Origin: Thermoproteota archaeon
GTDB lineage: Archaea > Thermoproteota > Thermoprotei > Thermofilales > B9-G17
Direction of reading: 5' to 3'
NCBI GenBank assembly: GCA_029258885.1
Contig: JAPDJW010000001.1
Span: 192,001 to 256,000, forward strand
DNA: 64,000 nt
Position numbers and translations under genes: made by a program. The stretch's first letter is position 1. Each line of letters starts with the position of its first letter. Of this stretch, positions 1-64,000 are shown one piece after another. The notes under the pieces are model-generated. The model ran no database searches, was not told the origin of the DNA, and saw only the letters and a program-made list of their open reading frames with translations.

Positions 1-566
1 TATAGAAGCTTTCCATTCCTCTCCAAGGCTTTAAGCCTTAAAACTCCTGTTGTAGTCTCTTCGGTCCCGCCTAATATCCTCTCAATAGACTTAACATCCC
101 AATCTCTTAGCATCTCCTTGGCGTATCTAGTTTCTTCATTCAAAATGCCATAGAAAAGCATATGTATTGTGGATGTTAAGTCGGCTCCATCATCCATTGT
201 CACATCGGGCTGGGAGGAAATAAGCATACCTATAGCCTTATAATACTGTTCCTTTGACATACCTCTCCAAGCGAACACGTGAACACCCATTTCAGCTAAC
301 GCCGCTGCAACATTATCCTGTGTAGATAACGGGTTGGAAGCAGATATCCATATCTCAGCTCCACCGCTAAGGAGAGCCTTTGCAAGTACAGCTGTTTCCT
401 TAGTCACGTGCATACACATTGCAATTCTAAGCCCCTTAAACGGCTTCAGTTTCTCTAGTCGCTTTGCGATAAGCCTTAAAACCGGCATGTGAGCTTCTGC
501 CCACTCTATCTGCGTTTTTCCTATTGGTGCTAGAGACGGATCCTTAACCCTATACTCATCTGCCAA
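1..566 (-). CDS. ahcY: Adenosylhomocysteinase, 5' part (runs off the window start)
   Basis: Manual translation from TTG at 566 gives MADEYRVKDPSLAPIGKTQIEWAEAHMPVL...CMHVTKETAVL...SNPLSTQD, the SAHH N-terminus. Absent from the ORF track. Confidence 0.93.
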   Translation of the reverse strand, partial: MADEYRVKDPSLAPIGKTQIEWAEAHMPVLRLIAKRLEKLKPFKGLRIAMCMHVTKETAVLAKALLSGGAEIWISASNPLSTQDNVAAALAEMGVHVFAWRGMSKEQYYKAIGMLISSQPDVTMDDGADLTSTIHMLFYGILNEETRYAKEMLRDWDVKSIERILGGTEETTTGVLRLKALERNGKLL

Positions 567-607
567 AGATATTTTTATCATCTCTATCACTTATGTCATA
601 AATCTAG

Positions 608-1411
608 CTAAAGCAGCGCTGTTTTTAACGCTTCACCACAGGGACATTTCCTTTCCAGCGGTATCCTGGGTATCAAAGCCTTTAGAAGCTTTTTAGCTTT
701 CTCAGTATTCTCCTTCATTACCCTAACGACTTCCTCGGCCGTAACGGGCTTTTCCGCCCAAACGTCGTAGTCGGTGACCATAGCAATAGTAACGTAACAT
801 ATCTCGGCTTCTCTCGCGAGATTTACTTCAGGAACCAGGGTCATTCCTATAATATCACAGTGCCATTGTCTCCACAACCTGGATTCTGCTCTTGTCGAGA
901 ACCTAGGCCCCTCTATGCATATATACGTCCCCTTATCGTGCATTTTAATGTTAAGGTCACGTGCTGTCTTAACAACTATCTCCCTGAGCTCGGGACAGAA
1001 GGGATCAGCCATTGAAACGTGAGCTACTACTCCACCGTCATAGAACGTATAGGCCCTACTTTTAGTCATATCAACGAATTGATCAGGGCATACGAAGTCT
1101 CCAGGCTTATAGTCCTCCCTCAAGCTACCTACGGCTGATACTGATATTATTCTCTTAACGCCTATTTCCTTTAAGGCCCAGATATTAGCCCTATAGTTGA
1201 CCTTATGCGGGGGAATAGAATGTCTCGGGCCGTGTCTAGCTAAAAACGCTACCTTAACGCCCCCAATAGACCCAACCTTTATGAAATCTGACGGAAGTCC
1301 ATATGGAGTATAAACTTTTATTTCCTCAATTTCTGTCTCAAACCAATCTGGATCATAAAGCCCTGAGCCACCTATAATCCCTATATATGCCTCCACCTTT
1401 TTTAAACTCAT
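608..1411 (-). CDS. mtnP: S-methyl-5'-thioadenosine phosphorylase
   Basis: [43 protein letters not shown] and TDYD motifs; adjacent to ahcY. Confidence 0.95.
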
Positions 1412-1460
1412 TCAATCACCATTCAATTTTATTCCAACAAACTTATTTCTCTTATGGATG

Positions 1461-2444
1461 CTACAGGGGTTTGGCGTAAATGCCTAATTTAGAGTTTATA
1501 TAATCTGCGAAAGCTTTTGTAAAACCGTATACTGTATACACCTCTTCAGCTCCACTCTTTTCAACATACTCTAGCAGTTGACTGAAATCGACGTGGCTTG
1601 ATAGGGGATAAGCATTAGACTTATTCCATCTAATGCTCCACCCAGTACATACGATAGCTGGCTCCAGCTTTGCGTTAAGAGATAAATTCAACGGAATCAG
1701 ATGAATGCCTCTAGGCTTTCCAGGGATATATTTACTAGTACTGATGTAGCTACCCAGAGGCGGACCATATTTCTCATGTATTAAATTGTACAGGTATACT
1801 GCTGGATGAACTACAACGGGCATACCTATCCTAGAGACAGAAAGAAGGAAAGTTAATTCTTGAAGAGTGCCGAGGCTCCTCCCACCCACGTAAACCACGT
1901 CATACATATCCATTAAACCGACAATATTTTCCAGGATCTCACAGTATAATTTCCTTCTATCAGGAAAGATATAGCTCGGTAAACCATACGTGGATTCTAT
2001 AATTAAGACATCGCCTTTAAGAATTCTAGCTTTCTCCAACACCAATCTTTTGCTTAAATTAACATCGCCAGTATATACTATTGAATCCTTAAAGTTAAGC
2101 CTAAATTGGAGGGAGCCTATACAGTGACCTGCATTATATGCCTCCAAGTAGATTCCATTTACCTCACCGCAAAATCCATCCTCTACATCAACAACTTCTC
2201 TAAGCTTAACGTCATGTTTCTTTTCAATAATCTCTCGAGTAGCCCTACTCATTACCTTGGGAACCTTACGTATAGCTCTCAACGCCCTAATACTGTAGTG
2301 ATCACTATGAGCATGTGATAAAAGAACAAGATCAGGCTTAACGTTTGGAATAGATTTAGGATCAGCTAAAATGCATCTATCAGCGATTCTAATAAGTATT
2401 CCACCGTTGTATTCGACGTTAACCTTTTTACGCTCCAACATCAT
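1461..2444 (-). CDS. MBL-fold metallo-hydrolase, beta-CASP-like (SNM1/RNA-processing exonuclease-like)
   Basis: SHAHSDH, AGHCIGS, YTGD, IESTYG and C-terminal LSSHVDF motifs. Confidence 0.85.
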   Translation of the reverse strand: MMLERKKVNVEYNGGILIRIADRCILADPKSIPNVKPDLVLLSHAHSDHYSIRALRAIRKVPKVMSRATREIIEKKHDVKLREVVDVEDGFCGEVNGIYLEAYNAGHCIGSLQFRLNFKDSIVYTGDVNLSKRLVLEKARILKGDVLIIESTYGLPSYIFPDRRKLYCEILENIVGLMDMYDVVYVGGRSLGTLQELTFLLSVSRIGMPVVVHPAVYLYNLIHEKYGPPLGSYISTSKYIPGKPRGIHLIPLNLSLNAKLEPAIVCTGWSIRWNKSNAYPLSSHVDFSQLLEYVEKSGAEEVYTVYGFTKAFADYINSKLGIYAKPL

Positions 2445-2463
2445 TTCACTCTAGGATGATATA

Positions 2464-2856
2464 GTGGAGGAAATCGACGCCTACGTCAAGCTACATATAT
2501 CTCACATAGACGTTAATAAAGTTTTAAAGAATGGAAGCCAAGCGAAGCTAGTTCTAGGTAATGTTGCAATTAGGAAAGTAAGGTTATATGGTAGAGTACT
2601 GGAAATACGTAGATTTAGAAAGTTTTCTGATGTATTAATTGACGATGGGTCAGGGAACATAACGTGTCGAATATGGGAAGGAACGAGGATGCCCGAGCTT
2701 AAAGAAGGAGATCTAGTCGATGTATTTGGTCAGATAAGGCTCTATAATGAAAATCTATACGTAAAAACAGATATCATAAGGAAGATTAATGAGGAGTTCG
2801 TGAAACTGAGAGAAGCTGAAATCAAGCTAACAGAACTAATTCTTTTCAAACGCTAG
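2464..2856 (+). CDS. OB-fold nucleic-acid-binding protein (RPA32/Stn1 OB-like)
   Basis: KVRLYGRV...IDDGSGNITCRIW...GDLVDVFGQIRLY is a typical OB-fold signature. Confidence 0.8.
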   Translation: MEEIDAYVKLHISHIDVNKVLKNGSQAKLVLGNVAIRKVRLYGRVLEIRRFRKFSDVLIDDGSGNITCRIWEGTRMPELKEGDLVDVFGQIRLYNENLYVKTDIIRKINEEFVKLREAEIKLTELILFKR

Positions 2857-2895
2857 CTATTTAACGGCAAGTCACTATATTACTGTCAGATAGAT

Positions 2896-3201
2896 ATGCC
2901 TAAAAAATCCCGTAAGGAGCAGCCAATAGATCTAACAAGTTTTTTCGTAGAGGAAAAGGAGGAGGTTCCAAAGCCTTCTAAGACTGCCGAGGAAAGGGAT
3001 GTAAGTGAAGCTGCTAGGAGAGTGGAGAGCTATATTAAGACAAATAGAACAGTTTTAAAGTCCACGCTCTATAAGTGGGCCGTAAAGAACAATATCTCGC
3101 CGCAGGAGCTTTATTTATCACTAAAACAACTTATTAAAGAAGGTAAAATAAAGAAAATATTTGACCATGCTAGAGAGGAGATAGCATATATGTATGTTTA
3201 A
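2896..3201 (+). CDS. Small protein with N-terminal PIP-like motif and C-terminal winged helix
   Basis: N-terminal (Q)PIDLTSFF; C-terminal KSTLYKWA..NNISPQELYLSLKQLIKEGKIKKI reads as a wHTH. Confidence 0.65.
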   Translation: MPKKSRKEQPIDLTSFFVEEKEEVPKPSKTAEERDVSEAARRVESYIKTNRTVLKSTLYKWAVKNNISPQELYLSLKQLIKEGKIKKIFDHAREEIAYMYV

Positions 3202-3214
3202 CTGAGGTGGTGTC

Positions 3215-3475
3215 ATGACGTATAGAGATTACCTTAAGGTTGAGGATATAGACGACTTTTTAAAGATAGCGGAGAAATGTGATGTAATCCTTAGAATTGA
3301 TCCATTCCTCATAGTGAACTTCTATGGAACGATGTTCTATATAGACCTAGGTGAAATAGAGGAGGACATGGTTAAAAGGGTAATTTCGGGACTAAAGGCG
3401 AAAATAGTAAATATAAGGGAGACTAAATCATATAAATCGGTAAGCGAATTCTACTTGAAGGAAACACAAGCTTAA
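3215..3475 (+). CDS. Hypothetical protein (86 aa)
   Basis: GAGGTGGTG RBS before the ATG; co-directional within the operon; normal composition. Confidence 0.75.
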   Translation: MTYRDYLKVEDIDDFLKIAEKCDVILRIDPFLIVNFYGTMFYIDLGEIEEDMVKRVISGLKAKIVNIRETKSYKSVSEFYLKETQA

Positions 3476-3507
3476 TATAATCTACTGAACAAAAGGCTAT
3501 AGTAGCG

Positions 3508-4239
3508 GTGGAAGATGTGCATATAAGCTATCAAAAATATGGCTATTACATAGGATACGAGGACTATGTCCTCATCAGCTGGTTTTCGGAGCTAATCAAA
3601 AGCGTCCTTCCTTCTGTAAGTGAGGGCGAGATAAACATAATGTCTAGCGTAGCGCTTACAGACTTTAAGAACTGGGTTAAATATAAGAGGCTTATTTTAG
3701 GAGAAAAAGGAGCCGATGAAAAAGTAGATGCTCTTATCTCATGGCTAATAGATAATCAGCCCAATGAATTGAAGAAAATAATGAGAGAGTGGCTTGAAAG
3801 CTGGCTACTTAAATGGCGACAGAGAGTTAAGATAATATTTGATGAGAACGAGGATACAAAGCAAGCAAAGAAGATTTTCGCTAAAACCAATAACGTATGG
3901 CGTAAAATACCCTATAAGGATGAGTTAAAGGAAATAATCATTGGATCGCTAATTAGTGTGGGTGAGATTTGTTTCACAGAGGTTATATCAGAAAGCATAC
4001 TGAGGGGGGAATTGAATAAATATATGAATTACGTTAAGGATGAGGATAAGCTTTTAGAAATCTTAAGCAAAAATTCCATCCTGATACTTAAGGATGCCAT
4101 GCGTAATGTAAAGAGGATTACCCGCATAAAGGGACCGCTAATTGTAGTACGCGTAGATACTAGTGTCCTTAAAACGGAGGAGGATGAGAGTAGAGGACAA
4201 AATAAAGGCAGTAGATGGCGATGGAATATATCCTTCTAG
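3508..4239 (+). CDS. Hypothetical alpha-helical protein (243 aa)
   Basis: Long ORF with a GTG start, stopping 10 nt before the probable rnhB ATG. No family recognised. Confidence 0.75.
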   Translation: MEDVHISYQKYGYYIGYEDYVLISWFSELIKSVLPSVSEGEINIMSSVALTDFKNWVKYKRLILGEKGADEKVDALISWLIDNQPNELKKIMREWLESWLLKWRQRVKIIFDENEDTKQAKKIFAKTNNVWRKIPYKDELKEIIIGSLISVGEICFTEVISESILRGELNKYMNYVKDEDKLLEILSKNSILILKDAMRNVKRITRIKGPLIVVRVDTSVLKTEEDESRGQNKGSRWRWNISF

Positions 4240-4249
4240 CTGTGGAAAG

Positions 4250-4915
4250 ATGTTTATAGCTGGCATAGATGAAGCTGGACGAGGACCAGTAATAGGGCCG
4301 ATGGTTGTAGCGTTAGTACTAGTCGATGAAAATGGAGAATTTTTACTCAAAAGAATTGGTGTAAAGGATTCTAAAACTCTTTCTAAAATGCAAAGACTTA
4401 GATTATCGAAAAGCATTCAAGTAATATGTAGGCAAGTTATAGTAGAAGTAGTTCAGCCGTCAGAGATAGATTCAGCCGTATACGGTAGAACCGCAAAAAA
4501 CCTTAATGATCTTGAGGCGAGAATTGCTGCACGTTTAATAGACAAGATAACGTTTACCCCGTGCAACGTATACGTAGATTCTCCGGACGTAAACACCATT
4601 AGGTATCGTAATACAATAATGAAATATCTATCCAGGGACGACATTGAAATAATAGTTGAGAATGATGCCGATAAGACGTATCCCGTTGTCTCGGCGGCAT
4701 CAATTATAGCGAAGGTTAAAAGAGATAGCATAATTGAGGAACTGAAAAAAGTATATGGCGATTTTGGCTCAGGTTATCCTTCCGACCCTAAAACGAGAGC
4801 TTTTCTACGTAATATAATAAAAGGCAGACGCATACCACCTATCGTTAGACGATCATGGAAAACGTTCAGGAATATTGTGAAGCAAAAACCAAGCGGATAC
4901 AATGTAGTTATATAA
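4250..4915 (+). CDS. rnhB: Ribonuclease HII
   Basis: IAGIDEAGRGPV.GPMV, GVKDSK, ADKTYPVVSAASIIAKV.RD, GSGYPSDP. The start is placed at ATG 4250 (MFIAG) rather than the track start at 4163. Confidence 0.95.
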   Translation: MFIAGIDEAGRGPVIGPMVVALVLVDENGEFLLKRIGVKDSKTLSKMQRLRLSKSIQVICRQVIVEVVQPSEIDSAVYGRTAKNLNDLEARIAARLIDKITFTPCNVYVDSPDVNTIRYRNTIMKYLSRDDIEIIVENDADKTYPVVSAASIIAKVKRDSIIEELKKVYGDFGSGYPSDPKTRAFLRNIIKGRRIPPIVRRSWKTFRNIVKQKPSGYNVVI

Positions 4916-5067
4916 AATCTTCCTTTTCTCTTCGACTAAATATAACGTAGCCTTAGCTTTTACATATAGAAAGGTTTGTTTTCAGATTTTTCTATTAAAA
5001 GTTTATTTCTCTGAGATAAGTTTTATATTCCAATTAAATGTTTTTCAATAACGAGTAGGGTGTAATT

Positions 5068-6663
5068 ATGCCTGTAGATATTTATGCAAATAAAAAATCA
5101 AGTACCGGAACTAAAACTAGGGTTCCCGATGTAAGCCCCTTTAGCGGCATGTGCCCCCTCTGTATCGAGGATTGCCCGGTTCTATGTGAAATAGGCTTAT
5201 CCGCTATAAGAGGTAGGGAAGTAGTTTATCCGATTCCTGACTATTTCGGAAAAAGCACGGCTGCATCAAACAAGGACTACGGGCTGGATTGGTCTCACTT
5301 CAATATACACGCTGAGTTAAGGGGAGCTAGAGGCATAGCCGAAGACTCCGACATAGCGATATTTCCCAACGTCTCTGTTGAGACAAAAATAGGCGGCATA
5401 CCACTTAAAGTACCATTCCTAGTGGCAGCCCTAGGATCAACAGCCGTAGCTAAGAGAAACTGGGATTCACTAGCCATTGGAACAGCTATATCCGGCACAA
5501 TAATGACCATAGGAGAAAACGTGGTTGGAATGGATCCTGAAGCCAAATTTGATGCAAACGGTAAGGTCATAGACACAGTCGACTTGAAGTACAGAGTTGA
5601 AAAGTACAGAGAGTTCTGGGATGGAAAATATGGAGAAATAATTGTACAGACAAACGTTGAAGACCAGAGGCTAGGAGTAGACATCTACGCTCTAACAAAG
5701 CTGGAGGTAAATGCAATCGAGAGAAAGTGGGGTCAAGGAGCTAAAGCCATTGGAGGAGAAGTAAGAATACGAGATCTAAAGAAGGCTATAATGCTAAAGA
5801 AGAGAGGATACATAGTAATACCCGACCCCGAGGATCCAGCGGTCCAGGAAGCATTTAGAGACGGCATAATAAAGTCATTTGAGAGACATAGCAGAGTTGG
5901 TATGCCAAGAGCGAGAGACTTCGTGGAGGATGTCGAGTGGTTAAGGGAGCATGGAGCAAAGTACGTTACACTAAAAACTGGAGCATACAGGCCAGCAGTA
6001 GTAGCATGGACATTAAAAGTAGCTTCTGAGGCAAGAGTAAACTACGTAACCTTCGACGGTGCAGGCGGAGGAACAGGAATGAGCCCCGTACCCATGATGC
6101 AGGAGATGGGCATACCTACTGTATACCTAGAATCGATAGTGCTGAAATGTATCAGGATAATGGATAAGAAGGGAATGTACATCCCAGACATAGCTATGGC
6201 TGGCGGCTTCGTCAATGAGACACAAGTATTCAAGGCCATAGCATTAAGCAACTTCGGGCAGGGCCCATACGTTAAGGCTATCTCAATGGCTAGAGCACCC
6301 CTTGCTGCAGTGTTTAAAGCAAAGTACTTTGCCGAACTCGCTAAAAGCGGGAAACTGCCACCTGCATTCGCCAAGAAATACGGAAGCGATCCAGAAAAGT
6401 TCTTCGTTGCACTACATGAATTAAAGCGCATCTATGGAGAGAGAGTAAAGGACATACCATACGGCGCCGTAGGACTATACAGCTACTTCGACAAAATGGC
6501 GTTCTCTCTCAAGCAGCTAATTGCTGGATGCAGAAAATGGAGACTAGACTTAATCAGCAGAGACGATCTCTTTGCACTAACTGAGAGGGCAGCAAAGGTC
6601 ACAGGTCTACCACTACCTGAGGAAGCAGACGCTGACGCAATAGAGGAAATACTTGGACACTAA
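5068..6663 (+). CDS. FMN-binding glutamate synthase family protein (stand-alone archaeal GltB-2-like)
   Basis: N-terminal CPLC..C...C, ERKWGQGAK.IGGE, FDGAGGGTGMSP and AMAGG motifs. Confidence 0.85.
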   Translation: MPVDIYANKKSSTGTKTRVPDVSPFSGMCPLCIEDCPVLCEIGLSAIRGREVVYPIPDYFGKSTAASNKDYGLDWSHFNIHAELRGARGIAEDSDIAIFPNVSVETKIGGIPLKVPFLVAALGSTAVAKRNWDSLAIGTAISGTIMTIGENVVGMDPEAKFDANGKVIDTVDLKYRVEKYREFWDGKYGEIIVQTNVEDQRLGVDIYALTKLEVNAIERKWGQGAKAIGGEVRIRDLKKAIMLKKRGYIVIPDPEDPAVQEAFRDGIIKSFERHSRVGMPRARDFVEDVEWLREHGAKYVTLKTGAYRPAVVAWTLKVASEARVNYVTFDGAGGGTGMSPVPMMQEMGIPTVYLESIVLKCIRIMDKKGMYIPDIAMAGGFVNETQVFKAIALSNFGQGPYVKAISMARAPLAAVFKAKYFAELAKSGKLPPAFAKKYGSDPEKFFVALHELKRIYGERVKDIPYGAVGLYSYFDKMAFSLKQLIAGCRKWRLDLISRDDLFALTERAAKVTGLPLPEEADADAIEEILGH

Positions 6664-6899
6664 ACTCGTCTATCTTTTTTCACAACTTCTAAATAATCAT
6701 AGATGATTCCCTTTTTGACCATTTCTTCATAAACACGCCATATACGTTTAGCCGTCAGAAGATATGTGCAAAAGCCTTTTTCTTCGAGGACTTCTCTAAC
6801 CTCATCGCAAAAGTCGATAGGCCTAACTAAGGGATTAGTATTAATAGTTTCAACTATAGCTTGCCTAATATCGCTGGTTCTCGGGTAGGGTTTCTTCAG
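6660..6899 (-). CDS. Conserved-looking crenarchaeal-type small protein (79 aa), probable CTG start
   Basis: Manual translation: LKKPYPRTSDIRQAIVETINTNPLVRPIDFCDEVREVLEEKGFCTYLLTAKRIWRVYEEMVKKGIIYDYLEVVKKDRRV. GGTGA lies 6 nt upstream of the CTG. Absent from the ORF track. Confidence 0.75.
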   Translation of the reverse strand: MKKPYPRTSDIRQAIVETINTNPLVRPIDFCDEVREVLEEKGFCTYLLTAKRIWRVYEEMVKKGIIYDYLEVVKKDRRV

Positions 6900-6948
6900 G
6901 AAAACTCACCTAAATCTTAAATATGTATCCTGGATATATGATTATTGT

Positions 6949-7003
6949 GTGATGACTAGGAGGTGATCTCGGACAGGAGGGATGAAGACCTCCACCGCTC
7001 TGA
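6949..7003 (+). ncRNA. Box C/D sRNA candidate
   Basis: C GTGATGA 6949-55, D' CGGA 6970-73, C' GATGA 6981-85, D CTGA 7000-03; 55 nt; intergenic; TTAAATA about 30 nt upstream. Confidence 0.75.
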
Positions 7004-7039
7004 TAAAGTATTTTAAGGATATCAACGTTTTCCTCTAAC

Positions 7040-7090
7040 AGATGAAGAGCTGACTGAGCACCGATGAATGAGGAAACGAACCCGGGCAGA
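7040..7090 (+). ncRNA. Box C/D sRNA candidate (degenerate boxes)
   Basis: AGATGAA, CTGA 7054-57, GATGA 7063-67, CAGA 7087-90. The D guide CGAACCCGGG is complementary to the tRNA T-arm sequence CCCGGGUUCG. Confidence 0.5.
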
Positions 7091-7188
7091 TTCTCTCCAT
7101 TAATTTTACCAACTAAACTAAGTATTTATTGAAGAAGAGGTAAATTTTTATTGGAGTTGTTTTAGAGCTGGGTTTTATATATTGAAAT

Positions 7189-9666
7189 TTACTTCGTTAA
7201 TTTTTCGATGCAGTTTAGGCAAACATATTTTTTCTTGAATAAAAAGCGTTTTTCAACGCAACAGTCTCTACAAGTGGTTTTTCCACATTCAGAGCACTTG
7301 TATGCATGCATCTTACATACGGTTTCTCCGCAGATATAGCAGCTAATGGTATGATTATCGCATACAGGGGAGAAGCATTCGCTACATAGGGGAATTCTTC
7401 TGCTTCCTGTAACAACGGGTATGCCGCATACAATGCACCTTCCAGCGTATATATATCCTCGCTTCTTCTCGATGAAAACGGTACTCTTTAGGCCGTGTCT
7501 AGACACTTTCATTAAGGAGCCTTTGCCCTTTTCGAATTTTATATTGTTTATCTTAAATATTGGTCTAATAAAAATGTAGTTGAGTGGTCTCTTTAGATAT
7601 GGTTCGTACTTCCTCCTTATGTTATCGGCTAGGATAGGGTATCTACTTACCATTTCCTCGGCTTCCAATATCTGTGCTAATTTCCTCTTTAATGTTCTTC
7701 TATGTTTCTTTAGTTCGAGGAGATATTTTCTGCTGTATCCTTTATGCTCGATGAGACTTAGCCTTCGCCTTCTACCTCTTTTCCCTATTTTTTCCTCTAT
7801 TCTCTCTATTTCCTTCTCCAGTTTAGCTAGTTCACTGATTATCATGTTCTTCCGGGGGATTACGTTGTATTTATAATGGTTAATTCTACTCTCCAGTCTC
7901 CTCAGCTCCTTCTCCATTTTCAGTAAAATTTTCTCCTTAACTTTCTCGGCCAGCTCCTTCTCGTTATCCGGTGAAACAGAGGCTATTTTGACAACATCCG
8001 AGTAAACGATTTTCTCTAATACTATATCTTCAAGGAGCTTTCTAATAACGGATCGTGTTAGTTCCTTCTTCTTAGTGACCTTAAATGGCTTTTCATCTAT
8101 GAAGATAACCATGTAGTCAGGGACTAAGGGATGAATAACTACTCTAATCTTCCGCTTCAATTTCTTCTCGATCTTTCCGATCGGTGGAATATCGGCTACT
8201 ACTATTTCCTCAACGTTAGCAATCCACCTAGATACCGTGGATGATTTAACGCTTAAAACATCATACCTTCCTAAAGGTATGTATGTTTTCTGTTTAACCT
8301 CCGTATCCCTAGGAGGCTTATATTCAGGCAGCTTTATTTCACGTTTATATTTGGCACATACAAGCTTTATCTCATCGGCTGTTAAGGCGCCTCTGTGATA
8401 TGTCAGCAACCACCTAGGCCTAATCAATACAGTTTTTCCTTCATCGTAATTATGGTACAGGAATTCTAGGGTCTTTAGTTTGGCTAATATTCCGCCTGAA
8501 TTATCCAGCTCCAATCCGCTTCTCACTTTAGCTATATCCTGTTTAGTAGCTAATCGCCCTATGAATCTATTTGCAGCGTTTGATAGAACCTTGTAATCCA
8601 CATCGACCGGATTTTGTGTTGCGAGTATTATTCCAAGGCCGAAGGCTCTGGCCTGCTTTATCAGCATTAGTAGGGCGCGTTTTGAGGGAGGAGCTTGTAC
8701 AGGAGGTACGTATCCGACAACCTCATCGAAGACTAGCAGGTATTTTAGTCTATTAGTACCTTCTTTCTTTAACATCCAGCTATATAGACAGTTAAGTAAT
8801 ATTCCAACGAAGAAGTGTTTTTCGCTTTCGGTAGGTATCCATCTCAAGTCTATAACTGATATTGTTTTAGGCTCAAATAATCTATCCATATCTAGTTTTT
8901 CGCCGAAAAACCACGCCTTAAAACTTGGATAAGAAATTAGTAGGTTTAAGTCCCTAGCCAGTTTCCTACGTTCCTTCGAGGAAATGAACTCATCGATATT
9001 TAAGCTTCCCATCTTACTAATACTAGGATTCCTAACCTCCTCTATCAATTGTTCAATGCTTATACCTTCTCCTCTAGCCCATTTCTCATTTATTATGCTT
9101 GATAATAGTGCCAGTTCTCGCCTCCTCTTTTCTGAGTAGCCAATTAGTCTCAGAATGCTTAAAGCTGTAGATTCGAGCAGTTCATATGCGGATGATGGGT
9201 CTTCCTTAAGTAAGGTATCGTAGTTATATGGAGGATCAAATGACGGAGATATAGATAAGGGTATGCCTAAATTGCTTCTCGGAGTATATATCTTCACCCT
9301 AATATTTTCGGAAAATTCCTTTACATTGATTAGATCTAAGTTATATTGCCTAAGCTTTTTAGAATACTCCCTTAAAAGCTCGCGATCATATACTTCAGGA
9401 TCTAGACCACGTGCCCTAGCCTCTGCATCACACCAAGGTCTAAAACTTTCATAGCATGCCAAAGCCAGGGTTGTCATATCGCCCTTAGGATCAAGAACAA
9501 CTACAGGTATTCCAGCTAATGCAGCGTCTTCAATTATTGCTTTCGAGAGAACGGTTTTTCCTGATCCAGTAGCGCCAAGAATAACCGCATGTTTAATGAA
9601 TTTATCTCTATCGACCGAAAAATCATGTCCTTCGATTGTTTTACCTAGGATAAACTCTGAAGACAT
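7189..9666 (-). CDS. HerA/FtsK/VirB4-superfamily ATPase (DUF87/DUF853-like) with a coiled coil and Cys-rich C-terminal zinc-binding domain
   Basis: KHAVILGATGSGKT, VVVLDPKGD, LVFDEV, KQARAFGLGIILATQNPVD; C-terminal array of CxxC/CxxH motifs. Confidence 0.85.
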   Translation of the reverse strand: MSSEFILGKTIEGHDFSVDRDKFIKHAVILGATGSGKTVLSKAIIEDAALAGIPVVVLDPKGDMTTLALACYESFRPWCDAEARARGLDPEVYDRELLREYSKKLRQYNLDLINVKEFSENIRVKIYTPRSNLGIPLSISPSFDPPYNYDTLLKEDPSSAYELLESTALSILRLIGYSEKRRRELALLSSIINEKWARGEGISIEQLIEEVRNPSISKMGSLNIDEFISSKERRKLARDLNLLISYPSFKAWFFGEKLDMDRLFEPKTISVIDLRWIPTESEKHFFVGILLNCLYSWMLKKEGTNRLKYLLVFDEVVGYVPPVQAPPSKRALLMLIKQARAFGLGIILATQNPVDVDYKVLSNAANRFIGRLATKQDIAKVRSGLELDNSGGILAKLKTLEFLYHNYDEGKTVLIRPRWLLTYHRGALTADEIKLVCAKYKREIKLPEYKPPRDTEVKQKTYIPLGRYDVLSVKSSTVSRWIANVEEIVVADIPPIGKIEKKLKRKIRVVIHPLVPDYMVIFIDEKPFKVTKKKELTRSVIRKLLEDIVLEKIVYSDVVKIASVSPDNEKELAEKVKEKILLKMEKELRRLESRINHYKYNVIPRKNMIISELAKLEKEIERIEEKIGKRGRRRRLSLIEHKGYSRKYLLELKKHRRTLKRKLAQILEAEEMVSRYPILADNIRRKYEPYLKRPLNYIFIRPIFKINNIKFEKGKGSLMKVSRHGLKSTVFIEKKRGYIYAGRCIVCGIPVVTGSRRIPLCSECFSPVCDNHTISCYICGETVCKMHAYKCSECGKTTCRDCCVEKRFLFKKKYVCLNCIEKLTK

Positions 9667-9710
9667 GACTTTTCTAAGTTCTTTCTCGGTGAACGTATAT
9701 TAGCATATCC

Positions 9711-10322
9711 TTATTTCTTTCTGGATATATATACCCTATATCCGCCAGAACTAGCTATCGTATCCACGTTACCATATACATTCTCCATAATCTCCATAAG
9801 TCTTCTACCTCCCTTATTATGACGGGCAACTATTTGAAGATAGCCATCTGGGAAAAGATAGTCGATGGATTCCTCAATTATTCTCCTTAAAATACTCATT
9901 CCAGCGGATTGGGGAGGGTTACAAATTATCGTATTAAACTTTTCGCTTTTAACGGGTTCATATAGGTAGCCCCATCTAACCTCGGCATTTCTAATTTTGT
10001 TCAATTTAAGATTAAGTTTAGCGTACTTTACTGCACGCTTATTTATATCGGTCATTACAACATACCCATTCGGTGAAAGGAGCGCGGCAACTATACCTAA
10101 AATACCGTATCCTGTGCCTAGATCCAGAATTCGCCAGCCATCGACAATTATCATTTTTTCCGCAAGTAGCCTAGTTCCTTTATCCAGCTTTTTTGCCGAA
10201 AATATACCTGATGCACTAATAATTTCGATTACAAATCCACGTAAATCTACTCTAAACCTATATTCCCTTAGGCTACTTTTAGGCTTTACCGAAAAATAAT
10301 GATTTTTAGAGTTTTTATACAT
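9711..10322 (-). CDS. Class I SAM-dependent methyltransferase, RsmC/MTS-like
   Basis: SGIFS.KKLDKGTRLL, LDLGTGYG, IICNPP, GGY.V motifs. Confidence 0.88.
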   Translation of the reverse strand: MYKNSKNHYFSVKPKSSLREYRFRVDLRGFVIEIISASGIFSAKKLDKGTRLLAEKMIIVDGWRILDLGTGYGILGIVAALLSPNGYVVMTDINKRAVKYAKLNLKLNKIRNAEVRWGYLYEPVKSEKFNTIICNPPQSAGMSILRRIIEESIDYLFPDGYLQIVARHNKGGRRLMEIMENVYGNVDTIASSGGYRVYISRKK

Positions 10323-10326
10323 GATA

Positions 10327-11004
10327 CTATAGAGAAATCTCCCATTTTTCGCCGGGCTTTAATATAACAACCTTAGTGGCAGGGCTATATTGCTTAACGT
10401 ACTCTTCAAACTTCTTAGGATCCTGCCTTATAGCTGGAAAAGTATTATAGTGCATCGGTATAGTCACCTTGGGGCTGAATAGCGATATGAACTTTGCTGC
10501 CTGACGTGAATCCATCGTAAAGTATCCTCCAATGGGAACTAGCGCTATATCTATTGGATATAATTCAGCATAAAGTTTAATATCATAGAAGAGCCCTGTA
10601 TCGCCTGCATGATATATGGATGTATTTTCTTCAGTAACTATGTAGCCTACCGGGGAGCCGATTTCAGACGAATGAAGGGCTGGTGTCATGACTATCTCTA
10701 GTCCTTCTACGTTAGCTACACCACCTATATTCATGCCTACTGTTTTGCTAATTCCCTCTCTAGCTGCGTGTTGAGCAATTTCATAAATGGAAACTAATGT
10801 AGCATTGAATTTTCTACATATTTTAGTAGCATCCGCATAATGATCCCCGTGGTAGTGAGTAACAAGAACCACGTCAGGAGCTGTTAATTCCTCCAACTTA
10901 ATTGGAGCAACAGGGTTTCCCGAAATCCAAGGATCGATAAGAACTACTTTCTCCTTAAGTTTTATTTCAAAAGATGCATGCCCGAGCCATCTTATGTAGC
11001 CCAT
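10327..11004 (-). CDS. Metal-dependent hydrolase, MBL fold (UPF0173/UlaG-like)
   Basis: WLGHASF, IDPW, THYHGDH, YHAGDT, VPIGG.FTM, IPMHYNTF motifs. Confidence 0.9.
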   Translation of the reverse strand: MGYIRWLGHASFEIKLKEKVVLIDPWISGNPVAPIKLEELTAPDVVLVTHYHGDHYADATKICRKFNATLVSIYEIAQHAAREGISKTVGMNIGGVANVEGLEIVMTPALHSSEIGSPVGYIVTEENTSIYHAGDTGLFYDIKLYAELYPIDIALVPIGGYFTMDSRQAAKFISLFSPKVTIPMHYNTFPAIRQDPKKFEEYVKQYSPATKVVILKPGEKWEISL

Positions 11005-11019
11005 TCTCTTCCACCTCTT

Positions 11020-11664
11020 TTAGGCTGATAAGGGGGAGCCACATTTCGGGCAGAATTTAGTGTCGGGTAGAGTTAGTGTTCCACATTGTTTACATCTAAT
11101 TGCGCCTAGGCTTACAGCTTTTTCCTCTAGCTCCTTCAGCTTCAGTATCATTTCATCCCTCTTCTTAACGTAGTCGCTTCTAATCTTTTCATATATTTCC
11201 GGAGAAACCCTATCCCTTAAGTCATCGAGAAGCTGTATTTGATCAGTGAACTCCTTAATAGTCCTCTTTCTATCCTCAATATCCTTCAACAACTTTATAA
11301 GCTCCTCCCGTGCTTCCTCAGAAATAGCTGGTACCACTTTTTCAACCCTAGGAGGCGGAGGCATTTCCACTTTAGGCGGTTTTTCCACAGTTATTGGCTG
11401 AATTTTGGCTGCTTTCTCTTCCGGAACTTCAGGCTTAGGTTGCAGCATGGGAGCTACGGCTACTTTTTCCTCGATAACTTCAGCTTTAGGAATTGCTGGT
11501 GCTTTTTCCTCGGTTTTGGAAATAGGTTTTAAACATGGAGGATCGTCAGGGTTCTCGATGTTGACTCCCAGCTTTAAGCATCTTCGTCTACTAGTTGAGT
11601 AAAATATACAGTTTAAGCACGACCTTGGATTCAAATCTTTTTCACCTACTTCAACTTTATACAT
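11020..11664 (-). CDS. Hypothetical protein: Cys cluster, Pro/Glu/Lys-rich linker, coiled coil, zinc ribbon
   Basis: N-terminal CLNC..C..C, low-complexity PEK linker, heptad region, C-terminal CKQCG...FCPKCG. Confidence 0.75.
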   Translation of the reverse strand: MYKVEVGEKDLNPRSCLNCIFYSTSRRRCLKLGVNIENPDDPPCLKPISKTEEKAPAIPKAEVIEEKVAVAPMLQPKPEVPEEKAAKIQPITVEKPPKVEMPPPPRVEKVVPAISEEAREELIKLLKDIEDRKRTIKEFTDQIQLLDDLRDRVSPEIYEKIRSDYVKKRDEMILKLKELEEKAVSLGAIRCKQCGTLTLPDTKFCPKCGSPLSA

Positions 11665-11822
11665 ATTACAGCCAGTTAATATTTGTAGCTATTCGTTAAT
11701 ATAATTACACCATAAAAGCTTATGCATAATAGGAATCAATATGTTAAATTTAAAGGCATAACGAAGGGTGACTAATTTATTAAATTTAGTTTTATAGATT
11801 TTATTACCAAATATCATCTGCA

Positions 11823-12692
11823 TTAAAGATGTTTGCTTAATAACTTTGGAATTTCTGATGGAATGCTAGCTACAGCTACGCCGTTTTTTCTTAAAGCTTT
11901 AACCTTGCTCTCGTAATCTCCCATTCCAAGCATTATTATTGCACCAGCGTGTCCCATCCTTTTTTCAGGGGGCGCGGTTTTGCCAGCAATATATGCAACC
12001 ACAGGTTTTGGATAATTTGTTTTAGCAATATATTCAGCGGTTCTTTCCTCCATATCTCCTCCGATTTCGCCGACTATAATCACAGCCTTAGTCTGAGGAT
12101 CTTCCTTAAACATTTCTAGAACTTCGATGAAGTTTAGGCCAGTTACAGGATCCCCTCCTATGCCCACAGCTGTCGTTATGCCATAGCCATGGTTAGCTAA
12201 AACCCTAGCTATTTCATAGGTTAAGGTTCCGCTCCTGGAAACTAACCCTATCTCTCCTTCCTTAAACATACTTGCTGGCATAATGCCCAGTTTACATTGA
12301 CCTGGAGTAATAACTCCAGGAGTGTTGGGTCCTATTATGTATATGTTCTTGAGCTTAGCATAGCGTATAAACTTGAGGGTTTCATGAACAGGTATATGTT
12401 CCGTTATAACTACTATTGGGTTAAGCTCTGCGTCAATTGCTTCAAAGACTGCGTCTGATGCATACTTAGCAGGTACAAATATTATTGAAGCGTCGGCATT
12501 GTGTTCACGTAGAGCTTCTTTAATAGTGTTATAGACTGGGACTCCATGTATCATCATACCGCCCTTGCCCGGAGTAACTCCCGCTACTATCTTTGTTCCA
12601 TACTCAAGCATTAACCTAGTGTGGAAGCTGCCTTCACGACCAGTAATACCTTGAACTATAACCCTAGTATCTTTACCTACGAGGATTGCCAT
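11823..12692 (-). CDS. sucD: Succinyl-CoA synthetase alpha subunit
   Basis: [43 protein letters not shown] (phospho-His site). Confidence 0.96.
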
Positions 12693-13828
12693 TACATCGC
12701 CTCCTTGACTAAATTTACTACATGCTTTGCAGCTTCATTCATATCTGAAAAAGCCTTTATACCGTACTCCGACAATATTTTTCTCCCTTCTTCCTCTCTT
12801 GTCCCTATCATCCTGACGACTATAGGCTTCTTCACATTTACGGATGTTATTGCGTCAACTATTCCTCTCGCAACTTCATCGCATCTTGTAATTCCACCAA
12901 GAATATTGATGAAAACAGCCTTTATTCTATCATTTCTCAATAAAATCAGTAATGCCTCCCTTACTCTCTCAGCGTTAGCACCACCACCTATATCCAGGAA
13001 GTTCGCCGCTCTTCCGCCAAAATATTCTATTATATCCATTGATGCCATGGTTAAACCAGCTCCATTGCCGATTATGCCTATATCCCCATCTAGCTCTACG
13101 TAGCTGAAGCCGTACTTCTTGGCAACTTTCTCATTCTCATTTAGCCTCATATAATATTTCTCTGCAAGTTCCTTATGCTTAAATAAGGAGTTATCATCAA
13201 TTATGATCCTAGCATCAACAGCTATTATTTTATTATCTCGGGTTATGACGAGAGGATTGGATTCAACTAGTTCACAGTCATAGTCTATGAAGACTTGATA
13301 CATTTTCCTAGCTATAAGAGATGCTTCTTTTCTAAGTTTCTCGTCCAGACGTAGACTAGCAACTACGCCCCTAACGTGGAAATCCTTTAATCCGATTAAG
13401 GGATCTATAAAATACTTACTGATCATTTCTGGGTATTGATGGGCTATCTCCTCTATCTCCATACCTCCTATCCTAGAGGCTATTATCACTGTCTTCCTTA
13501 GAAATCTATCAATGGTTATGCTTAGGTACATTTCTCTGGCTATATCGACTCTTTCGACGACTAGAATTTTCTCTATCTTATACCCCTTAATCGATCGTTT
13601 GAACATTTCTCTAGCCTTAGCTTCAGCTTCCTCCGGCGTATCTGCAAACAGTATTCCTCCAGCCTTACCTCTACCAGCTACTGGGACTTGAGCTTTTAAG
13701 ACCACAGGTCTATTTAATTCCTCAGCTATCTTTCGTACTTCAGCGGGCGAAACAGCAAGGCCGCCACGCTGAACAGGTATACCATATTTTGCAAATATAT
13801 CCTTAGCCTCGTATTCGTACAGCTTCAA
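12692..13828 (-). CDS. sucC: Succinyl-CoA synthetase beta subunit
   Basis: LKLYEYEAK, KAQV..GRGKAGG, GNGAGL.MA..D, NFLDIGGGA, GGITRCD. The start is placed at TTG 13828 behind a GGTGA RBS. Confidence 0.95.
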   Translation of the reverse strand: MKLYEYEAKDIFAKYGIPVQRGGLAVSPAEVRKIAEELNRPVVLKAQVPVAGRGKAGGILFADTPEEAEAKAREMFKRSIKGYKIEKILVVERVDIAREMYLSITIDRFLRKTVIIASRIGGMEIEEIAHQYPEMISKYFIDPLIGLKDFHVRGVVASLRLDEKLRKEASLIARKMYQVFIDYDCELVESNPLVITRDNKIIAVDARIIIDDNSLFKHKELAEKYYMRLNENEKVAKKYGFSYVELDGDIGIIGNGAGLTMASMDIIEYFGGRAANFLDIGGGANAERVREALLILLRNDRIKAVFINILGGITRCDEVARGIVDAITSVNVKKPIVVRMIGTREEEGRKILSEYGIKAFSDMNEAAKHVVNLVKEAM

Positions 13829-13839
13829 GATTTCACCAT

Positions 13840-14700
13840 TCAGATGTAGAGGAACGGAAATATAAGTGTTGAGAGTATAATGTATGCTATGTAGGCAAGT
13901 ATCCCAGCTGCAAATCCTTTGGCTCCGCTTAATTTCGTTATACTTAAACAAAATGCAATGTTTAATACTAAGCCCCAAAGCACTACAAATGTATAGATGG
14001 CTGTAGTTACCTGCCCTAATTCCAGCGGAAAATATTTCATCCATTCATTTATTGACAACTTCACATAGTAGTTGTACTTCCATATACTAGCTCCATAGGG
14101 AACCACAACCTCTAGCTCAGGCACATGAATGACAACTATACTTTTCACTATAAGGTCGATTAAGGAGCCAAGCATTCTAGCACTTAAAACATAGCCTACA
14201 GCTGAGTAACCTGAGGACGCCGTCGATCCGAAAAGTTTCGAAACAAGATAGTTTGTAAAATAGAGTATGATCCATGTAAATATCAGATTTACTGAGAAAA
14301 GCAGGGCTTGTAACGCAATAATGTTCTGACCTATATCCAGAAACTTAAATTTATTAAAAGCTGTTGCGTTAACAAAGTATATTCTAATGTATTTACTGCT
14401 GGCTTCGGCTGTATAGTTTCCGAGTAGCTCTCCCTCTCCTAGCAATAAACATACCCTATTCAATACGAGAATTGTAGATAAGCTCTGAAATATTACCGTA
14501 AGAACTATCGCTAAAATCGGTCCAAGTTTATCGGGAGTTTTCGCTATCTCATCGTATGTAGTGAATGGGTTGTAGAGAACCCTGATTACACGTAAGATAG
14601 CGTTAGACAGTTTTTCAAGCAGTGTTTTCTTTTCGGGTTGAATATATATAACAACGTATTCCCTTTTTTTCCTAGCCTCAGTAAAGGGGAAGTGCATCAT
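13840..14700 (-). CDS. Yip1-domain-like multi-pass membrane protein
   Basis: P..TYDEI...GPILAI followed by about 5 hydrophobic helices. The true start is probably downstream of 14700. Confidence 0.6.
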   Translation of the reverse strand: MMHFPFTEARKKREYVVIYIQPEKKTLLEKLSNAILRVIRVLYNPFTTYDEIAKTPDKLGPILAIVLTVIFQSLSTILVLNRVCLLLGEGELLGNYTAEASSKYIRIYFVNATAFNKFKFLDIGQNIIALQALLFSVNLIFTWIILYFTNYLVSKLFGSTASSGYSAVGYVLSARMLGSLIDLIVKSIVVIHVPELEVVVPYGASIWKYNYYVKLSINEWMKYFPLELGQVTTAIYTFVVLWGLVLNIAFCLSITKLSGAKGFAAGILAYIAYIILSTLIFPFLYI

Positions 14701-14730
14701 GCATCATCCTGGGGACAGCTTGTCATCATC
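14678..14730 (-). ncRNA. Box C/D sRNA candidate
   Basis: Minus strand: ATGATGA (14729-23), guide CAAGCTGTCCC, degenerate D', C' ATGATG (14707-02), D CTGA (14681-78); 53 nt. Confidence 0.5.
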
Positions 14731-14777
14731 GAACAAGAACCCATCTTAAGAGAATACTTTCTAACTATATATTAATT

Positions 14778-17700
14778 TTAAGACGGTAGTTTATTCATTT
14801 TCCTGAACTTGAAATATGCTATAGATGCTACCAAAGCCACGAAAACTACGAGTACTACGTCGAACATGCTTATGTCTTCATTTAAAGGTATCCTTAACTC
14901 AACGCTACATAAGTTTTCGCCAGATATTACTAGCTTAATACCTTCACGCCCTACCTTCAGCCTATGGAAGGATAGCTGTAGAATTCTGTACTCGAGAGGT
15001 TTCAGCGTCTTTAATTCGGTATAATTTAAAGTCCTTCCATCTTCTAAATTTTCTAGCCTAACGCTTAAGTTTCTTAAATAGAGGAACTTACTCGGATTAT
15101 ATACCTTAACATATACAATAATTCTATCGTATTTCTTAACCATATTGTGCTTAACAATGTTTACAATAATTTTATCTCTATAAACTCTACGGCTTAATGG
15201 AAGACATATCTTATTCCCTGGGCATGAGATACGCTGAACAGCTAACTCTATGGTTCCGTTGGATGAAGGCTTTATCTCCAACTTAAAGATTCGGTCGGCT
15301 ATTTTCTCAACCCTAGCGTTGTCTATTTCTAGCAGATTCAAAGGATAATTACTCTCTAGAAATACTGTAATTAAGTAATTATCGCCTGTCACATTAACTA
15401 CATTTAAATATACTCCTATTACTCGAATGATTAAAGAATTAATAGCTCTTATTGAAAATGGGCCTTCAGCCGATATGTATATGGCAGAAGCATCTCTTAT
15501 ATCTCTAGCATTAATACTTAGCAAGTATAATCCGGGCTCTACTTCTACAGCCTTTCCTGAAACATTAGCTACCATATCTACATTAGACGCATAGCTACCA
15601 TTGTGTGCCCATGTAACAGCTATACGCATTTCGATTTTTCCTTTAATGTAATATATTTCCCTACATTTAATCGAGTATCCCGTGAATACTAGCCTTAAGC
15701 TATATGGCAATTTTATAACTCTGGAGGAGTTCTTCTCCAGTAAGTAGAACTGATAGATTCCGTCGCTTGGATAATTACATGAAACATTAAAGCCAGTTTT
15801 TGTCCCATTTAAGGGCAGGACAATTTCAACCCCTGGCCCAGTGACGAGGAGATTATACCTATTAGAGAAATCAGGTGTCGTATTTAGACCAATATTTACC
15901 AGTATTTTTTCTTTGACGTTTGCTAGTGTTCTCTCAGGTGTAATGCTCATGTAGATATTGGAATAAAGCACGTTAATTTTGCATGGAATGTATGCCCGTA
16001 TTCCGTGAGAGGCTGGAGTAATCGGTATTATCTCAAGAGTTAAGTTTTTGAAACTACCTATTAGTCCACCTAAATCTAACGCTAAGACTCCTGTACCGTT
16101 TTTAAGAGCACATCGCTTCCCAATTTCGTTGCATATTACAGTTATTGAAACAGGTTTATCGTTATGGGCAAATGTTGCTCTTAAACATACCCTAGTAGTA
16201 CTTGCTTTATCGTTGATAAGGTAGATTCTACAGTCGCTTGACAGCCTGATATAAGTAAAAATCACCCTCGGTGTATCTATCAAAAATTTGCTTACGTTAT
16301 TCACTGCCGTTAGCAGTCTCGCATAAATCTGCAAGCACCTGGCTCTATGAGAGCTGATTTCAAGAAAAGAGGGTAGAAGCAGAGTTCTAGTAATGTTAAG
16401 ATCCGGGATACATACCTCTACGGGAACCTCATTTATTTCTCTTTGATTGTGTCCCCAATAGGCTTTAAGTGAAAGAACAACTGTATCATTTACGTTAGCC
16501 CATATGTATTCGTTATCAATATCAGTAAATCCAGAGACTGCGTTTGCCTTAATGATAATTTCCGTTGAGATAATGCTGACCTTAACGATATTACTTACGT
16601 TATTGCCGTGATACGTAACGACGAATGTTAAGTTATGTACTCCTGTGGGAGCCTTAAATGAAATTACGGCTGTACCATTTATAACGGGGGCCTGAAGCTC
16701 ATTGCTTAAGCATTTCACAAGGTAGTCTTCAGGTATCCTGTACCCTGTCAGATTCCACCTGACATAGAATCGCAGATACACGGTAGATTCAGAGTTGATC
16801 CATACGAGATTTCTCACAGGTATTAGTTGCGGGCCTATCCATGTTATCGTGAATGAGAAGCAATTATTGGATTTAAATCCATGTATTGGGTCTAAAACGC
16901 TTAGTGTATAGTTTCTTTTCCCTATTCTTTCCTCGCTGAGAGTAATTACGACGGTATCATTGCATGCTATTTCGCTTGAATTGATGTAGATAATCAGCTG
17001 TTTAACATCCTTATGCGTATGCTCCCACATCGCCTTAAGAGTTATCTGTGCTTCGCATCCGACCGGAATGGTATCCGTGAAATTCAATACTCGGAACTTA
17101 ATCCTAGTCCATGTAATATTCCTTATAATGAAGTCGCCGTAGAGCTTCGTGATATTGTAGGGAGAGTTAATAACATATAATTTGTAGCTAAATATGCCCG
17201 TAGTATTTTCTGTAAGGTATACTTTCAGGATACCGTTAATACACTGAAATAAATCCGATTTTCCTCTTAACGAGAAGAGAGCTCTATCAACTGCCGTATC
17301 GTTATGGGCCCATGATACGTTTAAGCAAATACATATGGTTTTTCCAACTTCAATCCAAGCCAAGGATTCGTTTAGAAGCCTTAAACGTAACCCTGTCCAT
17401 GCTATACTAAATCTAGTCTTGCCAGAGACGTAGGTTATGCCGTTTGGATATGTATGAATGGATATAGTGTAGATTTCCCTACAGATGGAATCGCTAGTCA
17501 ACTCTAGGGTCAATGGAAGAAAACCTGAAGCCGTATATAGACCGTCGGTAGATCGTATAGATGTTTTTATCTCCCCGATTTCCTCTCCATTATGGCTCCA
17601 GTAGGCCCTAATGGAGACTTTCACCCTTTCTCCAGCATTGGCTATTTCCTTTGACTTAACCTGAATTACAATTCTTGTAAAAACTATGCTAAAGCCTAAA

Positions 17701-19334
17701 TTGTCTTTAATAAGGCATACATTTCGTCCATCTAAGCATGCCGTAAGTTGGCATCTAATAGCTGTATCATTAAGTCCACCATACTGAAGTATGGCAGCTC
17801 CGTTCTCATCAGTCTTTGAATGTATACCATTTAAAGTATCGACAATAAAGATTCCTTGCGCAGGTGTTCCATTAAACCATATTACATTAACTCTTACGGT
17901 TATGTTATCTCCACTGTTAACCCAGAAGCTCCGAGTATTTTCATCGAAGTATTTATCTGAATTCAGCCCTGCAAATACCACACCATGCCATGTGATTGAA
18001 AATAATTTAGTTGCAGAAATATGTGTATATGGTATAGACGCTGTGACACTATAGTTCCTTCTGCCGACGTTATTCTCATAGATCATAAAAGTAGTTTCCC
18101 CCCATGAATTGGTGACGTTCTTTACCCCTGTAGGCTTAAGAAAGACTTCAGCACTAGTTACAGGCGAGCTATTGTGAACCCATTTTAACAGTATGTTAAT
18201 GCGCATTTGATTTCCTATGCAATAGTCGGTTGGATGAAGTACATCTATACATACATCTGTGACTATAATTCGTGCAATTTTGAATCCGCATCTCGTTTCA
18301 TTGTACCATAGTGCACCTACCCAAAACTCTCCATAGGTTTCCGGTGCCGTTATTTTATAGCCATCGGCTTCACCTATTATATTGTAATAGGCATCGTAAA
18401 GAATGAGCTTTATACGTCCACCTGAAATGTTTCCGAGGAGCATTACGTCAATCATTTCCCTAGGCTTAAAATAGTTGTCAGCATGCCCCCTATAGCATGG
18501 TATAACTTTACTAATGGTATTTCTAGACCTAAATTGAAGAACATGGCTCTTACGAGCATTAAACGTAATGTTCCTTCCGGTAGCTACCCCATCTAACCTT
18601 ATATCGAAGTAAAATGATGGTAGGTATATGAAACCACTTTCATATAGGTCGCTGGAATTTATGCTAACCATATGCTCTACATTTTCGCTCGTTGTAAGGT
18701 ATGCCTCATGCCTGGCCGTAGAGTTATCGTAGATGACTAGGGAGAGCTGACTTATGGTTAGACGTGAATTAACGTATGAACATTCTGTTCCTGAGGTATA
18801 GAATATGAATGAAAGCCTTAATTTCCCTCTTTTTCCAGTAATAACGTTAAACCTATACCTAGTAGAATTTCTGTTTAAAAATATATCATTCCTGTAAACC
18901 TCTTCTCCATTAAGGGTTAAAACGAGCTTTAATTTGCTTATGTATGAAGCGTTTTCCCTCGTTATTGCTTGCAACATCGCATAGAAGGATATTGTAATTC
19001 TCCAGTTTCCAGCTATAACGGTAGTGGATATATTGGATTTAATATATGCGCCTTTAGCAAGAATTATATGGTTAAGCATAATCTTTTTATCCTTAGCTAG
19101 GTAGCGTACGTACGCATCTCCCTTTTTCTCGAATGTATGGCTCAGCTGTCTTCCACTAATGTCTAAAGATCTAGCTAAGGTAACATAGATCCCGCTAAGC
19201 TCTATTCTATGCGTAGGAGAACTAATTGCTGTCACAAAAGTATAGCTATCTGACAAAAATATAATGCTAAATAGGAGAATTAAAGTGAAAACATGAACTA
19301 TTCTGTTTGTAATAAATATTCCAGGTTGAATCAA
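14778..19334 (-). CDS. Large secreted, membrane-anchored cell-surface protein with ~95-aa beta-rich repeats (1518 aa)
   Basis: N-terminal signal peptide, many N-x-S/T sequons, recurring W-x-H-N motif, C-terminal TM helix followed by KFRK. Confidence 0.85.
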   Translation of the reverse strand: MIQPGIFITNRIVHVFTLILLFSIIFLSDSYTFVTAISSPTHRIELSGIYVTLARSLDISGRQLSHTFEKKGDAYVRYLAKDKKIMLNHIILAKGAYIKSNISTTVIAGNWRITISFYAMLQAITRENASYISKLKLVLTLNGEEVYRNDIFLNRNSTRYRFNVITGKRGKLRLSFIFYTSGTECSYVNSRLTISQLSLVIYDNSTARHEAYLTTSENVEHMVSINSSDLYESGFIYLPSFYFDIRLDGVATGRNITFNARKSHVLQFRSRNTISKVIPCYRGHADNYFKPREMIDVMLLGNISGGRIKLILYDAYYNIIGEADGYKITAPETYGEFWVGALWYNETRCGFKIARIIVTDVCIDVLHPTDYCIGNQMRINILLKWVHNSSPVTSAEVFLKPTGVKNVTNSWGETTFMIYENNVGRRNYSVTASIPYTHISATKLFSITWHGVVFAGLNSDKYFDENTRSFWVNSGDNITVRVNVIWFNGTPAQGIFIVDTLNGIHSKTDENGAAILQYGGLNDTAIRCQLTACLDGRNVCLIKDNLGFSIVFTRIVIQVKSKEIANAGERVKVSIRAYWSHNGEEIGEIKTSIRSTDGLYTASGFLPLTLELTSDSICREIYTISIHTYPNGITYVSGKTRFSIAWTGLRLRLLNESLAWIEVGKTICICLNVSWAHNDTAVDRALFSLRGKSDLFQCINGILKVYLTENTTGIFSYKLYVINSPYNITKLYGDFIIRNITWTRIKFRVLNFTDTIPVGCEAQITLKAMWEHTHKDVKQLIIYINSSEIACNDTVVITLSEERIGKRNYTLSVLDPIHGFKSNNCFSFTITWIGPQLIPVRNLVWINSESTVYLRFYVRWNLTGYRIPEDYLVKCLSNELQAPVINGTAVISFKAPTGVHNLTFVVTYHGNNVSNIVKVSIISTEIIIKANAVSGFTDIDNEYIWANVNDTVVLSLKAYWGHNQREINEVPVEVCIPDLNITRTLLLPSFLEISSHRARCLQIYARLLTAVNNVSKFLIDTPRVIFTYIRLSSDCRIYLINDKASTTRVCLRATFAHNDKPVSITVICNEIGKRCALKNGTGVLALDLGGLIGSFKNLTLEIIPITPASHGIRAYIPCKINVLYSNIYMSITPERTLANVKEKILVNIGLNTTPDFSNRYNLLVTGPGVEIVLPLNGTKTGFNVSCNYPSDGIYQFYLLEKNSSRVIKLPYSLRLVFTGYSIKCREIYYIKGKIEMRIAVTWAHNGSYASNVDMVANVSGKAVEVEPGLYLLSINARDIRDASAIYISAEGPFSIRAINSLIIRVIGVYLNVVNVTGDNYLITVFLESNYPLNLLEIDNARVEKIADRIFKLEIKPSSNGTIELAVQRISCPGNKICLPLSRRVYRDKIIVNIVKHNMVKKYDRIIVYVKVYNPSKFLYLRNLSVRLENLEDGRTLNYTELKTLKPLEYRILQLSFHRLKVGREGIKLVISGENLCSVELRIPLNEDISMFDVVLVVFVALVASIAYFKFRKMNKLPS

Positions 19335-19493
19335 GCCCCCTTAACTTATTATCAAGTTTTAATATTACTCTGCGGGATACTATGGCGAGTATCTGTGCTC
19401 GTTATAGCGTTTGCCCCCAAAATAAAATAAAGGAGTTTATGCTGGCATGACAGGTTAATCATTAGAAGAAGCAAATATATACACGATGACCTG

Positions 19494-21038
19494 ATGATAT
19501 GGAAGGTGGATATAATGAGGATAAATGGTAAGCAACTAGGGTTATTTCTGGGACCATCTCTCTTTTTATTGCTTCTTCTAATTCCTCCTCTTCCATATAC
19601 AGATATCGTAGCCTCGAGGATCGACTTACCGTTTGATAAAGCCCCCCAGTACGCCTTAGGAGTTTTATTGTGGATGGCTGTATGGTGGATTAGCGAGTGT
19701 GTGCCACTGGGATTAACAGGCTTAATAGCACCATTAATGCTCTCGATAGCAGGCATCCTCGCATGGAAAAGTGCATTAATGGTGTTCATGCATCCAATAA
19801 TCTGGATATTCATGGCTGGCTTTATCCTAGCCAAATGTTTTAGCAAATGGGGTTTAGATAAAAGATTAGCCCTTTCACTTGCATCGATGTATAAGGGTAA
19901 CAATCCAATGCTAGCAACATTTTTCGTAGCATGTCTTCCCGTTTTCGTGTTAACGACAACTGGGTCGATAACTGCCTCAACGTCAATAGTATATCCGCTT
20001 CTACTTGCATATCTCAAAACGTTAAACCTGAGCGAAAAGAGCAGGTACGCTGAAGCAAGCATGATAGCGTTGGGTCAGGCGGCAACAGCAGGGGCAATGC
20101 TACTACTAATAAGCACGCCACCTAACCTAGTCGCAAAAATAGTACTTGAATCCATGGGTGAACAGTATTCTGTGAATTTCTTTGACTGGTTTATCGTAGG
20201 GACGCCCCATGCAATATTAGGGCTTCTAATATCTTGGCTTGTAACGTTCTATGTTGTTAAGCCTGAGATGAAGACAATAGAAAAGTTGAAGGAGAGAGTA
20301 GAGTTGGAGAAGAAAAAGCTGGGATCAATGAGTGCTGGCGAAAAGTTAACGTTAGTAGCTTTCGTTATGGTTCTAATATTATGGATGATTCCAGGTTTTT
20401 TAGCAATAGCATCTAGCATACGCCCAGAGTTGTCAAGCATTTACGGATATATTAAGCAGGCTCTTCCCGAAGCGGCACCAGTCGTAATACTAATGATCTA
20501 TGTATGTCTCATAAAAGTTAAAGGAGAGCCTATTTTGGAATGGAATGAATTGCTACGTGGAATAGATTGGAACGTAGTTTTCCTCTTCGGAGGAGGAATA
20601 GCGCTAGGCTCAGGATTAGATAAAAGTGGTTTTTCATCATGGCTGGTCGAAATAGTTACCCAAAACGTCACGTTCATAAATGATGTATGGACGCTAACCC
20701 TAATTACGTCAGTTATAGGTTTCCTAATAACCTATCCTGCATCTAATACAGCATCGGCATGGATTGCATGTCCAATAGCGGTAACACTGGCTAGAAGTGC
20801 TGGAATAAATCCAATAATACCCGTAATAGCTACAGCGCTAGCATGTTCGATTTCAAGCGCGCTCCCGTCAACAACGCCGCCTATGGCGATAGTATACAGC
20901 TCAGGGTATATCAGAATGTGGAATATGTTTAAAGTAGGGATGATATCGGATACGATAAGGTTTATAATACTTATAGTACTGGAGCCGATGCTGGTCTCTA
21001 TGTTATGTGGCATGAAGGGATTTCCCGTGTATATGTAA
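19494..21038 (+). CDS. DASS/SLC13-family sodium:dicarboxylate or sulfate symporter
   Basis: WWISECVPLG.TGL, ISTPPN, LFGGGIALG, SNTASA, LP.TTPP.AIVY motifs. Confidence 0.9.
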   Translation: MIWKVDIMRINGKQLGLFLGPSLFLLLLLIPPLPYTDIVASRIDLPFDKAPQYALGVLLWMAVWWISECVPLGLTGLIAPLMLSIAGILAWKSALMVFMHPIIWIFMAGFILAKCFSKWGLDKRLALSLASMYKGNNPMLATFFVACLPVFVLTTTGSITASTSIVYPLLLAYLKTLNLSEKSRYAEASMIALGQAATAGAMLLLISTPPNLVAKIVLESMGEQYSVNFFDWFIVGTPHAILGLLISWLVTFYVVKPEMKTIEKLKERVELEKKKLGSMSAGEKLTLVAFVMVLILWMIPGFLAIASSIRPELSSIYGYIKQALPEAAPVVILMIYVCLIKVKGEPILEWNELLRGIDWNVVFLFGGGIALGSGLDKSGFSSWLVEIVTQNVTFINDVWTLTLITSVIGFLITYPASNTASAWIACPIAVTLARSAGINPIIPVIATALACSISSALPSTTPPMAIVYSSGYIRMWNMFKVGMISDTIRFIILIVLEPMLVSMLCGMKGFPVYM

Positions 21039-23762
21039 TTATTTTCGTCGTATTCTCTTTTCTAATTTGTTTTCAAGTCTTAGGTAAGGTTTAGGATATA
21101 GTATAAGGCTTAAGCAGGCGAATGGTACCAATAGTAACCAGTCAGTTAATGTAAGAGGGGCGGTGTCAAAGAAGTAGTTAAGGAGTGGAACATAAATTAT
21201 GCTAAGGTGAAGGATAAGCGCTGTTATCACTGATACCACCAGCATTTTGTTCGCGGTAACGTTTTTCCAGGAACTAAATATGTATGTTTCTTCCGATCTA
21301 CATATAAACGCTAGAATTAACTCAAATAAGATAGCCTGTGTAAATGCTAGCGTTCTTGCTTCATCGAGTGTCTCCTTCATCTGCAGTGCTATGTAAAATG
21401 GTGTAAGCCACGAAATGAGTGCAAGTATTACCGATGCAATGATGAATACTATCATGCCATGATAAATTTCCTCACCAGGATCCCTAGGTTTCTTTTTCAT
21501 AATCCCCTCATCCGGAGGATCCATACCCAGCGCTAGAGCTGGTAATCCGTCAGTTACCAAGTTTATCCATAGAATCTGCTTTGGAGTAAATGGTAGGGGC
21601 AGGTCTAGGAGCGCTGCAAAGAATACAACGAATATTTCATCCCAATTAACTGATAGAAGTAGCCTTAGGAATTTCCTTATATTCTCATATATCGTTCTGC
21701 CCTCCTTTATGGCTGAAACTATTGTAGCGAAGTTATCGTCCGCTAAAATTAAGTCGGCAGCTTCCCTCGTAACATCCGATCCTCTGATGCCCATCGCAAT
21801 ACCTATATCAGCTTTTTTCACCGACGGTGCATCGTTAACACCGTCCCCTGTCATAGCTACTATGTGCCCTTTCCTCTTCAAAGCGTCGATAATCCTAAGT
21901 TTATGTTCCGGCGACACCCTAGCATAAATTCTAACCTCATCAACTAACTTAAGGAATTCTTCATCACTTAAACTATCTATATCTTTTCCAGTAAGGACTA
22001 CTGTATCACTTTCATCCTTAATTAAACCTATCTCCTTAGCAATAGCTACGGCCGTTTCCTTATGGTCTCCGGTAACCATTATGACAGTTATTCCCGCTTC
22101 CTCTGCAACCTTGATAGCCTCTTTAACTTCAGGTCTAGGAGGATCAATCATTCCCACTAGCCCGAGCAGAATTATATTTCGCTCTAAATCACCTTCGGAT
22201 TTATATTCAATTGAGAGAGGCCTATATCCGATAGCTAATACTCTTAAGGCCTTCTTGGCCATGGATCTAGCTGTTAGAAGAATTTTTTCCTTTTCTTCCT
22301 TCGATATCTCATATACCTTGCCAGCTTTCTCGATATATTTGGCTCTCTCAACTATGACTTCCGGAGCTCCCTTTATGAAGAGCATAATTTCCCCATCGGC
22401 TCGTCTATGTATTGTACTCATCCTCTTCCTAATCGAGTCGAAAGGAATCTCATCTATTCTAACGTACTCTTTCTCAAGTTTCTCCTTGCTGAGTCCCGCC
22501 TTTTCAGCTAAAACAACTAGAGCTCCTTCTGTTGGATCACCTATAATTCTCCATTCTTTATCGTAGAATTCCAGCCTAGCATCATTACATAATGCACCTG
22601 CAAGAATTAGCTTCATAAGCGTAACATCTTCTTTCGGGTTAATGACTCTATTTTTAAGATAAAATTTTCCTTTAGGCTCATATCCCGTGCCAGTTACATG
22701 TACTCTTCTATCCCAAACATATATTTCCCTCACCGTCATCTCATTTTTCGTCAGCGTACCCGTCTTGTCGGTACATATAACGGTGGAACTGCCGAGAGTC
22801 TCTACGGAGGATAGCCGCCTAACTATGGCGTTTTTCCTAGCCATCCTCTGAACGCCTATTGCAAGGGTAACTGTTACAACTGCTGGCAACCCCTCAGGCA
22901 CGGCCGAGACTGCCAGGCTTATGGCTGTTAGGAGCATATCAATAATACTTGCTCCCTCAAGTAAACATTCAAGTCCAGCTAGTGCTGACAAAAATACTAT
23001 GACGATGGCTAAGATTCTGCCGAACTTTTCAAGTTTTCTTTGAAGGGGCGTTTCCTCCTCTTCTTCCTGAAGCATTGAAGCTATTTTCCCGAATTCGGTG
23101 TTCATCCCTGTTGCTGTTACGACAGCTTTTCCTCTACCATAAACTACTGTAGTAGCCATGTAAACCATATTCCTCCTTTCATGTATGGGTGTGTGGGGAT
23201 CTTCCAAGGGTTCAGTAAACTTGGATACCGGAACCGATTCCCCAGTAAGGATCGATTCATCGACTCTAAGGTTTACTGCTTCAATTAATCTGGCATCAGC
23301 TGGAACCTTGTTTCCAACCTCAAGAATAATGATATCTCCTGGAACGACTTCTCGGGAGGGTATGGTTATCTCCCTACCGTTTCTAATAACGATAGCTTTC
23401 GGTGAGGCGAGCTTTTTCAACGCTTCTAACGCCTTCTCTGCTCTATATTCCTGAATGAAACCCAATACGGCGTTAAGGATAACAATTACCATTATTACAA
23501 TGGCATCTTCCATCTCGCCAACGAATACCGATATGACTACAGAAGCGAGCAATATCAATACGAGAATGCTTTTAAATTGCTCGAGAAATATTGAAAGGAC
23601 TCCACGTCTCTTTTCCACTAGGATTTCATTGTAGCCATATTCTATAAGCCTCTTCCTTGCCTCTTTCTCATCCAAACCATGGGTAGAAGATGTTTGAAAA
23701 TACTCAATAACTTCCTTAATATCCATTACGTGAAAATTATTATACAAGATAGTATCACCCAA
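21039..23762 (-). CDS. P-type IIA (Ca2+-type) cation-translocating ATPase
   Basis: TGES, AVPEGLP, ICTDKTGTLT, KGAPE, DPPR, MVTGD, TGDGVND, INLVTDGLPALALG motifs. Confidence 0.95.
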   Translation of the reverse strand: MGDTILYNNFHVMDIKEVIEYFQTSSTHGLDEKEARKRLIEYGYNEILVEKRRGVLSIFLEQFKSILVLILLASVVISVFVGEMEDAIVIMVIVILNAVLGFIQEYRAEKALEALKKLASPKAIVIRNGREITIPSREVVPGDIIILEVGNKVPADARLIEAVNLRVDESILTGESVPVSKFTEPLEDPHTPIHERRNMVYMATTVVYGRGKAVVTATGMNTEFGKIASMLQEEEEETPLQRKLEKFGRILAIVIVFLSALAGLECLLEGASIIDMLLTAISLAVSAVPEGLPAVVTVTLAIGVQRMARKNAIVRRLSSVETLGSSTVICTDKTGTLTKNEMTVREIYVWDRRVHVTGTGYEPKGKFYLKNRVINPKEDVTLMKLILAGALCNDARLEFYDKEWRIIGDPTEGALVVLAEKAGLSKEKLEKEYVRIDEIPFDSIRKRMSTIHRRADGEIMLFIKGAPEVIVERAKYIEKAGKVYEISKEEKEKILLTARSMAKKALRVLAIGYRPLSIEYKSEGDLERNIILLGLVGMIDPPRPEVKEAIKVAEEAGITVIMVTGDHKETAVAIAKEIGLIKDESDTVVLTGKDIDSLSDEEFLKLVDEVRIYARVSPEHKLRIIDALKRKGHIVAMTGDGVNDAPSVKKADIGIAMGIRGSDVTREAADLILADDNFATIVSAIKEGRTIYENIRKFLRLLLSVNWDEIFVVFFAALLDLPLPFTPKQILWINLVTDGLPALALGMDPPDEGIMKKKPRDPGEEIYHGMIVFIIASVILALISWLTPFYIALQMKETLDEARTLAFTQAILFELILAFICRSEETYIFSSWKNVTANKMLVVSVITALILHLSIIYVPLLNYFFDTAPLTLTDWLLLVPFACLSLILYPKPYLRLENKLEKRIRRK

Positions 23763-23799
23763 CTAAGAAAAAATAAAAAGGTACTAGCGGGCATAGGTT

Positions 23800-24075
23800 T
23801 TATTCCTGCTTTACTAGCACTATTTCAATTGTAGAGACCATTCTCTCTTTTCCAGGCTCTCCTACCTTCTCGCTTGAAATAGTTATGCTCTCCTCCTTAA
23901 CTTTGCCCGGAAATATTCTCTTAACCATCTCAGCAGTATCTACGGCCTTTGAGATCGCTCTCCCTCTTGCTTTAATCACCACCTTCTCCGTACCCATTGA
24001 AAACTGTGTAACAACTGCTAGAACATAGTTCGACGTTGGCTTAGCTCCTATAAGAACTGCTGCCTCCTGGGACAT
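23800..24075 (-). CDS. albA: DNA/RNA-binding protein Alba
   Basis: VLIGAKP..NYVLA, KARGRAISKAVD, VSTIEI.L. The start is placed at ATG 24075 behind a GGTGA RBS. Confidence 0.95.
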   Translation of the reverse strand: MSQEAAVLIGAKPTSNYVLAVVTQFSMGTEKVVIKARGRAISKAVDTAEMVKRIFPGKVKEESITISSEKVGEPGKERMVSTIEIVLVKQE

Positions 24076-24249
24076 TGTTGTCACCTTGCACATCATTTTA
24101 TGATTGAATATTTAAAAGTTTCGACCAATATTCCGCATATGTTTGCATTTTAACGTTTGATTGTGGACGCATCAGCAAGAGTGAAATGATTCGTTTAAAT
24201 GTTTAAGCGCTATACATATAGGTATGTCTTTTAAACATTTTATAATTGG

Positions 24250-24296
24250 ATGATGAGGTCTCAATTCGGATTAGTGAAGTTAAGAGAGTCAGCTGA
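24250..24296 (+). ncRNA. Box C/D sRNA, predicted guide for 23S rRNA helix 69 (C1920 equivalent)
   Basis: C ATGATGA 24250-56, D' CGGA 24267-70, C' GTGAAG, D CTGA 24293-96. The D guide TTAAGAGAGTCAG is complementary to the conserved archaeal 23S sequence CUGACUCUCUUAA. Confidence 0.85.
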
Positions 24297-24438
24297 TGAC
24301 TACGAACATGCTTCTAACACATGATAGGACTGCTATGAAAGCGTGCTCTAATTCTTAACGTATCTTAAGCCTATTATCTTTGCATTCCCGCCCTACGCTA
24401 AAAGCTTATTTACCTATAAATTCGATAGAATACCCTGG

Positions 24439-25665
24439 GTGATGAATATGAGGAAAATCGTAGCTGATAGAATAGGCTTAATATCCTATGCGATTAGAGA
24501 GCTGGTTCCTCTCGCTAGGGAGATGGAGAGGAAGGGAGAGAAGGTAATTTACCTTAATATAGGAGATCCTCTTAAGTACGATTTTGATACTCCCCATCAT
24601 ATAAAGGAGGCATTGTATGAGGGTACTCTAAAGGGGTATAATTATTACTCTGTATCCGAGGGCCTCGATGAGCTACGCGAAGCAATTGCATACAAGGAAA
24701 AGAAGTTTAACGGCGTAGATATAACGGCAGAGGAAGTTATAGTAACGCAAGGTGTATCTGAGGCCATAGCATTCATCGCCGCAACTCTATTGAATTCGGG
24801 GGACGAAATACTTGTTCCTGACCCGACATACCCGCTATATCAGACGTATATACGGGTTTTTCATGGTAAGCCTGTTTTCTACGGCACCATTGAGGAGAAC
24901 GGATGGCAGCCTGATATAGATGACATAAGGAGTAAGATAAGCGAAAAAACTAAAGCAATAGTTATAATTAACCCTAATAATCCTACAGGGTCAGTCTACG
25001 ACGAAAAAACTGTAAAGGCCATCCTTGATGTAGCAGCTGAACACGACATAATTGTCGTCAGCGACGAAATCTATGATAGAATAGTTTTCGACGCTACGTT
25101 TAAGAGCACGGCCGCTCTTTCAAAGGATGTGCCAATAATAGGGTTAAACGGTTTCTCGAAGGTTTATCTAATGACTGGATGGAGACTCGGCTATATGTAC
25201 GTCTATGATCCCACGCAAAAGTATAGAGATATATTGGTTTCGGCGCTCGTAAAAATGGCGAGATGTAGACTATCGGCGTCCACTCCAGTCCAGTATGCAG
25301 GAATAGCTGCAATTAAAGGGCCACAGGACCATGTCAAGGACATGGTAGCTAAAATAAGGAGAAGAAGAGACTACTTGTACAAGCGTATATCCGAAATCGA
25401 TGGGATGTCGTCTATACTGCCTAAAGGAGCCTTCTACATATTCCCCAATATAAGCAGAATAGAAAAAGACGATAAATTGTTTGCATTAAAGCTTCTTAAG
25501 GAAGAAAAAGTTCTAGTAGTGCATGGTTCAGGCTTTGGGCCATCGGGAGCAGGTCATCTCAGAATAGTTCTCCTACCACCAATAGAACTGCTTGAAGAAG
25601 CAATGAGTAGAATAGAACATTTCATTAAGAAGACGTACGGAAATCGCGTGAGTAAAATTAATTAA
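24439..25665 (+). CDS. PLP-dependent class I/II aminotransferase (alanine aminotransferase-like)
   Basis: LNIGDP, NPNNPTG, SDEIYD, GFSKVYLMTGWRLG, GAFYIF motifs. Confidence 0.92.
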   Translation: MMNMRKIVADRIGLISYAIRELVPLAREMERKGEKVIYLNIGDPLKYDFDTPHHIKEALYEGTLKGYNYYSVSEGLDELREAIAYKEKKFNGVDITAEEVIVTQGVSEAIAFIAATLLNSGDEILVPDPTYPLYQTYIRVFHGKPVFYGTIEENGWQPDIDDIRSKISEKTKAIVIINPNNPTGSVYDEKTVKAILDVAAEHDIIVVSDEIYDRIVFDATFKSTAALSKDVPIIGLNGFSKVYLMTGWRLGYMYVYDPTQKYRDILVSALVKMARCRLSASTPVQYAGIAAIKGPQDHVKDMVAKIRRRRDYLYKRISEIDGMSSILPKGAFYIFPNISRIEKDDKLFALKLLKEEKVLVVHGSGFGPSGAGHLRIVLLPPIELLEEAMSRIEHFIKKTYGNRVSKIN

Positions 25666-25686
25666 GCAAAAATTCATCTATTTTAG

Positions 25687-25760
25687 GGGGCCGTAGTCCA
25701 GCCTGGTAGGATGCCTGGCTTGGGCCCAGGTGGTCCGGGGTTCAAATCCCCGCGGCCCCA
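25687..25760 (+). tRNA. tRNA-Pro(TGG)
   Basis: Acceptor stem GGGGCCG/CGGCCCC, anticodon arm CCTGG-CTTGGGC-CCAGG, T loop GGTTCAAATCC; no intron. Confidence 0.97.
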
Positions 25761-25858
25761 CCTTGAGTTTTTTCCAGTGTTTCTAGTGAACCCACCTACC
25801 TTGATAAGGTTATCAAGAGTACTAGCGTAATCTAAATAATTATAGAAGAAAAACAGAA

Positions 25859-25932
25859 TGGGCGGGGTGGGACTTGAACCCACGACCCTCCGGTCTTCAG
25901 CCGGATGCTCTCCCAGGCTGAGCTACCCGCCC
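25859..25932 (-). tRNA. tRNA-Phe(GAA)
   Basis: GGGCGGG acceptor stem, TCCGG-CTGAAGA-CCGGA anticodon arm, GGTTCAAGTCC T loop. Confidence 0.97.
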
Positions 25933-25961
25933 TAACTAACATAATATAATCTGTTCAGGGG

Positions 25962-25974
25962 TTATAAAAATTTC
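25962..25974 (-). promoter_or_regulatory. BRE/TATA promoter of tRNA-Phe
   Basis: Minus strand GAAA-TTTTTATAA about 30 nt upstream of the mature tRNA 5' end. Confidence 0.6.
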
Positions 25975-26019
25975 TCTGGATATGGTTAGAGCCCCGCTAT
26001 ATAAAAGGAGATACTAAGG

Positions 26020-26093
26020 CGCCGGGGGTGGGATTCGAACCCACGACCACGCGGTTAACAGCCGCGTGCTCTCCCAGGCTGAGCTACCCCGGC
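26020..26093 (-). tRNA. tRNA-Asn(GTT)
   Basis: GCCGGGG acceptor stem, CGCGG-CTGTTAA-CCGCG anticodon arm, GGTTCGAATCC T loop. Confidence 0.97.
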
Positions 26094-26127
26094 TGAAGGA
26101 AATCAGTGAATACTATCAGCAAATCGT

Positions 26128-26141
26128 TTAATAAAGTTTTC
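26128..26141 (-). promoter_or_regulatory. BRE/TATA promoter of tRNA-Asn
   Basis: Minus strand GAAAAC-TTTATTAA about 35 nt upstream of the tRNA. Confidence 0.55.
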
Positions 26142-26213
26142 TAGATTATTCAAGCCAGGTTGAGAGAATCCTAACCGTGAAAATACGAATAATTCGTGTC
26201 TTAGAATGGGAGG

Positions 26214-26298
26214 TGCGGGGGGTGGGATTCGAACCCACGTAGGCCTACGCCACCGGATCTTGAGTCCGGCCCCTTTGACCTAGCTCGGGCACCCCCGC
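26214..26298 (-). tRNA. tRNA-Leu(CAA)
   Basis: GCGGGGG acceptor stem, CCGGA-CTCAAGA-TCCGG anticodon arm, long variable arm, GGTTCGAATCC T loop. Confidence 0.97.
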
Positions 26299-26393
26299 CT
26301 ACGTATGATATACGCATTTTCCTATGTAACTTTTTTCTTCATTCTTTCGATAGTACTATAAATATTTTTGCTAAGAAAATATAGGGTGATCGA

Positions 26394-26699
26394 GTGAAAA
26401 AGGCTAAAGCAGTCGTATTTTTTATAGCATTACTCCTAGTTTTCATGTATAGGCCGAAGGCGTATGCAAGCCCCGAGGAGATAGTGATGAACGCAATCCA
26501 ATACGTTGAAAGCTTCTTAAAAACGGTATTAAACCGAATCTATTCGCTTGCGCTTGATGTAATGAGGTTAGCGTATAATGCAATGCTAGCTGTAGGTATA
26601 CTCCTATATGCCACGGGTTTCGATTCATTTAGAGGTAAAAGATTAATAGTAGGGGCACTAGTACTAGCAGCTGCAACCGAAGGGTTAGCGACAATCTAA
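26394..26699 (+). CDS. Small membrane protein, TrbC/VirB2-pilin-like topology
   Basis: Signal peptide ending AYA/S, amphipathic helix, hydrophobic helix, basic loop (RGKR), second hydrophobic helix at the C-terminus. Confidence 0.6.
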   Translation: MKKAKAVVFFIALLLVFMYRPKAYASPEEIVMNAIQYVESFLKTVLNRIYSLALDVMRLAYNAMLAVGILLYATGFDSFRGKRLIVGALVLAAATEGLATI

Positions 26700-27152
26700 T
26701 GCCTTATATCTCTGTACGTTAAAGAATATCAGATAATGGAGCGGTTTTAACGTTTTTCCTCATTCATTAATAAAACTACGCTCCTTAACTCGTCTACAGT
26801 TCTTTCTCAGATTCTTGGTCGAGTTTCACTAGTATGAAGCTATCCATGAAAAATATGAGGATGAGTGCCTGCAATGCTGTTGCAGATCTGTCATTCATGT
26901 TCCCATACTCCTCAAGAAGGAAGTATGGGCGAGATGGAGTCCCTGCCGCAAGATACAATACATCACCCTCCTGTATAGAATGAAACGGTAGAGATAAACA
27001 GTTAGCGATTTTCTGGCACCTAGCATGCGATGTTCCCCATGCTAGAGAAAACAAAATCAAGGAATTAAGAATAAGACGAGAGAGAAATCAATTTATACTT
27101 TAGTTAAGGAAATCAATAAGTTAAATTGGGAAGTGTATTAGTGCTGTAGAGG

Positions 27153-28418
27153 TTGTTTGACTTGGAGACGCTCTGTGGTTGGATAAATGAGAAAAAGGAT
27201 ATTGGAGGCATAGTTTTCTTAACAGTCGTTCCGGATAACGGGATAAAGCCTATAGTAGCTGTCTGTAAAAAAGGTAGAAACCCTGAAGTATGGAAAGTAG
27301 CGAAGAAGCTTAAAATTGGCTCGGCCGTAAGGATAGATGGACAATACGCTGAAACTCAAATAAGCAAGAAAGGGCTCGAGTTTATTCCATGCAAAATTGT
27401 TGTCGTATCAGAGATGAGCGAAGAGAAAATACCTATAGATTTTTCCGGAAAAACACCTTTCTTGCTTGATACGAAGCTGGATTATAGATACTTAACCTTA
27501 AGGCTTCCTCGTGAGAGAGCAATATTCATAATACGATCTGAGATCTTAAAGTTAGCTAGGGAATGGTTCTATAAAAATGGCTTTATAGAGGTTCATACGC
27601 CTAAGCTATGTGGCGCCGGAGCAGAGGGAGGAGCAACAGTCTTCGAATTAAATTACTTCGAGAAAAAAGCATACTTAGCGCAAAGCCCCCAGTTATATAA
27701 GCAGATGTTAATGAGTGGACTTGAAAAGGTGTTTGAAATTACTCCCTACTTTAGGGCTGAAAAATTCTCAACTACCAGACACTTAAACGAAAGCTGGGGA
27801 ATAGACATGGAAGTAGGCTTTATCGATAATGAAGAGGATATAATGCGTTTACTTGAAGACCTAATAGTCCATCTAGTTGAAGGTTTAGCTGAGAGATGTA
27901 GCAAGGAATTGAAGATATTAAATGTTAAACTTAAAGCTCCCGAAAAACCATTCCCCAGAATAAAATACGACGAAGTCCTCGAAATACTTAGGAGGAGGGG
28001 TGTCGAAATAGAGTGGGGAGAAGACTTGGGTGATCGAGAGGAGAAAATATTGGGAGAAGAAATGACAAAAAGCGGCATAGATTTCTACTTTATTACGAAG
28101 TATCCATGGAAGGTAAAGCCTTTCTACATAATGAGGGAGAATTACCTAAGTAGATCGTTCGACCTAGATTGTAAAGGACTTGAACTTGCTTCAGGTGGTC
28201 AAAGGGAGCATAGAATAAACGAATTAGTAAATAATATGCTTGAGAAAGGACTAAATCCTAAGGACTTTGAGTTCTATCTCGAAGCCTTCCGATACGCTAT
28301 GCCTCCCCATGGAGGATACGGCCTAGGCGTTGAAAGACTAATGATGAAATTACTGAACTTGAAAAATATAAGAGAGGCAATTCTATTTCCAAGAGATAGG
28401 TGGAGGCTTGTTCCTTGA
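27153..28418 (+). CDS. aspS: Aspartyl-tRNA synthetase (archaeal type)
   Basis: GW..E.KD.GG, TPK, EGGA..F...YF...AYLAQSPQLYKQ, FRAE, SGGQREH, PPHGG.GLGVERL, FPRD motifs. Confidence 0.93.
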   Translation: MFDLETLCGWINEKKDIGGIVFLTVVPDNGIKPIVAVCKKGRNPEVWKVAKKLKIGSAVRIDGQYAETQISKKGLEFIPCKIVVVSEMSEEKIPIDFSGKTPFLLDTKLDYRYLTLRLPRERAIFIIRSEILKLAREWFYKNGFIEVHTPKLCGAGAEGGATVFELNYFEKKAYLAQSPQLYKQMLMSGLEKVFEITPYFRAEKFSTTRHLNESWGIDMEVGFIDNEEDIMRLLEDLIVHLVEGLAERCSKELKILNVKLKAPEKPFPRIKYDEVLEILRRRGVEIEWGEDLGDREEKILGEEMTKSGIDFYFITKYPWKVKPFYIMRENYLSRSFDLDCKGLELASGGQREHRINELVNNMLEKGLNPKDFEFYLEAFRYAMPPHGGYGLGVERLMMKLLNLKNIREAILFPRDRWRLVP

Positions 28419-28966
28419 ATTATGGTACAAGTGTTCATGAAAGCATCGAAAAATGCCCAGTCTGTGGATTGAATAAATTGCATAAAAACGAGGTTATCTA
28501 TGATGTTCCTCTTCTAGGCCAAGTAGTAATCTTTTCGTGCTACTGTGAGGCGTGCGGATATAGACATATGGACATTGTTAGCATGGAGTTGAAGGGCGGA
28601 CGACGAATATCGTATGTGGTGGAGGATGAGGAGGATATCTACGCAAAAATTGTAAGAGCTCCCACGGCGACAATAAAGGTTCCAGAGCTAGGGACGACAA
28701 TTAGACCGGGGCCAGCCGCTCAGGCTTTCATTACAAACGTAGAGGGACTAATGGAGCGCATAAGGGATGCCATAGAGATGGCTATACGGTGGAGCGAAAG
28801 TGATGAGGAGAAAAAGCAGGGATTAGCCTACTTAAAGAAAATAGAAGAAATCTTAAATGGTAATGAGAAAGCGACAATAATAATCGAGGATCCTCTCGGA
28901 AATAGTTTTATAATACCGCCAAAAGGAAGAGAAAAGAAGTTAAAAATAGAGTATATGGAGTATTAA
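28400..28966 (+). CDS. ZPR1 zinc-finger domain protein
   Basis: CPVCG...CEACGYRH.D, PGP.AQ.FITNVEG, IEDP.GNS. The true start may be near 28415. Confidence 0.92.
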   Translation: MEACSLNYGTSVHESIEKCPVCGLNKLHKNEVIYDVPLLGQVVIFSCYCEACGYRHMDIVSMELKGGRRISYVVEDEEDIYAKIVRAPTATIKVPELGTTIRPGPAAQAFITNVEGLMERIRDAIEMAIRWSESDEEKKQGLAYLKKIEEILNGNEKATIIIEDPLGNSFIIPPKGREKKLKIEYMEY

Positions 28967-28968
28967 AT

Positions 28969-29685
<717 letters not shown>

Positions 29686-29789
29686 TTAATATTACTCTTC
29701 TGAGTTTTCAAACCGTAGTCATGCGGAGGCTAAAGTACGTGAGCTTAATTAATGGCTTATAAATATGAATATCTTAGAGGTATAGGGCA

Positions 29790-30908
29790 ATGTGGTATAT
29801 TTTGAGACCTGACTCGATTACGGTATGGAAGAATACAGAGGTAAAGAGGAGATTGAGTCATTACTATCGCGTAATGACTAATAAAAGGCCTGCTAAATAC
29901 TTGATAGTGAAGAGAGTGGAGGTTAACGATGATATAGATGATATGTCATACGAAGAGTTATGGAATCTTCATGACAAAATTAGCAACGAGTTTACACGTA
30001 TCTACGGGGAAATAGTTCGGGAGGAAATTTTGCCGGAAAACCTCGATAAATATTTGTCTAAACCTAAGGTTAGTTTTCTTGACCTGAAAATTAAGCTTGT
30101 CAATATAATGATTAGGAGCTGTATTCTTTGTGAATGGAGATGTAAGGTAAATAGGCTTAAGGGACAAAGAGGAGCATGTGGTTTAAATAGCGAGACGAGA
30201 GTTGCATCGTATTTCCATCACTGGGGAGAAGAAGCTCCTCTCGTTCCTTCAGGAACCATATTTTTCACTGGTTGTAGCTTCAAATGCGTCTTCTGTCAGA
30301 ACTGGGATATATCCACGAGACCTGAAAACGGGGAGCTAGTATCTCCTGAGAAGTTAGCTGAAATAGCCACGAGACTTAGAATTTCGGGGGCAAGAAACAT
30401 AAACTATGTCGGCGGAAATCCTGACCAACATCTCCATACGATAATTTCTTCTCTAAAATATATGGACATAAATGTGCCTCTTCTCTGGAATAGTAATTTC
30501 TACATGAGCCTTGAAAGCATGAAGCTACTTAGAGATATAATAGATATATGGCTACCAGATTTTAAATATGGAAACAACAATTGCGCATTAAGGCTGTCAA
30601 AAGTTAAGAACTACTTTGAGGTGGTATCAAGGAACCATAGGATTGCCTGTAACACCTCAGATATTATAATAAGACATCTAGTGCTTCCGAATCACCTCGA
30701 TTGTTGTACAATACCTGTCTTAGAATGGATTGCTAAAAATTGTCCTAATGCATTGGTAAATGTCATGGATCAATATCATCCAGACCACCTTGTCCTAACA
30801 TATCCGGAAAGATACAAGGATATAGCTAGAAGGCTCAGGAGCGATGAAATAGCAAGAGCTTTTGAAGTTGCGGAGGAGCTAGGTCTGGTCTTTAAGCCGA
30901 TATCGTAG
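29790..30908 (+). CDS. Radical SAM protein, PflX-like
   Basis: C.LCEWRC.VNR, GEE..LVPSGTIFF.GCSFKCVFCQN, DIWLPDFKYG, IIRHLVLP motifs. Confidence 0.9.
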   Translation: MWYILRPDSITVWKNTEVKRRLSHYYRVMTNKRPAKYLIVKRVEVNDDIDDMSYEELWNLHDKISNEFTRIYGEIVREEILPENLDKYLSKPKVSFLDLKIKLVNIMIRSCILCEWRCKVNRLKGQRGACGLNSETRVASYFHHWGEEAPLVPSGTIFFTGCSFKCVFCQNWDISTRPENGELVSPEKLAEIATRLRISGARNINYVGGNPDQHLHTIISSLKYMDINVPLLWNSNFYMSLESMKLLRDIIDIWLPDFKYGNNNCALRLSKVKNYFEVVSRNHRIACNTSDIIIRHLVLPNHLDCCTIPVLEWIAKNCPNALVNVMDQYHPDHLVLTYPERYKDIARRLRSDEIARAFEVAEELGLVFKPIS

Positions 30909-30945
30909 TTTTCGCCGGGACTATAAGGGATTTTATCATAGATAA

Positions 30946-31215
30946 TTGAGAAACATGATGATCCTAATCTTAAAAACCATAGTCCAAATAGTTAGGAGGA
31001 GAAGGGGGTCACAGCTAGTAGAAGAAGGATTACTGCTTGGAATATCCCTAATAGCATTAATGATAGTTGTTTCCATGGTGTCGGGACTGCTGACAACCAT
31101 ACAGACGGCCGTTGCAAGCACCCAGGATTCCTTCGATAAATTCCTTACACAGGTATTTCGGGATGATTTTAATAAGATCTGGGAGTTTATATTTGGACAG
31201 AAAGTGCAAGGCTAA
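30946..31215 (+). CDS. Small type IV/Flp-like pilin with class III signal peptide
   Basis: RRRRG|SQLVEEG followed by a ~25-aa hydrophobic helix; Glu at +5. Confidence 0.7.
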   Translation: MRNMMILILKTIVQIVRRRRGSQLVEEGLLLGISLIALMIVVSMVSGLLTTIQTAVASTQDSFDKFLTQVFRDDFNKIWEFIFGQKVQG

Positions 31216-32891
31216 AGAATTTCCTCTAAAATCCCGGAAATTTCTCTCATTTTTTTATCTCTCTCAGCCTCTATTTCATTCAAAGTCCTCTCAAAATCCC
31301 TTCTACTAATCCTGCCCCTCCTTCTATCTTCTATTATTCTCTCAAGCTCTCTCTCGCAATCCTTAATTTCAGCCATTAGTCGCTTAATCTCATCAGCAAC
31401 ATGCCTAAAGCCTGGACTTATTTCTTCCATCTCTTTTATCTTTGCTCCAATATCCTGTTCCAGTGCCGCGATTTTCCTGGAAATGCTGAGTAGCCTCTGC
31501 CTATACACATGCCTTGAGATCTTCCTTTCCAGATATCTAAGCCTCAACTCCTTTCTACGTTCAATTAAATCAAATAACTTGACATAGTTGTTCCTTAGAC
31601 TCTCCACTAAGGAACGGTATTCAATTTTTTCTACAACTACAGTAGGTATTTTTCTCTTCGAATAAAAGCCCTTATAGTATGCAAAAAGTAGCAGAGAAGG
31701 TATAAGTATAACGGCTCCAATTTTAAGATACTGAAAGTACTTTGCGAATGTGTTAATGCTAGCGTTTATCTTAACTTCTGTATTAACCGGGAGATCAGGT
31801 ATAGAAGGAATTTTATCTTTAAACAAAGCTACCTGATATATACCCTTTACAAATCTTTCCGATGGAGACATACTTATATCACGTATTTCCCCTAGAACCC
31901 TTATATAGACACTTGAGTTTAACACCATAATGTTTGGATTGAAGAATGCGTTCACAATTAATTCTCCGTTCTCAGAGAAAGCTGGAATAGTATATTCTAT
32001 AGTTAGTTCTGCTATTTCTCCGGGGGCAGGTGGAGCTACCAACGCAACGGTAAGTTTAGTACTATTTTCCGAGGCTGATACTTCGTATTGACCTATACCG
32101 CCTCCGCGAATATATTTGCCGAGCACACCCCTAACGCACTTTATAGTAGCGTTTGCTGGTAAGTTTAGGTGAACCCTAGATACCCTATAATTCCCTATGC
32201 TCTCCAGAACCATATAGTCGATAACCGTAACTTTTCCAGTATCCTCTATTAGAATTGTTCGGTTCAAGACGTTGCATCTAAGCCATAGCCATTCAGTTGA
32301 TCTAAGGATTATTTCAGCGCGAAGTTTCTCCGCTGCGGAAACACAGCTTATAACGCCATGTGCTGTACTAGTATATTTCGTAAAAACCGGAGGATAAGCT
32401 ATATCCCACTCAGATGCTATATCCTGGATTATATCAATATCGCATGAAACATTAAATTCGAGGGGGGCAATTAGTGATAATGGTATATCAACTTTCGTTA
32501 TACTTCCCTCTACTTTAAACACGTCCTTTAAAATGAAGACCAGCTTAGTATCAATGGAGTATTGAACTGATATAATATCGTCTCCTGTATCTACTATGCT
32601 ATACTCTGTGCCCTTAATTAGATAAATTCTGACGATATAGTCTTTATATTCGGAGATGTTATACGTTAACCTTGGATAATTACCTGAAATATTATAGCTA
32701 ACCTGCATTACTACGTAGCCTTCTTTAATAGTTATCTTACAATATGCTTTCTCCACGTTTCCATCAGCGAAAACATATATCGGAAGAGAAAGCGCTATAG
32801 AAGCAGTAAGAAGCAGTAATATGAGAGTTCTTCGATTCACTGGAGCCACCTCTAAACTAGCGTAGTGTAAACATGCAAAACATGACAACAT
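31212..32891 (-). CDS. Ribophorin I (OST1/Rpn1)-like membrane protein
   Basis: Signal peptide, beta-rich ectodomain (VLNRTILIEDTGKVTVID...LNLP), single TM helix, C-terminal charged helical bundle. Confidence 0.6.
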   Translation of the reverse strand: MLSCFACLHYASLEVAPVNRRTLILLLLTASIALSLPIYVFADGNVEKAYCKITIKEGYVVMQVSYNISGNYPRLTYNISEYKDYIVRIYLIKGTEYSIVDTGDDIISVQYSIDTKLVFILKDVFKVEGSITKVDIPLSLIAPLEFNVSCDIDIIQDIASEWDIAYPPVFTKYTSTAHGVISCVSAAEKLRAEIILRSTEWLWLRCNVLNRTILIEDTGKVTVIDYMVLESIGNYRVSRVHLNLPANATIKCVRGVLGKYIRGGGIGQYEVSASENSTKLTVALVAPPAPGEIAELTIEYTIPAFSENGELIVNAFFNPNIMVLNSSVYIRVLGEIRDISMSPSERFVKGIYQVALFKDKIPSIPDLPVNTEVKINASINTFAKYFQYLKIGAVILIPSLLLFAYYKGFYSKRKIPTVVVEKIEYRSLVESLRNNYVKLFDLIERRKELRLRYLERKISRHVYRQRLLSISRKIAALEQDIGAKIKEMEEISPGFRHVADEIKRLMAEIKDCERELERIIEDRRRGRISRRDFERTLNEIEAERDKKMREISGILEEIL

Positions 32892-32961
32892 TTATATTTC
32901 TTTCGTTTTGTCAAGATAAGGTATAAGTATGCTTCTACGAAAAAGTTAGAAGGTATACACA

Positions 32962-34821
32962 ATGTATCTTTCACCTAAAAGGTTCCTTAATGATGCTGAA
33001 TTCAGAGAGTACCTAAAAAATATTAGGAAAATAGCTGTATTCGATAAGGAAGTTAGGAAGTGGAGGATAGACTGTAATGTAGTTATATCGAACGTCAAAA
33101 GTAAGAGTGAACTCACTTCAATAATTCAAACGCTAAAAAAGTATGTAGATATACCTGAGGAGCTTGAGGATGAACTATATAGGTGCATTACCAGCTTAAC
33201 TACAGCCTATCTGAATTCGAGTAACCTATCGTTTAAGCTAGATGTAAAAGTGCCAAGAAGTGTCTTCGACCAGCTATCCGCGTACTGTAAATACTATAAT
33301 GGGAGATTTTACTTAAAGGATCCAGGATATGTTTCTCAAGTCGAGAAGATACTGGAAAAATACGGTATAAAACTCGTATATAATAGGAGATTGATAGAAT
33401 CAATAAGACTAAAATGCACGGTACGTAGGTCTGGCGGAAACCTCATTTTAAAATTTAATTATTATTGTGAGAATATAGTAAGAAGGCTGAATGAAGTATG
33501 TACTGTAGAGTACTATATTGAGAAGCCAATTTTCGATGAAGCAGGCAATTACGTTGAAACAAGGATAGTTAAGAAGATGCTCAAGTTCTTCAAGTTCTCG
33601 ATGGATACGCTCACCGGAATCTCCTGTATCGGGCTTCTAGACCGCATACTAGATGTACTAAGGGCTATGGATGTATTAATTATCTATGGTATAGAGGAGA
33701 AAGAAGACATAAAGTTAAACCTAAAATGTAACTTTAAGCTCCTGCCGCACCAGAAGCTAGCCTACGAGCTCTGGAGTAAAAGAAAGCGAGGAACCATAGC
33801 TATATTCACACGTGGAGGCAAATCCTTTATAGCCTTAAAAGCTATCTACGATACGAGGAAACCAACCATAATATTCGTTACGACTAGGGAGTTAGCCCAT
33901 ACGTGGATGGAGTACCTAAGCAATTACCTAGGGTTAAATAAGGCGTTAGTAGGATACTTGGGAGAGGGAATTAAAAAGATTAGGGAAATCACGGTAGCTA
34001 TCTATAACAGTGCTGTAAAAAACATAGATTTGATAAGAGATAAATTCGAGCTAGCAATATTCGACGAAGGCCACCATGTTCCTGCAAACACTTTCAAAAC
34101 CGTAGCCGTAAAGCTGGATGCTCTCTACAGAATGGCTCTTTCAGCAACGCCAGAAAGAAGGGATAAAAACCATACACTTCTCTTCGCCTTCTGCGGCCCC
34201 CTCCTAGTAAACATAAACTATGAACAACTAGTAAAGCTAAGAATTGTCGCACCAATAGAAGTCTTTAAAACAGTATTTGCTAAAGGCCCCGAGGATAAGA
34301 TTAAAAAATTAATTGATATACTTAGTGAGGTTAAAGGCAGTAAAGTAATTATATTTACCCAGTATGTGGATACAGCAAAAGAATTATGGAAAACGTTGAT
34401 AATTAAGGGTTTCTCCGCTAGCCTAATAACTGGGGAAACAGACCCCAAGAACAGAAAATTTGCTTTCAGGGACTTCCTGAAGGGAAATATAAAAATCATA
34501 GTAACGACTACTGTACTCGACGAAGGAGTAACTGTTCCAGATGCCGAGGTAGCGATAATATATGAAGGTAGCGGCGAACCCCGGCAAATGATACAGAGAA
34601 TAGGCAGAGTACTTGGATACTACCCCGGAAAAACTGCTAAAGTATACGAATTAATAGATATAACTAACTCCAAGGAGAAGAGGGCATACTTTAAAAGAAA
34701 GTGGGTTAAAGAACTCTACATTTTCCCAGGTATAGAAAAGTACGTAGAGGAAACTAAGAGAGGAGCATTATTCGGAGAAAGAAGCGAGAAGCTGAAGATG
34801 CAGACGAAACTGGAGATATAA
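32962..34821 (+). CDS. XPB/Rad25-like SF2 helicase with an extended N-terminus
   Basis: Q motif LLPHQ, Walker A variant TRGGKS, DEGH, LSATPER, LDEG..VPD, QRIGRV. Confidence 0.88.
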   Translation: MYLSPKRFLNDAEFREYLKNIRKIAVFDKEVRKWRIDCNVVISNVKSKSELTSIIQTLKKYVDIPEELEDELYRCITSLTTAYLNSSNLSFKLDVKVPRSVFDQLSAYCKYYNGRFYLKDPGYVSQVEKILEKYGIKLVYNRRLIESIRLKCTVRRSGGNLILKFNYYCENIVRRLNEVCTVEYYIEKPIFDEAGNYVETRIVKKMLKFFKFSMDTLTGISCIGLLDRILDVLRAMDVLIIYGIEEKEDIKLNLKCNFKLLPHQKLAYELWSKRKRGTIAIFTRGGKSFIALKAIYDTRKPTIIFVTTRELAHTWMEYLSNYLGLNKALVGYLGEGIKKIREITVAIYNSAVKNIDLIRDKFELAIFDEGHHVPANTFKTVAVKLDALYRMALSATPERRDKNHTLLFAFCGPLLVNINYEQLVKLRIVAPIEVFKTVFAKGPEDKIKKLIDILSEVKGSKVIIFTQYVDTAKELWKTLIIKGFSASLITGETDPKNRKFAFRDFLKGNIKIIVTTTVLDEGVTVPDAEVAIIYEGSGEPRQMIQRIGRVLGYYPGKTAKVYELIDITNSKEKRAYFKRKWVKELYIFPGIEKYVEETKRGALFGERSEKLKMQTKLEI

Positions 34822-34823
34822 AT

Positions 34824-35975
34824 CTACTCTATCCACTTTCCAGTAGATATCTTCTCGGGAAGATATCTATGCGAGAGGAATTTGAAGCCATGTCCCGACA
34901 GTGCCTCTATCTCTATCTTTTCCTTACGCTTCAAAAATAGCTTTAACTGCTTCTGCCAAGCCTTGCTACTAAACCATGGGTATGAGAGCAGCTCTTTAGC
35001 ACGTTTCAAGTCCCTTTCGGTAGCCTTTATTATATAGTTCTTCGGGATCTTGTATTCGTATATGTCTGTTACCGCTACTCCTATGAACTTTGCATCCGGT
35101 GTAGCCAGTCTCTCGCTCTCGTAGCTGAGCGATATGGAGCCACTCCTATATACCGAGTATATATAGAATCCAAAGCTGTCGCAGTCCGTCAATATATAGA
35201 TCGGTAATCCGAATTCTTCTGAAAGCCGTCTAACCATGCGCCTAGTACTCCTATCCGGCTGACCTTTTCCAGTAATCAACACGCACTTTTCCCGCCTCCA
35301 GTACTCCTCCTCATTCAGCCTCTCAAAGATAGCGTCCTTCTCCACCACAAGAACGTATTCAGCGTCAACTTCAAGTATCTCAAGCCTATCGGGATTTGGA
35401 GGTATTGCATATGCTCCACTACCCAACCTTGATAAGTCTATCCTGTATCCTTTAGATCTAATAATCACGTTCCCAACGATCTTGCCCTTAGCGTCGTGCA
35501 TTATGCCCATATGTTCTCTAAGAATGCCAGTCATAACCTCTATGTCCTGAATAATGGCATTAGATTCTCTCTGATCATACCATGTCTCCTCGGTTCTCTT
35601 TCTACCGAGGTGGTCCACGTATTCAATGGTATGTTTTCCGGTATAGTATAGGTCTCTTATAGTAGGATAATCGTTCTCTCTCCTAGCTCTGAGCATCAAC
35701 GACAACATTAATACGGTCTGCATAAACTTCTTAGATTCATTAATACTAAAGAAATCCCTGATAGCCTTCTTACTGCCCAGTCTTAAAATCCTCCGCCTAC
35801 TATCCCATATAGTATTAGCTAAGCTCCTAACAGGTATTTCGAAATAAGGTTTCTCCCCTTTCATTATTTGGTCGACTACAACTCTACCAAGCGCCTCGAG
35901 CCTTTCTATGACTTCTTCGTATGTAGGTGCTTTAAACGCTTTTCGTCTTCGCCTCTTTACCAATTTTCGCCTCAC
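34824..35975 (-). CDS. top6A: DNA topoisomerase VI subunit A
   Basis: TIRDLYY (catalytic Tyr), VVEKDA.F.RL, TGKGQPD, LTDCD..G.YI motifs. Confidence 0.96.
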   Translation of the reverse strand: MRRKLVKRRRRKAFKAPTYEEVIERLEALGRVVVDQIMKGEKPYFEIPVRSLANTIWDSRRRILRLGSKKAIRDFFSINESKKFMQTVLMLSLMLRARRENDYPTIRDLYYTGKHTIEYVDHLGRKRTEETWYDQRESNAIIQDIEVMTGILREHMGIMHDAKGKIVGNVIIRSKGYRIDLSRLGSGAYAIPPNPDRLEILEVDAEYVLVVEKDAIFERLNEEEYWRREKCVLITGKGQPDRSTRRMVRRLSEEFGLPIYILTDCDSFGFYIYSVYRSGSISLSYESERLATPDAKFIGVAVTDIYEYKIPKNYIIKATERDLKRAKELLSYPWFSSKAWQKQLKLFLKRKEKIEIEALSGHGFKFLSHRYLPEKISTGKWIE

Positions 35976-37503
35976 CTCTTGATTTTAGATCCTTCTCCAA
36001 AATTGCTATAAGCTTCTCTTTTATAGTTTTCTCGCTAACGCCAGTTATTTCATTAAGTGCCCGCGTAACCTCCGGTAAATACTTTAAAATAGTTATCTTC
36101 CTACGCTTAATTTCATGTATCTTTTCAATGTACGAAATATGCCTCCTAAGTCGCCTAGCACAATCCTTAATGGCATTCGCAATTTCCCTCTCAACCTCGG
36201 GAACATCAGCAACGGCTTCCTTACCCACGCCCTTAAATGGAATCTTAGTGGAGCATATATGTACAATAACCGCTAAGGGGGCTGGAAACTTAACTTTATA
36301 GTAGCCCCAGTCAATACTATCAACAACTTTCCTGGCTACATCAACACCCTCATCATAGAGTAGCGGTATCTTATTAGCAAACCTATAAAGGATCGGCTTA
36401 TCTACTACCGAGATTTCACCGCCGTAAGCTATTGCTACTTCAACTATGAATGGATGCCCTGAGTACGAGGAGGCTTTTCTAGTTACGGCAGAAATATACT
36501 CCGGTTTCAGTATCTTCTTAACGCCTTCTTTGAGAAGTTTCTCCCCAAGAGGAGACAGCGGAATAGGCCTTGGACGACGCCACTTAGAGAATCCTCTCAT
36601 AGCCTTAGACAACTGATCCAGGTCTTTAATTGAAAGCTTTTTCACCTTAGCATTGCCGTTAAGCTTAGACCACCTTAAGAAAGTTGCTATTGTTCGCTCT
36701 CCCGTGCCCTCAAACTTCTTAAGCAGAAACTCCTTTAACGTCATGTTGGCATCACAGTCACTAATAAGCATCTTAAGCAACTCTATATCAACACCATACG
36801 GGTGAGGTTTACCCAACCTTGGAGGATTAGGCAGAATCCTAGTTGAACGCTTAAATTCCAGCTCTAGGTCAGGTCCCCTAAGCCTTATCTCAGCGTAGGG
36901 CGCTATCATAGCAGTCCGCCTAACATATTCCTCTACTCTACGTTTTGCCATGGCCCAGTTGCCCTCTATAGTAATCCTTACCTCAGTTCCATGCTCCTTT
37001 CTTCTCTTCTTAAAGATCCTCTGAGAAACTATTATCGGCATATTCTTGGAAATATCGATCATTATCTCTTCTTCATGTACTATCGGTGAATCGGGAGTAG
37101 AGCTCCTAACGAATATAGGCTTACCTGTAGTTAGCTGGGAATAGAGGACAGCCATCTTTATTCCAAGCCCAAATATGCCTCTGCTCTGCTTCAAATCATA
37201 TTTAGAACCGTAAAAAACGCTTCCAAATACATACGGTACATGCTCTATAGGCACGCCTATACCGTTATCCTTTACCGTTATTATCACCCTATCCGAGTGT
37301 TCTTCATCAATTTTAATATCAATCTCTATTGTAGGCAGGATGCCGTAGAGTTCCGTAGCGTCAAGGGAGTTCTCCAGTAGCTCCCTTATAGTCTGATATA
37401 AAGCTCTAACAGGATTCGAAAAGCCAGCTATTTCCCTATTTCTGTAGAAAAATTCTGCAGGACTAAGTCCCTTAAAGTCGCTCCTTAGAATTACACTCGA
37501 CAT
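35932..37503 (-). CDS. top6B: DNA topoisomerase VI subunit B
   Basis: SPAEFFYRN, ELLENSLDA, DNGIG, SRG.FGLG, RFANKIPLLY, STKIPFKG.GKE motifs. Confidence 0.96.
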   Translation of the reverse strand: MSSVILRSDFKGLSPAEFFYRNREIAGFSNPVRALYQTIRELLENSLDATELYGILPTIEIDIKIDEEHSDRVIITVKDNGIGVPIEHVPYVFGSVFYGSKYDLKQSRGIFGLGIKMAVLYSQLTTGKPIFVRSSTPDSPIVHEEEIMIDISKNMPIIVSQRIFKKRRKEHGTEVRITIEGNWAMAKRRVEEYVRRTAMIAPYAEIRLRGPDLELEFKRSTRILPNPPRLGKPHPYGVDIELLKMLISDCDANMTLKEFLLKKFEGTGERTIATFLRWSKLNGNAKVKKLSIKDLDQLSKAMRGFSKWRRPRPIPLSPLGEKLLKEGVKKILKPEYISAVTRKASSYSGHPFIVEVAIAYGGEISVVDKPILYRFANKIPLLYDEGVDVARKVVDSIDWGYYKVKFPAPLAVIVHICSTKIPFKGVGKEAVADVPEVEREIANAIKDCARRLRRHISYIEKIHEIKRRKITILKYLPEVTRALNEITGVSEKTIKEKLIAILEKDLKSRGEAKIGKEAKTKSV

Positions 37504-37612
37504 TTCAATCACTTAACAATTTATACTATAGCTTCTAACAAAAGCCTATAGGACTCTTATTAAAGTATCGCGATTAAAGGTAAAACCCTAAAGGCTGAAA
37601 TACAAGGTCAAA

Positions 37613-38335
37613 TCATTTCCTCATGCTCGACTCTAGCATAACCATCTCAAATCTTAATATTTCAAACGTCTCCCTTATTGCCCTAACTTCCTCCTTCATT
37701 AATTTAACATAATCTTCAAAACGCACTCTGTCTTCTCCAAGCTTTGCTCCCGAAAACTTAACATTAATGTTCTCAAGTCTCCTAATCATCTTGTCTAACA
37801 TTTCCTCCCGTAGCTTTAGGTATTTTTCTAGGTAAGGTACCACTTCCCTACTATCTAAAACTAGCCTAAGGAGTTGCTGAAGCATATCTTCCCTAACAGC
37901 CTTGAAAATCTCCTCATCGACCTCGCCTCTGAGGAACCTCCTATCCAGTATGACTAGTCCCTCTCGAAGCGACTTAATTCTCCTAGCTAGCAACATAGCT
38001 CTGCTGATGTGCTCCTCGTACTTCTCCTGCTTCACCTGATCCTTCCTACTTTTTATCAGTTCGATTTTACGTATGGTATCCTTAATTGAATTTTCCACAA
38101 TGTATATCCTGCCCTCGTAGATGAGTATCTTATCTGCATCAAACGTGAATACCTTATCGCCGGAGCTAACTTCGACATACTTAGCTTTCTTAGTTTTAGC
38201 ACTAGCCCTTATCTTCACTATTTTACCGAAGATGCTCCCGTCACTACTAAGTACTTTCCTACCTATATACTGCTTAAGCTTCTTTAATGGGACATCCTTT
38301 ATTGTAGTATAACACTTCTTCCTTACCGAAAACAT
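37613..38335 (-). CDS. PRC-barrel plus coiled-coil protein (CdvA-like architecture)
   Basis: YIGRKVLSSDG.IFGKIV.I PRC signature followed by long helices including L.RRFLRGEVDEEIF. Confidence 0.65.
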   Translation of the reverse strand: MFSVRKKCYTTIKDVPLKKLKQYIGRKVLSSDGSIFGKIVKIRASAKTKKAKYVEVSSGDKVFTFDADKILIYEGRIYIVENSIKDTIRKIELIKSRKDQVKQEKYEEHISRAMLLARRIKSLREGLVILDRRFLRGEVDEEIFKAVREDMLQQLLRLVLDSREVVPYLEKYLKLREEMLDKMIRRLENINVKFSGAKLGEDRVRFEDYVKLMKEEVRAIRETFEILRFEMVMLESSMRK

Positions 38336-38522
38336 ACATGATACATCTTCTTAATGGTAGTAAAACAGTTACCAAAACTGATGATAGAAAATAGTCGAAT
38401 ATTAGCTCAGATAACATCCTAATATTAATAGGATCCTTAAAGTAAAATTTGGCATATTCAGCCTTGAGTAAATTGTTAGGGTATCGATAAATTAATATTC
38501 ACAGTTCATAGACTATAATCTT

Positions 38523-38578
38523 GTGATGATATCCTGCGGGCCTGATTGATGAGGAAGACCTCGGAGGCTGCATCCAGA
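38523..38578 (+). ncRNA. Box C/D sRNA candidate
   Basis: C GTGATGA 38523-29, D' CTGA 38542-45, C' TGATGA 38547-52, D either CGGA 38562-65 or CAGA 38575-78; intergenic. Confidence 0.7.
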
Positions 38579-38611
38579 GGAAAACCTATATTTTTATGTG
38601 AATCATGATTA

Positions 38612-39763
38612 TTGGTCGTAGGAGGTTGCAGTAGGTGTTATAGATTGACGAATAACACTGCCTTTCCGTTAGATTGGCTCCTCTGGCTGGTATTCATAAC
38701 TATATTCTTCTACTTTAACAGAGAGCTGGAAATAATGAGGATAGTTAAGGAGATAGAATCCTACATTATGTTGTTTAAACAGATAAGGGATAAGGCTGTT
38801 AGTACCGTAATTAAAGCCTTTAGAAAGGAGGCAGCTAAGGAAGGAAATGTCATCGATATAAAGTTCCTTGAGGCCAGGGTTATGGACTTAATTGAATCTG
38901 AGGTAATAGAGCCGGTGAAATTGGACCCCTATGGTATAGTAGCTAAACTAAAACATCTTCTCGTAACTACCGATGAAAACCTGAACCTTGAAATAAAAAG
39001 AATAGTCCCAAACATTACTACAGCCATGCTGGAAAATCTTAAGAACCTAATAGGATCCGCCAAAGTCTTAAACTTTTACTATAAAGCACTGGATCACGAC
39101 TATAGGATGGGCAAGAAGTTCAAGAGCATATGGATACTATATCAGTTGCAAGCATTATTACCATTCATTACCGAAATAGTTAGAGCGGTGGAAAGCAATG
39201 TAGAGGCAGTTTCGAAGGGCTTTCCAATAGGAGATAGTGCGGGACCATTAACCGTGGTAAGATTTGCGCTGAAAAATGGCTTTAACCTCGAGCCAAAGCA
39301 GATAGCGGAAAAAACAGTATTGCTTGAAGGAACATATAGAGATAGAAGAGTGATAATAATTAAAGCTGAGGGACCTGGAGGTAGCGTGGGCAGACTGGAC
39401 GACGCTATAATGAAGGTGTTTGAGATCGAGGATAAGATAAGCGCGATAGTAACGGTTGACGCAGCGCTTAAACTAGAGAGCGAAAAAACTGGAACAATAG
39501 TAAGTGGTATAGGAGTAGCAATGGGCGGGATAGGAGTCGAGAAGTTTAATATCGAGAAGATAGCTACAGAGAAGAAGATACCGCTTTACGCAGTTCTGAT
39601 AAAGATGTCGATTCCGGAAGCCTATGCTACGATGGATAAAAACATTTCCGAGGCAATAGATAAAGCCATTGAAAGGATAGAACGTACAATAGAGGAGAAG
39701 ACACATGAGGGCGATACAGTACTTCTAATAGGAGTAGGTAACACGATAGGCGTGTATCCATAG
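38612..39763 (+). CDS. DUF1512-family protein
   Basis: IEPV.LDP.GIV, PIGDSAGPL, KAEGPG..VG, VDAALKLE.E.TG, G.GVAMGG.G, IGVGNT.G motifs. Confidence 0.85.
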   Translation: MVVGGCSRCYRLTNNTAFPLDWLLWLVFITIFFYFNRELEIMRIVKEIESYIMLFKQIRDKAVSTVIKAFRKEAAKEGNVIDIKFLEARVMDLIESEVIEPVKLDPYGIVAKLKHLLVTTDENLNLEIKRIVPNITTAMLENLKNLIGSAKVLNFYYKALDHDYRMGKKFKSIWILYQLQALLPFITEIVRAVESNVEAVSKGFPIGDSAGPLTVVRFALKNGFNLEPKQIAEKTVLLEGTYRDRRVIIIKAEGPGGSVGRLDDAIMKVFEIEDKISAIVTVDAALKLESEKTGTIVSGIGVAMGGIGVEKFNIEKIATEKKIPLYAVLIKMSIPEAYATMDKNISEAIDKAIERIERTIEEKTHEGDTVLLIGVGNTIGVYP

Positions 39764-39773
39764 GTGAGGCGGT

Positions 39774-40142
39774 ATGAGTACCGAGCTATTAATGAAAATT
39801 AGGATCAAGTGGATCATAATCTATACAATACTTTTAATAGTCTTTATATTAATTACCGCAAGCTTCCTCATAATGTATATGGTGGAAAACGACGCTAACT
39901 ATTCCTCAATATCATTCATCACAATGATGATTGCAGTATGGATAGCTATAAACTTGGCAAGGGCACTTAAAACGAAGATACCCAAATATAGGTATATTGA
40001 AGTAGTAAAATGTTTAAGTTGTGGCTATAGTTTTAAGAAGAAGCCAGATGAGGGAGACTATATTCTTAGGGATGTAGGGATTTGTCCTCAATGCTCAGGA
40101 AGATTGATCGTATATAGCATTTATAGGGAGAAGGTGGAGTAG
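39774..40142 (+). CDS. Small membrane protein with C-terminal zinc ribbon
   Basis: Two TM helices, then CLSCG...EGDY....CPQC. Confidence 0.75.
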   Translation: MSTELLMKIRIKWIIIYTILLIVFILITASFLIMYMVENDANYSSISFITMMIAVWIAINLARALKTKIPKYRYIEVVKCLSCGYSFKKKPDEGDYILRDVGICPQCSGRLIVYSIYREKVE

Positions 40143-40144
40143 CG

Positions 40145-41488
40145 CTACAAGATATATTCTTTCCCACGTATTGGAGCTATGCATTTAGCTATATTACCTA
40201 GATACTTAGCCATAAGCATAGGATTTTCACTATGAACAATGTATACTTTCTCCGGATTTATCTCCTCTACAACCATTCTTATTTCAAGAGGGGACGCGTG
40301 TCCGGATGCATGAATATGGTACATAGGTATACCAAGCACATCAAGCCAGTTTATAAGCTTCTCAAATCTTAATTCCCTCTCTTCATCAAAAGGCTCCGAA
40401 GAGCTTAGGATATATACGCTACCCGGCGGAGGATCTATGGACTTTATATCCTCAATGTTGTAGAAGTTTGCCGAGAAAACGTACACTTCCGGTTCCTTTA
40501 TTAGTTCAACTTTCGTAACAAACCTATCCTGATCCAGAACCTTTAGAAGAAATTTTAAGGCCTTATTTCTAGATCTACAGCTGTTATAGACCATTATATT
40601 TTTGTCGTCAAGGGATGGTAGATCGAGCTTTGTCCAACTAAACTCCTGCTCCTGCTTTATCATCATATACAGTAAATATGCCTGTCGAGGCGATAACACG
40701 ACTTTCCGACCAGCCTTCACCGCAGCTTTATAGATGCTCTTAAAGCGATCAACGTCGCTCTCTGAATAATCGAGAATAATTAATCCTTTAGACTCAGAAA
40801 ACACCTGGAACAGCTTCTCCATAACCTCCTTCTCCGATGTTATGTGAGAAAGCACAGTGTTCGTAGCTTCAATTATAAGATCCGTTACACCTTCTCTGAT
40901 GGCTAGTTCTATGAAATCCTTAGTTAAGTATCCTTTAGTTCCATGTAATCTAAAATCCCCCGTATAAGCTAAAGTTCTCTTTCCCAATATAGATATAAAC
41001 CCGTATGAGCCAGGTATGCTGTGATCCACGTGGACGGGTATAATCGTCCCAAGCGATGTATCTATCTCTCTACCCGAGTGGAAGACCTCCACGTTAACGT
41101 TCTGGAAGTCATTTTCAAATGTTTTCCTCAGCCTTATCTCGTTCTTTGACTTTACTATCGTATAGGCCATGTATCCCATGTAAACTTTAATGCTTTTGTT
41201 AAGCAGAGGCACATAGCCGCAGTGATCCACATGAGCATGCGAAATAAAGGCGTAACTTACAGGAACATTATGACTAATAGTATATATGGGCAAATCGGGA
41301 ACATTACCAGTTACTATTAGGTCGTTCAAGCTTCTGGGAGTGACGTATGGATACTCGAAAAACATCTTCCTTAGCTTAAAGTTAACTCCGAAATCATATA
41401 TTAATCCGTCATTATTAGTTAAAAGCAGAATAAGGTTGCCGCCGATCTGGCCCTCAACGCCACCGTAGAAGTAAAGCCTGATATTCAT
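40145..41488 (-). CDS. MBL-fold beta-CASP ribonuclease (RNase J-like)
   Basis: GG...IGGN, SHAHVDH, VDHSIPGS, YTGDFRLHG, HASGHA, VHSE motifs. Confidence 0.88.
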   Translation of the reverse strand: MNIRLYFYGGVEGQIGGNLILLLTNNDGLIYDFGVNFKLRKMFFEYPYVTPRSLNDLIVTGNVPDLPIYTISHNVPVSYAFISHAHVDHCGYVPLLNKSIKVYMGYMAYTIVKSKNEIRLRKTFENDFQNVNVEVFHSGREIDTSLGTIIPVHVDHSIPGSYGFISILGKRTLAYTGDFRLHGTKGYLTKDFIELAIREGVTDLIIEATNTVLSHITSEKEVMEKLFQVFSESKGLIILDYSESDVDRFKSIYKAAVKAGRKVVLSPRQAYLLYMMIKQEQEFSWTKLDLPSLDDKNIMVYNSCRSRNKALKFLLKVLDQDRFVTKVELIKEPEVYVFSANFYNIEDIKSIDPPPGSVYILSSSEPFDEERELRFEKLINWLDVLGIPMYHIHASGHASPLEIRMVVEEINPEKVYIVHSENPMLMAKYLGNIAKCIAPIRGKEYIL

Positions 41489-41504
41489 GGTTTCACCTTA
41501 AAAG

Positions 41505-41557
41505 TCAGTCGGGTAAGTTTTCTTCACTAATGTCGAGTAAGGCCGGAATACATCATC
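41505..41557 (-). ncRNA. Box C/D sRNA, predicted guide for 23S rRNA helix 71
   Basis: Minus strand: ATGATGT, C' GTGAAG, D CTGA. The D guide AACTTACCCGA is complementary to the conserved 23S sequence UCGGGUAAGUU. Confidence 0.75.
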
Positions 41558-41594
41558 CCTGAGAGTATTACTATTATCTCAAATTTACATCTTT

Positions 41595-41843
41595 CTAAAA
41601 TACTTTAACCCTTCTCCTAATAACTCTTTTTTTCTTAACGTTTATTATAAACAATAATATTGCTATCGGAGAAAACATTAGAAGGAGAAAACTCGAGAAA
41701 TATATCATAGATATTAGGTCCATCGTCCCCTCGGCTAAGGTCTTTACCAGAACCCATAAATCGATGCTTATAACCAGCGAAAGATAGGTCTTAATAGCGT
41801 CGTAAAGGGATTTCTTAACGTGTCTATTAAACATATCAACCAC
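41595..41843 (-). CDS. Small hypothetical membrane protein (82 aa)
   Basis: Two hydrophobic segments and a basic C-terminal tail; GGT RBS before a GTG start. Confidence 0.55.
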   Translation of the reverse strand: MVDMFNRHVKKSLYDAIKTYLSLVISIDLWVLVKTLAEGTMDLISMIYFSSFLLLMFSPIAILLFIINVKKKRVIRRRVKVF

Positions 41844-42037
41844 TTTAGGTAATATCTAGATAATACCTGTATGTTATTCAAATAATAATCTTACTTTTGA
41901 AATACAGTACGATGAAATAATGTTCAGACACTAAGCTTTAAGGTCTATTTTCTCGTATAGACACCCTATAGCAGCCGATAGAAACCTTTATTTAGATTAA
42001 TTAAAATCTCATAGAAAGCTAAATTAAGGTGTAGAGT

Positions 42038-42229
42038 ATGGCATATGTCCCTAAGAGACTATTTGTGGGCAGATGTGTCAGATGCGGAAAACCCCTATAC
42101 CGGGCAGATGAAATGTATAGATGCGTGAAGGACAACATAGTAGTTTGTCCTATTTGCTATAGAAAGACCTATGGAAGATGCCCCATATGTGGTGTACAGT
42201 TAACGCCCAGCCTACGAATATATGTTTAA
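42038..42229 (+). CDS. Small Cys-rich zinc-finger protein (63 aa)
   Basis: CxxC...C..D...CxxC...CxxC; AAGGTG RBS. Confidence 0.75.
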   Translation: MAYVPKRLFVGRCVRCGKPLYRADEMYRCVKDNIVVCPICYRKTYGRCPICGVQLTPSLRIYV

Positions 42230-42240
42230 TAACGTACGGC

Positions 42241-42290
42241 TCAGAACAAAGGCCTTTCTTCACCTTTCATAAGCGCGAAACCTTCTTCAC
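42241..42290 (-). ncRNA. Box C/D sRNA, predicted guide for 16S rRNA (~G360 equivalent)
   Basis: Minus strand: GTGAAGA, guide AGGTTTCGCGCTT, D' ATGA, C' GTGAAGA, guide AAGGCCTTTGTT, D CTGA; 50 nt; TTTATAA about 28 nt upstream. Confidence 0.8.
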
Positions 42291-42415
42291 AGCCAGGATA
42301 ATTACTCTAAGCGGTAGTTATAAAGTTGTTGCTTTATAGGTATTTAAGACTTTTATACTACCAAATTAAATTCTTAAGATACAGCATCCATCTAGGGCTG
42401 TTACTTGGATGATAA

Positions 42416-43525
42416 GTGAGTGATATCATGAAAAGCCTTAGGAAGAAGCCCATACTGCTACTAATACTAGGAATCCTAGTGCTACTGCTGTTTATTGCCG
42501 TGATGGGAGTTGATTTAGCAAAACTCCTTGATTTATTCTATTCGTCGGATAAGAGGTTCTTCGCGCTTGCATACGTCTTTGATATAGGCTTCATGTTCTT
42601 CTATGCGCTTGCGTGGTATTATCTAGTAAAAATCATTGAAGATAAGATAACATATAGGGATGCTGTCATAGCTACGCTCATGGGCTGGTTCAGCGACATG
42701 CTTGTACCAGCAGCATTCATAGCTGGAGAGGTTGTTAGGCTATACTACCTCAAAAGGAAGTATAATGTGGAGATAAGCAAAGCCATGGCAACAGTACTTA
42801 TACATAGAGTATTAAGCGCGTTCGCGTTCGTCTTCTTCATACTACTGGGGCTTATCTATATCATAATAGGTCGAAGATCCCTTTCCACAGATGTTATCAT
42901 ACAGGCTCTTCTTTTCGCTTTCCTAACAGGCATAGTTACGTTTATCGGCCTAACAATAATAGTTAGAGTTGAGCTTTTTGAGAAATGGAGTATAAAAATA
43001 TTCGATAAACTATGTAAATACCTGAAGAGGCTGAGGCTTGAGAGGTATCGTAAATACGTTGAAGAGTGGATCGTATCGTTTAAGAGGTCTGTACTTCTAA
43101 TAAGGGCGAAGAAATTAAACATAGTAATCGGCTTCATCTTCCTAATAATACAGTGGACATGCGGCATTCTTATACCCTACTCCTTCTTCCTTGCTGTGAA
43201 ATCCCCTGTAAGCTTCTGGATACTAGCATTAGCATATCCAATGTATGGAGTAATAGATAATATTCCATTAGCTATTCCCGGCAACGCCGGGCTTCTGGAT
43301 GTGGCTATGATATCAACCTTCATTTTATTGGGCGTAAGCAGGGAGACCGCCATAGCTGTAACGTTATTAGTGAGAATGGTTATCGTACTCTTTGAAGCCT
43401 TATTTACCGGAACAGTAACAATGATATATGCTCCAGAGATATTCGAAGGATTCAACTTAAAGGAATTTAGGGAGAAGATATTCTACCTCAAGAGGATGAT
43501 TGAGGAAACTGAGCCTCCTCAATAG
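42416..43525 (+). CDS. Lysylphosphatidylglycerol-synthase-TM / flippase-like (UPF0104) membrane protein
   Basis: Multi-TM protein with P....GE..R, IP.N.G.LD and AV.LLVR motifs. Confidence 0.85.
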   Translation: MSDIMKSLRKKPILLLILGILVLLLFIAVMGVDLAKLLDLFYSSDKRFFALAYVFDIGFMFFYALAWYYLVKIIEDKITYRDAVIATLMGWFSDMLVPAAFIAGEVVRLYYLKRKYNVEISKAMATVLIHRVLSAFAFVFFILLGLIYIIIGRRSLSTDVIIQALLFAFLTGIVTFIGLTIIVRVELFEKWSIKIFDKLCKYLKRLRLERYRKYVEEWIVSFKRSVLLIRAKKLNIVIGFIFLIIQWTCGILIPYSFFLAVKSPVSFWILALAYPMYGVIDNIPLAIPGNAGLLDVAMISTFILLGVSRETAIAVTLLVRMVIVLFEALFTGTVTMIYAPEIFEGFNLKEFREKIFYLKRMIEETEPPQ

Positions 43526-43674
43526 CTTCTATCACTTCGTTAAAAGTATTCTTCTTACAGTATGGGCAGTAGAGAAATATTTTCTTAAATTCGAACAAAT
43601 TGTAACCTAAATCTATTTCACGGATTTTGCCGCAACTAGTACATTTTATCCTCCAAATGGCCAATCTCCTACAC

Positions 43675-44559
43675 CTACTTTTTCAATATTTCCTTAAAGT
43701 ACATAACTATTTCTCTTGCAATGTTCTTCCGAGTAACCCTACTCAGTTCGTCAAAGTCTGCGCTAGCATTAACTTCAAGAAGGAAATATCTGCCCCCGCT
43801 CTCTATTACATCTACTCCGGCATAGTCGAGGTTCAAGGCTCTAGTAATCTTAAGAGCCAGATTAATAACCTCGGGATCTGGATCATATTTAACTCCAGTT
43901 CCGCCTTGAGCTATATTCGCCTTCCAACCGCCGGAGGGAGCCAATCTATACATTGAAGCTATAACTCTATCGCCTATAACGAATATCCTCATATCTCTTA
44001 ATGGGTTAACTAGATACTTCTGAACCATAAGAGGTAAGTTATACTCCAGAAGTGCTCTCATGGCTTGAAATGCAGTATCCTTATCGCTAAACCGTGATAG
44101 ACCAAAGCCTCTAGATCCTACAATAGGCTTTAGAGTAATTTCCCCCATTTTATCGATATAATTGTATGCAAACATTATATCCTCAGTTAGCATGGTATTA
44201 GGAACATTAATACCCAGCTTCTTAGCTATGAAAAGAGTATAAAACTTATTTCTAGCATTTAAAAGGGAATTAACAGGATTCATTATCCTAACGCCTAAAT
44301 TCTCGAGAACCTTAAGTATTGTAACCCTCGAAATATAGGTTTCATTGTTAACCGAGAAGCCTAAGCCCCTGAGAAGTATTCCGTCAATATCTAGTTCCTT
44401 TGACCCTACGTAAAGCCCAGTTTTCTCTCCTATTTCAACTGAAATATACTTTATAGGGATATAGTGCGCTTTAAGCCCTATTTTTCTTGCTTCCCTTAAC
44501 AAGGCTCTACAGGATTTAGGGGGTATTCTTGCCTCATGTACAATAGCTATTTCTACCAC
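43675..44559 (-). CDS. RimK/LysX-family ATP-grasp ligase
   Basis: RNKF.T, VP.T, KP..GSRG.G, VQKY, RDMRIFVIG, WKANIAQGG, AGVD..E, EVN motifs. Confidence 0.9.
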   Translation of the reverse strand: MVEIAIVHEARIPPKSCRALLREARKIGLKAHYIPIKYISVEIGEKTGLYVGSKELDIDGILLRGLGFSVNNETYISRVTILKVLENLGVRIMNPVNSLLNARNKFYTLFIAKKLGINVPNTMLTEDIMFAYNYIDKMGEITLKPIVGSRGFGLSRFSDKDTAFQAMRALLEYNLPLMVQKYLVNPLRDMRIFVIGDRVIASMYRLAPSGGWKANIAQGGTGVKYDPDPEVINLALKITRALNLDYAGVDVIESGGRYFLLEVNASADFDELSRVTRKNIAREIVMYFKEILKK

Positions 44560-44662
44560 AGCAACACCTCTAACGTGAAAATATGGTATGCCAAAATTAA
44601 AACTTTATATATTTACAAAAGTATAATTTAAATTCGAGCGTTGCATAAACGGAGGAACCAAA

Positions 44663-45037
44663 ATGCTATCTCGTGATTCGAGTGAGAAAATAAGGATTCT
44701 TCTCGATGATTTTGTTGATGGAGATATAATATATGGAGCAGTGGTGTTTAATTCTCTTGGTGTCCCGATTATATGGAAATTAAAGCCGACAATAGCGCTT
44801 ACAACGGTCCAAAACCTAATGCCTCTACTGGAGGCTGCAATGAAGGCAAACAAACTTTCAGATCCAAGCCTAGGGCCATTCTTCTATTCCGTCTATAGGT
44901 TCAGAAACGTTAAGGTCTCATTTGCCAACATCGATGGATCGGGGTATCTGATAATAATTGTCAATCCCGAGTGGCACGTTGAGCTCCTACTTCCCAAAAT
45001 CAGGAAGCTTCTAATGAACCTGAGGAGGCTTCTCTAG
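44663..45037 (+). CDS. Roadblock/LAMTOR (profilin-like fold) protein
   Basis: Helix, GAVVFNSLGVPI strand pair, helix, three strands, terminal helix: the roadblock/longin secondary-structure pattern. Confidence 0.55.
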   Translation: MLSRDSSEKIRILLDDFVDGDIIYGAVVFNSLGVPIIWKLKPTIALTTVQNLMPLLEAAMKANKLSDPSLGPFFYSVYRFRNVKVSFANIDGSGYLIIIVNPEWHVELLLPKIRKLLMNLRRLL

Positions 45038-45087
45038 CACATTTTTATATTCCCTATTCTCTTAATTATATGTCTAGAGGTGGTTAA

Positions 45088-45849
45088 GTGGAGAGAGTAA
45101 AGTCGGGCATACCGGGTCTGGATGAAATATTGTATGGAGGCATACCGAGAAGAAACGTAGTGCTATTATCAGGAGGACCGGGTACTGGTAAGACTATATT
45201 TGGCCAGCAATACGTATACTATGGCCTAACTAAAGGAGAACCAGGAATTATAGTTGCGCTGGAGGAGCATCCTGTACAGATAAGAATAAACATGAAGCAG
45301 TTTGGATGGGATGTTAGACCATACGAGGAAGAAGGCATCTTCGCTATAGTTGACGCCTTTACTGGAGGAATAGGGGAGGCGGCGAAGAGGGAGAAATATG
45401 TGGTTAGGGCTATAGACGACATGCCTTCCTTCATCGATGTAGTTAGAGCGGCAATAAGGGATCTTAAAGCTAGGAGAGTAGTAGTCGACTCAGTAACGAC
45501 GCTATACATGACTAAGCCTGCAGTAGCTAGGGCTGTAGTTATGACGCTTAAGAAAGTCCTTTCAGGCATGGGTTGTACTTCAATACTCATATCGCAGGTT
45601 AGTGTCACTGAGAGAGGGTTCGGAGGACCTGGAGTTGAGCATGCAGCAGATGGTATAATAAGGCTTGACTTAGACGAGGTTAACGGCGAGCTTATTAGGA
45701 GCTTAATTGTATGGAAGATGAGAGGTACAAAACATAGCATGCGGAGGCATCCATTCGATATAACCGATAAAGGAATAGTAATCTACCCGAGTAAGACGTT
45801 AAGCTATAGAGGTTTCAGGGGAGTAATTGAGGAGATAAAGGAAAAATAA
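45088..45849 (+). CDS. Archaeal KaiC-domain (RecA-family) ATPase
   Basis: [52 protein letters not shown] motifs. Confidence 0.92.
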
Positions 45850-45886
45850 TATAAAGGGATAGAAATGTAAACCTTGGTGATAACAT

Positions 45887-46354
45887 ATGTCTGAAATTCC
45901 TCTTAAGCCTATGTCGAGGGCTGATATACATAGACTTGAGACAGCGTTGATGATAGCAACTCTTCTAAGACCTGATGTTCTAGAGAAAATAAAGTCGGCG
46001 GAGGAGCGATTGACGTGGATAGATTCCCTAGCAGTAGCTGCCGGAGCCCTTGCACGGGAGAAATTCGGTATGCCGGTATCGAAAATAGCTGATGAATTGG
46101 GAAGAAGTGAGGCTACTATTAGGAGGCACCTGACGGGGAAAAGCGAAGCTGGTAAACTTATAATGGAAACATACAGGAAGTTTGCTGTGGATGGCGTAAA
46201 AATAGAGCTTCCTACAGGATTTGCTGAACCCAGCGAAATATCTAGGTTAAAGGAGGAACTTAATGCCACTAAGCGCGAGCTAGAAGAACTCAAGAAAAGA
46301 GTTGAGAATACTAAATCTCTACTTCATCAAGCTCTCGACTTGTTGTCTAAATGA
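45887..46354 (+). CDS. HTH transcriptional regulator typically paired with archaeal KaiC
   Basis: SLAVAAGALARE..G...SKIADELGRSEATIRRHL.G; C-terminal coiled coil. Confidence 0.85.
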   Translation: MSEIPLKPMSRADIHRLETALMIATLLRPDVLEKIKSAEERLTWIDSLAVAAGALAREKFGMPVSKIADELGRSEATIRRHLTGKSEAGKLIMETYRKFAVDGVKIELPTGFAEPSEISRLKEELNATKRELEELKKRVENTKSLLHQALDLLSK

Positions 46355-47226
46355 TATATAGGTTTAGACCTAAAAACTACCCTATTTTTACGTTAACAAC
46401 TGTAGAGGAGATACTCCAAAAACATACTAAGGGTGGAAGCTGTACTGTAACACTTGATATGGGCAGAACGTCTTCAAAAATATTTTTCATTAATGACCTT
46501 ATTTGCACGAATGCATTTAAAATTCCAATATGTAAACTCAAGGATATTAAGTGGAGGGAAGGCGATATATATTGTTATAATGGAGAGTGCTTCCTTAAGA
46601 TAGCTTTCTTCGGAGATGGTAAATACTATAGACTTAGAGAAGTAAGGTTCAATACTGCGCCAACGCTCGAAATAAGCGGAATACACATGCATAGAATTAA
46701 AAATATCACGCCTTGGGAGGATTCATTAATGAAGATTAAGCTAGCTAAAATACGTAGAGGACATAAAGTCCTGGATATATGCACTGGCCTAGGATACACA
46801 GCTATACTAGCGATGTTGAGGGGCGCAATCAGTGTAACCACGATAGAACGAGACATAAATGTCCTGAAAATAGCTGAGTATAATCCATGGTCAAGGGAGT
46901 TGGCTGATGAAAGGATAAAAATCGTGGTCTCCAGAGCCGAAGAATACCTACCTAAACTACCCTCAAATCACTTTGATAGAATTGTACATGACCCTCCACG
47001 AATGGCCTTAGCTGGCGAGCTTTATAGTAAAAGGTTCTATACGGAAACATACAGGGTTCTTAAGCCCGGAGGGATAATGGTACACTATACCGGTCAGCCA
47101 GGATATCTATCGGGTAAAAACATAATTGCAGGCGTATGTAGAAGGCTTAAAGAGGTAGGATTTAAAGTAAAGATAGTTAAAGAACTACCTGGAGTGGTCT
47201 GTTATAAGCCTAATATTAATACGTAG
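46351..47226 (+). CDS. Archaeal SAM-dependent methyltransferase (COG2521-like)
   Basis: PTLEISGIHMHR, VLDICTGLGYTA, YNPWS, HDPPR..LAGELYS motifs. Confidence 0.85.
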   Translation: MIYRFRPKNYPIFTLTTVEEILQKHTKGGSCTVTLDMGRTSSKIFFINDLICTNAFKIPICKLKDIKWREGDIYCYNGECFLKIAFFGDGKYYRLREVRFNTAPTLEISGIHMHRIKNITPWEDSLMKIKLAKIRRGHKVLDICTGLGYTAILAMLRGAISVTTIERDINVLKIAEYNPWSRELADERIKIVVSRAEEYLPKLPSNHFDRIVHDPPRMALAGELYSKRFYTETYRVLKPGGIMVHYTGQPGYLSGKNIIAGVCRRLKEVGFKVKIVKELPGVVCYKPNINT

Positions 47227-47760
47227 ATTAGTGATAACGACGTCACCTCCCCTAAGGTATAGGTTCCTCAACGACAGACCGTATGCTTTTCTCCGGAAGA
47301 ATAAGGCGTCGCGCCACGCTCTGCCTTTGAGATCACTAGTAAAACTGCCACGTATTACATGTGACCCCTTATACTCCATTATAATACACAAGTTATCTTT
47401 TCTACATGATATCGAGTTATTCTTCCTTTCTAAATCTTCGCATATAATTGTGGGGCATAGAACATCAATAAGCTCTATATCCCTCAAAGCCTTTACGTAG
47501 CACTGAAAGAATATACAGTCTTTGCTAAATGTGAATGAGTGTACTATTGAAAACTCGGCATATAGCCCCCTAAATATGCAGAAGTTCTTGGCTGGTTCTA
47601 TTCTATACGGAAATAATACGTCATCGAAGAATTCGAAGGGTAGAAACGTGATTAAGCAATTTGCTGAGGCTGAATGAATTAGAAGATTTGTGCCGTCAAT
47701 TACTTCAATGCCTACCTCTCCTCCACCTGTAAAACACTTGTGAATACATCGTTTAAACAT
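47185..47760 (-). CDS. Hypothetical beta-rich protein
   Basis: A 191-codon ORF filling the gap between genes, GGTG RBS near an internal start; overlaps the 3' end of the methyltransferase. Confidence 0.5.
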   Translation of the reverse strand: MFKRCIHKCFTGGGEVGIEVIDGTNLLIHSASANCLITFLPFEFFDDVLFPYRIEPAKNFCIFRGLYAEFSIVHSFTFSKDCIFFQCYVKALRDIELIDVLCPTIICEDLERKNNSISCRKDNLCIIMEYKGSHVIRGSFTSDLKGRAWRDALFFRRKAYGLSLRNLYLRGGDVVITNLRINIRLITDHSR

Positions 47761-47865
47761 TACTATCCCAGTAATAAGGGGAGGTCTACAGTAATAAAGC
47801 GTCCCCTTAGTGGACAGATAATTTAAAGTATAAATAACTTCCTAAATAGCTTATATACTGGGCTG

Positions 47866-48552
47866 GTGATAATAGTGGTTAAACCCGATCTTCAAACACC
47901 ATTTATAGTTAGAGTATTCGGGGATAAAGTTAAGGAGTGGAAAAAGGTAGGTGGTGCTACTCAACTAATATTTCATAACTCAAAGTTCAGCGAAATGTAC
48001 GTCCTACGGGTTCCAATACCCTTATCATTCGACGTAAAGCATGTCTTCATAGCAATCACACCCGTAATTTCAAGGGAAAAAATGAACCAGGAGATGAAGG
48101 AGGCATATAAGCTTCTAAAAGGAACCGAGGCAACCCTAAAGTATAGGGGTTTATTTTCACGTACGCCATTCTTCGACCACCTACCTAAGCTGAGTCAGCT
48201 GAAAGCATACATACCTGAGCTGGAAATCAGTAATCTAGTAACTGCTAGGTTAAACAGCGACACAGAGCTGTTAAAACTGATAAAAGACGTGAAGCCCGGC
48301 AAGATAAACATTGAATTAAAATCCATACCCGAATATATGGTCTTCGGAGGGCAGGCAGGGGATGCTAGAATGCAGGCCGAGGTTTATTATTACTCCGACC
48401 CCACAGAAATTACTTGGATAACTACCCTTGAGACTATGATCATAAGAGGACCTAAAGTAAGGAAGAGTTCTGGCAAAATACTGGAGATATTGAATAGAAT
48501 AAGCCAACACCTAATAGATGCATCCTCGAGCATAATCTCTAAGGCGAAGTAG
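47866..48552 (+). CDS. Hypothetical protein (228 aa)
   Basis: GTG start, normal composition, stop abuts the next gene's ATG. Confidence 0.7.
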   Translation: MIIVVKPDLQTPFIVRVFGDKVKEWKKVGGATQLIFHNSKFSEMYVLRVPIPLSFDVKHVFIAITPVISREKMNQEMKEAYKLLKGTEATLKYRGLFSRTPFFDHLPKLSQLKAYIPELEISNLVTARLNSDTELLKLIKDVKPGKINIELKSIPEYMVFGGQAGDARMQAEVYYYSDPTEITWITTLETMIIRGPKVRKSSGKILEILNRISQHLIDASSSIISKAK

Positions 48553-48553
48553 A

Positions 48554-49687
48554 GTGAATATCCTAACGGATAAAGGCGGTGTAGCCTGTATATTCATACT
48601 TATCCTAATTATGGCTAACGGTAGCCTTATAGTAAGCCTAACAAGGGTAAAGTATAGCCTTACAATTTCATTCCTAATAGAAAACGTGGGAGACAGTACG
48701 ATCACATATAACATTGGATGCCTTGGCCCCAAGGTATACTTAATCCCGACAATAGAGGGATGGCAGGAGCTGGCGGATATCATCGTGTTGGTGAATGGAC
48801 ATAGGGAGGAGTATGTAATTTCGTCAGATGGCGATGGTAATACTCTAGTTAAACTGCGGAATAATATGCTCATAAGGCGTGGGGAATCAGTTAATATCAC
48901 CGTAATCCAGGAAATCTGGGTATACTGGTCACTCATGGGGCTAGGATTTATAAGGAAGAGGGCGGTTCTACCGCAATCACTAAGCTTTAGCATCAGCGAA
49001 ATACCGTTAAATATGTCTAAGTATGCCTATTTAAACGAGAAGTGGTCCTGGTGGCTTAAGGGAGAAAATAAGGAGTTCTTTGAGGAGAAGCTACACGAGA
49101 TTCTTTCTCGAGCAAATACTAAGGATTTAGCCGAAGTCATTAGGAGAATTTCGCTGTGGGTTAACACATACGTGGAGGACGAACAGACGAGTGATAACGT
49201 TAAAACACCTATTGAAACGCTACATAAGATGAAGGGCACGTGTATGGATCAAGCCTTCCTAATATCTGCTGCACTAAGATACTATCGGATACCAGCGGTT
49301 ATAGCCTATAGCATAGTTTACAGAGAGGGCACCTATAAAATAAATCTTAGTAACTATGAAGAGGAGTATGTAAACGTCTATCCTCATGCGTTTGTCATGT
49401 GCTGGGCGCCTACCGTAGGCTGGTTTCCAATAGATACGGCATATAATGCTCAAGATCCCATAGGGGGTGCAGCCATAAACGTATTTGATAATGTAATAAT
49501 TTTAGCTAAAATGGTTGAAAGCAATCCGGTGGAGTTCTTATCATACCCGCTGCCCAGCGACAATGTAAACCTTAAAGTTAAAATTATGCTAGTGAAAACC
49601 TCGAATCCCCTTATAACACTAGCATTAATCTGCCTAGCACTAATAGCGCTAACTTTCTTCTTATTAAAAATAGCTAGGAGGCATTAG
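48554..49687 (+). CDS. Membrane-anchored transglutaminase-like domain protein
   Basis: Catalytic triad context GTCMDQA / PHAFV / WFPIDT; N- and C-terminal hydrophobic helices. Confidence 0.85.
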   Translation: MNILTDKGGVACIFILILIMANGSLIVSLTRVKYSLTISFLIENVGDSTITYNIGCLGPKVYLIPTIEGWQELADIIVLVNGHREEYVISSDGDGNTLVKLRNNMLIRRGESVNITVIQEIWVYWSLMGLGFIRKRAVLPQSLSFSISEIPLNMSKYAYLNEKWSWWLKGENKEFFEEKLHEILSRANTKDLAEVIRRISLWVNTYVEDEQTSDNVKTPIETLHKMKGTCMDQAFLISAALRYYRIPAVIAYSIVYREGTYKINLSNYEEEYVNVYPHAFVMCWAPTVGWFPIDTAYNAQDPIGGAAINVFDNVIILAKMVESNPVEFLSYPLPSDNVNLKVKIMLVKTSNPLITLALICLALIALTFFLLKIARRH

Positions 49688-50287
49688 CTACTTAAGCTTT
49701 CTACCACAATGAGGACAGAATATGTGAATGTCTCCTAATGGAAGGTCACCGCCGCAATAGGGGCAACGTTTCTTTGTAGCTATAGTAGCTTTCTCCGGAA
49801 GTTTAGCTATAGCAGACGTACTAACCGTTGTAGCTGGTAACTGACGAACCTGAGGTATTTGTCTAGTTGAAAGCGCTGGAGGAGCTGCCGTTTCAGTTGG
49901 AGCAACCCTAGCTGGAGCGAGTTCAGTTGGAGGAAGAGCTACACGAGAAGCCTCTAAAAATTTCGTAATTCTTCTATAAGTCTTCTTGACTATATAGTCT
50001 GATGAGAACGTTATCAGAAGCACTACCGACGCTAAGAGAGCTCCTTCAGTTATAAGTATAAACATAGTTAACCCACAAACTATATCACTCATAGTTGTCG
50101 TACTAGCAGTTTCGTTCGCTAGCATTAGACTGGATATGCTGTTCCCTCGCATGCTCGGAATAAACATAGCAACAATAATACCAACAACAAAGACTACTAT
50201 TGATAGAATCAACCCAGGCACTAATGTAATAACCCTTTTTTCTACAACCTTTTTCCTTTTCTTCGCCCTACTTTTCTTTTTAGGCAT
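49688..50287 (-). CDS. Membrane protein with Pro/Thr/Ala-rich linker and C-terminal zinc ribbon
   Basis: Two TM helices and CPYCG...FCPHCG. The start is placed at ATG 50287 (MPKKK) behind AAGGTGA. Confidence 0.75.
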   Translation of the reverse strand: MPKKKSRAKKRKKVVEKRVITLVPGLILSIVVFVVGIIVAMFIPSMRGNSISSLMLANETASTTTMSDIVCGLTMFILITEGALLASVVLLITFSSDYIVKKTYRRITKFLEASRVALPPTELAPARVAPTETAAPPALSTRQIPQVRQLPATTVSTSAIAKLPEKATIATKKRCPYCGGDLPLGDIHIFCPHCGRKLK

Positions 50288-50307
50288 GATATCACCTTTA
50301 CAGTCCC

Positions 50308-50356
50308 TCAAGGAGGAATTTCAATCATTTAATCATAGCTTGGGCCCGACATCATC
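50308..50356 (-). ncRNA. Box C/D sRNA, predicted guide for tRNA-Pro(UGG) wobble U34
   Basis: Minus strand: ATGATGT, guide CGGGCCCAAGCT, D' ATGA, C' ATGATTG, D TTGA; 49 nt. The guide pairs with 25717-25727. Confidence 0.75.
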
Positions 50357-50424
50357 GGGGGCTTATACGATTATATTTACACCACATAGAAATATTTATC
50401 TTTTGTAAATACTTACTCCTCTAC

Positions 50425-51267
50425 GTGAAGCCCGATATAGTTCTGATTTCCTCGATTAAAGATCCAGCCAGCATTAACATACGGGATTTACTGATAAAAA
50501 AGTACAATCCAGAAAGGCTAACTGATAGGAAGATCAACGGCTTTACCGTTTATCACTTTAGAACATACAATAAGCTTATAGAGATAATAACTATATCCAG
50601 CGATCTCATATATGCTGAAGAGCTTAACAAAAGAGTGAAGGGAAAATTGTTCATATTTTTAAGCCGCCATAAATCGGAGGAGGCACTGCCTACGCTTACC
50701 GCTCACGTGCCCGGAAACTGGCTAAATACTGCTCCATATGGAGGAAGACCAAAGGATGTGTGTATAGCGCCAGCTAAAATGCTCAGTGTTTTCATAAAGG
50801 CATTATACAGAGAAAGGAGCAAGCTTAAACTAGATGACTGGAAATGCTCGCTTGAAGCAACGCACCATGGCCCATACATCGAGGAGGTTCCGACAATGTT
50901 TGTTGAAATAGGTAGTAGTATAAAGGAGTGGACGAATAAAACGGCCGCAGAAGCCATAGTCAATGCGTTAGACTGCGTTTTTAAGGCCGATATGGGGGAT
51001 GTGGCTGCAATAGGAATAGGAGGTCCTCATTATGCGCCGAAGATCACAAAGTTTGTCCTAGAGGAAAACATACCGGTTGGCCATATAATTCCCAAGTATG
51101 TTACTAGCCATATAGGCGACTATGAGCTAAACATGGCTATCGAAAAAACCTTTGAAGATGTTAAGTACGCAGTAATAGACTGGAAAGGTATACGGGGGAC
51201 TGACAGAAGGAGAATAATAGATATCCTCAAGGAAAGATATAGTTACATAGACATAGTGAGGATTTAG
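50425..51267 (+). CDS. dtdA: D-aminoacyl-tRNA deacylase (archaeal DtdA/DTD2)
   Basis: SRH.S, LTAHVPGN, EATHHGP, FVEIGS, GIGGPHYAP, GHIIPKY, IDWK motifs. Confidence 0.93.
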   Translation: MKPDIVLISSIKDPASINIRDLLIKKYNPERLTDRKINGFTVYHFRTYNKLIEIITISSDLIYAEELNKRVKGKLFIFLSRHKSEEALPTLTAHVPGNWLNTAPYGGRPKDVCIAPAKMLSVFIKALYRERSKLKLDDWKCSLEATHHGPYIEEVPTMFVEIGSSIKEWTNKTAAEAIVNALDCVFKADMGDVAAIGIGGPHYAPKITKFVLEENIPVGHIIPKYVTSHIGDYELNMAIEKTFEDVKYAVIDWKGIRGTDRRRIIDILKERYSYIDIVRI

Positions 51268-51563
51268 AAGCCAGAGAGAATAGCCTTAGCTCTCTCTATG
51301 AAGTCGCTCGACTCCATATTCAGCGTTGATATAGACTCCAGCCTGAATTCATTATCCACGTTATTTCCATATATTTTATCGAGTGCTGATCTGGCAGAGT
51401 CATTTATCTCAGCTATACGGGAGCGTATATATACAAAATCTTCTTCTAACTCGAGGACCAGTCGCTTAATCTCTAATAGCTCACTTTTATATTCGCTTGG
51501 AATACTATCGCTATAAAGCAGTCTATTTATCCTACTAATAATTTTCCTGAACTTTAAGTACAT
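51264..51563 (-). CDS. Small helical hypothetical protein
   Basis: 99-codon ORF with a coiled-coil pattern, converging on dtdA. Confidence 0.55.
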   Translation of the reverse strand: MYLKFRKIISRINRLLYSDSIPSEYKSELLEIKRLVLELEEDFVYIRSRIAEINDSARSALDKIYGNNVDNEFRLESISTLNMESSDFIERAKAILSGF

Positions 51564-51807
51564 GCTCTAACCCGAAAACCATCTAGAGAGAGGCTTAAAT
51601 ATTACTTCATGATCCTGCTAAAAAATATCATTTAGATAATATTGCACTATATGCATCCTTTTGTAATTATATGTAGCTGGTATAAGCAGTGTATCACCTA
51701 CATGCAATTATTAGAACCCATTTTATAGCAGCGTAGCATTAACATGTTATCTTATTGGCCGCCGCGTGCAGACGAATGTATAACTGCTTCACGGAGTTTT
51801 AACTATA

Positions 51808-53265
51808 TTAGTAGTTAAAAACTACACGCCTTACGGTAGCGACAAAATCTTTAAGGCATAGTGTGATAGCATATCGCCACGGAGTTTTCATTACACTACC
51901 GTATTCATTTATATACTTAATTCGAGAGGATGTGGGTGGATGGGGATTCCAAGAGAGCCATCTAACCAGCTTATACGTGCTATTCTCTTCCTTTATAACG
52001 CGCATGAAGTCTATTTTATTTAATGCAGACGATAAACTTAGGGGGTCTCTGGTAGCTAGTATAGCTTCAAGATCAGCTCGAGCCTCTATAAACTTTGCAA
52101 CGAAGAATAAGGTGGTTAGCGATGCTATTAAGTACGCCCAGTCCATCGGAGGCGCAAACGGCCTTAAGTATAGCAGGATGTATAGCCTTAGGAAGTATTC
52201 GATTAGGCTTAAAGCACATATTAACAGCAGGTCATGATGTTTAACATGGCTAGCCTCATGAGCTATCACGGCCTCAATCTCCGGTTTCGATAATCTCGTT
52301 AAAAGCCCCGATGTAACTAGTAAAGTGGAGAAGTGATGAGCTACCCCGCTGCTAGCAGCATTAGGCCAAATTACATTTTTTAAAACTATTTTTGGTGTAG
52401 GTAATCCCATTTTTCCGAATACCTCGGAGACTATTCCGTAGAGATCTATCTCCTTAACTATGACGTCCTTTTGATCCATGATGATATTGAAGTCCCTGAG
52501 TACATGAACCACTTTTTCCTCTATACTATCTGAACTAAGGATTAATGCATTGTATATAGAGCGCTTAATTCTATACTTATGTTTAAGAAAGACTGTGCTG
52601 ATAAGCTTATCATAAGTTTCAGGGGGAAACTTTAAACCTATAATCAATACCTTGCCATGTTTTCTTGTGATGGTCCAATCTCCCATGCATGCAACAATCT
52701 TATTCGATAGGATCACTAGCATTATATTTACTATGAAGATTGAGTATATTGCATTATAAAGTCCTATAATCATAGATAAAATGTAAAAGACTATTATAGA
52801 GAATAGCCATATCGAAAACATGTTCCCAAAGAAAACCCTACTTAACGCTGCTCTAAGTGTCGAATGCTCGCTTCTTGGTACTATATTTAGTCCGGGTACA
52901 TAAACGTAGTATATAACGCCGACGCCTCCTGTAAGGCCGAAGAGATAGGTAGCTTCTCTTATCATTCTGGAGATTATGGGAATAAAGTTTTTGTGTAATT
53001 TATCGTACACCGTTATCTCATAGAAGGGTTTTCTAGATGCTACAACAAGAATATCAATGCATACATCGTAGCCTAACTTAAGACGGATTACTATGCATGG
53101 ATAACCTTCATAAAATGTCTTATATGCATAGGATATTGAGTCCCCGTACTCTACCTCAAAAAGCTTTCTTATGAACTCTAAATATACATCATTTTTCTCA
53201 GGCTCAATCTCAATGCTAGTAATACGGTGTCTCTCCACGAGTATGCTTGTATCCACTACTAACAC
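51808..53265 (-). CDS. M48 (HtpX-like) zinc metallopeptidase with a long N-terminal extension
   Basis: PNAASSG, LLVTSGLL..L, VIAHEASH, E.RAD, HPP...RI motifs; several TM helices. Confidence 0.88.
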   Translation of the reverse strand: MLVVDTSILVERHRITSIEIEPEKNDVYLEFIRKLFEVEYGDSISYAYKTFYEGYPCIVIRLKLGYDVCIDILVVASRKPFYEITVYDKLHKNFIPIISRMIREATYLFGLTGGVGVIYYVYVPGLNIVPRSEHSTLRAALSRVFFGNMFSIWLFSIIVFYILSMIIGLYNAIYSIFIVNIMLVILSNKIVACMGDWTITRKHGKVLIIGLKFPPETYDKLISTVFLKHKYRIKRSIYNALILSSDSIEEKVVHVLRDFNIIMDQKDVIVKEIDLYGIVSEVFGKMGLPTPKIVLKNVIWPNAASSGVAHHFSTLLVTSGLLTRLSKPEIEAVIAHEASHVKHHDLLLICALSLIEYFLRLYILLYLRPFAPPMDWAYLIASLTTLFFVAKFIEARADLEAILATRDPLSLSSALNKIDFMRVIKEENSTYKLVRWLSWNPHPPTSSRIKYINEYGSVMKTPWRYAITLCLKDFVATVRRVVFNY

Positions 53266-53328
53266 CAGTTTAATATGAAGCTAGAATAATAAAAATAGGT
53301 AAACTATTAAGGTTTTCTAAAAAGCAGG

Positions 53329-55326
53329 TTAATCGATATTTATGTCTTCCTCCTCTTCCTCGCCTTCCTCCTCCTCTTTCTCCTCTTCCTTACCGGATAT
53401 GAGCTTTACAGCTAGGAGCAGTGCAGTAAGAGCAATCGTAAGGCCAGCAACTTCCTCCACCGTGACTGCTACATTAACGTACGGGATCGTGAAGAGCACG
53501 TTAAGCTTCATGTTTATCTCCATATCTCCATTGAGCTCGAGGTTCTCCGTCTTTTCCACTCTCTTGTACTTCCCAACTACCTGGTAGGTTCCCTCGGGTA
53601 TCTGTTCGAAGACCGCTATTCCATCCTTACCTGTCTCCTTTATATCAAGTACGTTGCCATTTTCGTCCACTATTGAGATCTCAGTTTCGCCTAGCGGCTG
53701 CCCTAGGAAGTTGGTAGCCTTTACCGTGAGGTAATATACTTTACACTTTGCTTCAATGAATCTCTCGGTTACAGTCTTGATTGTGGTTTCATAAACGTAT
53801 TTACCCTTAAACTTTATCGCTAGCGTGTGTTCACATGGCTTATAGAGCTTGACCTCAGCATATCCTGAGGCATTAGTTTTCGTAACATATCCTCCTAGAC
53901 TAGCCACTTCCACTATTGCATTGGCTAAAGCTTTGCCCCTCGAATCAACGGCCTTGATTATAAGTGGTTTCCACGATATGTCTATGGTATATGTTCCGTA
54001 TTCAACGATATTTCCCGTCTTTATCTGAATATATGCCTCGCTCTCGAAGACGCTTATTGACCTTAAAGAGGAGCCCCACGGCAGTGTGCTTTCAAAGTAT
54101 GTACCAAGACTGGCGCCGGATGGAGACTTAACGTCCCTTATTTCACCGTAGCTGGGTATCTGTACCACCAGGTATGCGTATTTAACGTTGCCGATATCTC
54201 TCTCCGTTACTGCTATTTTAACTCCGTTCGGATACCACTCGCCCCTGGCCTTTATAGATATCGGTATGTATATCATGCTTATAGGATAGCTCTTCTCGTT
54301 AACTACCTTAAACCATGGACTGAAGACAACGTATGCCTTTGCATTGAACACGAAGTTTATGGGAGGTATCAAGTAGGAGACGCCGCCAGCAGTTATAGTT
54401 TCATGTATTGAATACACGAAATCAGTCAGTCCAGCCTCAATGTACATACCGCCTTTCTCCTTGTTTACCTCCGGGGTCATACTGTAGAGCACAACAGCGT
54501 ATCCCATCAACTGCCAATCGTTTCTACCCTGAACTGAAATAACCTTTGAGCCTCCAGCTGGAATAGTTTCATTGTAGAATTTCTCTTCAACTACTAGGAA
54601 TGCTGAAGGTAGTCTGTATTCGTCGCCCTGATTCAGCACTATCCTGTACTCGCCCTCAGGTAGGCCGTGGCTGAATGAGAGCATTACATGCTTGGGATCC
54701 ACGCCTACGGCCTCAGGATCTATATCTTCCTGAGTACTGCTGTTTGTTAGCGATACGCCTGAAGGGCCTATTACATCCTTAACCTGATACGGAGCGTAGT
54801 TGTCGATCGAAAACTTTACCGTTAAATTGGAGAGCTGGAATGGAGGCTCCGGTTCCTCTACAGATATTAATATTTCTGTGGTATCAAGTGGAACCCACTC
54901 TTCCTTAACGTAGGTGACGATTATCCTAGCGTTAAACTGCACCTCTGTAATGCCGTTGTTAGCCAGCTTTATTACATCCTTTCTAGATATAATTGCAGTA
55001 AGCCTTCCATTGGCTTCACGTTTTCTATCGAAAACTACTGGAACTATGTTTTCAGGGAATCCGTTTTCACAGCGTACCTCAAAATACTTCAGCATGTATC
55101 CTGTCGGCTCTGGAGGAGCCATAAGCTCCAAAATGTCTCCTGGCTTAAGGGAGAACGTTCTAACGACATCACTCACTATAATATACTCTACCTTAGCCAT
55201 GTAGAAGCCTGAATTCTCATCCGGCGTAGCTTTAACTGAAGTTGCATTAGATGTATATAGAGCATTAACTAAAACCATTACTAGGGCTAGGGTCAAACAT
55301 CCTAAAATCCTAAACTTACGCCTCAT
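53329..55326 (-). CDS. Secreted, membrane-anchored surface protein with carboxypeptidase-regulatory-like (Ig) domains
   Basis: Signal peptide, VDSRGKALANA.V...TNASG.A and TN..GQPL...TGKDG.A repeats, C-terminal TM helix and acidic tail. Confidence 0.8.
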   Translation of the reverse strand: MRRKFRILGCLTLALVMVLVNALYTSNATSVKATPDENSGFYMAKVEYIIVSDVVRTFSLKPGDILELMAPPEPTGYMLKYFEVRCENGFPENIVPVVFDRKREANGRLTAIISRKDVIKLANNGITEVQFNARIIVTYVKEEWVPLDTTEILISVEEPEPPFQLSNLTVKFSIDNYAPYQVKDVIGPSGVSLTNSSTQEDIDPEAVGVDPKHVMLSFSHGLPEGEYRIVLNQGDEYRLPSAFLVVEEKFYNETIPAGGSKVISVQGRNDWQLMGYAVVLYSMTPEVNKEKGGMYIEAGLTDFVYSIHETITAGGVSYLIPPINFVFNAKAYVVFSPWFKVVNEKSYPISMIYIPISIKARGEWYPNGVKIAVTERDIGNVKYAYLVVQIPSYGEIRDVKSPSGASLGTYFESTLPWGSSLRSISVFESEAYIQIKTGNIVEYGTYTIDISWKPLIIKAVDSRGKALANAIVEVASLGGYVTKTNASGYAEVKLYKPCEHTLAIKFKGKYVYETTIKTVTERFIEAKCKVYYLTVKATNFLGQPLGETEISIVDENGNVLDIKETGKDGIAVFEQIPEGTYQVVGKYKRVEKTENLELNGDMEINMKLNVLFTIPYVNVAVTVEEVAGLTIALTALLLAVKLISGKEEEKEEEEGEEEEEDINID

Positions 55327-55424
55327 ACCTCACCTTTAACATCACATGGAGAAAATATATTAAACACTGATACTTTCGGAGAATGAAACCATATTCAAAT
55401 AATACCCGAATATTCAATCTACAT

Positions 55425-55952
55425 CTATTTCTTCTTACGCCACTTCAATAGGCCGTGTTTCTTAAACAAACTGTAGAGTTTAGACCAGCTAACACGAATA
55501 TTATAGTTTAATCTTATGTAGTCGACAATCTCCCTATAAGTATATCCCTGACGTCTCAGCTTAATTATCTCACGTATAACAGTTTCAGAGTACCTAGTTC
55601 TATGTTTAACTAAATTATGACGCTCGAGTATTGTCCTTAACTTGGCCATAGTGAGCCTATACCCTTTACTCCTAAGTAATTCATCTAAAATTTCCCTATA
55701 CGTTAACCCTTTCTTCCTAAGGCTTACAACAAGCTCCTGAACTTCATCTGGAACATTGAGGCGTCTAGGCTTATACTTTTTAACTAACCCGTGTCTCTTA
55801 AATATTCTAAATAATGTGCTTCTGGATATTGGATGCCCCATTTCCTTAAGCATATTTACTATATCATTTACTGGTTTTCCTTCAAGTTTAGCTTTAATAG
55901 CCGCCCTTATCGCCTCCTCTCTACTGACGTATCTTAACTTCCTTCGTTTCAT
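55425..55952 (-). CDS. Triple tandem helix-turn-helix DNA-binding protein
   Basis: Three ~55-aa units with the pattern L-[R/K]-x-x-G-x-[T/P]-x-x-[E/D]-I...L-x-x-[I/L]-x-[K/E]-[R/K]-H-[G/N]-L. Confidence 0.8.
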   Translation of the reverse strand: MKRRKLRYVSREEAIRAAIKAKLEGKPVNDIVNMLKEMGHPISRSTLFRIFKRHGLVKKYKPRRLNVPDEVQELVVSLRKKGLTYREILDELLRSKGYRLTMAKLRTILERHNLVKHRTRYSETVIREIIKLRRQGYTYREIVDYIRLNYNIRVSWSKLYSLFKKHGLLKWRKKK

Positions 55953-55959
55953 ACCTCAC

Positions 55960-56766
55960 CTAACCTAAGGAGAGTGACAGGAGTTTCAATACAATATTTC
56001 CGTAGAGCCTATATGTAATAAAGCCGAAGGCTATAAATACTATTAGAGGTATAGTTGGCGCCGCCCAAATATAATCATTTGGAGAATATTTGCCAATAAA
56101 GTAACTGTCCCCCTTAATCCTACAGCTTAAAATTAGCCGTCTCTTCTTGTTACTTCTTATTTCAGATGGGAAGTAGAAAAAAGGATTGTTTAAGAGATCC
56201 CCAACCCTGATCCTACAGGACGTAATTAAAATAATTATCTTCAGAAGTGCATTCCCCTCATATTCCCTAAATATATCTCTATCTTTAGCATAGAGGAGGA
56301 CGTTTCTTATAGCCAGTAGCAGAATAGTTAACATCGATAGAACGTAGCTGTTCACGATTATGGATAGAGATGGAATAACGTAAGATGATGCAGTTAGTCT
56401 AGGTAGTTCAATTAGTCCCAGGGCTATGAAAGCCTTAGCATCAGCACCGCCGAAGAAGCCGGAATACCCCAATGTTAGAGAGAAAACCAGTGCTATAGAC
56501 AATGATATCACGTAAAGTAGTGCCGTTAGATAGTGAAATTCCGCAATTAGCTGGTAAATGGTTACAGGGAGCCCTATAAGGAGCATTAAAATCCATATAA
56601 TATCGCTTATCTCCCGTGTCCTAAGATCCATGTATGATGCCGCCAGAAGCAGTATTGAGACTAAGATATCTCTTACCATGAAGATATTGAACGTAGCAGC
56701 CATAGTAGCAATTATTATGGTATTATGGTATTTAAGCTTGTACAGATTTAAGTAGCAACGTATCAC
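55960..56766 (-). CDS. Prepilin/preflagellin peptidase (A24, PibD/FlaK-like)
   Basis: ASYMDLRTREISD and FGGADAKA catalytic Asp motifs; W..PTIP.I C-terminal motif. Confidence 0.88.
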   Translation of the reverse strand: MIRCYLNLYKLKYHNTIIIATMAATFNIFMVRDILVSILLLAASYMDLRTREISDIIWILMLLIGLPVTIYQLIAEFHYLTALLYVISLSIALVFSLTLGYSGFFGGADAKAFIALGLIELPRLTASSYVIPSLSIIVNSYVLSMLTILLLAIRNVLLYAKDRDIFREYEGNALLKIIILITSCRIRVGDLLNNPFFYFPSEIRSNKKRRLILSCRIKGDSYFIGKYSPNDYIWAAPTIPLIVFIAFGFITYRLYGNIVLKLLSLSLG

Positions 56767-56848
56767 ACATTTACGCGAGAAAAAATAAATGTATGATATT
56801 CAAAATGTAAGTTAAAGCGTACCCAGCCTGTAGATTGTCGGTGAAAAA

Positions 56849-57940
56849 ATGGATGTTGAAGAGAAGGTCGAACTTATATTAAGAGAGCCAACAGAGGAGG
56901 TAATTACGGTAGAGGAGCTGAGAAACCTATTCGAAACTAAAAGCCATCCAGTAGTTTATAATGGATTTGAGCCGTCGGGCCCCGTCCACCTAGGCACGGG
57001 AGTAATATGTGCTTACAAGATGAAGGACTGTATAGAGGCGGGATGCAAGGTTAAGGTTTTCCTGGCAACCTACCACGCGTGGATAAACAATAAGTTGGGA
57101 GGGGACCTAGAGAAAATAAAGTTAGCTGCGGAGCACTTCAAGCACTCTTGGATAGCCCTCGGCGTGCCAGAGGATAAAGTTGAGTTCGTAATGGCAGACG
57201 AATTATACGATGACGTAGAGTACTGGAGGAAAGTCCTCCTAGTAGCTAAGGAGATAAGCATAGCTAGGGCTAGGAGAACTCTGGAAATAGCTGGGAGAAG
57301 CGAAATAGAGGCAAAGAAGGTCTCGGATCTCATATATACTCCCATGCAGGTCGCAGACATATTTCACATGAACATAGATATATGTCAGCTTGGAATGGAT
57401 CAGAGGAAAGCTAACGTTGTAGCGAGAGAGGTCGGGCCAAAGCTCGGTTTCTGGAAACCCGTATGCGTCCACCATCATCTACTACAAGGGCTGGCAGCAC
57501 CGCCGAAGTGGCCCCTTAGTCGAGATGAATTGAAAGTTGCACTCTCATCTCTTAAGATGAGTAAAAGTAAGCCGGAAACAAGCATATACATTTATGACTC
57601 ACCGGAGGATATTAGGAGGAAGATAAGGAAGGCTTTCTGCCCTCCTGGAGAGACTTCATTCAACCCAATCCTAGACATAATGAGGTACATAATATTTCGT
57701 GAATACGATGAGGTAATAATAAAGAGGCCTAGAGCGTTGGGTGGAGGCGAGGCAGTATACCATGGCTTCGATGAAGTGAAGAGGGATTATGAGAGAGGTA
57801 GAATACATCCACTGGATTTAAAGGAGAGCGTAACGAAATACCTTACAGAGATACTTAAGCCTGTAAGGGAGTACTTCGAGAAGAATACAAGCGCTAGACG
57901 TACGCTCGAATTCATAAAGAGCGTGAAGATAACAAGGTGA
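56849..57940 (+). CDS. tyrS: Tyrosyl-tRNA synthetase
   Basis: YNGFEPSG.VHLG, YTPMQVADI, GMDQRK, KMSKS, HPLDLK motifs. Confidence 0.96.
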   Translation: MDVEEKVELILREPTEEVITVEELRNLFETKSHPVVYNGFEPSGPVHLGTGVICAYKMKDCIEAGCKVKVFLATYHAWINNKLGGDLEKIKLAAEHFKHSWIALGVPEDKVEFVMADELYDDVEYWRKVLLVAKEISIARARRTLEIAGRSEIEAKKVSDLIYTPMQVADIFHMNIDICQLGMDQRKANVVAREVGPKLGFWKPVCVHHHLLQGLAAPPKWPLSRDELKVALSSLKMSKSKPETSIYIYDSPEDIRRKIRKAFCPPGETSFNPILDIMRYIIFREYDEVIIKRPRALGGGEAVYHGFDEVKRDYERGRIHPLDLKESVTKYLTEILKPVREYFEKNTSARRTLEFIKSVKITR

Positions 57941-57944
57941 TTTC

Positions 57945-59696
57945 TTGAATAAGGAGAGAATAAGGGAGCTAGCATACAAGTACGCTCTATTAAACGCCTT
58001 TCTACATAATGGGAAGGCTGTAGCTAAGGCAGTATTAGGCAAAATTATAGCAGAGGATCCCGAGCTAAAGAGGCGAATTCCCGAGGTTATACAAGTAATT
58101 GAGGAGGTTGTTAAGGAAGTAAACAAGCTTAGCTTAAAAGAGCAGGAGAAAATATTGTCGGAGCGCTATCCTAAGCTCCTAGGGAAAAAGCCTTCCGTAG
58201 AGGAGAAAAAGCTACCGCCCTTGCCGAACGTGGATAAGTATAAGCAGGTTGTTACACGTTTTGCTCCCAACCCCGATTTCGTCCTCCATATAGGGAACGC
58301 CAGACCAGCAATATTAAGCTATGAGTATGCGAGAATGTATAAGGGTAAATTCATACTTAGATTTGAAGATACAGATCCCAAGACTAAAAGCCCTAAGCTT
58401 GAATACTACGACTTAATTAAGGATGACTTAAGGTGGCTTGGATTAAAGTGGGATGAGGAGTATATACAGTCGAAGAGAATGGAGATCTACTACGATTATG
58501 GACGGAAGCTACTGGAGCTCGGTAAGGCCTACATTTGCACTCATTCAAGTAGCGAAATAAGGGAGATGAGGAAAAAGGGCGTTAGATGTGAATGCGCTTC
58601 CTTAAGCATAGAGGATAGACTTGAGATGTGGGATAAAATGCTCGAGGGAGCGTATGGCGAGGGAGAAGCAGTATACAGGGTGATTACCGACTCCAAGCAT
58701 CCGGATCCATCCGTTAGGGATTGGATAGCATTTAGGATAATAGATACAGATAGTTATCCACATCCAATAGTAGGCTCTAAATATGTGGTATGGCCAACGT
58801 ATAACTTCGCATGCGGCGTAGATGATCATTTAATGGGGGTTACCCACATACTTAGAGCGAAAGAGCACATGGCTAACACCGTAAAGCAGAAGTTCATCTA
58901 CAAACACTTCGGATGGCGGTATCCTGAAGCTATACATTTTGGAAGACTAAAGCTAGAAGGCTTCGTATTAAGTAAGTCTAAAATAAGAGCTGGACTGGAA
59001 AGAGGGGAATACACTGGTGTGGATGACCCGAGGCTCGGCACACTGCAGGCGCTGAAGAGAAGGGGATTTACCCCCGAGAGCATATGGAGCCTAATACTAG
59101 ACGTCGGTATAAAGCCGTCATCTGCTGTAATTAGCTTCGAGAATTTAAGCGCGTTAAACCGTAAAATCATAGAGCCTAAGGCAAACAGGTACATGTTCGT
59201 ATATGATTATAAGGAGGCAAGGATAGTTGGCGTTGCAAAACCTCTGACAGCTCACGTTCCGTATCATCCGTCATTCCCGGAGAGAGGCTATAGGGAATAT
59301 AAGCTAACGCCCGAGAATGGCGCCATTTCTCTCTATATTTCGGGATCCGATTTCAATAGCTTGAAGGAAGGAGGTAACGTAAGGCTCCTCGGGCTAGCGA
59401 ACTTCAGAATTCTAAAGAAAAGTACTGAATCCCTTACACTCGAAATTGTTGGACTTAGCCTAGATGAGGCGAAGGAAGGCAAGTATCCAATAATACAATG
59501 GATTTCTCCAGCTTTCTCGGTGGACGTTGAGGTCTTAAGACCCTATCCATCTAAACTGGAGAAAATCAGAGGATTGGGTGAACGCGAATTAGCTAGGGTA
59601 GAACCCGGGCTGGTAGTTCAATTCATAAGATTCGGATTTGTAAAGATAGAGGAGGTAAACGCCAATAAGGTACTTGCAGTATACACTCATGATTAG
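57945..59696 (+). CDS. gltX: Glutamyl-tRNA synthetase
   Basis: TRFAPNP..LHIGN, RFEDTDP, WPTYNFA..VDDH..GVTH.LR.KEH, LSKS, QF.RFGF motifs. Confidence 0.96.
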   Translation: MNKERIRELAYKYALLNAFLHNGKAVAKAVLGKIIAEDPELKRRIPEVIQVIEEVVKEVNKLSLKEQEKILSERYPKLLGKKPSVEEKKLPPLPNVDKYKQVVTRFAPNPDFVLHIGNARPAILSYEYARMYKGKFILRFEDTDPKTKSPKLEYYDLIKDDLRWLGLKWDEEYIQSKRMEIYYDYGRKLLELGKAYICTHSSSEIREMRKKGVRCECASLSIEDRLEMWDKMLEGAYGEGEAVYRVITDSKHPDPSVRDWIAFRIIDTDSYPHPIVGSKYVVWPTYNFACGVDDHLMGVTHILRAKEHMANTVKQKFIYKHFGWRYPEAIHFGRLKLEGFVLSKSKIRAGLERGEYTGVDDPRLGTLQALKRRGFTPESIWSLILDVGIKPSSAVISFENLSALNRKIIEPKANRYMFVYDYKEARIVGVAKPLTAHVPYHPSFPERGYREYKLTPENGAISLYISGSDFNSLKEGGNVRLLGLANFRILKKSTESLTLEIVGLSLDEAKEGKYPIIQWISPAFSVDVEVLRPYPSKLEKIRGLGERELARVEPGLVVQFIRFGFVKIEEVNANKVLAVYTHD

Positions 59697-60098
59697 CTAT
59701 TTCTCCTCGCTTAAGTTAAACGGTTTACCGTTCTTGAGTATTTCCTCAGGAATCTTCTCCTTAAACTTCCTCAGAAACTCTATGTCTTTATCCCTATCCC
59801 TAAGTTCATCTGGTAGGAGAACGGGGATTTCCTCCATTATAGGGTACCATCTCATGCATTTTTCACATATCAGCACACCATATTCAACTTCAAACTTTAT
59901 GCATTCGTTGCAGTCGGCTTCTCCCTCCTCCAAATCTTTGACGAACTTTTCCCTGTACTGACAATAATACTCGCACACTGGTATCTTTCCGAACTCTATT
60001 TTACGCTCCGGATATTTGCGTCTGGTAAAGACTATTAGCTTTAGGGGAGAGTGTCTACAGTAGGGACATGCAAGTATATCCAACAGCCTATATTTCAT
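59697..60098 (-). CDS. Trm112-family protein
   Basis: MKYRLLDILACP.C...L, GVLICEKC.RWYPI.EEIP.LLPD motifs. Confidence 0.92.
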   Translation of the reverse strand: MKYRLLDILACPYCRHSPLKLIVFTRRKYPERKIEFGKIPVCEYYCQYREKFVKDLEEGEADCNECIKFEVEYGVLICEKCMRWYPIMEEIPVLLPDELRDRDKDIEFLRKFKEKIPEEILKNGKPFNLSEEK

Positions 60099-60207
60099 GC
60101 AACCACCTTTTCTCCTATGGATGCGATAAATATAAAACTATTCTCTTAAGATCGTTTCGCATTATCGAGAATATTTATTAAATACCTGAGTAGTCTTCAG
60201 TATGGGG

Positions 60208-60253
60208 ATGATTAGGAACTCGGGTTCTGAAGGATGAGGAATAGATAGTATGA
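60208..60253 (+). ncRNA. Box C/D sRNA candidate (first of a tandem pair)
   Basis: ATGATTA 60208-14, D' CTGA 60227-30, C' GATGAG 60233-38, D ATGA 60250-53; TTTATTAAA about 30 nt upstream. Confidence 0.55.
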
Positions 60254-60262
60254 TGACCTTTT

Positions 60263-60311
60263 GTGATGAGGATGGGAAGAGCCGAGCAGTGAGGAAACTG
60301 TCTCACACTGA
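60263..60311 (+). ncRNA. Box C/D sRNA, predicted double guide for the 23S peptidyl-transferase region
   Basis: C GTGATGA, guide GGATGGGAAGAG, D' CCGA, C' GTGAGGA, guide AACTGTCTCACA, D CTGA; 49 nt. Confidence 0.85.
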
Positions 60312-60320
60312 TATACTGTC

Positions 60321-60797
60321 ATGATCCCTATAGGAAGATTTAATAGAAAGATTGTAGATGTGTTCATAGCAAAAGGTGTTTACATGAATCGTGCTCGTGG
60401 TGCCCGTGGAGTAGCGTTGTTTCGGGTAGATAAGGATGTAGATCTTACTCTCCTCGACCTTGAGCTTATCGGACTATACTTAATTCGTAGTCCCTTTAGA
60501 GGTAAACACTATAGGCTACTTAGGGCTCTTAAGGAGCTTGAGGATATAAAGCCTGAGTTAAAAGATCTAACATACAATTTATCCCTAATGCAGTATAAGG
60601 CGGTTATTCTTGTCTGTAAATTCTACTATGATAGATTAAGTGAGGATATCATTAAGTACGTAGCCTTTGTCTCTCAAAATCCTGGCATACTAACAAGGGT
60701 TTCTAAGGAGCTAGTTAAGATAGGATGGAAAAGGGAGTTTATTCTTGATATAATTCCTGTCAAACGTAGGAAACTTACCGGAAGATTTAGATATTAG
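60321..60797 (+). CDS. Hypothetical basic protein (158 aa)
   Basis: Open frame between the sRNAs and the PhoH gene. No family recognised. Confidence 0.55.
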   Translation: MIPIGRFNRKIVDVFIAKGVYMNRARGARGVALFRVDKDVDLTLLDLELIGLYLIRSPFRGKHYRLLRALKELEDIKPELKDLTYNLSLMQYKAVILVCKFYYDRLSEDIIKYVAFVSQNPGILTRVSKELVKIGWKREFILDIIPVKRRKLTGRFRY

Positions 60798-60839
60798 TTT
60801 ACATAATTGTATTTGAACTAATTTTCTTCTGGTGATACT

Positions 60840-61988
60840 ATGGGGCTACTTGACAAGATAGAGCCCAAAACCGAGGGACAAAGGAAGCTCGTCACAGCCC
60901 TAAAGAACCCTAACATCGAGATAGTTGGCGTCTTTGGTCCCACGGGAACGGGTAAAAGCCTCCTTTCAACAGCCTACGGCATCGATTCGGTAATGGACGG
61001 CACGTACGATAGATTCATCATCTTCAGGCCCGTAATCGACGTAACTAAAGGAGTTGAGCTTACACCGATAGAGCTTGGAGACCTCTACTACAGGGTTGCA
61101 GCAGAATACTTAAACGATCTACTTCATGGATACATAAGTGGCAGCGAGTTAGGGAAGCTATTAGAATCCAAGAGAATTCTAATAGCGGATCCCCACTTCC
61201 TGAGAGGAAGAACATTCGACAATACGGTTATCCTATTTGATGACGTCCAAAATGCCTCTCCGGAGAACGTCTGCGAAACGATAATGAGGGTGGGATATAA
61301 CTCAAAGCTAATAATTGCCGGCGACCCCATATTCCAAAGCGTATCCAATCAAGAGGTGAACGTTGGCTCGCTAATAAGGGAAATACTTTTGGGTGAAGAT
61401 AAAACAGTTGTGGTAGACCTAGGATTAAAGGATATTGTTAGGCCTGGAGCCAAACGTGGATTAAGGCTGGCTCTAGAGCTTAGGATGAGGAAGCGGAGCC
61501 TAAGCGATATTGAATCAAAAATATTGAATTCCGCCAGGGTACATTCGCCAGATGCAGACGTAATAACTGTTGTTGAGTTTAAGGATAAGAAGGAGGAGCT
61601 GAATATAACCAGTGAAAATGCCCCGGATGCATTGATAATCTCTAAGGAAGGCTATCTAGGTAGGCTTGTCGGAAGGGGCGGAGAGAGGATACAGGCGATA
61701 GAGAAGGACTTGGGAATGAAGATTAGGTGCGTAGAGCTAACATCCAGCCTAAAGGACATCGTAACGGCCGTCCATCCGGTTGGATGGATAGGAAAGCATA
61801 TAGTCGACGTAGACTTTGCCGGTCCCTCGCTACAAGTATCCGTTATATCCGATGCACTAGGGGCCTTTATCGGACAAAAGGGTATGTACATAAGGTTGCT
61901 CGATCATGTCTTTAATAAACTGATGGGTATAGGGGTTATCGTAAGTACAGTTGAAGCTAAGCGTAAAGCTAGGAGAAGGAAAAGATAA
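60840..61988 (+). CDS. PhoH-family ATPase with C-terminal KH domains
   Basis: PKT.GQ, GPTGTGKS, FLRGRTF, DDVQN, AGDP; KH motifs GRLVGRGGERI and GAFIGQKG. Confidence 0.9.
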   Translation: MGLLDKIEPKTEGQRKLVTALKNPNIEIVGVFGPTGTGKSLLSTAYGIDSVMDGTYDRFIIFRPVIDVTKGVELTPIELGDLYYRVAAEYLNDLLHGYISGSELGKLLESKRILIADPHFLRGRTFDNTVILFDDVQNASPENVCETIMRVGYNSKLIIAGDPIFQSVSNQEVNVGSLIREILLGEDKTVVVDLGLKDIVRPGAKRGLRLALELRMRKRSLSDIESKILNSARVHSPDADVITVVEFKDKKEELNITSENAPDALIISKEGYLGRLVGRGGERIQAIEKDLGMKIRCVELTSSLKDIVTAVHPVGWIGKHIVDVDFAGPSLQVSVISDALGAFIGQKGMYIRLLDHVFNKLMGIGVIVSTVEAKRKARRRKR

Positions 61989-63934
61989 TGTCGCTATCAA
62001 GGAGAAGAATAGATGTTCTAATAGTTGCCGAGAAGCCTAAAGTAGCCTACGCCTTTGCTAAATACCTAGCTGAATCCAGCATTAAAAGCGAGAAGGTGTA
62101 TGGAGTCAACGTGTATCTTTTCGCTAGGGAAGGTAAGGTATGGGCATCCATAGGGCTGAGCGGACACCTAATGAACTACGATTTTCCCCAGGAGTACAAC
62201 AGATGGAAGTCCATAAATCCTAGAGATCTCTTTAAAATAGATCCAATTAAAGTAGTTAGAAGGGAATGCGTAAAGTACGTTTTAGCTTTAAGAGAGCTGG
62301 CGAAATACTCCAGTCTCGTAATACTTGCACTGGACGCTGATGCTGAGGGAGAAAGCATAACATTTGAAGTAATGGAGGTCATTAGGAAGGCTAATCCGTA
62401 CGTAACCTTCCGCAGAGCGTGGTTTTGCGCCATCACAAAGAGGGATATACTAAATGCAATAAAGAACCTCACTGACCCTAATCCTAGGCTTGCGAATAAG
62501 AGCTTCGCCAGAATGATCGTTGACTTAACTATAGGGGCAGCTTTCACTAGGGCATTAACTTTGGCCGTTGAAAGGGAGAGGCGAAACATATTTCCGAGAG
62601 GGAAATTTCTAAGCTATGGCCCCTGCCAATCCCCAGTATTATACCTGGTTGTAAAGAGGGCTTGGGAGAGGGAGGAATTCAGGAAGAAGAAATACTATGT
62701 TATAGAGGCTTACGCGTTAATCAATGGAGTAAAAATTAAGCTACAGTACGAGAAGGGTAGAATTGATGATAAAAAGGAGGCGCTACAGCTTTTCAATAAA
62801 GTTAAAGAGGTAAAGGTAGGGGCTGTTGAAGAGTACAAGGTAAGTGAAAAACTAGTTAAGCCCCCTGAGCCTCTTAACACTATAGAAATGGAGAGGAAAG
62901 CCAGCCTATACCTCAATATAAGGCCTAAGGACGCGCTAGATATAGCTGAGGAGCTCTATAGAGATGGTTTAATATCGTATCCGAGAACGGAGACAACAAT
63001 ATATCCTCCAACGCTAAATCTTAGAGAAATAGTATACAATTTGTCGAAGGGAATAGAATACAGCAGCTACATTAGCAAGTACATACTATCGAAGCCTAGG
63101 CTCACGCCCACCAGGGGTTCGGAGGACGATAAGGCCCACCCACCAATACATCCTCTAAGGTATGCAAGCAGGGAGTATTTATCAAGGAAGCTCAGCTCAA
63201 AAGCGTATAAGCTCTACGACTACATAGTGAGGCATTTCCTGGCAACGCTAAGCGATCCAGCTAGGGTTGAAAACCAGAAAATAGCTGTGTCTATAGGAGG
63301 CTTAAGGTTCGTAGCTAAAGGATCCAAGGTTTTATATGAAGGATTCTGGAGAATATACCCCTACAGTAAGATCACAAGCAAGCCTATCCCGAGAACAAGG
63401 CGTGGAGAACAAATACGTATACTTTCAGTCGAGTTAGTTGAGAGAGAAACTCAGCCTCCTCCGTATCTCTCTGAAGCCGAGCTCCTTAGGCTCATGAAGA
63501 AATACGGCATAGGAACAGACGCTACAATGCAGGATCACATACATACTAACGTAAAGAGAAAATATTTTATCATAAAGAACAAGCGCTGTATTCCCACGCC
63601 GTTAGGCAAGGCTGTAATAGCTGCACTGTATCAAACGGTCCCTGAGGCAGTAAAGCCTGAAGTAAGAGGAAATATGGAGAAGAAACTGTTAGAAATAGCT
63701 GAGGGGAAGCGTAACCTAGAGGATGTAGTTAATGAGATTAAGGGAGTATTCCTTCAGTATTTCGATAGATTCATGAGTAAGGAGAAGGAGGTAGTTAAAA
63801 ATATCGTAAGCGCTCTTGAAGAGGTATACCAGAGAACTGGCATCAAAAGTAAAACATCGGGAGCAAAACCCGCAAAAAGACGAAGAACATATGAGGTGAG
63901 GCTGAAGTCAGCCAGAGAATACTTTAAGGTATAG
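61988..63934 (+). CDS. topA: Type IA DNA topoisomerase (archaeal TopA/Topo III-like)
   Basis: LIVAEKP TOPRIM, ALDADAEGE, SYGPCQ.P.L, LISYPRT (catalytic Tyr), AHPPIHP, GIGT.AT motifs. Confidence 0.95.
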   Translation: MSLSRRRIDVLIVAEKPKVAYAFAKYLAESSIKSEKVYGVNVYLFAREGKVWASIGLSGHLMNYDFPQEYNRWKSINPRDLFKIDPIKVVRRECVKYVLALRELAKYSSLVILALDADAEGESITFEVMEVIRKANPYVTFRRAWFCAITKRDILNAIKNLTDPNPRLANKSFARMIVDLTIGAAFTRALTLAVERERRNIFPRGKFLSYGPCQSPVLYLVVKRAWEREEFRKKKYYVIEAYALINGVKIKLQYEKGRIDDKKEALQLFNKVKEVKVGAVEEYKVSEKLVKPPEPLNTIEMERKASLYLNIRPKDALDIAEELYRDGLISYPRTETTIYPPTLNLREIVYNLSKGIEYSSYISKYILSKPRLTPTRGSEDDKAHPPIHPLRYASREYLSRKLSSKAYKLYDYIVRHFLATLSDPARVENQKIAVSIGGLRFVAKGSKVLYEGFWRIYPYSKITSKPIPRTRRGEQIRILSVELVERETQPPPYLSEAELLRLMKKYGIGTDATMQDHIHTNVKRKYFIIKNKRCIPTPLGKAVIAALYQTVPEAVKPEVRGNMEKKLLEIAEGKRNLEDVVNEIKGVFLQYFDRFMSKEKEVVKNIVSALEEVYQRTGIKSKTSGAKPAKRRRTYEVRLKSAREYFKV

Positions 63935-64000
63935 CTATTGCCTTAAAACACCCTTCTTCCTCAGCTCAGACTTAACTTTCCTTAAAATATCCATAATTTT
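63935..64000 (-). CDS. 3' end of an unidentified gene running off the window end
   Basis: Minus frame KIMDILRKVKSELRKKGVLRQ followed by TAG, abutting the topA stop. Confidence 0.5.
   Translation of the reverse strand, partial: KIMDILRKVKSELRKKGVLRQ

Follow-up and report, generated by a model that had tools for sequence, protein, structure and literature searches.

Five closely spaced genes on one strand, the last of which codes for an RNase HII, raise the question of whether they encode the subunits of a single nucleic acid-processing assembly or a set of neighbours brought together by rearrangement. The genes, referred to here as OB, wH, p86, p243 and rnhB, were analysed as part of a window comprising the whole stretch of 64,000 nucleotides under study. 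All of them lie on the + strand, with intergenic gaps of 39, 13, 32 and approximately 10 nt in gene order, and they diverge from a gene coding for a 327-residue MBL/beta-CASP-type nuclease (1461..2444, - strand), from which OB is separated by a 19-nt spacer. In this respect the ORF list of the window agrees, coordinates included, with the sequence-only reading that preceded the present analysis. The nuclease gives Pfam matches to Lactamase_B_6, Lactamase_B_3 and Lactamase_B_2, as well as a weak one to RMMBL, and a TIGR04122-like match in NCBIfam (2e-28, under the cut-off). Several families of the Thermofilum order have an MBL homologue close to OB and wH, mostly in a series of genes for SAH hydrolase, MTA phosphorylase, MBL and phosphoribosyltransferase. 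Metatranscriptomic coverage of the locus consists of only two short contigs, both within rnhB (4407-4768). The locus is best explained as three units, each conserved separately, that came to adjoin by chance: OB together with wH, p243 (with the patchily distributed p86) and RNase HII.

The first gene, OB (2464..2856, + strand), encodes a 130-residue protein with an OB fold and a predicted C-terminal helix region. It matches PF01336 in Pfam (5.5e-10), with a sub-threshold match to RMI2 (7.7e-5), and a single-sequence search pointed to Stn1 (0.0085). Comparison of the family profile with the PDB was considerably more informative, yielding matches to Rfa2 (6i52_B, E value of 3.7e-12), U. maydis RPA32 (4gnx_B, 2.4e-8), STN1 (4joi, 3.8e-7), P. 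abyssi RPA32 (5e-5) and human RPA32 (6.5e-4), and a weak one to P. abyssi RPA14 (0.018). Trp71 is invariant in the family and is aligned to the tryptophan of 'VRKW' in Rfa2. On the strength of these profile matches, OB is assigned to the RPA32/Stn1-type family, with a DBD-D-type OB fold, and the likeness to RPA32 and Stn1 that had been proposed from the sequence is supported. Homologues of OB are present in 33 of the 41 genomes of the Thermofilum order, the only order in which they were detected in a phylum-wide sample.

The second gene, wH (2896..3201, + strand), encodes a 101-residue protein that belongs to no Pfam or NCBIfam family. Its C-terminal half is a winged helix, as indicated by the generic winged-helix proteins found among its Atlas structure neighbours, and the best match of its profile in the PDB is the winged helix of eS10 (0.005). 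The same profile comparison revealed no sequence similarity to the winged helices of RPA32 or Stn1, RPA_C was not matched in Pfam, and an Atlas feature search with wH and p243 gave no feature above chance. Homologues of similar length number 21 among the matches retrieved, and all of the source names given for them are 'hypothetical protein'. wH was found in all 41 genomes of the Thermofilum order and in 27 of the 201 genomes of the phylum sample, which belong to this order and to two sister families (f9 and f10); each of the 22 genomes sampled from the sister families possesses it. The gene located just upstream of wH in the sister families is an unrelated one coding for 224-236 residues, the product of which gave negative results when aligned with the p243 and OB profiles using hhalign and had no match in the PDB. 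A profile search of the sampled genomes of these families detected no OB homologue, and since wH is nevertheless present in them, it is not dependent on an OB partner.

The N-terminal half of wH is variable except for a single strongly conserved stretch, the PIP-like motif P-I-D-L-T-S-F-F (residues 10-17; 2923..2946, + strand), which is terminally placed after KKSRKEQ and leads into a variable low-complexity linker. The peptide (Q)PIDLTSFF, with which wH had been described as starting, is indeed present at residues 9-17 of 101, the glutamine directly following KKSRKE, and is conserved across the class. Phe16 is invariant in 23 wH sequences, with x-x-D-[LI]-T-x-F-[FL] as their motif consensus; nine sister-family homologues retain the h-x-x-F-[FLI] core, for example as TLFDFI, LLAFL and ITSFF, and an N-terminal basic patch followed by this core is found in all of the wH homologues aligned. 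The canonical PIP box, Q-x-x-[ILM]-x-x-[FYW]-[FYW], is exemplified in the same genome by FEN1, which ends in QASLETWF. The wH motif departs from it at position 1, which is proline here and glycine, serine or glutamate in relatives; the h-x-x-a-a core is present (Leu13, Phe16 and Phe17) and the glutamine lies one residue out of register. By these residues, the motif would at best be a Q-less, non-canonical PIP box. Q-less PIP boxes that resemble it are those of RNASEH2B ('KSIDTFF') and Lig1 ('RSIMSFF'), and a disordered linker preceded by a terminal basic patch with h-x-x-F-F is a usual feature of clamp clients, not of wHTH regulators. The wH peptide is predicted to be a likely docking site for PCNA, the gene of which lies at G000 C3:83605-84369 in this genome.

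The conserved unit of the locus is the two-gene pair formed by OB and the following wH. The two genes are adjacent and co-directional in approximately 21 of the 33 OB-bearing genomes of the order, in many genera and with gaps of about 35-180 nt, and they lie within about 1 kb of each other in two more. In about nine genomes they are found on separate contigs or kilobases apart, and the complete genome G017 has wH in the opposite orientation to OB, with one gene in between. The pair is flanked in at least three ways, by PRTase-MBL-MTAP-SAHH or a HerA-like ATPase on the upstream side and by variable genes downstream, and inheritance of gene order may account for some of the conservation of the neighbourhood. 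OB, which stops at 2856, and wH are separate ORFs both here and in all of the relatives examined, and a search for longer wH homologues, which is weak evidence in this regard, found no fused OB-wH form. The earlier suggestion of an RPA32/Stn1 layout split over two genes is borne out by the type of OB fold, the domain order and the conserved adjacency; the winged helix has no detectable sequence similarity to those of RPA32C or Stn1.

We favour, with a probability of roughly 0.55, an interpretation in which OB and wH constitute a split RPA2/Stn1-like adaptor that binds single-stranded DNA (ssDNA) and is probably tethered to PCNA. Together, the two polypeptides would reproduce the OB-then-winged-helix layout of RPA32, Stn1 and archaeal Rpa2. 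OB would be the ssDNA-binding subunit, as suggested by retention of the aromatic position aligned with the DNA-stacking tryptophan of Rfa2. wH would be the adaptor, docking on PCNA through its basic patch and [ILV]-x-x-F-[FLI] peptide and contacting a partner or DNA by means of its winged helix. If OB and wH contact each other as supposed, the pair would bring ssDNA binding of the RPA2/Stn1 kind to sites of replication or repair on which a clamp is loaded, working beside the two canonical SSB genes of the genome. RNase HII is taken here as the ordinary housekeeping enzyme, which arrived downstream in this lineage only.

The systems closest to such a split adaptor are RPA32 (Rfa2), Stn1 and the Rpa2-like proteins, which the pair resembles in the significant profile similarity of the OB domain, in the order of OB, linker and winged helix along the DNA and in the conserved position of the DNA-contacting tryptophan. 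It differs from them in that OB and the winged helix are split into two genes instead of belonging to the same polypeptide, and from RPA32 and Stn1 in the N-terminal PIP-like peptide of wH, which both lack, and in the partner subunits. Searches of the genome of origin with PF01336 and PF21473 retrieved only two SSB-like proteins, ORFs of the size of tRNA synthetases and a membrane-anchored multi-OB protein, with no RPA1/RPA3 or CTC1/Ten1-type partner among them. The multi-OB protein (449 residues; G000 C7) was considered as a candidate RPA1 and rejected on account of its N-terminal membrane anchor and of the TctA-type transporter that it adjoins. A further difference is the occurrence of the pair in a crenarchaeal order: the documented Rpa2-like proteins combining OB and winged-helix domains are from Euryarchaeota (PMC8329085), and RPA is listed as missing from Crenarchaeota, which possess SSB or ThermoDBP instead (PMC3914693).

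A tentative alternative places the emphasis on wH alone, which may be an unrecognised class-wide PCNA adaptor of Thermofilum and the sister families with a winged helix that recruits the product of the adjoining upstream gene. Clamp docking would be the role of the PIP-like N-terminus, and the protein recruited in the Thermofilum order would be the RPA32/Stn1-type OB. DNA ligase I, UNG2 and MSH6, which are clients with an N-terminal PIP, display a similar succession of basic patch and hydrophobic/aromatic peptide, low-complexity linker and globular domain. In p66/Pol32 of Pol delta, a winged helix and a PIP are likewise combined, and the protein binds an OB-containing B-subunit; however, the winged helix of p66 is N-terminal and its PIP C-terminal, the reverse of the arrangement in wH. 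Neither these PCNA clients nor p66 have any sequence relationship to wH, and no polymerase link was seen.

It is also conceivable, if doubtful, that OB and wH have no functional relationship and are neighbours through inherited gene order. wH would then be a small regulator binding to DNA, or a chromatin protein, with a motif that binds a non-PCNA target, and OB a stand-alone nucleic-acid binder. The presence of wH without a detectable OB in the two sister families would fit such an arrangement, as would the inversion and intervening gene in G017, the nine or so genomes in which the two genes are apart and the undetectable similarity of the winged-helix domain to RPA32C. On the other hand, the pair outlasts rearrangements on both of its flanks in many genera, and the basic patch and h-x-x-F-F peptide are those expected of a clamp client and not of a wHTH regulator. 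The order of OB followed by wH is, moreover, that of RPA32, Stn1 and archaeal Rpa2 (PMC8329085).

The two genes that follow the pair each display a phyletic pattern and linkage unlike those of OB and wH, and are best explained as independent genes, separate from the OB-wH unit. p86 (3215..3475, + strand), which is preceded by the Shine-Dalgarno-like sequence GAGGTGGTG, encodes a small acidic protein and occurs patchily, in 6 of the 41 genomes of the order. Its model is a small alpha/beta structure with eL38 as its best matches, and not an OB fold. The protein is unlikely to be a true ribosomal eL38, being acidic and not basic, patchy and not universal in the lineage and devoid of any PF01781 match; comparison with the eL38-like ORF of G051 yielded a score of just 8.7 bits, and the p86 gene is not beside the P1 gene. 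p243 (3508..4239, + strand; GTG 3517 may be an alternative start) belongs to an unannotated family that is widespread in Thermoproteota, including many lineages without a detected OB homologue, and a protein homologue search returned four matches, none of them named. The p243 model is all-helical and has two domains, of which the N-terminal one resembles RNase III in its modelled fold alone. Taken by itself, p243 has its nearest known system in the RNase III domain (Dicer, bacterial RNase III, Mini-III and mL44). Foldseek comparison of the p86 and p243 models with the PDB gave nothing at E<=1e-3, and RNASEH2B and RNASEH2C chains are absent from the structure matches listed for the two models, which does not exclude such a fold. 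As modelled, an alpha/beta eL38-like protein and a two-domain helical one look unlike RPA14/Ten1 or RNASEH2B/C, with which a comparison of the 86- and 243-residue ORFs had been suggested. In Thermofilaceae p243 is linked to a BFN nuclease and the Xer recombinase, and in most of the Thermofilum order it is part of a p243-BFN-Xer operon far from OB-wH.

A full RPA/CST-like heterotrimer, with OB as the RPA32/Stn1-like subunit, p86 in the role of RPA14/Ten1 and p243 in that of the large subunit, is very improbable in the light of these distributions. The four genes adjoin here and in G001, a genome of the same family, wH and p243 do so in two further genomes and p86 and p243 in one, and the OB profile has its weak match to P. 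abyssi RPA14; nevertheless, p86 is much rarer in the order than OB, and p243 occurs in many lineages in which OB is not detected and mostly at a distance from OB-wH.

The last gene, rnhB (4250..4915, + strand), is present in a single copy in the genome and encodes an archaeal type 2 RNase H, RNase HII, as identified by TIGR00729 (229 bits, 6e-68; cut-off 123.3) and PF01351 (1.7e-47). The sequence 'GIDEAGRGPV', containing the DEAGRG motif of RNase HII, is found just after ATG 4250. A start at GTG 4163 would produce a 77-nt overlap with p243, and given that homologues start at the equivalent of ATG 4250 ('MFIAGIDEAGRG'), the gene most likely spans 4250-4915 and encodes 221 residues. The protein ends in KQKPSGYNVVI and has no C-terminal PIP box, in agreement with what had been reported of it. 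As the RNase HII proteins of related genomes are likewise PIP-less, stopping just past PPIVR+SWKT in 18 out of 18 cases, the lack of the box is a clade-level feature and not one specific to the locus, and it is the rule for RNase HII in the Thermofilum order. Among the 38 other related genomes with an RNase HII match, none has rnhB near OB, wH or p243; the gene is on a different contig or at a distance of over 300 kb, also when 20 loci were searched by tblastn, and in G001 OB, wH, p86 and p243 are on contig 27 and rnhB on contig 55. It adjoins the other four genes in this genome only.

In eukaryotes, RNASEH2B bears the PIP box for the whole RNase H2 complex. wH is comparable to it in being small and non-catalytic, in having a Q-less h-x-x-F-F of PIP type and in being encoded near a PIP-less type 2 RNase H, but its peptide is N-terminal whereas that of RNASEH2B is C-terminal, its fold is a winged helix and not a triple barrel, and its linkage to rnhB is limited to this one genome. 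The sequence-only reading, which took OB, wH, p86 and p243 for possible accessory subunits of an RNase H2-like holoenzyme with wH as its PCNA tether, on the basis of the close-packed co-directional genes, the PIP-less RNase HII beside a PIP-like peptide and the analogy with RNASEH2B, is close to refuted by the very synteny check that it proposed, since linkage to rnhB is not conserved even within the family, and TATA-like AT-rich boxes 5' of p243 and rnhB would permit their separate transcription. The idea of an archaeal RNase H2 holoenzyme can be dropped at this locus.

The pairing across an order of an RPA32/Stn1-type OB with a winged-helix protein whose N-terminus resembles a clamp-docking peptide would add a component to the archaeal replication inventory. 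The PIP-wH family, which is unannotated and found throughout the sampled genomes of three families, is a candidate new PCNA client, and OB-wH would be a simple two-protein system for the recruitment of RPA2/Stn1-type adaptors to forks. If wH is indeed a class-wide PCNA adaptor, a crenarchaeal lineage regarded in textbooks as 'RPA-less' would possess an RPA2/Stn1-like ssDNA module tethered to the sliding clamp, which could be kin to the eukaryotic adaptors that couple RPA/CST to polymerases.

The presence of five co-directional genes on the + strand, divergent from an MBL-fold nuclease gene (1461-2444, - strand), was confirmed by ORF listing. These genes encode a 130-residue OB-fold protein (OB; 2464-2856; PF01336, 5.5e-10, with RMI2 sub-threshold), a 101-residue winged-helix protein with an N-terminus resembling a PCNA-interacting peptide (PIP) (wH; 2896-3201), two proteins of 86 and 243 residues (p86, 3215-3475; p243, 3508-4239) and RNase HII (ORF 4163-4915; TIGR00729, 229 bits, cut-off 123.3). 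In Pfam and NCBIfam, wH, p86 and p243 matched no family above the curated cut-offs, with only sub-threshold matches at E values of about 0.05. The overlap of the RNase HII ORF with p243 arises solely from an in-frame GTG further upstream; since homologues begin at the equivalent of the ATG at 4250, 'MFIAGIDEAGRG', the RNase HII gene (rnhB) most likely spans 4250-4915. The successive spacers in the row are 39, 13, 32 and 10 nt long, and GAGGTGGTG precedes p86. TATA-like AT-rich boxes are found in the window sequence ~20-30 nt 5' of wH, p243 and rnhB, and therefore the row may constitute either one operon or several units. Thirteen public runs, taken from hydrothermal-vent, marine and sediment metagenomes of many studies, contain DNA near-identical to 2400-5000 (share of sampled words of at least 0.5), and two short metatranscriptome contigs cover 4407-4768, within rnhB.

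The sequence-only reading suggested that the five genes might form an RNase H2- or RPA/CST-like module. Among 41 genomes of the order, including that of the window, matches were found to wH in 41, RNase HII in 39, p243 in 37, OB in 33 and p86 in six. For each of the 38 other genomes that gave an RNase HII match, a comparison of coordinates placed rnhB apart from OB, wH and p243: on another contig or, where the genome is complete, at a distance of hundreds of kilobases. No RNase HII was found by tblastn in 20 loci spanning ±6 kb around p243. In a relative of the same family, MTAP and MBL genes divergent from OB-wH-p86-p243 lie on contig 27 and rnhB lies on contig 55. The linkage of rnhB is therefore not conserved, and an RNase H2-like module is not supported. 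All 18 RNase HII sequences compared within the order stop shortly after PPIVR+SWKT and contain no PIP, so that a PIP-less enzyme, judging from these C-termini, is not peculiar to this locus.

Neither p86 nor p243 appears to resemble the OB-fold RPA14/Ten1 or the RNASEH2B/C subunits. The model of p86, an acidic protein, is a small α/β domain (pLDDT 88.8); no PF01781 signal was detected in it, and the P1 gene adjoins not p86 but an eL38-like ORF of a sister-family genome. That of p243, a confident one (pLDDT 85.7), comprises two helical domains, the N-terminal one apparently with an RNase III-like fold devoid of the catalytic signature. The p243 family is unannotated, accounts for 194 clusters in a library of 1.84 billion representatives and occurs in 45 of 201 genomes sampled evenly across the phylum, including lineages with no detectable wH or OB. 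In Thermofilaceae, p243 opens a tight operon in which genes for a BFN_dom nuclease (PF02577) and a Xer-type tyrosine recombinase come directly after it, the ORFs abutting or overlapping (L022:5962-7964; equivalents at loci L017, L020-L025, L027-L030 and L032), a linkage far commoner than that with wH.

The OB and wH genes, on the other hand, form a conserved pair, of which RNase HII, p243 and p86 are independent; the proposal of a split RPA32/Stn1 has support for two of the five genes. They adjoin co-directionally, with gaps of ~35-180 nt, in about 21 genomes of the order sample over many genera, and no more than about 1 kb separates them in a further two. About nine genomes, many with fragmented assemblies, have the two genes on separate contigs or at a distance of kilobases. 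One complete genome has wH in the opposite orientation, with a gene lying between it and OB. The pair is kept while its flanks differ: downstream genes vary between genomes, and on the upstream side there is a phosphoribosyltransferase-MBL-MTA phosphorylase-SAH hydrolase run in some and a HerA-like ATPase in others. The latter, a 325-residue HerA/DUF87-type protein, divergently adjoins the pair in a Thermofilum-like genus (L033:6867-7844 and equivalents). An 825-residue HerA-like ATPase with a zinc-finger tail is encoded 2.3 kb downstream of the cluster (7189-9666, - strand), and the two ATPases group together by BLAST. A putative association of HerA-like ATPases with OB-wH is recurrent.

As a single sequence, OB matched Stn1 and Rfa2 weakly. 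A profile of 18 family members searched against the PDB retrieved yeast-type Rfa2 (6i52_B; 3.7e-12), Ustilago RPA32 (2.4e-8), human STN1 (3.8e-7), Pyrococcus abyssi RPA32 (5e-5) and human RPA32 (6.5e-4), with the generic OB proteins SOSS-B1 and YhaM far behind. The invariant Trp71 aligns with the tryptophan of Rfa2 'VRKW', which occupies the DNA-stacking position of DBD-D. On the basis of these matches and this alignment, OB is assigned to the RPA32/Stn1 type. In the 201-genome sample (E<=1e-5) the family was confined to the window's own order, the remaining matches being two-OB or roughly 500-residue proteins of differing architecture.

The C-terminal 60 residues of wH form a winged helix, as indicated by structure neighbours in the Atlas, with no significant sequence similarity to those of RPA32C or Stn1 in Pfam or in profile searches against the PDB. 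The N-terminal half is variable apart from the motif x-x-D-[LI]-T-x-F-[FL] and the basic patch that precedes it; Phe16 of this motif is invariant (23/23 sequences). A terminal, basic-flanked h-x-x-aromatic-aromatic peptide followed by a disordered linker is a hallmark of PCNA clients, and 'KSIDTFF' of RNASEH2B and 'RSIMSFF' of Lig1 are comparable to the wH motif. Because it has no Gln at position 1, the motif would be a non-canonical candidate PIP; its role as such is plausible and the peptide is evolutionarily constrained. A canonical PIP, QASLETWF, ends the FEN1 of the window's own genome. A second FEN1 paralogue ends in a degenerate KQLTLSF (C3:121174-122226 and C3:105930-106958, 15 kb between them), and PCNA_N has a single match in this genome (C3:83605-84369).

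Outside the order, wH was found in every one of 22 genomes sampled from two sister families belonging to the same class, with the h-x-x-F-[FLI] core retained (for example TLFDFI, LLAFL, ITSFF and LLDFL). The OB family was not detected in these families, and the gene 5' of wH encodes an unrelated protein of 224-236 residues, suggesting for wH a general adaptor role and no strict dependence on OB. In one of them (f9) this co-directional gene is conserved and always precedes wH (L058:3320-3994, L060:4330-5040 and equivalents). Its product, with motifs including QRSxxFPPI and GDITRFLERLG and no similarity to Pfam, PDB, OB or p243 entries, is a candidate alternative partner for the adaptor.

The window's genome encodes two canonical crenarchaeal SSB-like proteins, both closest to Sulfolobus SSB, of 103 (2e-21; C1:495772-496083) and 161 residues (4e-12; C1:422123-422608), the shorter lacking a C-terminal tail. 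Neither a ThermoDBP-RP match nor an RPA1-like protein was found in this genome. Its sole multi-OB protein (449 residues, at least two OB folds; C7:34925-36274, L072:1925-3274), whose gene is directly followed by that of a TctA-type transporter, was rejected as an RPA1 candidate owing to its N-terminal membrane anchor and that neighbour. Published surveys give RPA as missing from Crenarchaeota (PMC3914693), and Rpa2-like OB+wH proteins have been described in euryarchaeal lineages only (PMC8329085).

OB-wH is best read as a split RPA2/Stn1-like pair, possibly tethered to the clamp, in a lineage from which RPA is reported missing. The OB subunit would bind single-stranded DNA, while the N-terminal peptide of wH would bridge it, or other partners, to PCNA, bringing the module to repair intermediates or to primer-template junctions beside canonical SSB. 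All wH homologues bearing a source name are listed as 'hypothetical protein', and no precomputed Pfam domain is attached to any of them; the PIP-wH proteins constitute an unannotated, clade-wide family.
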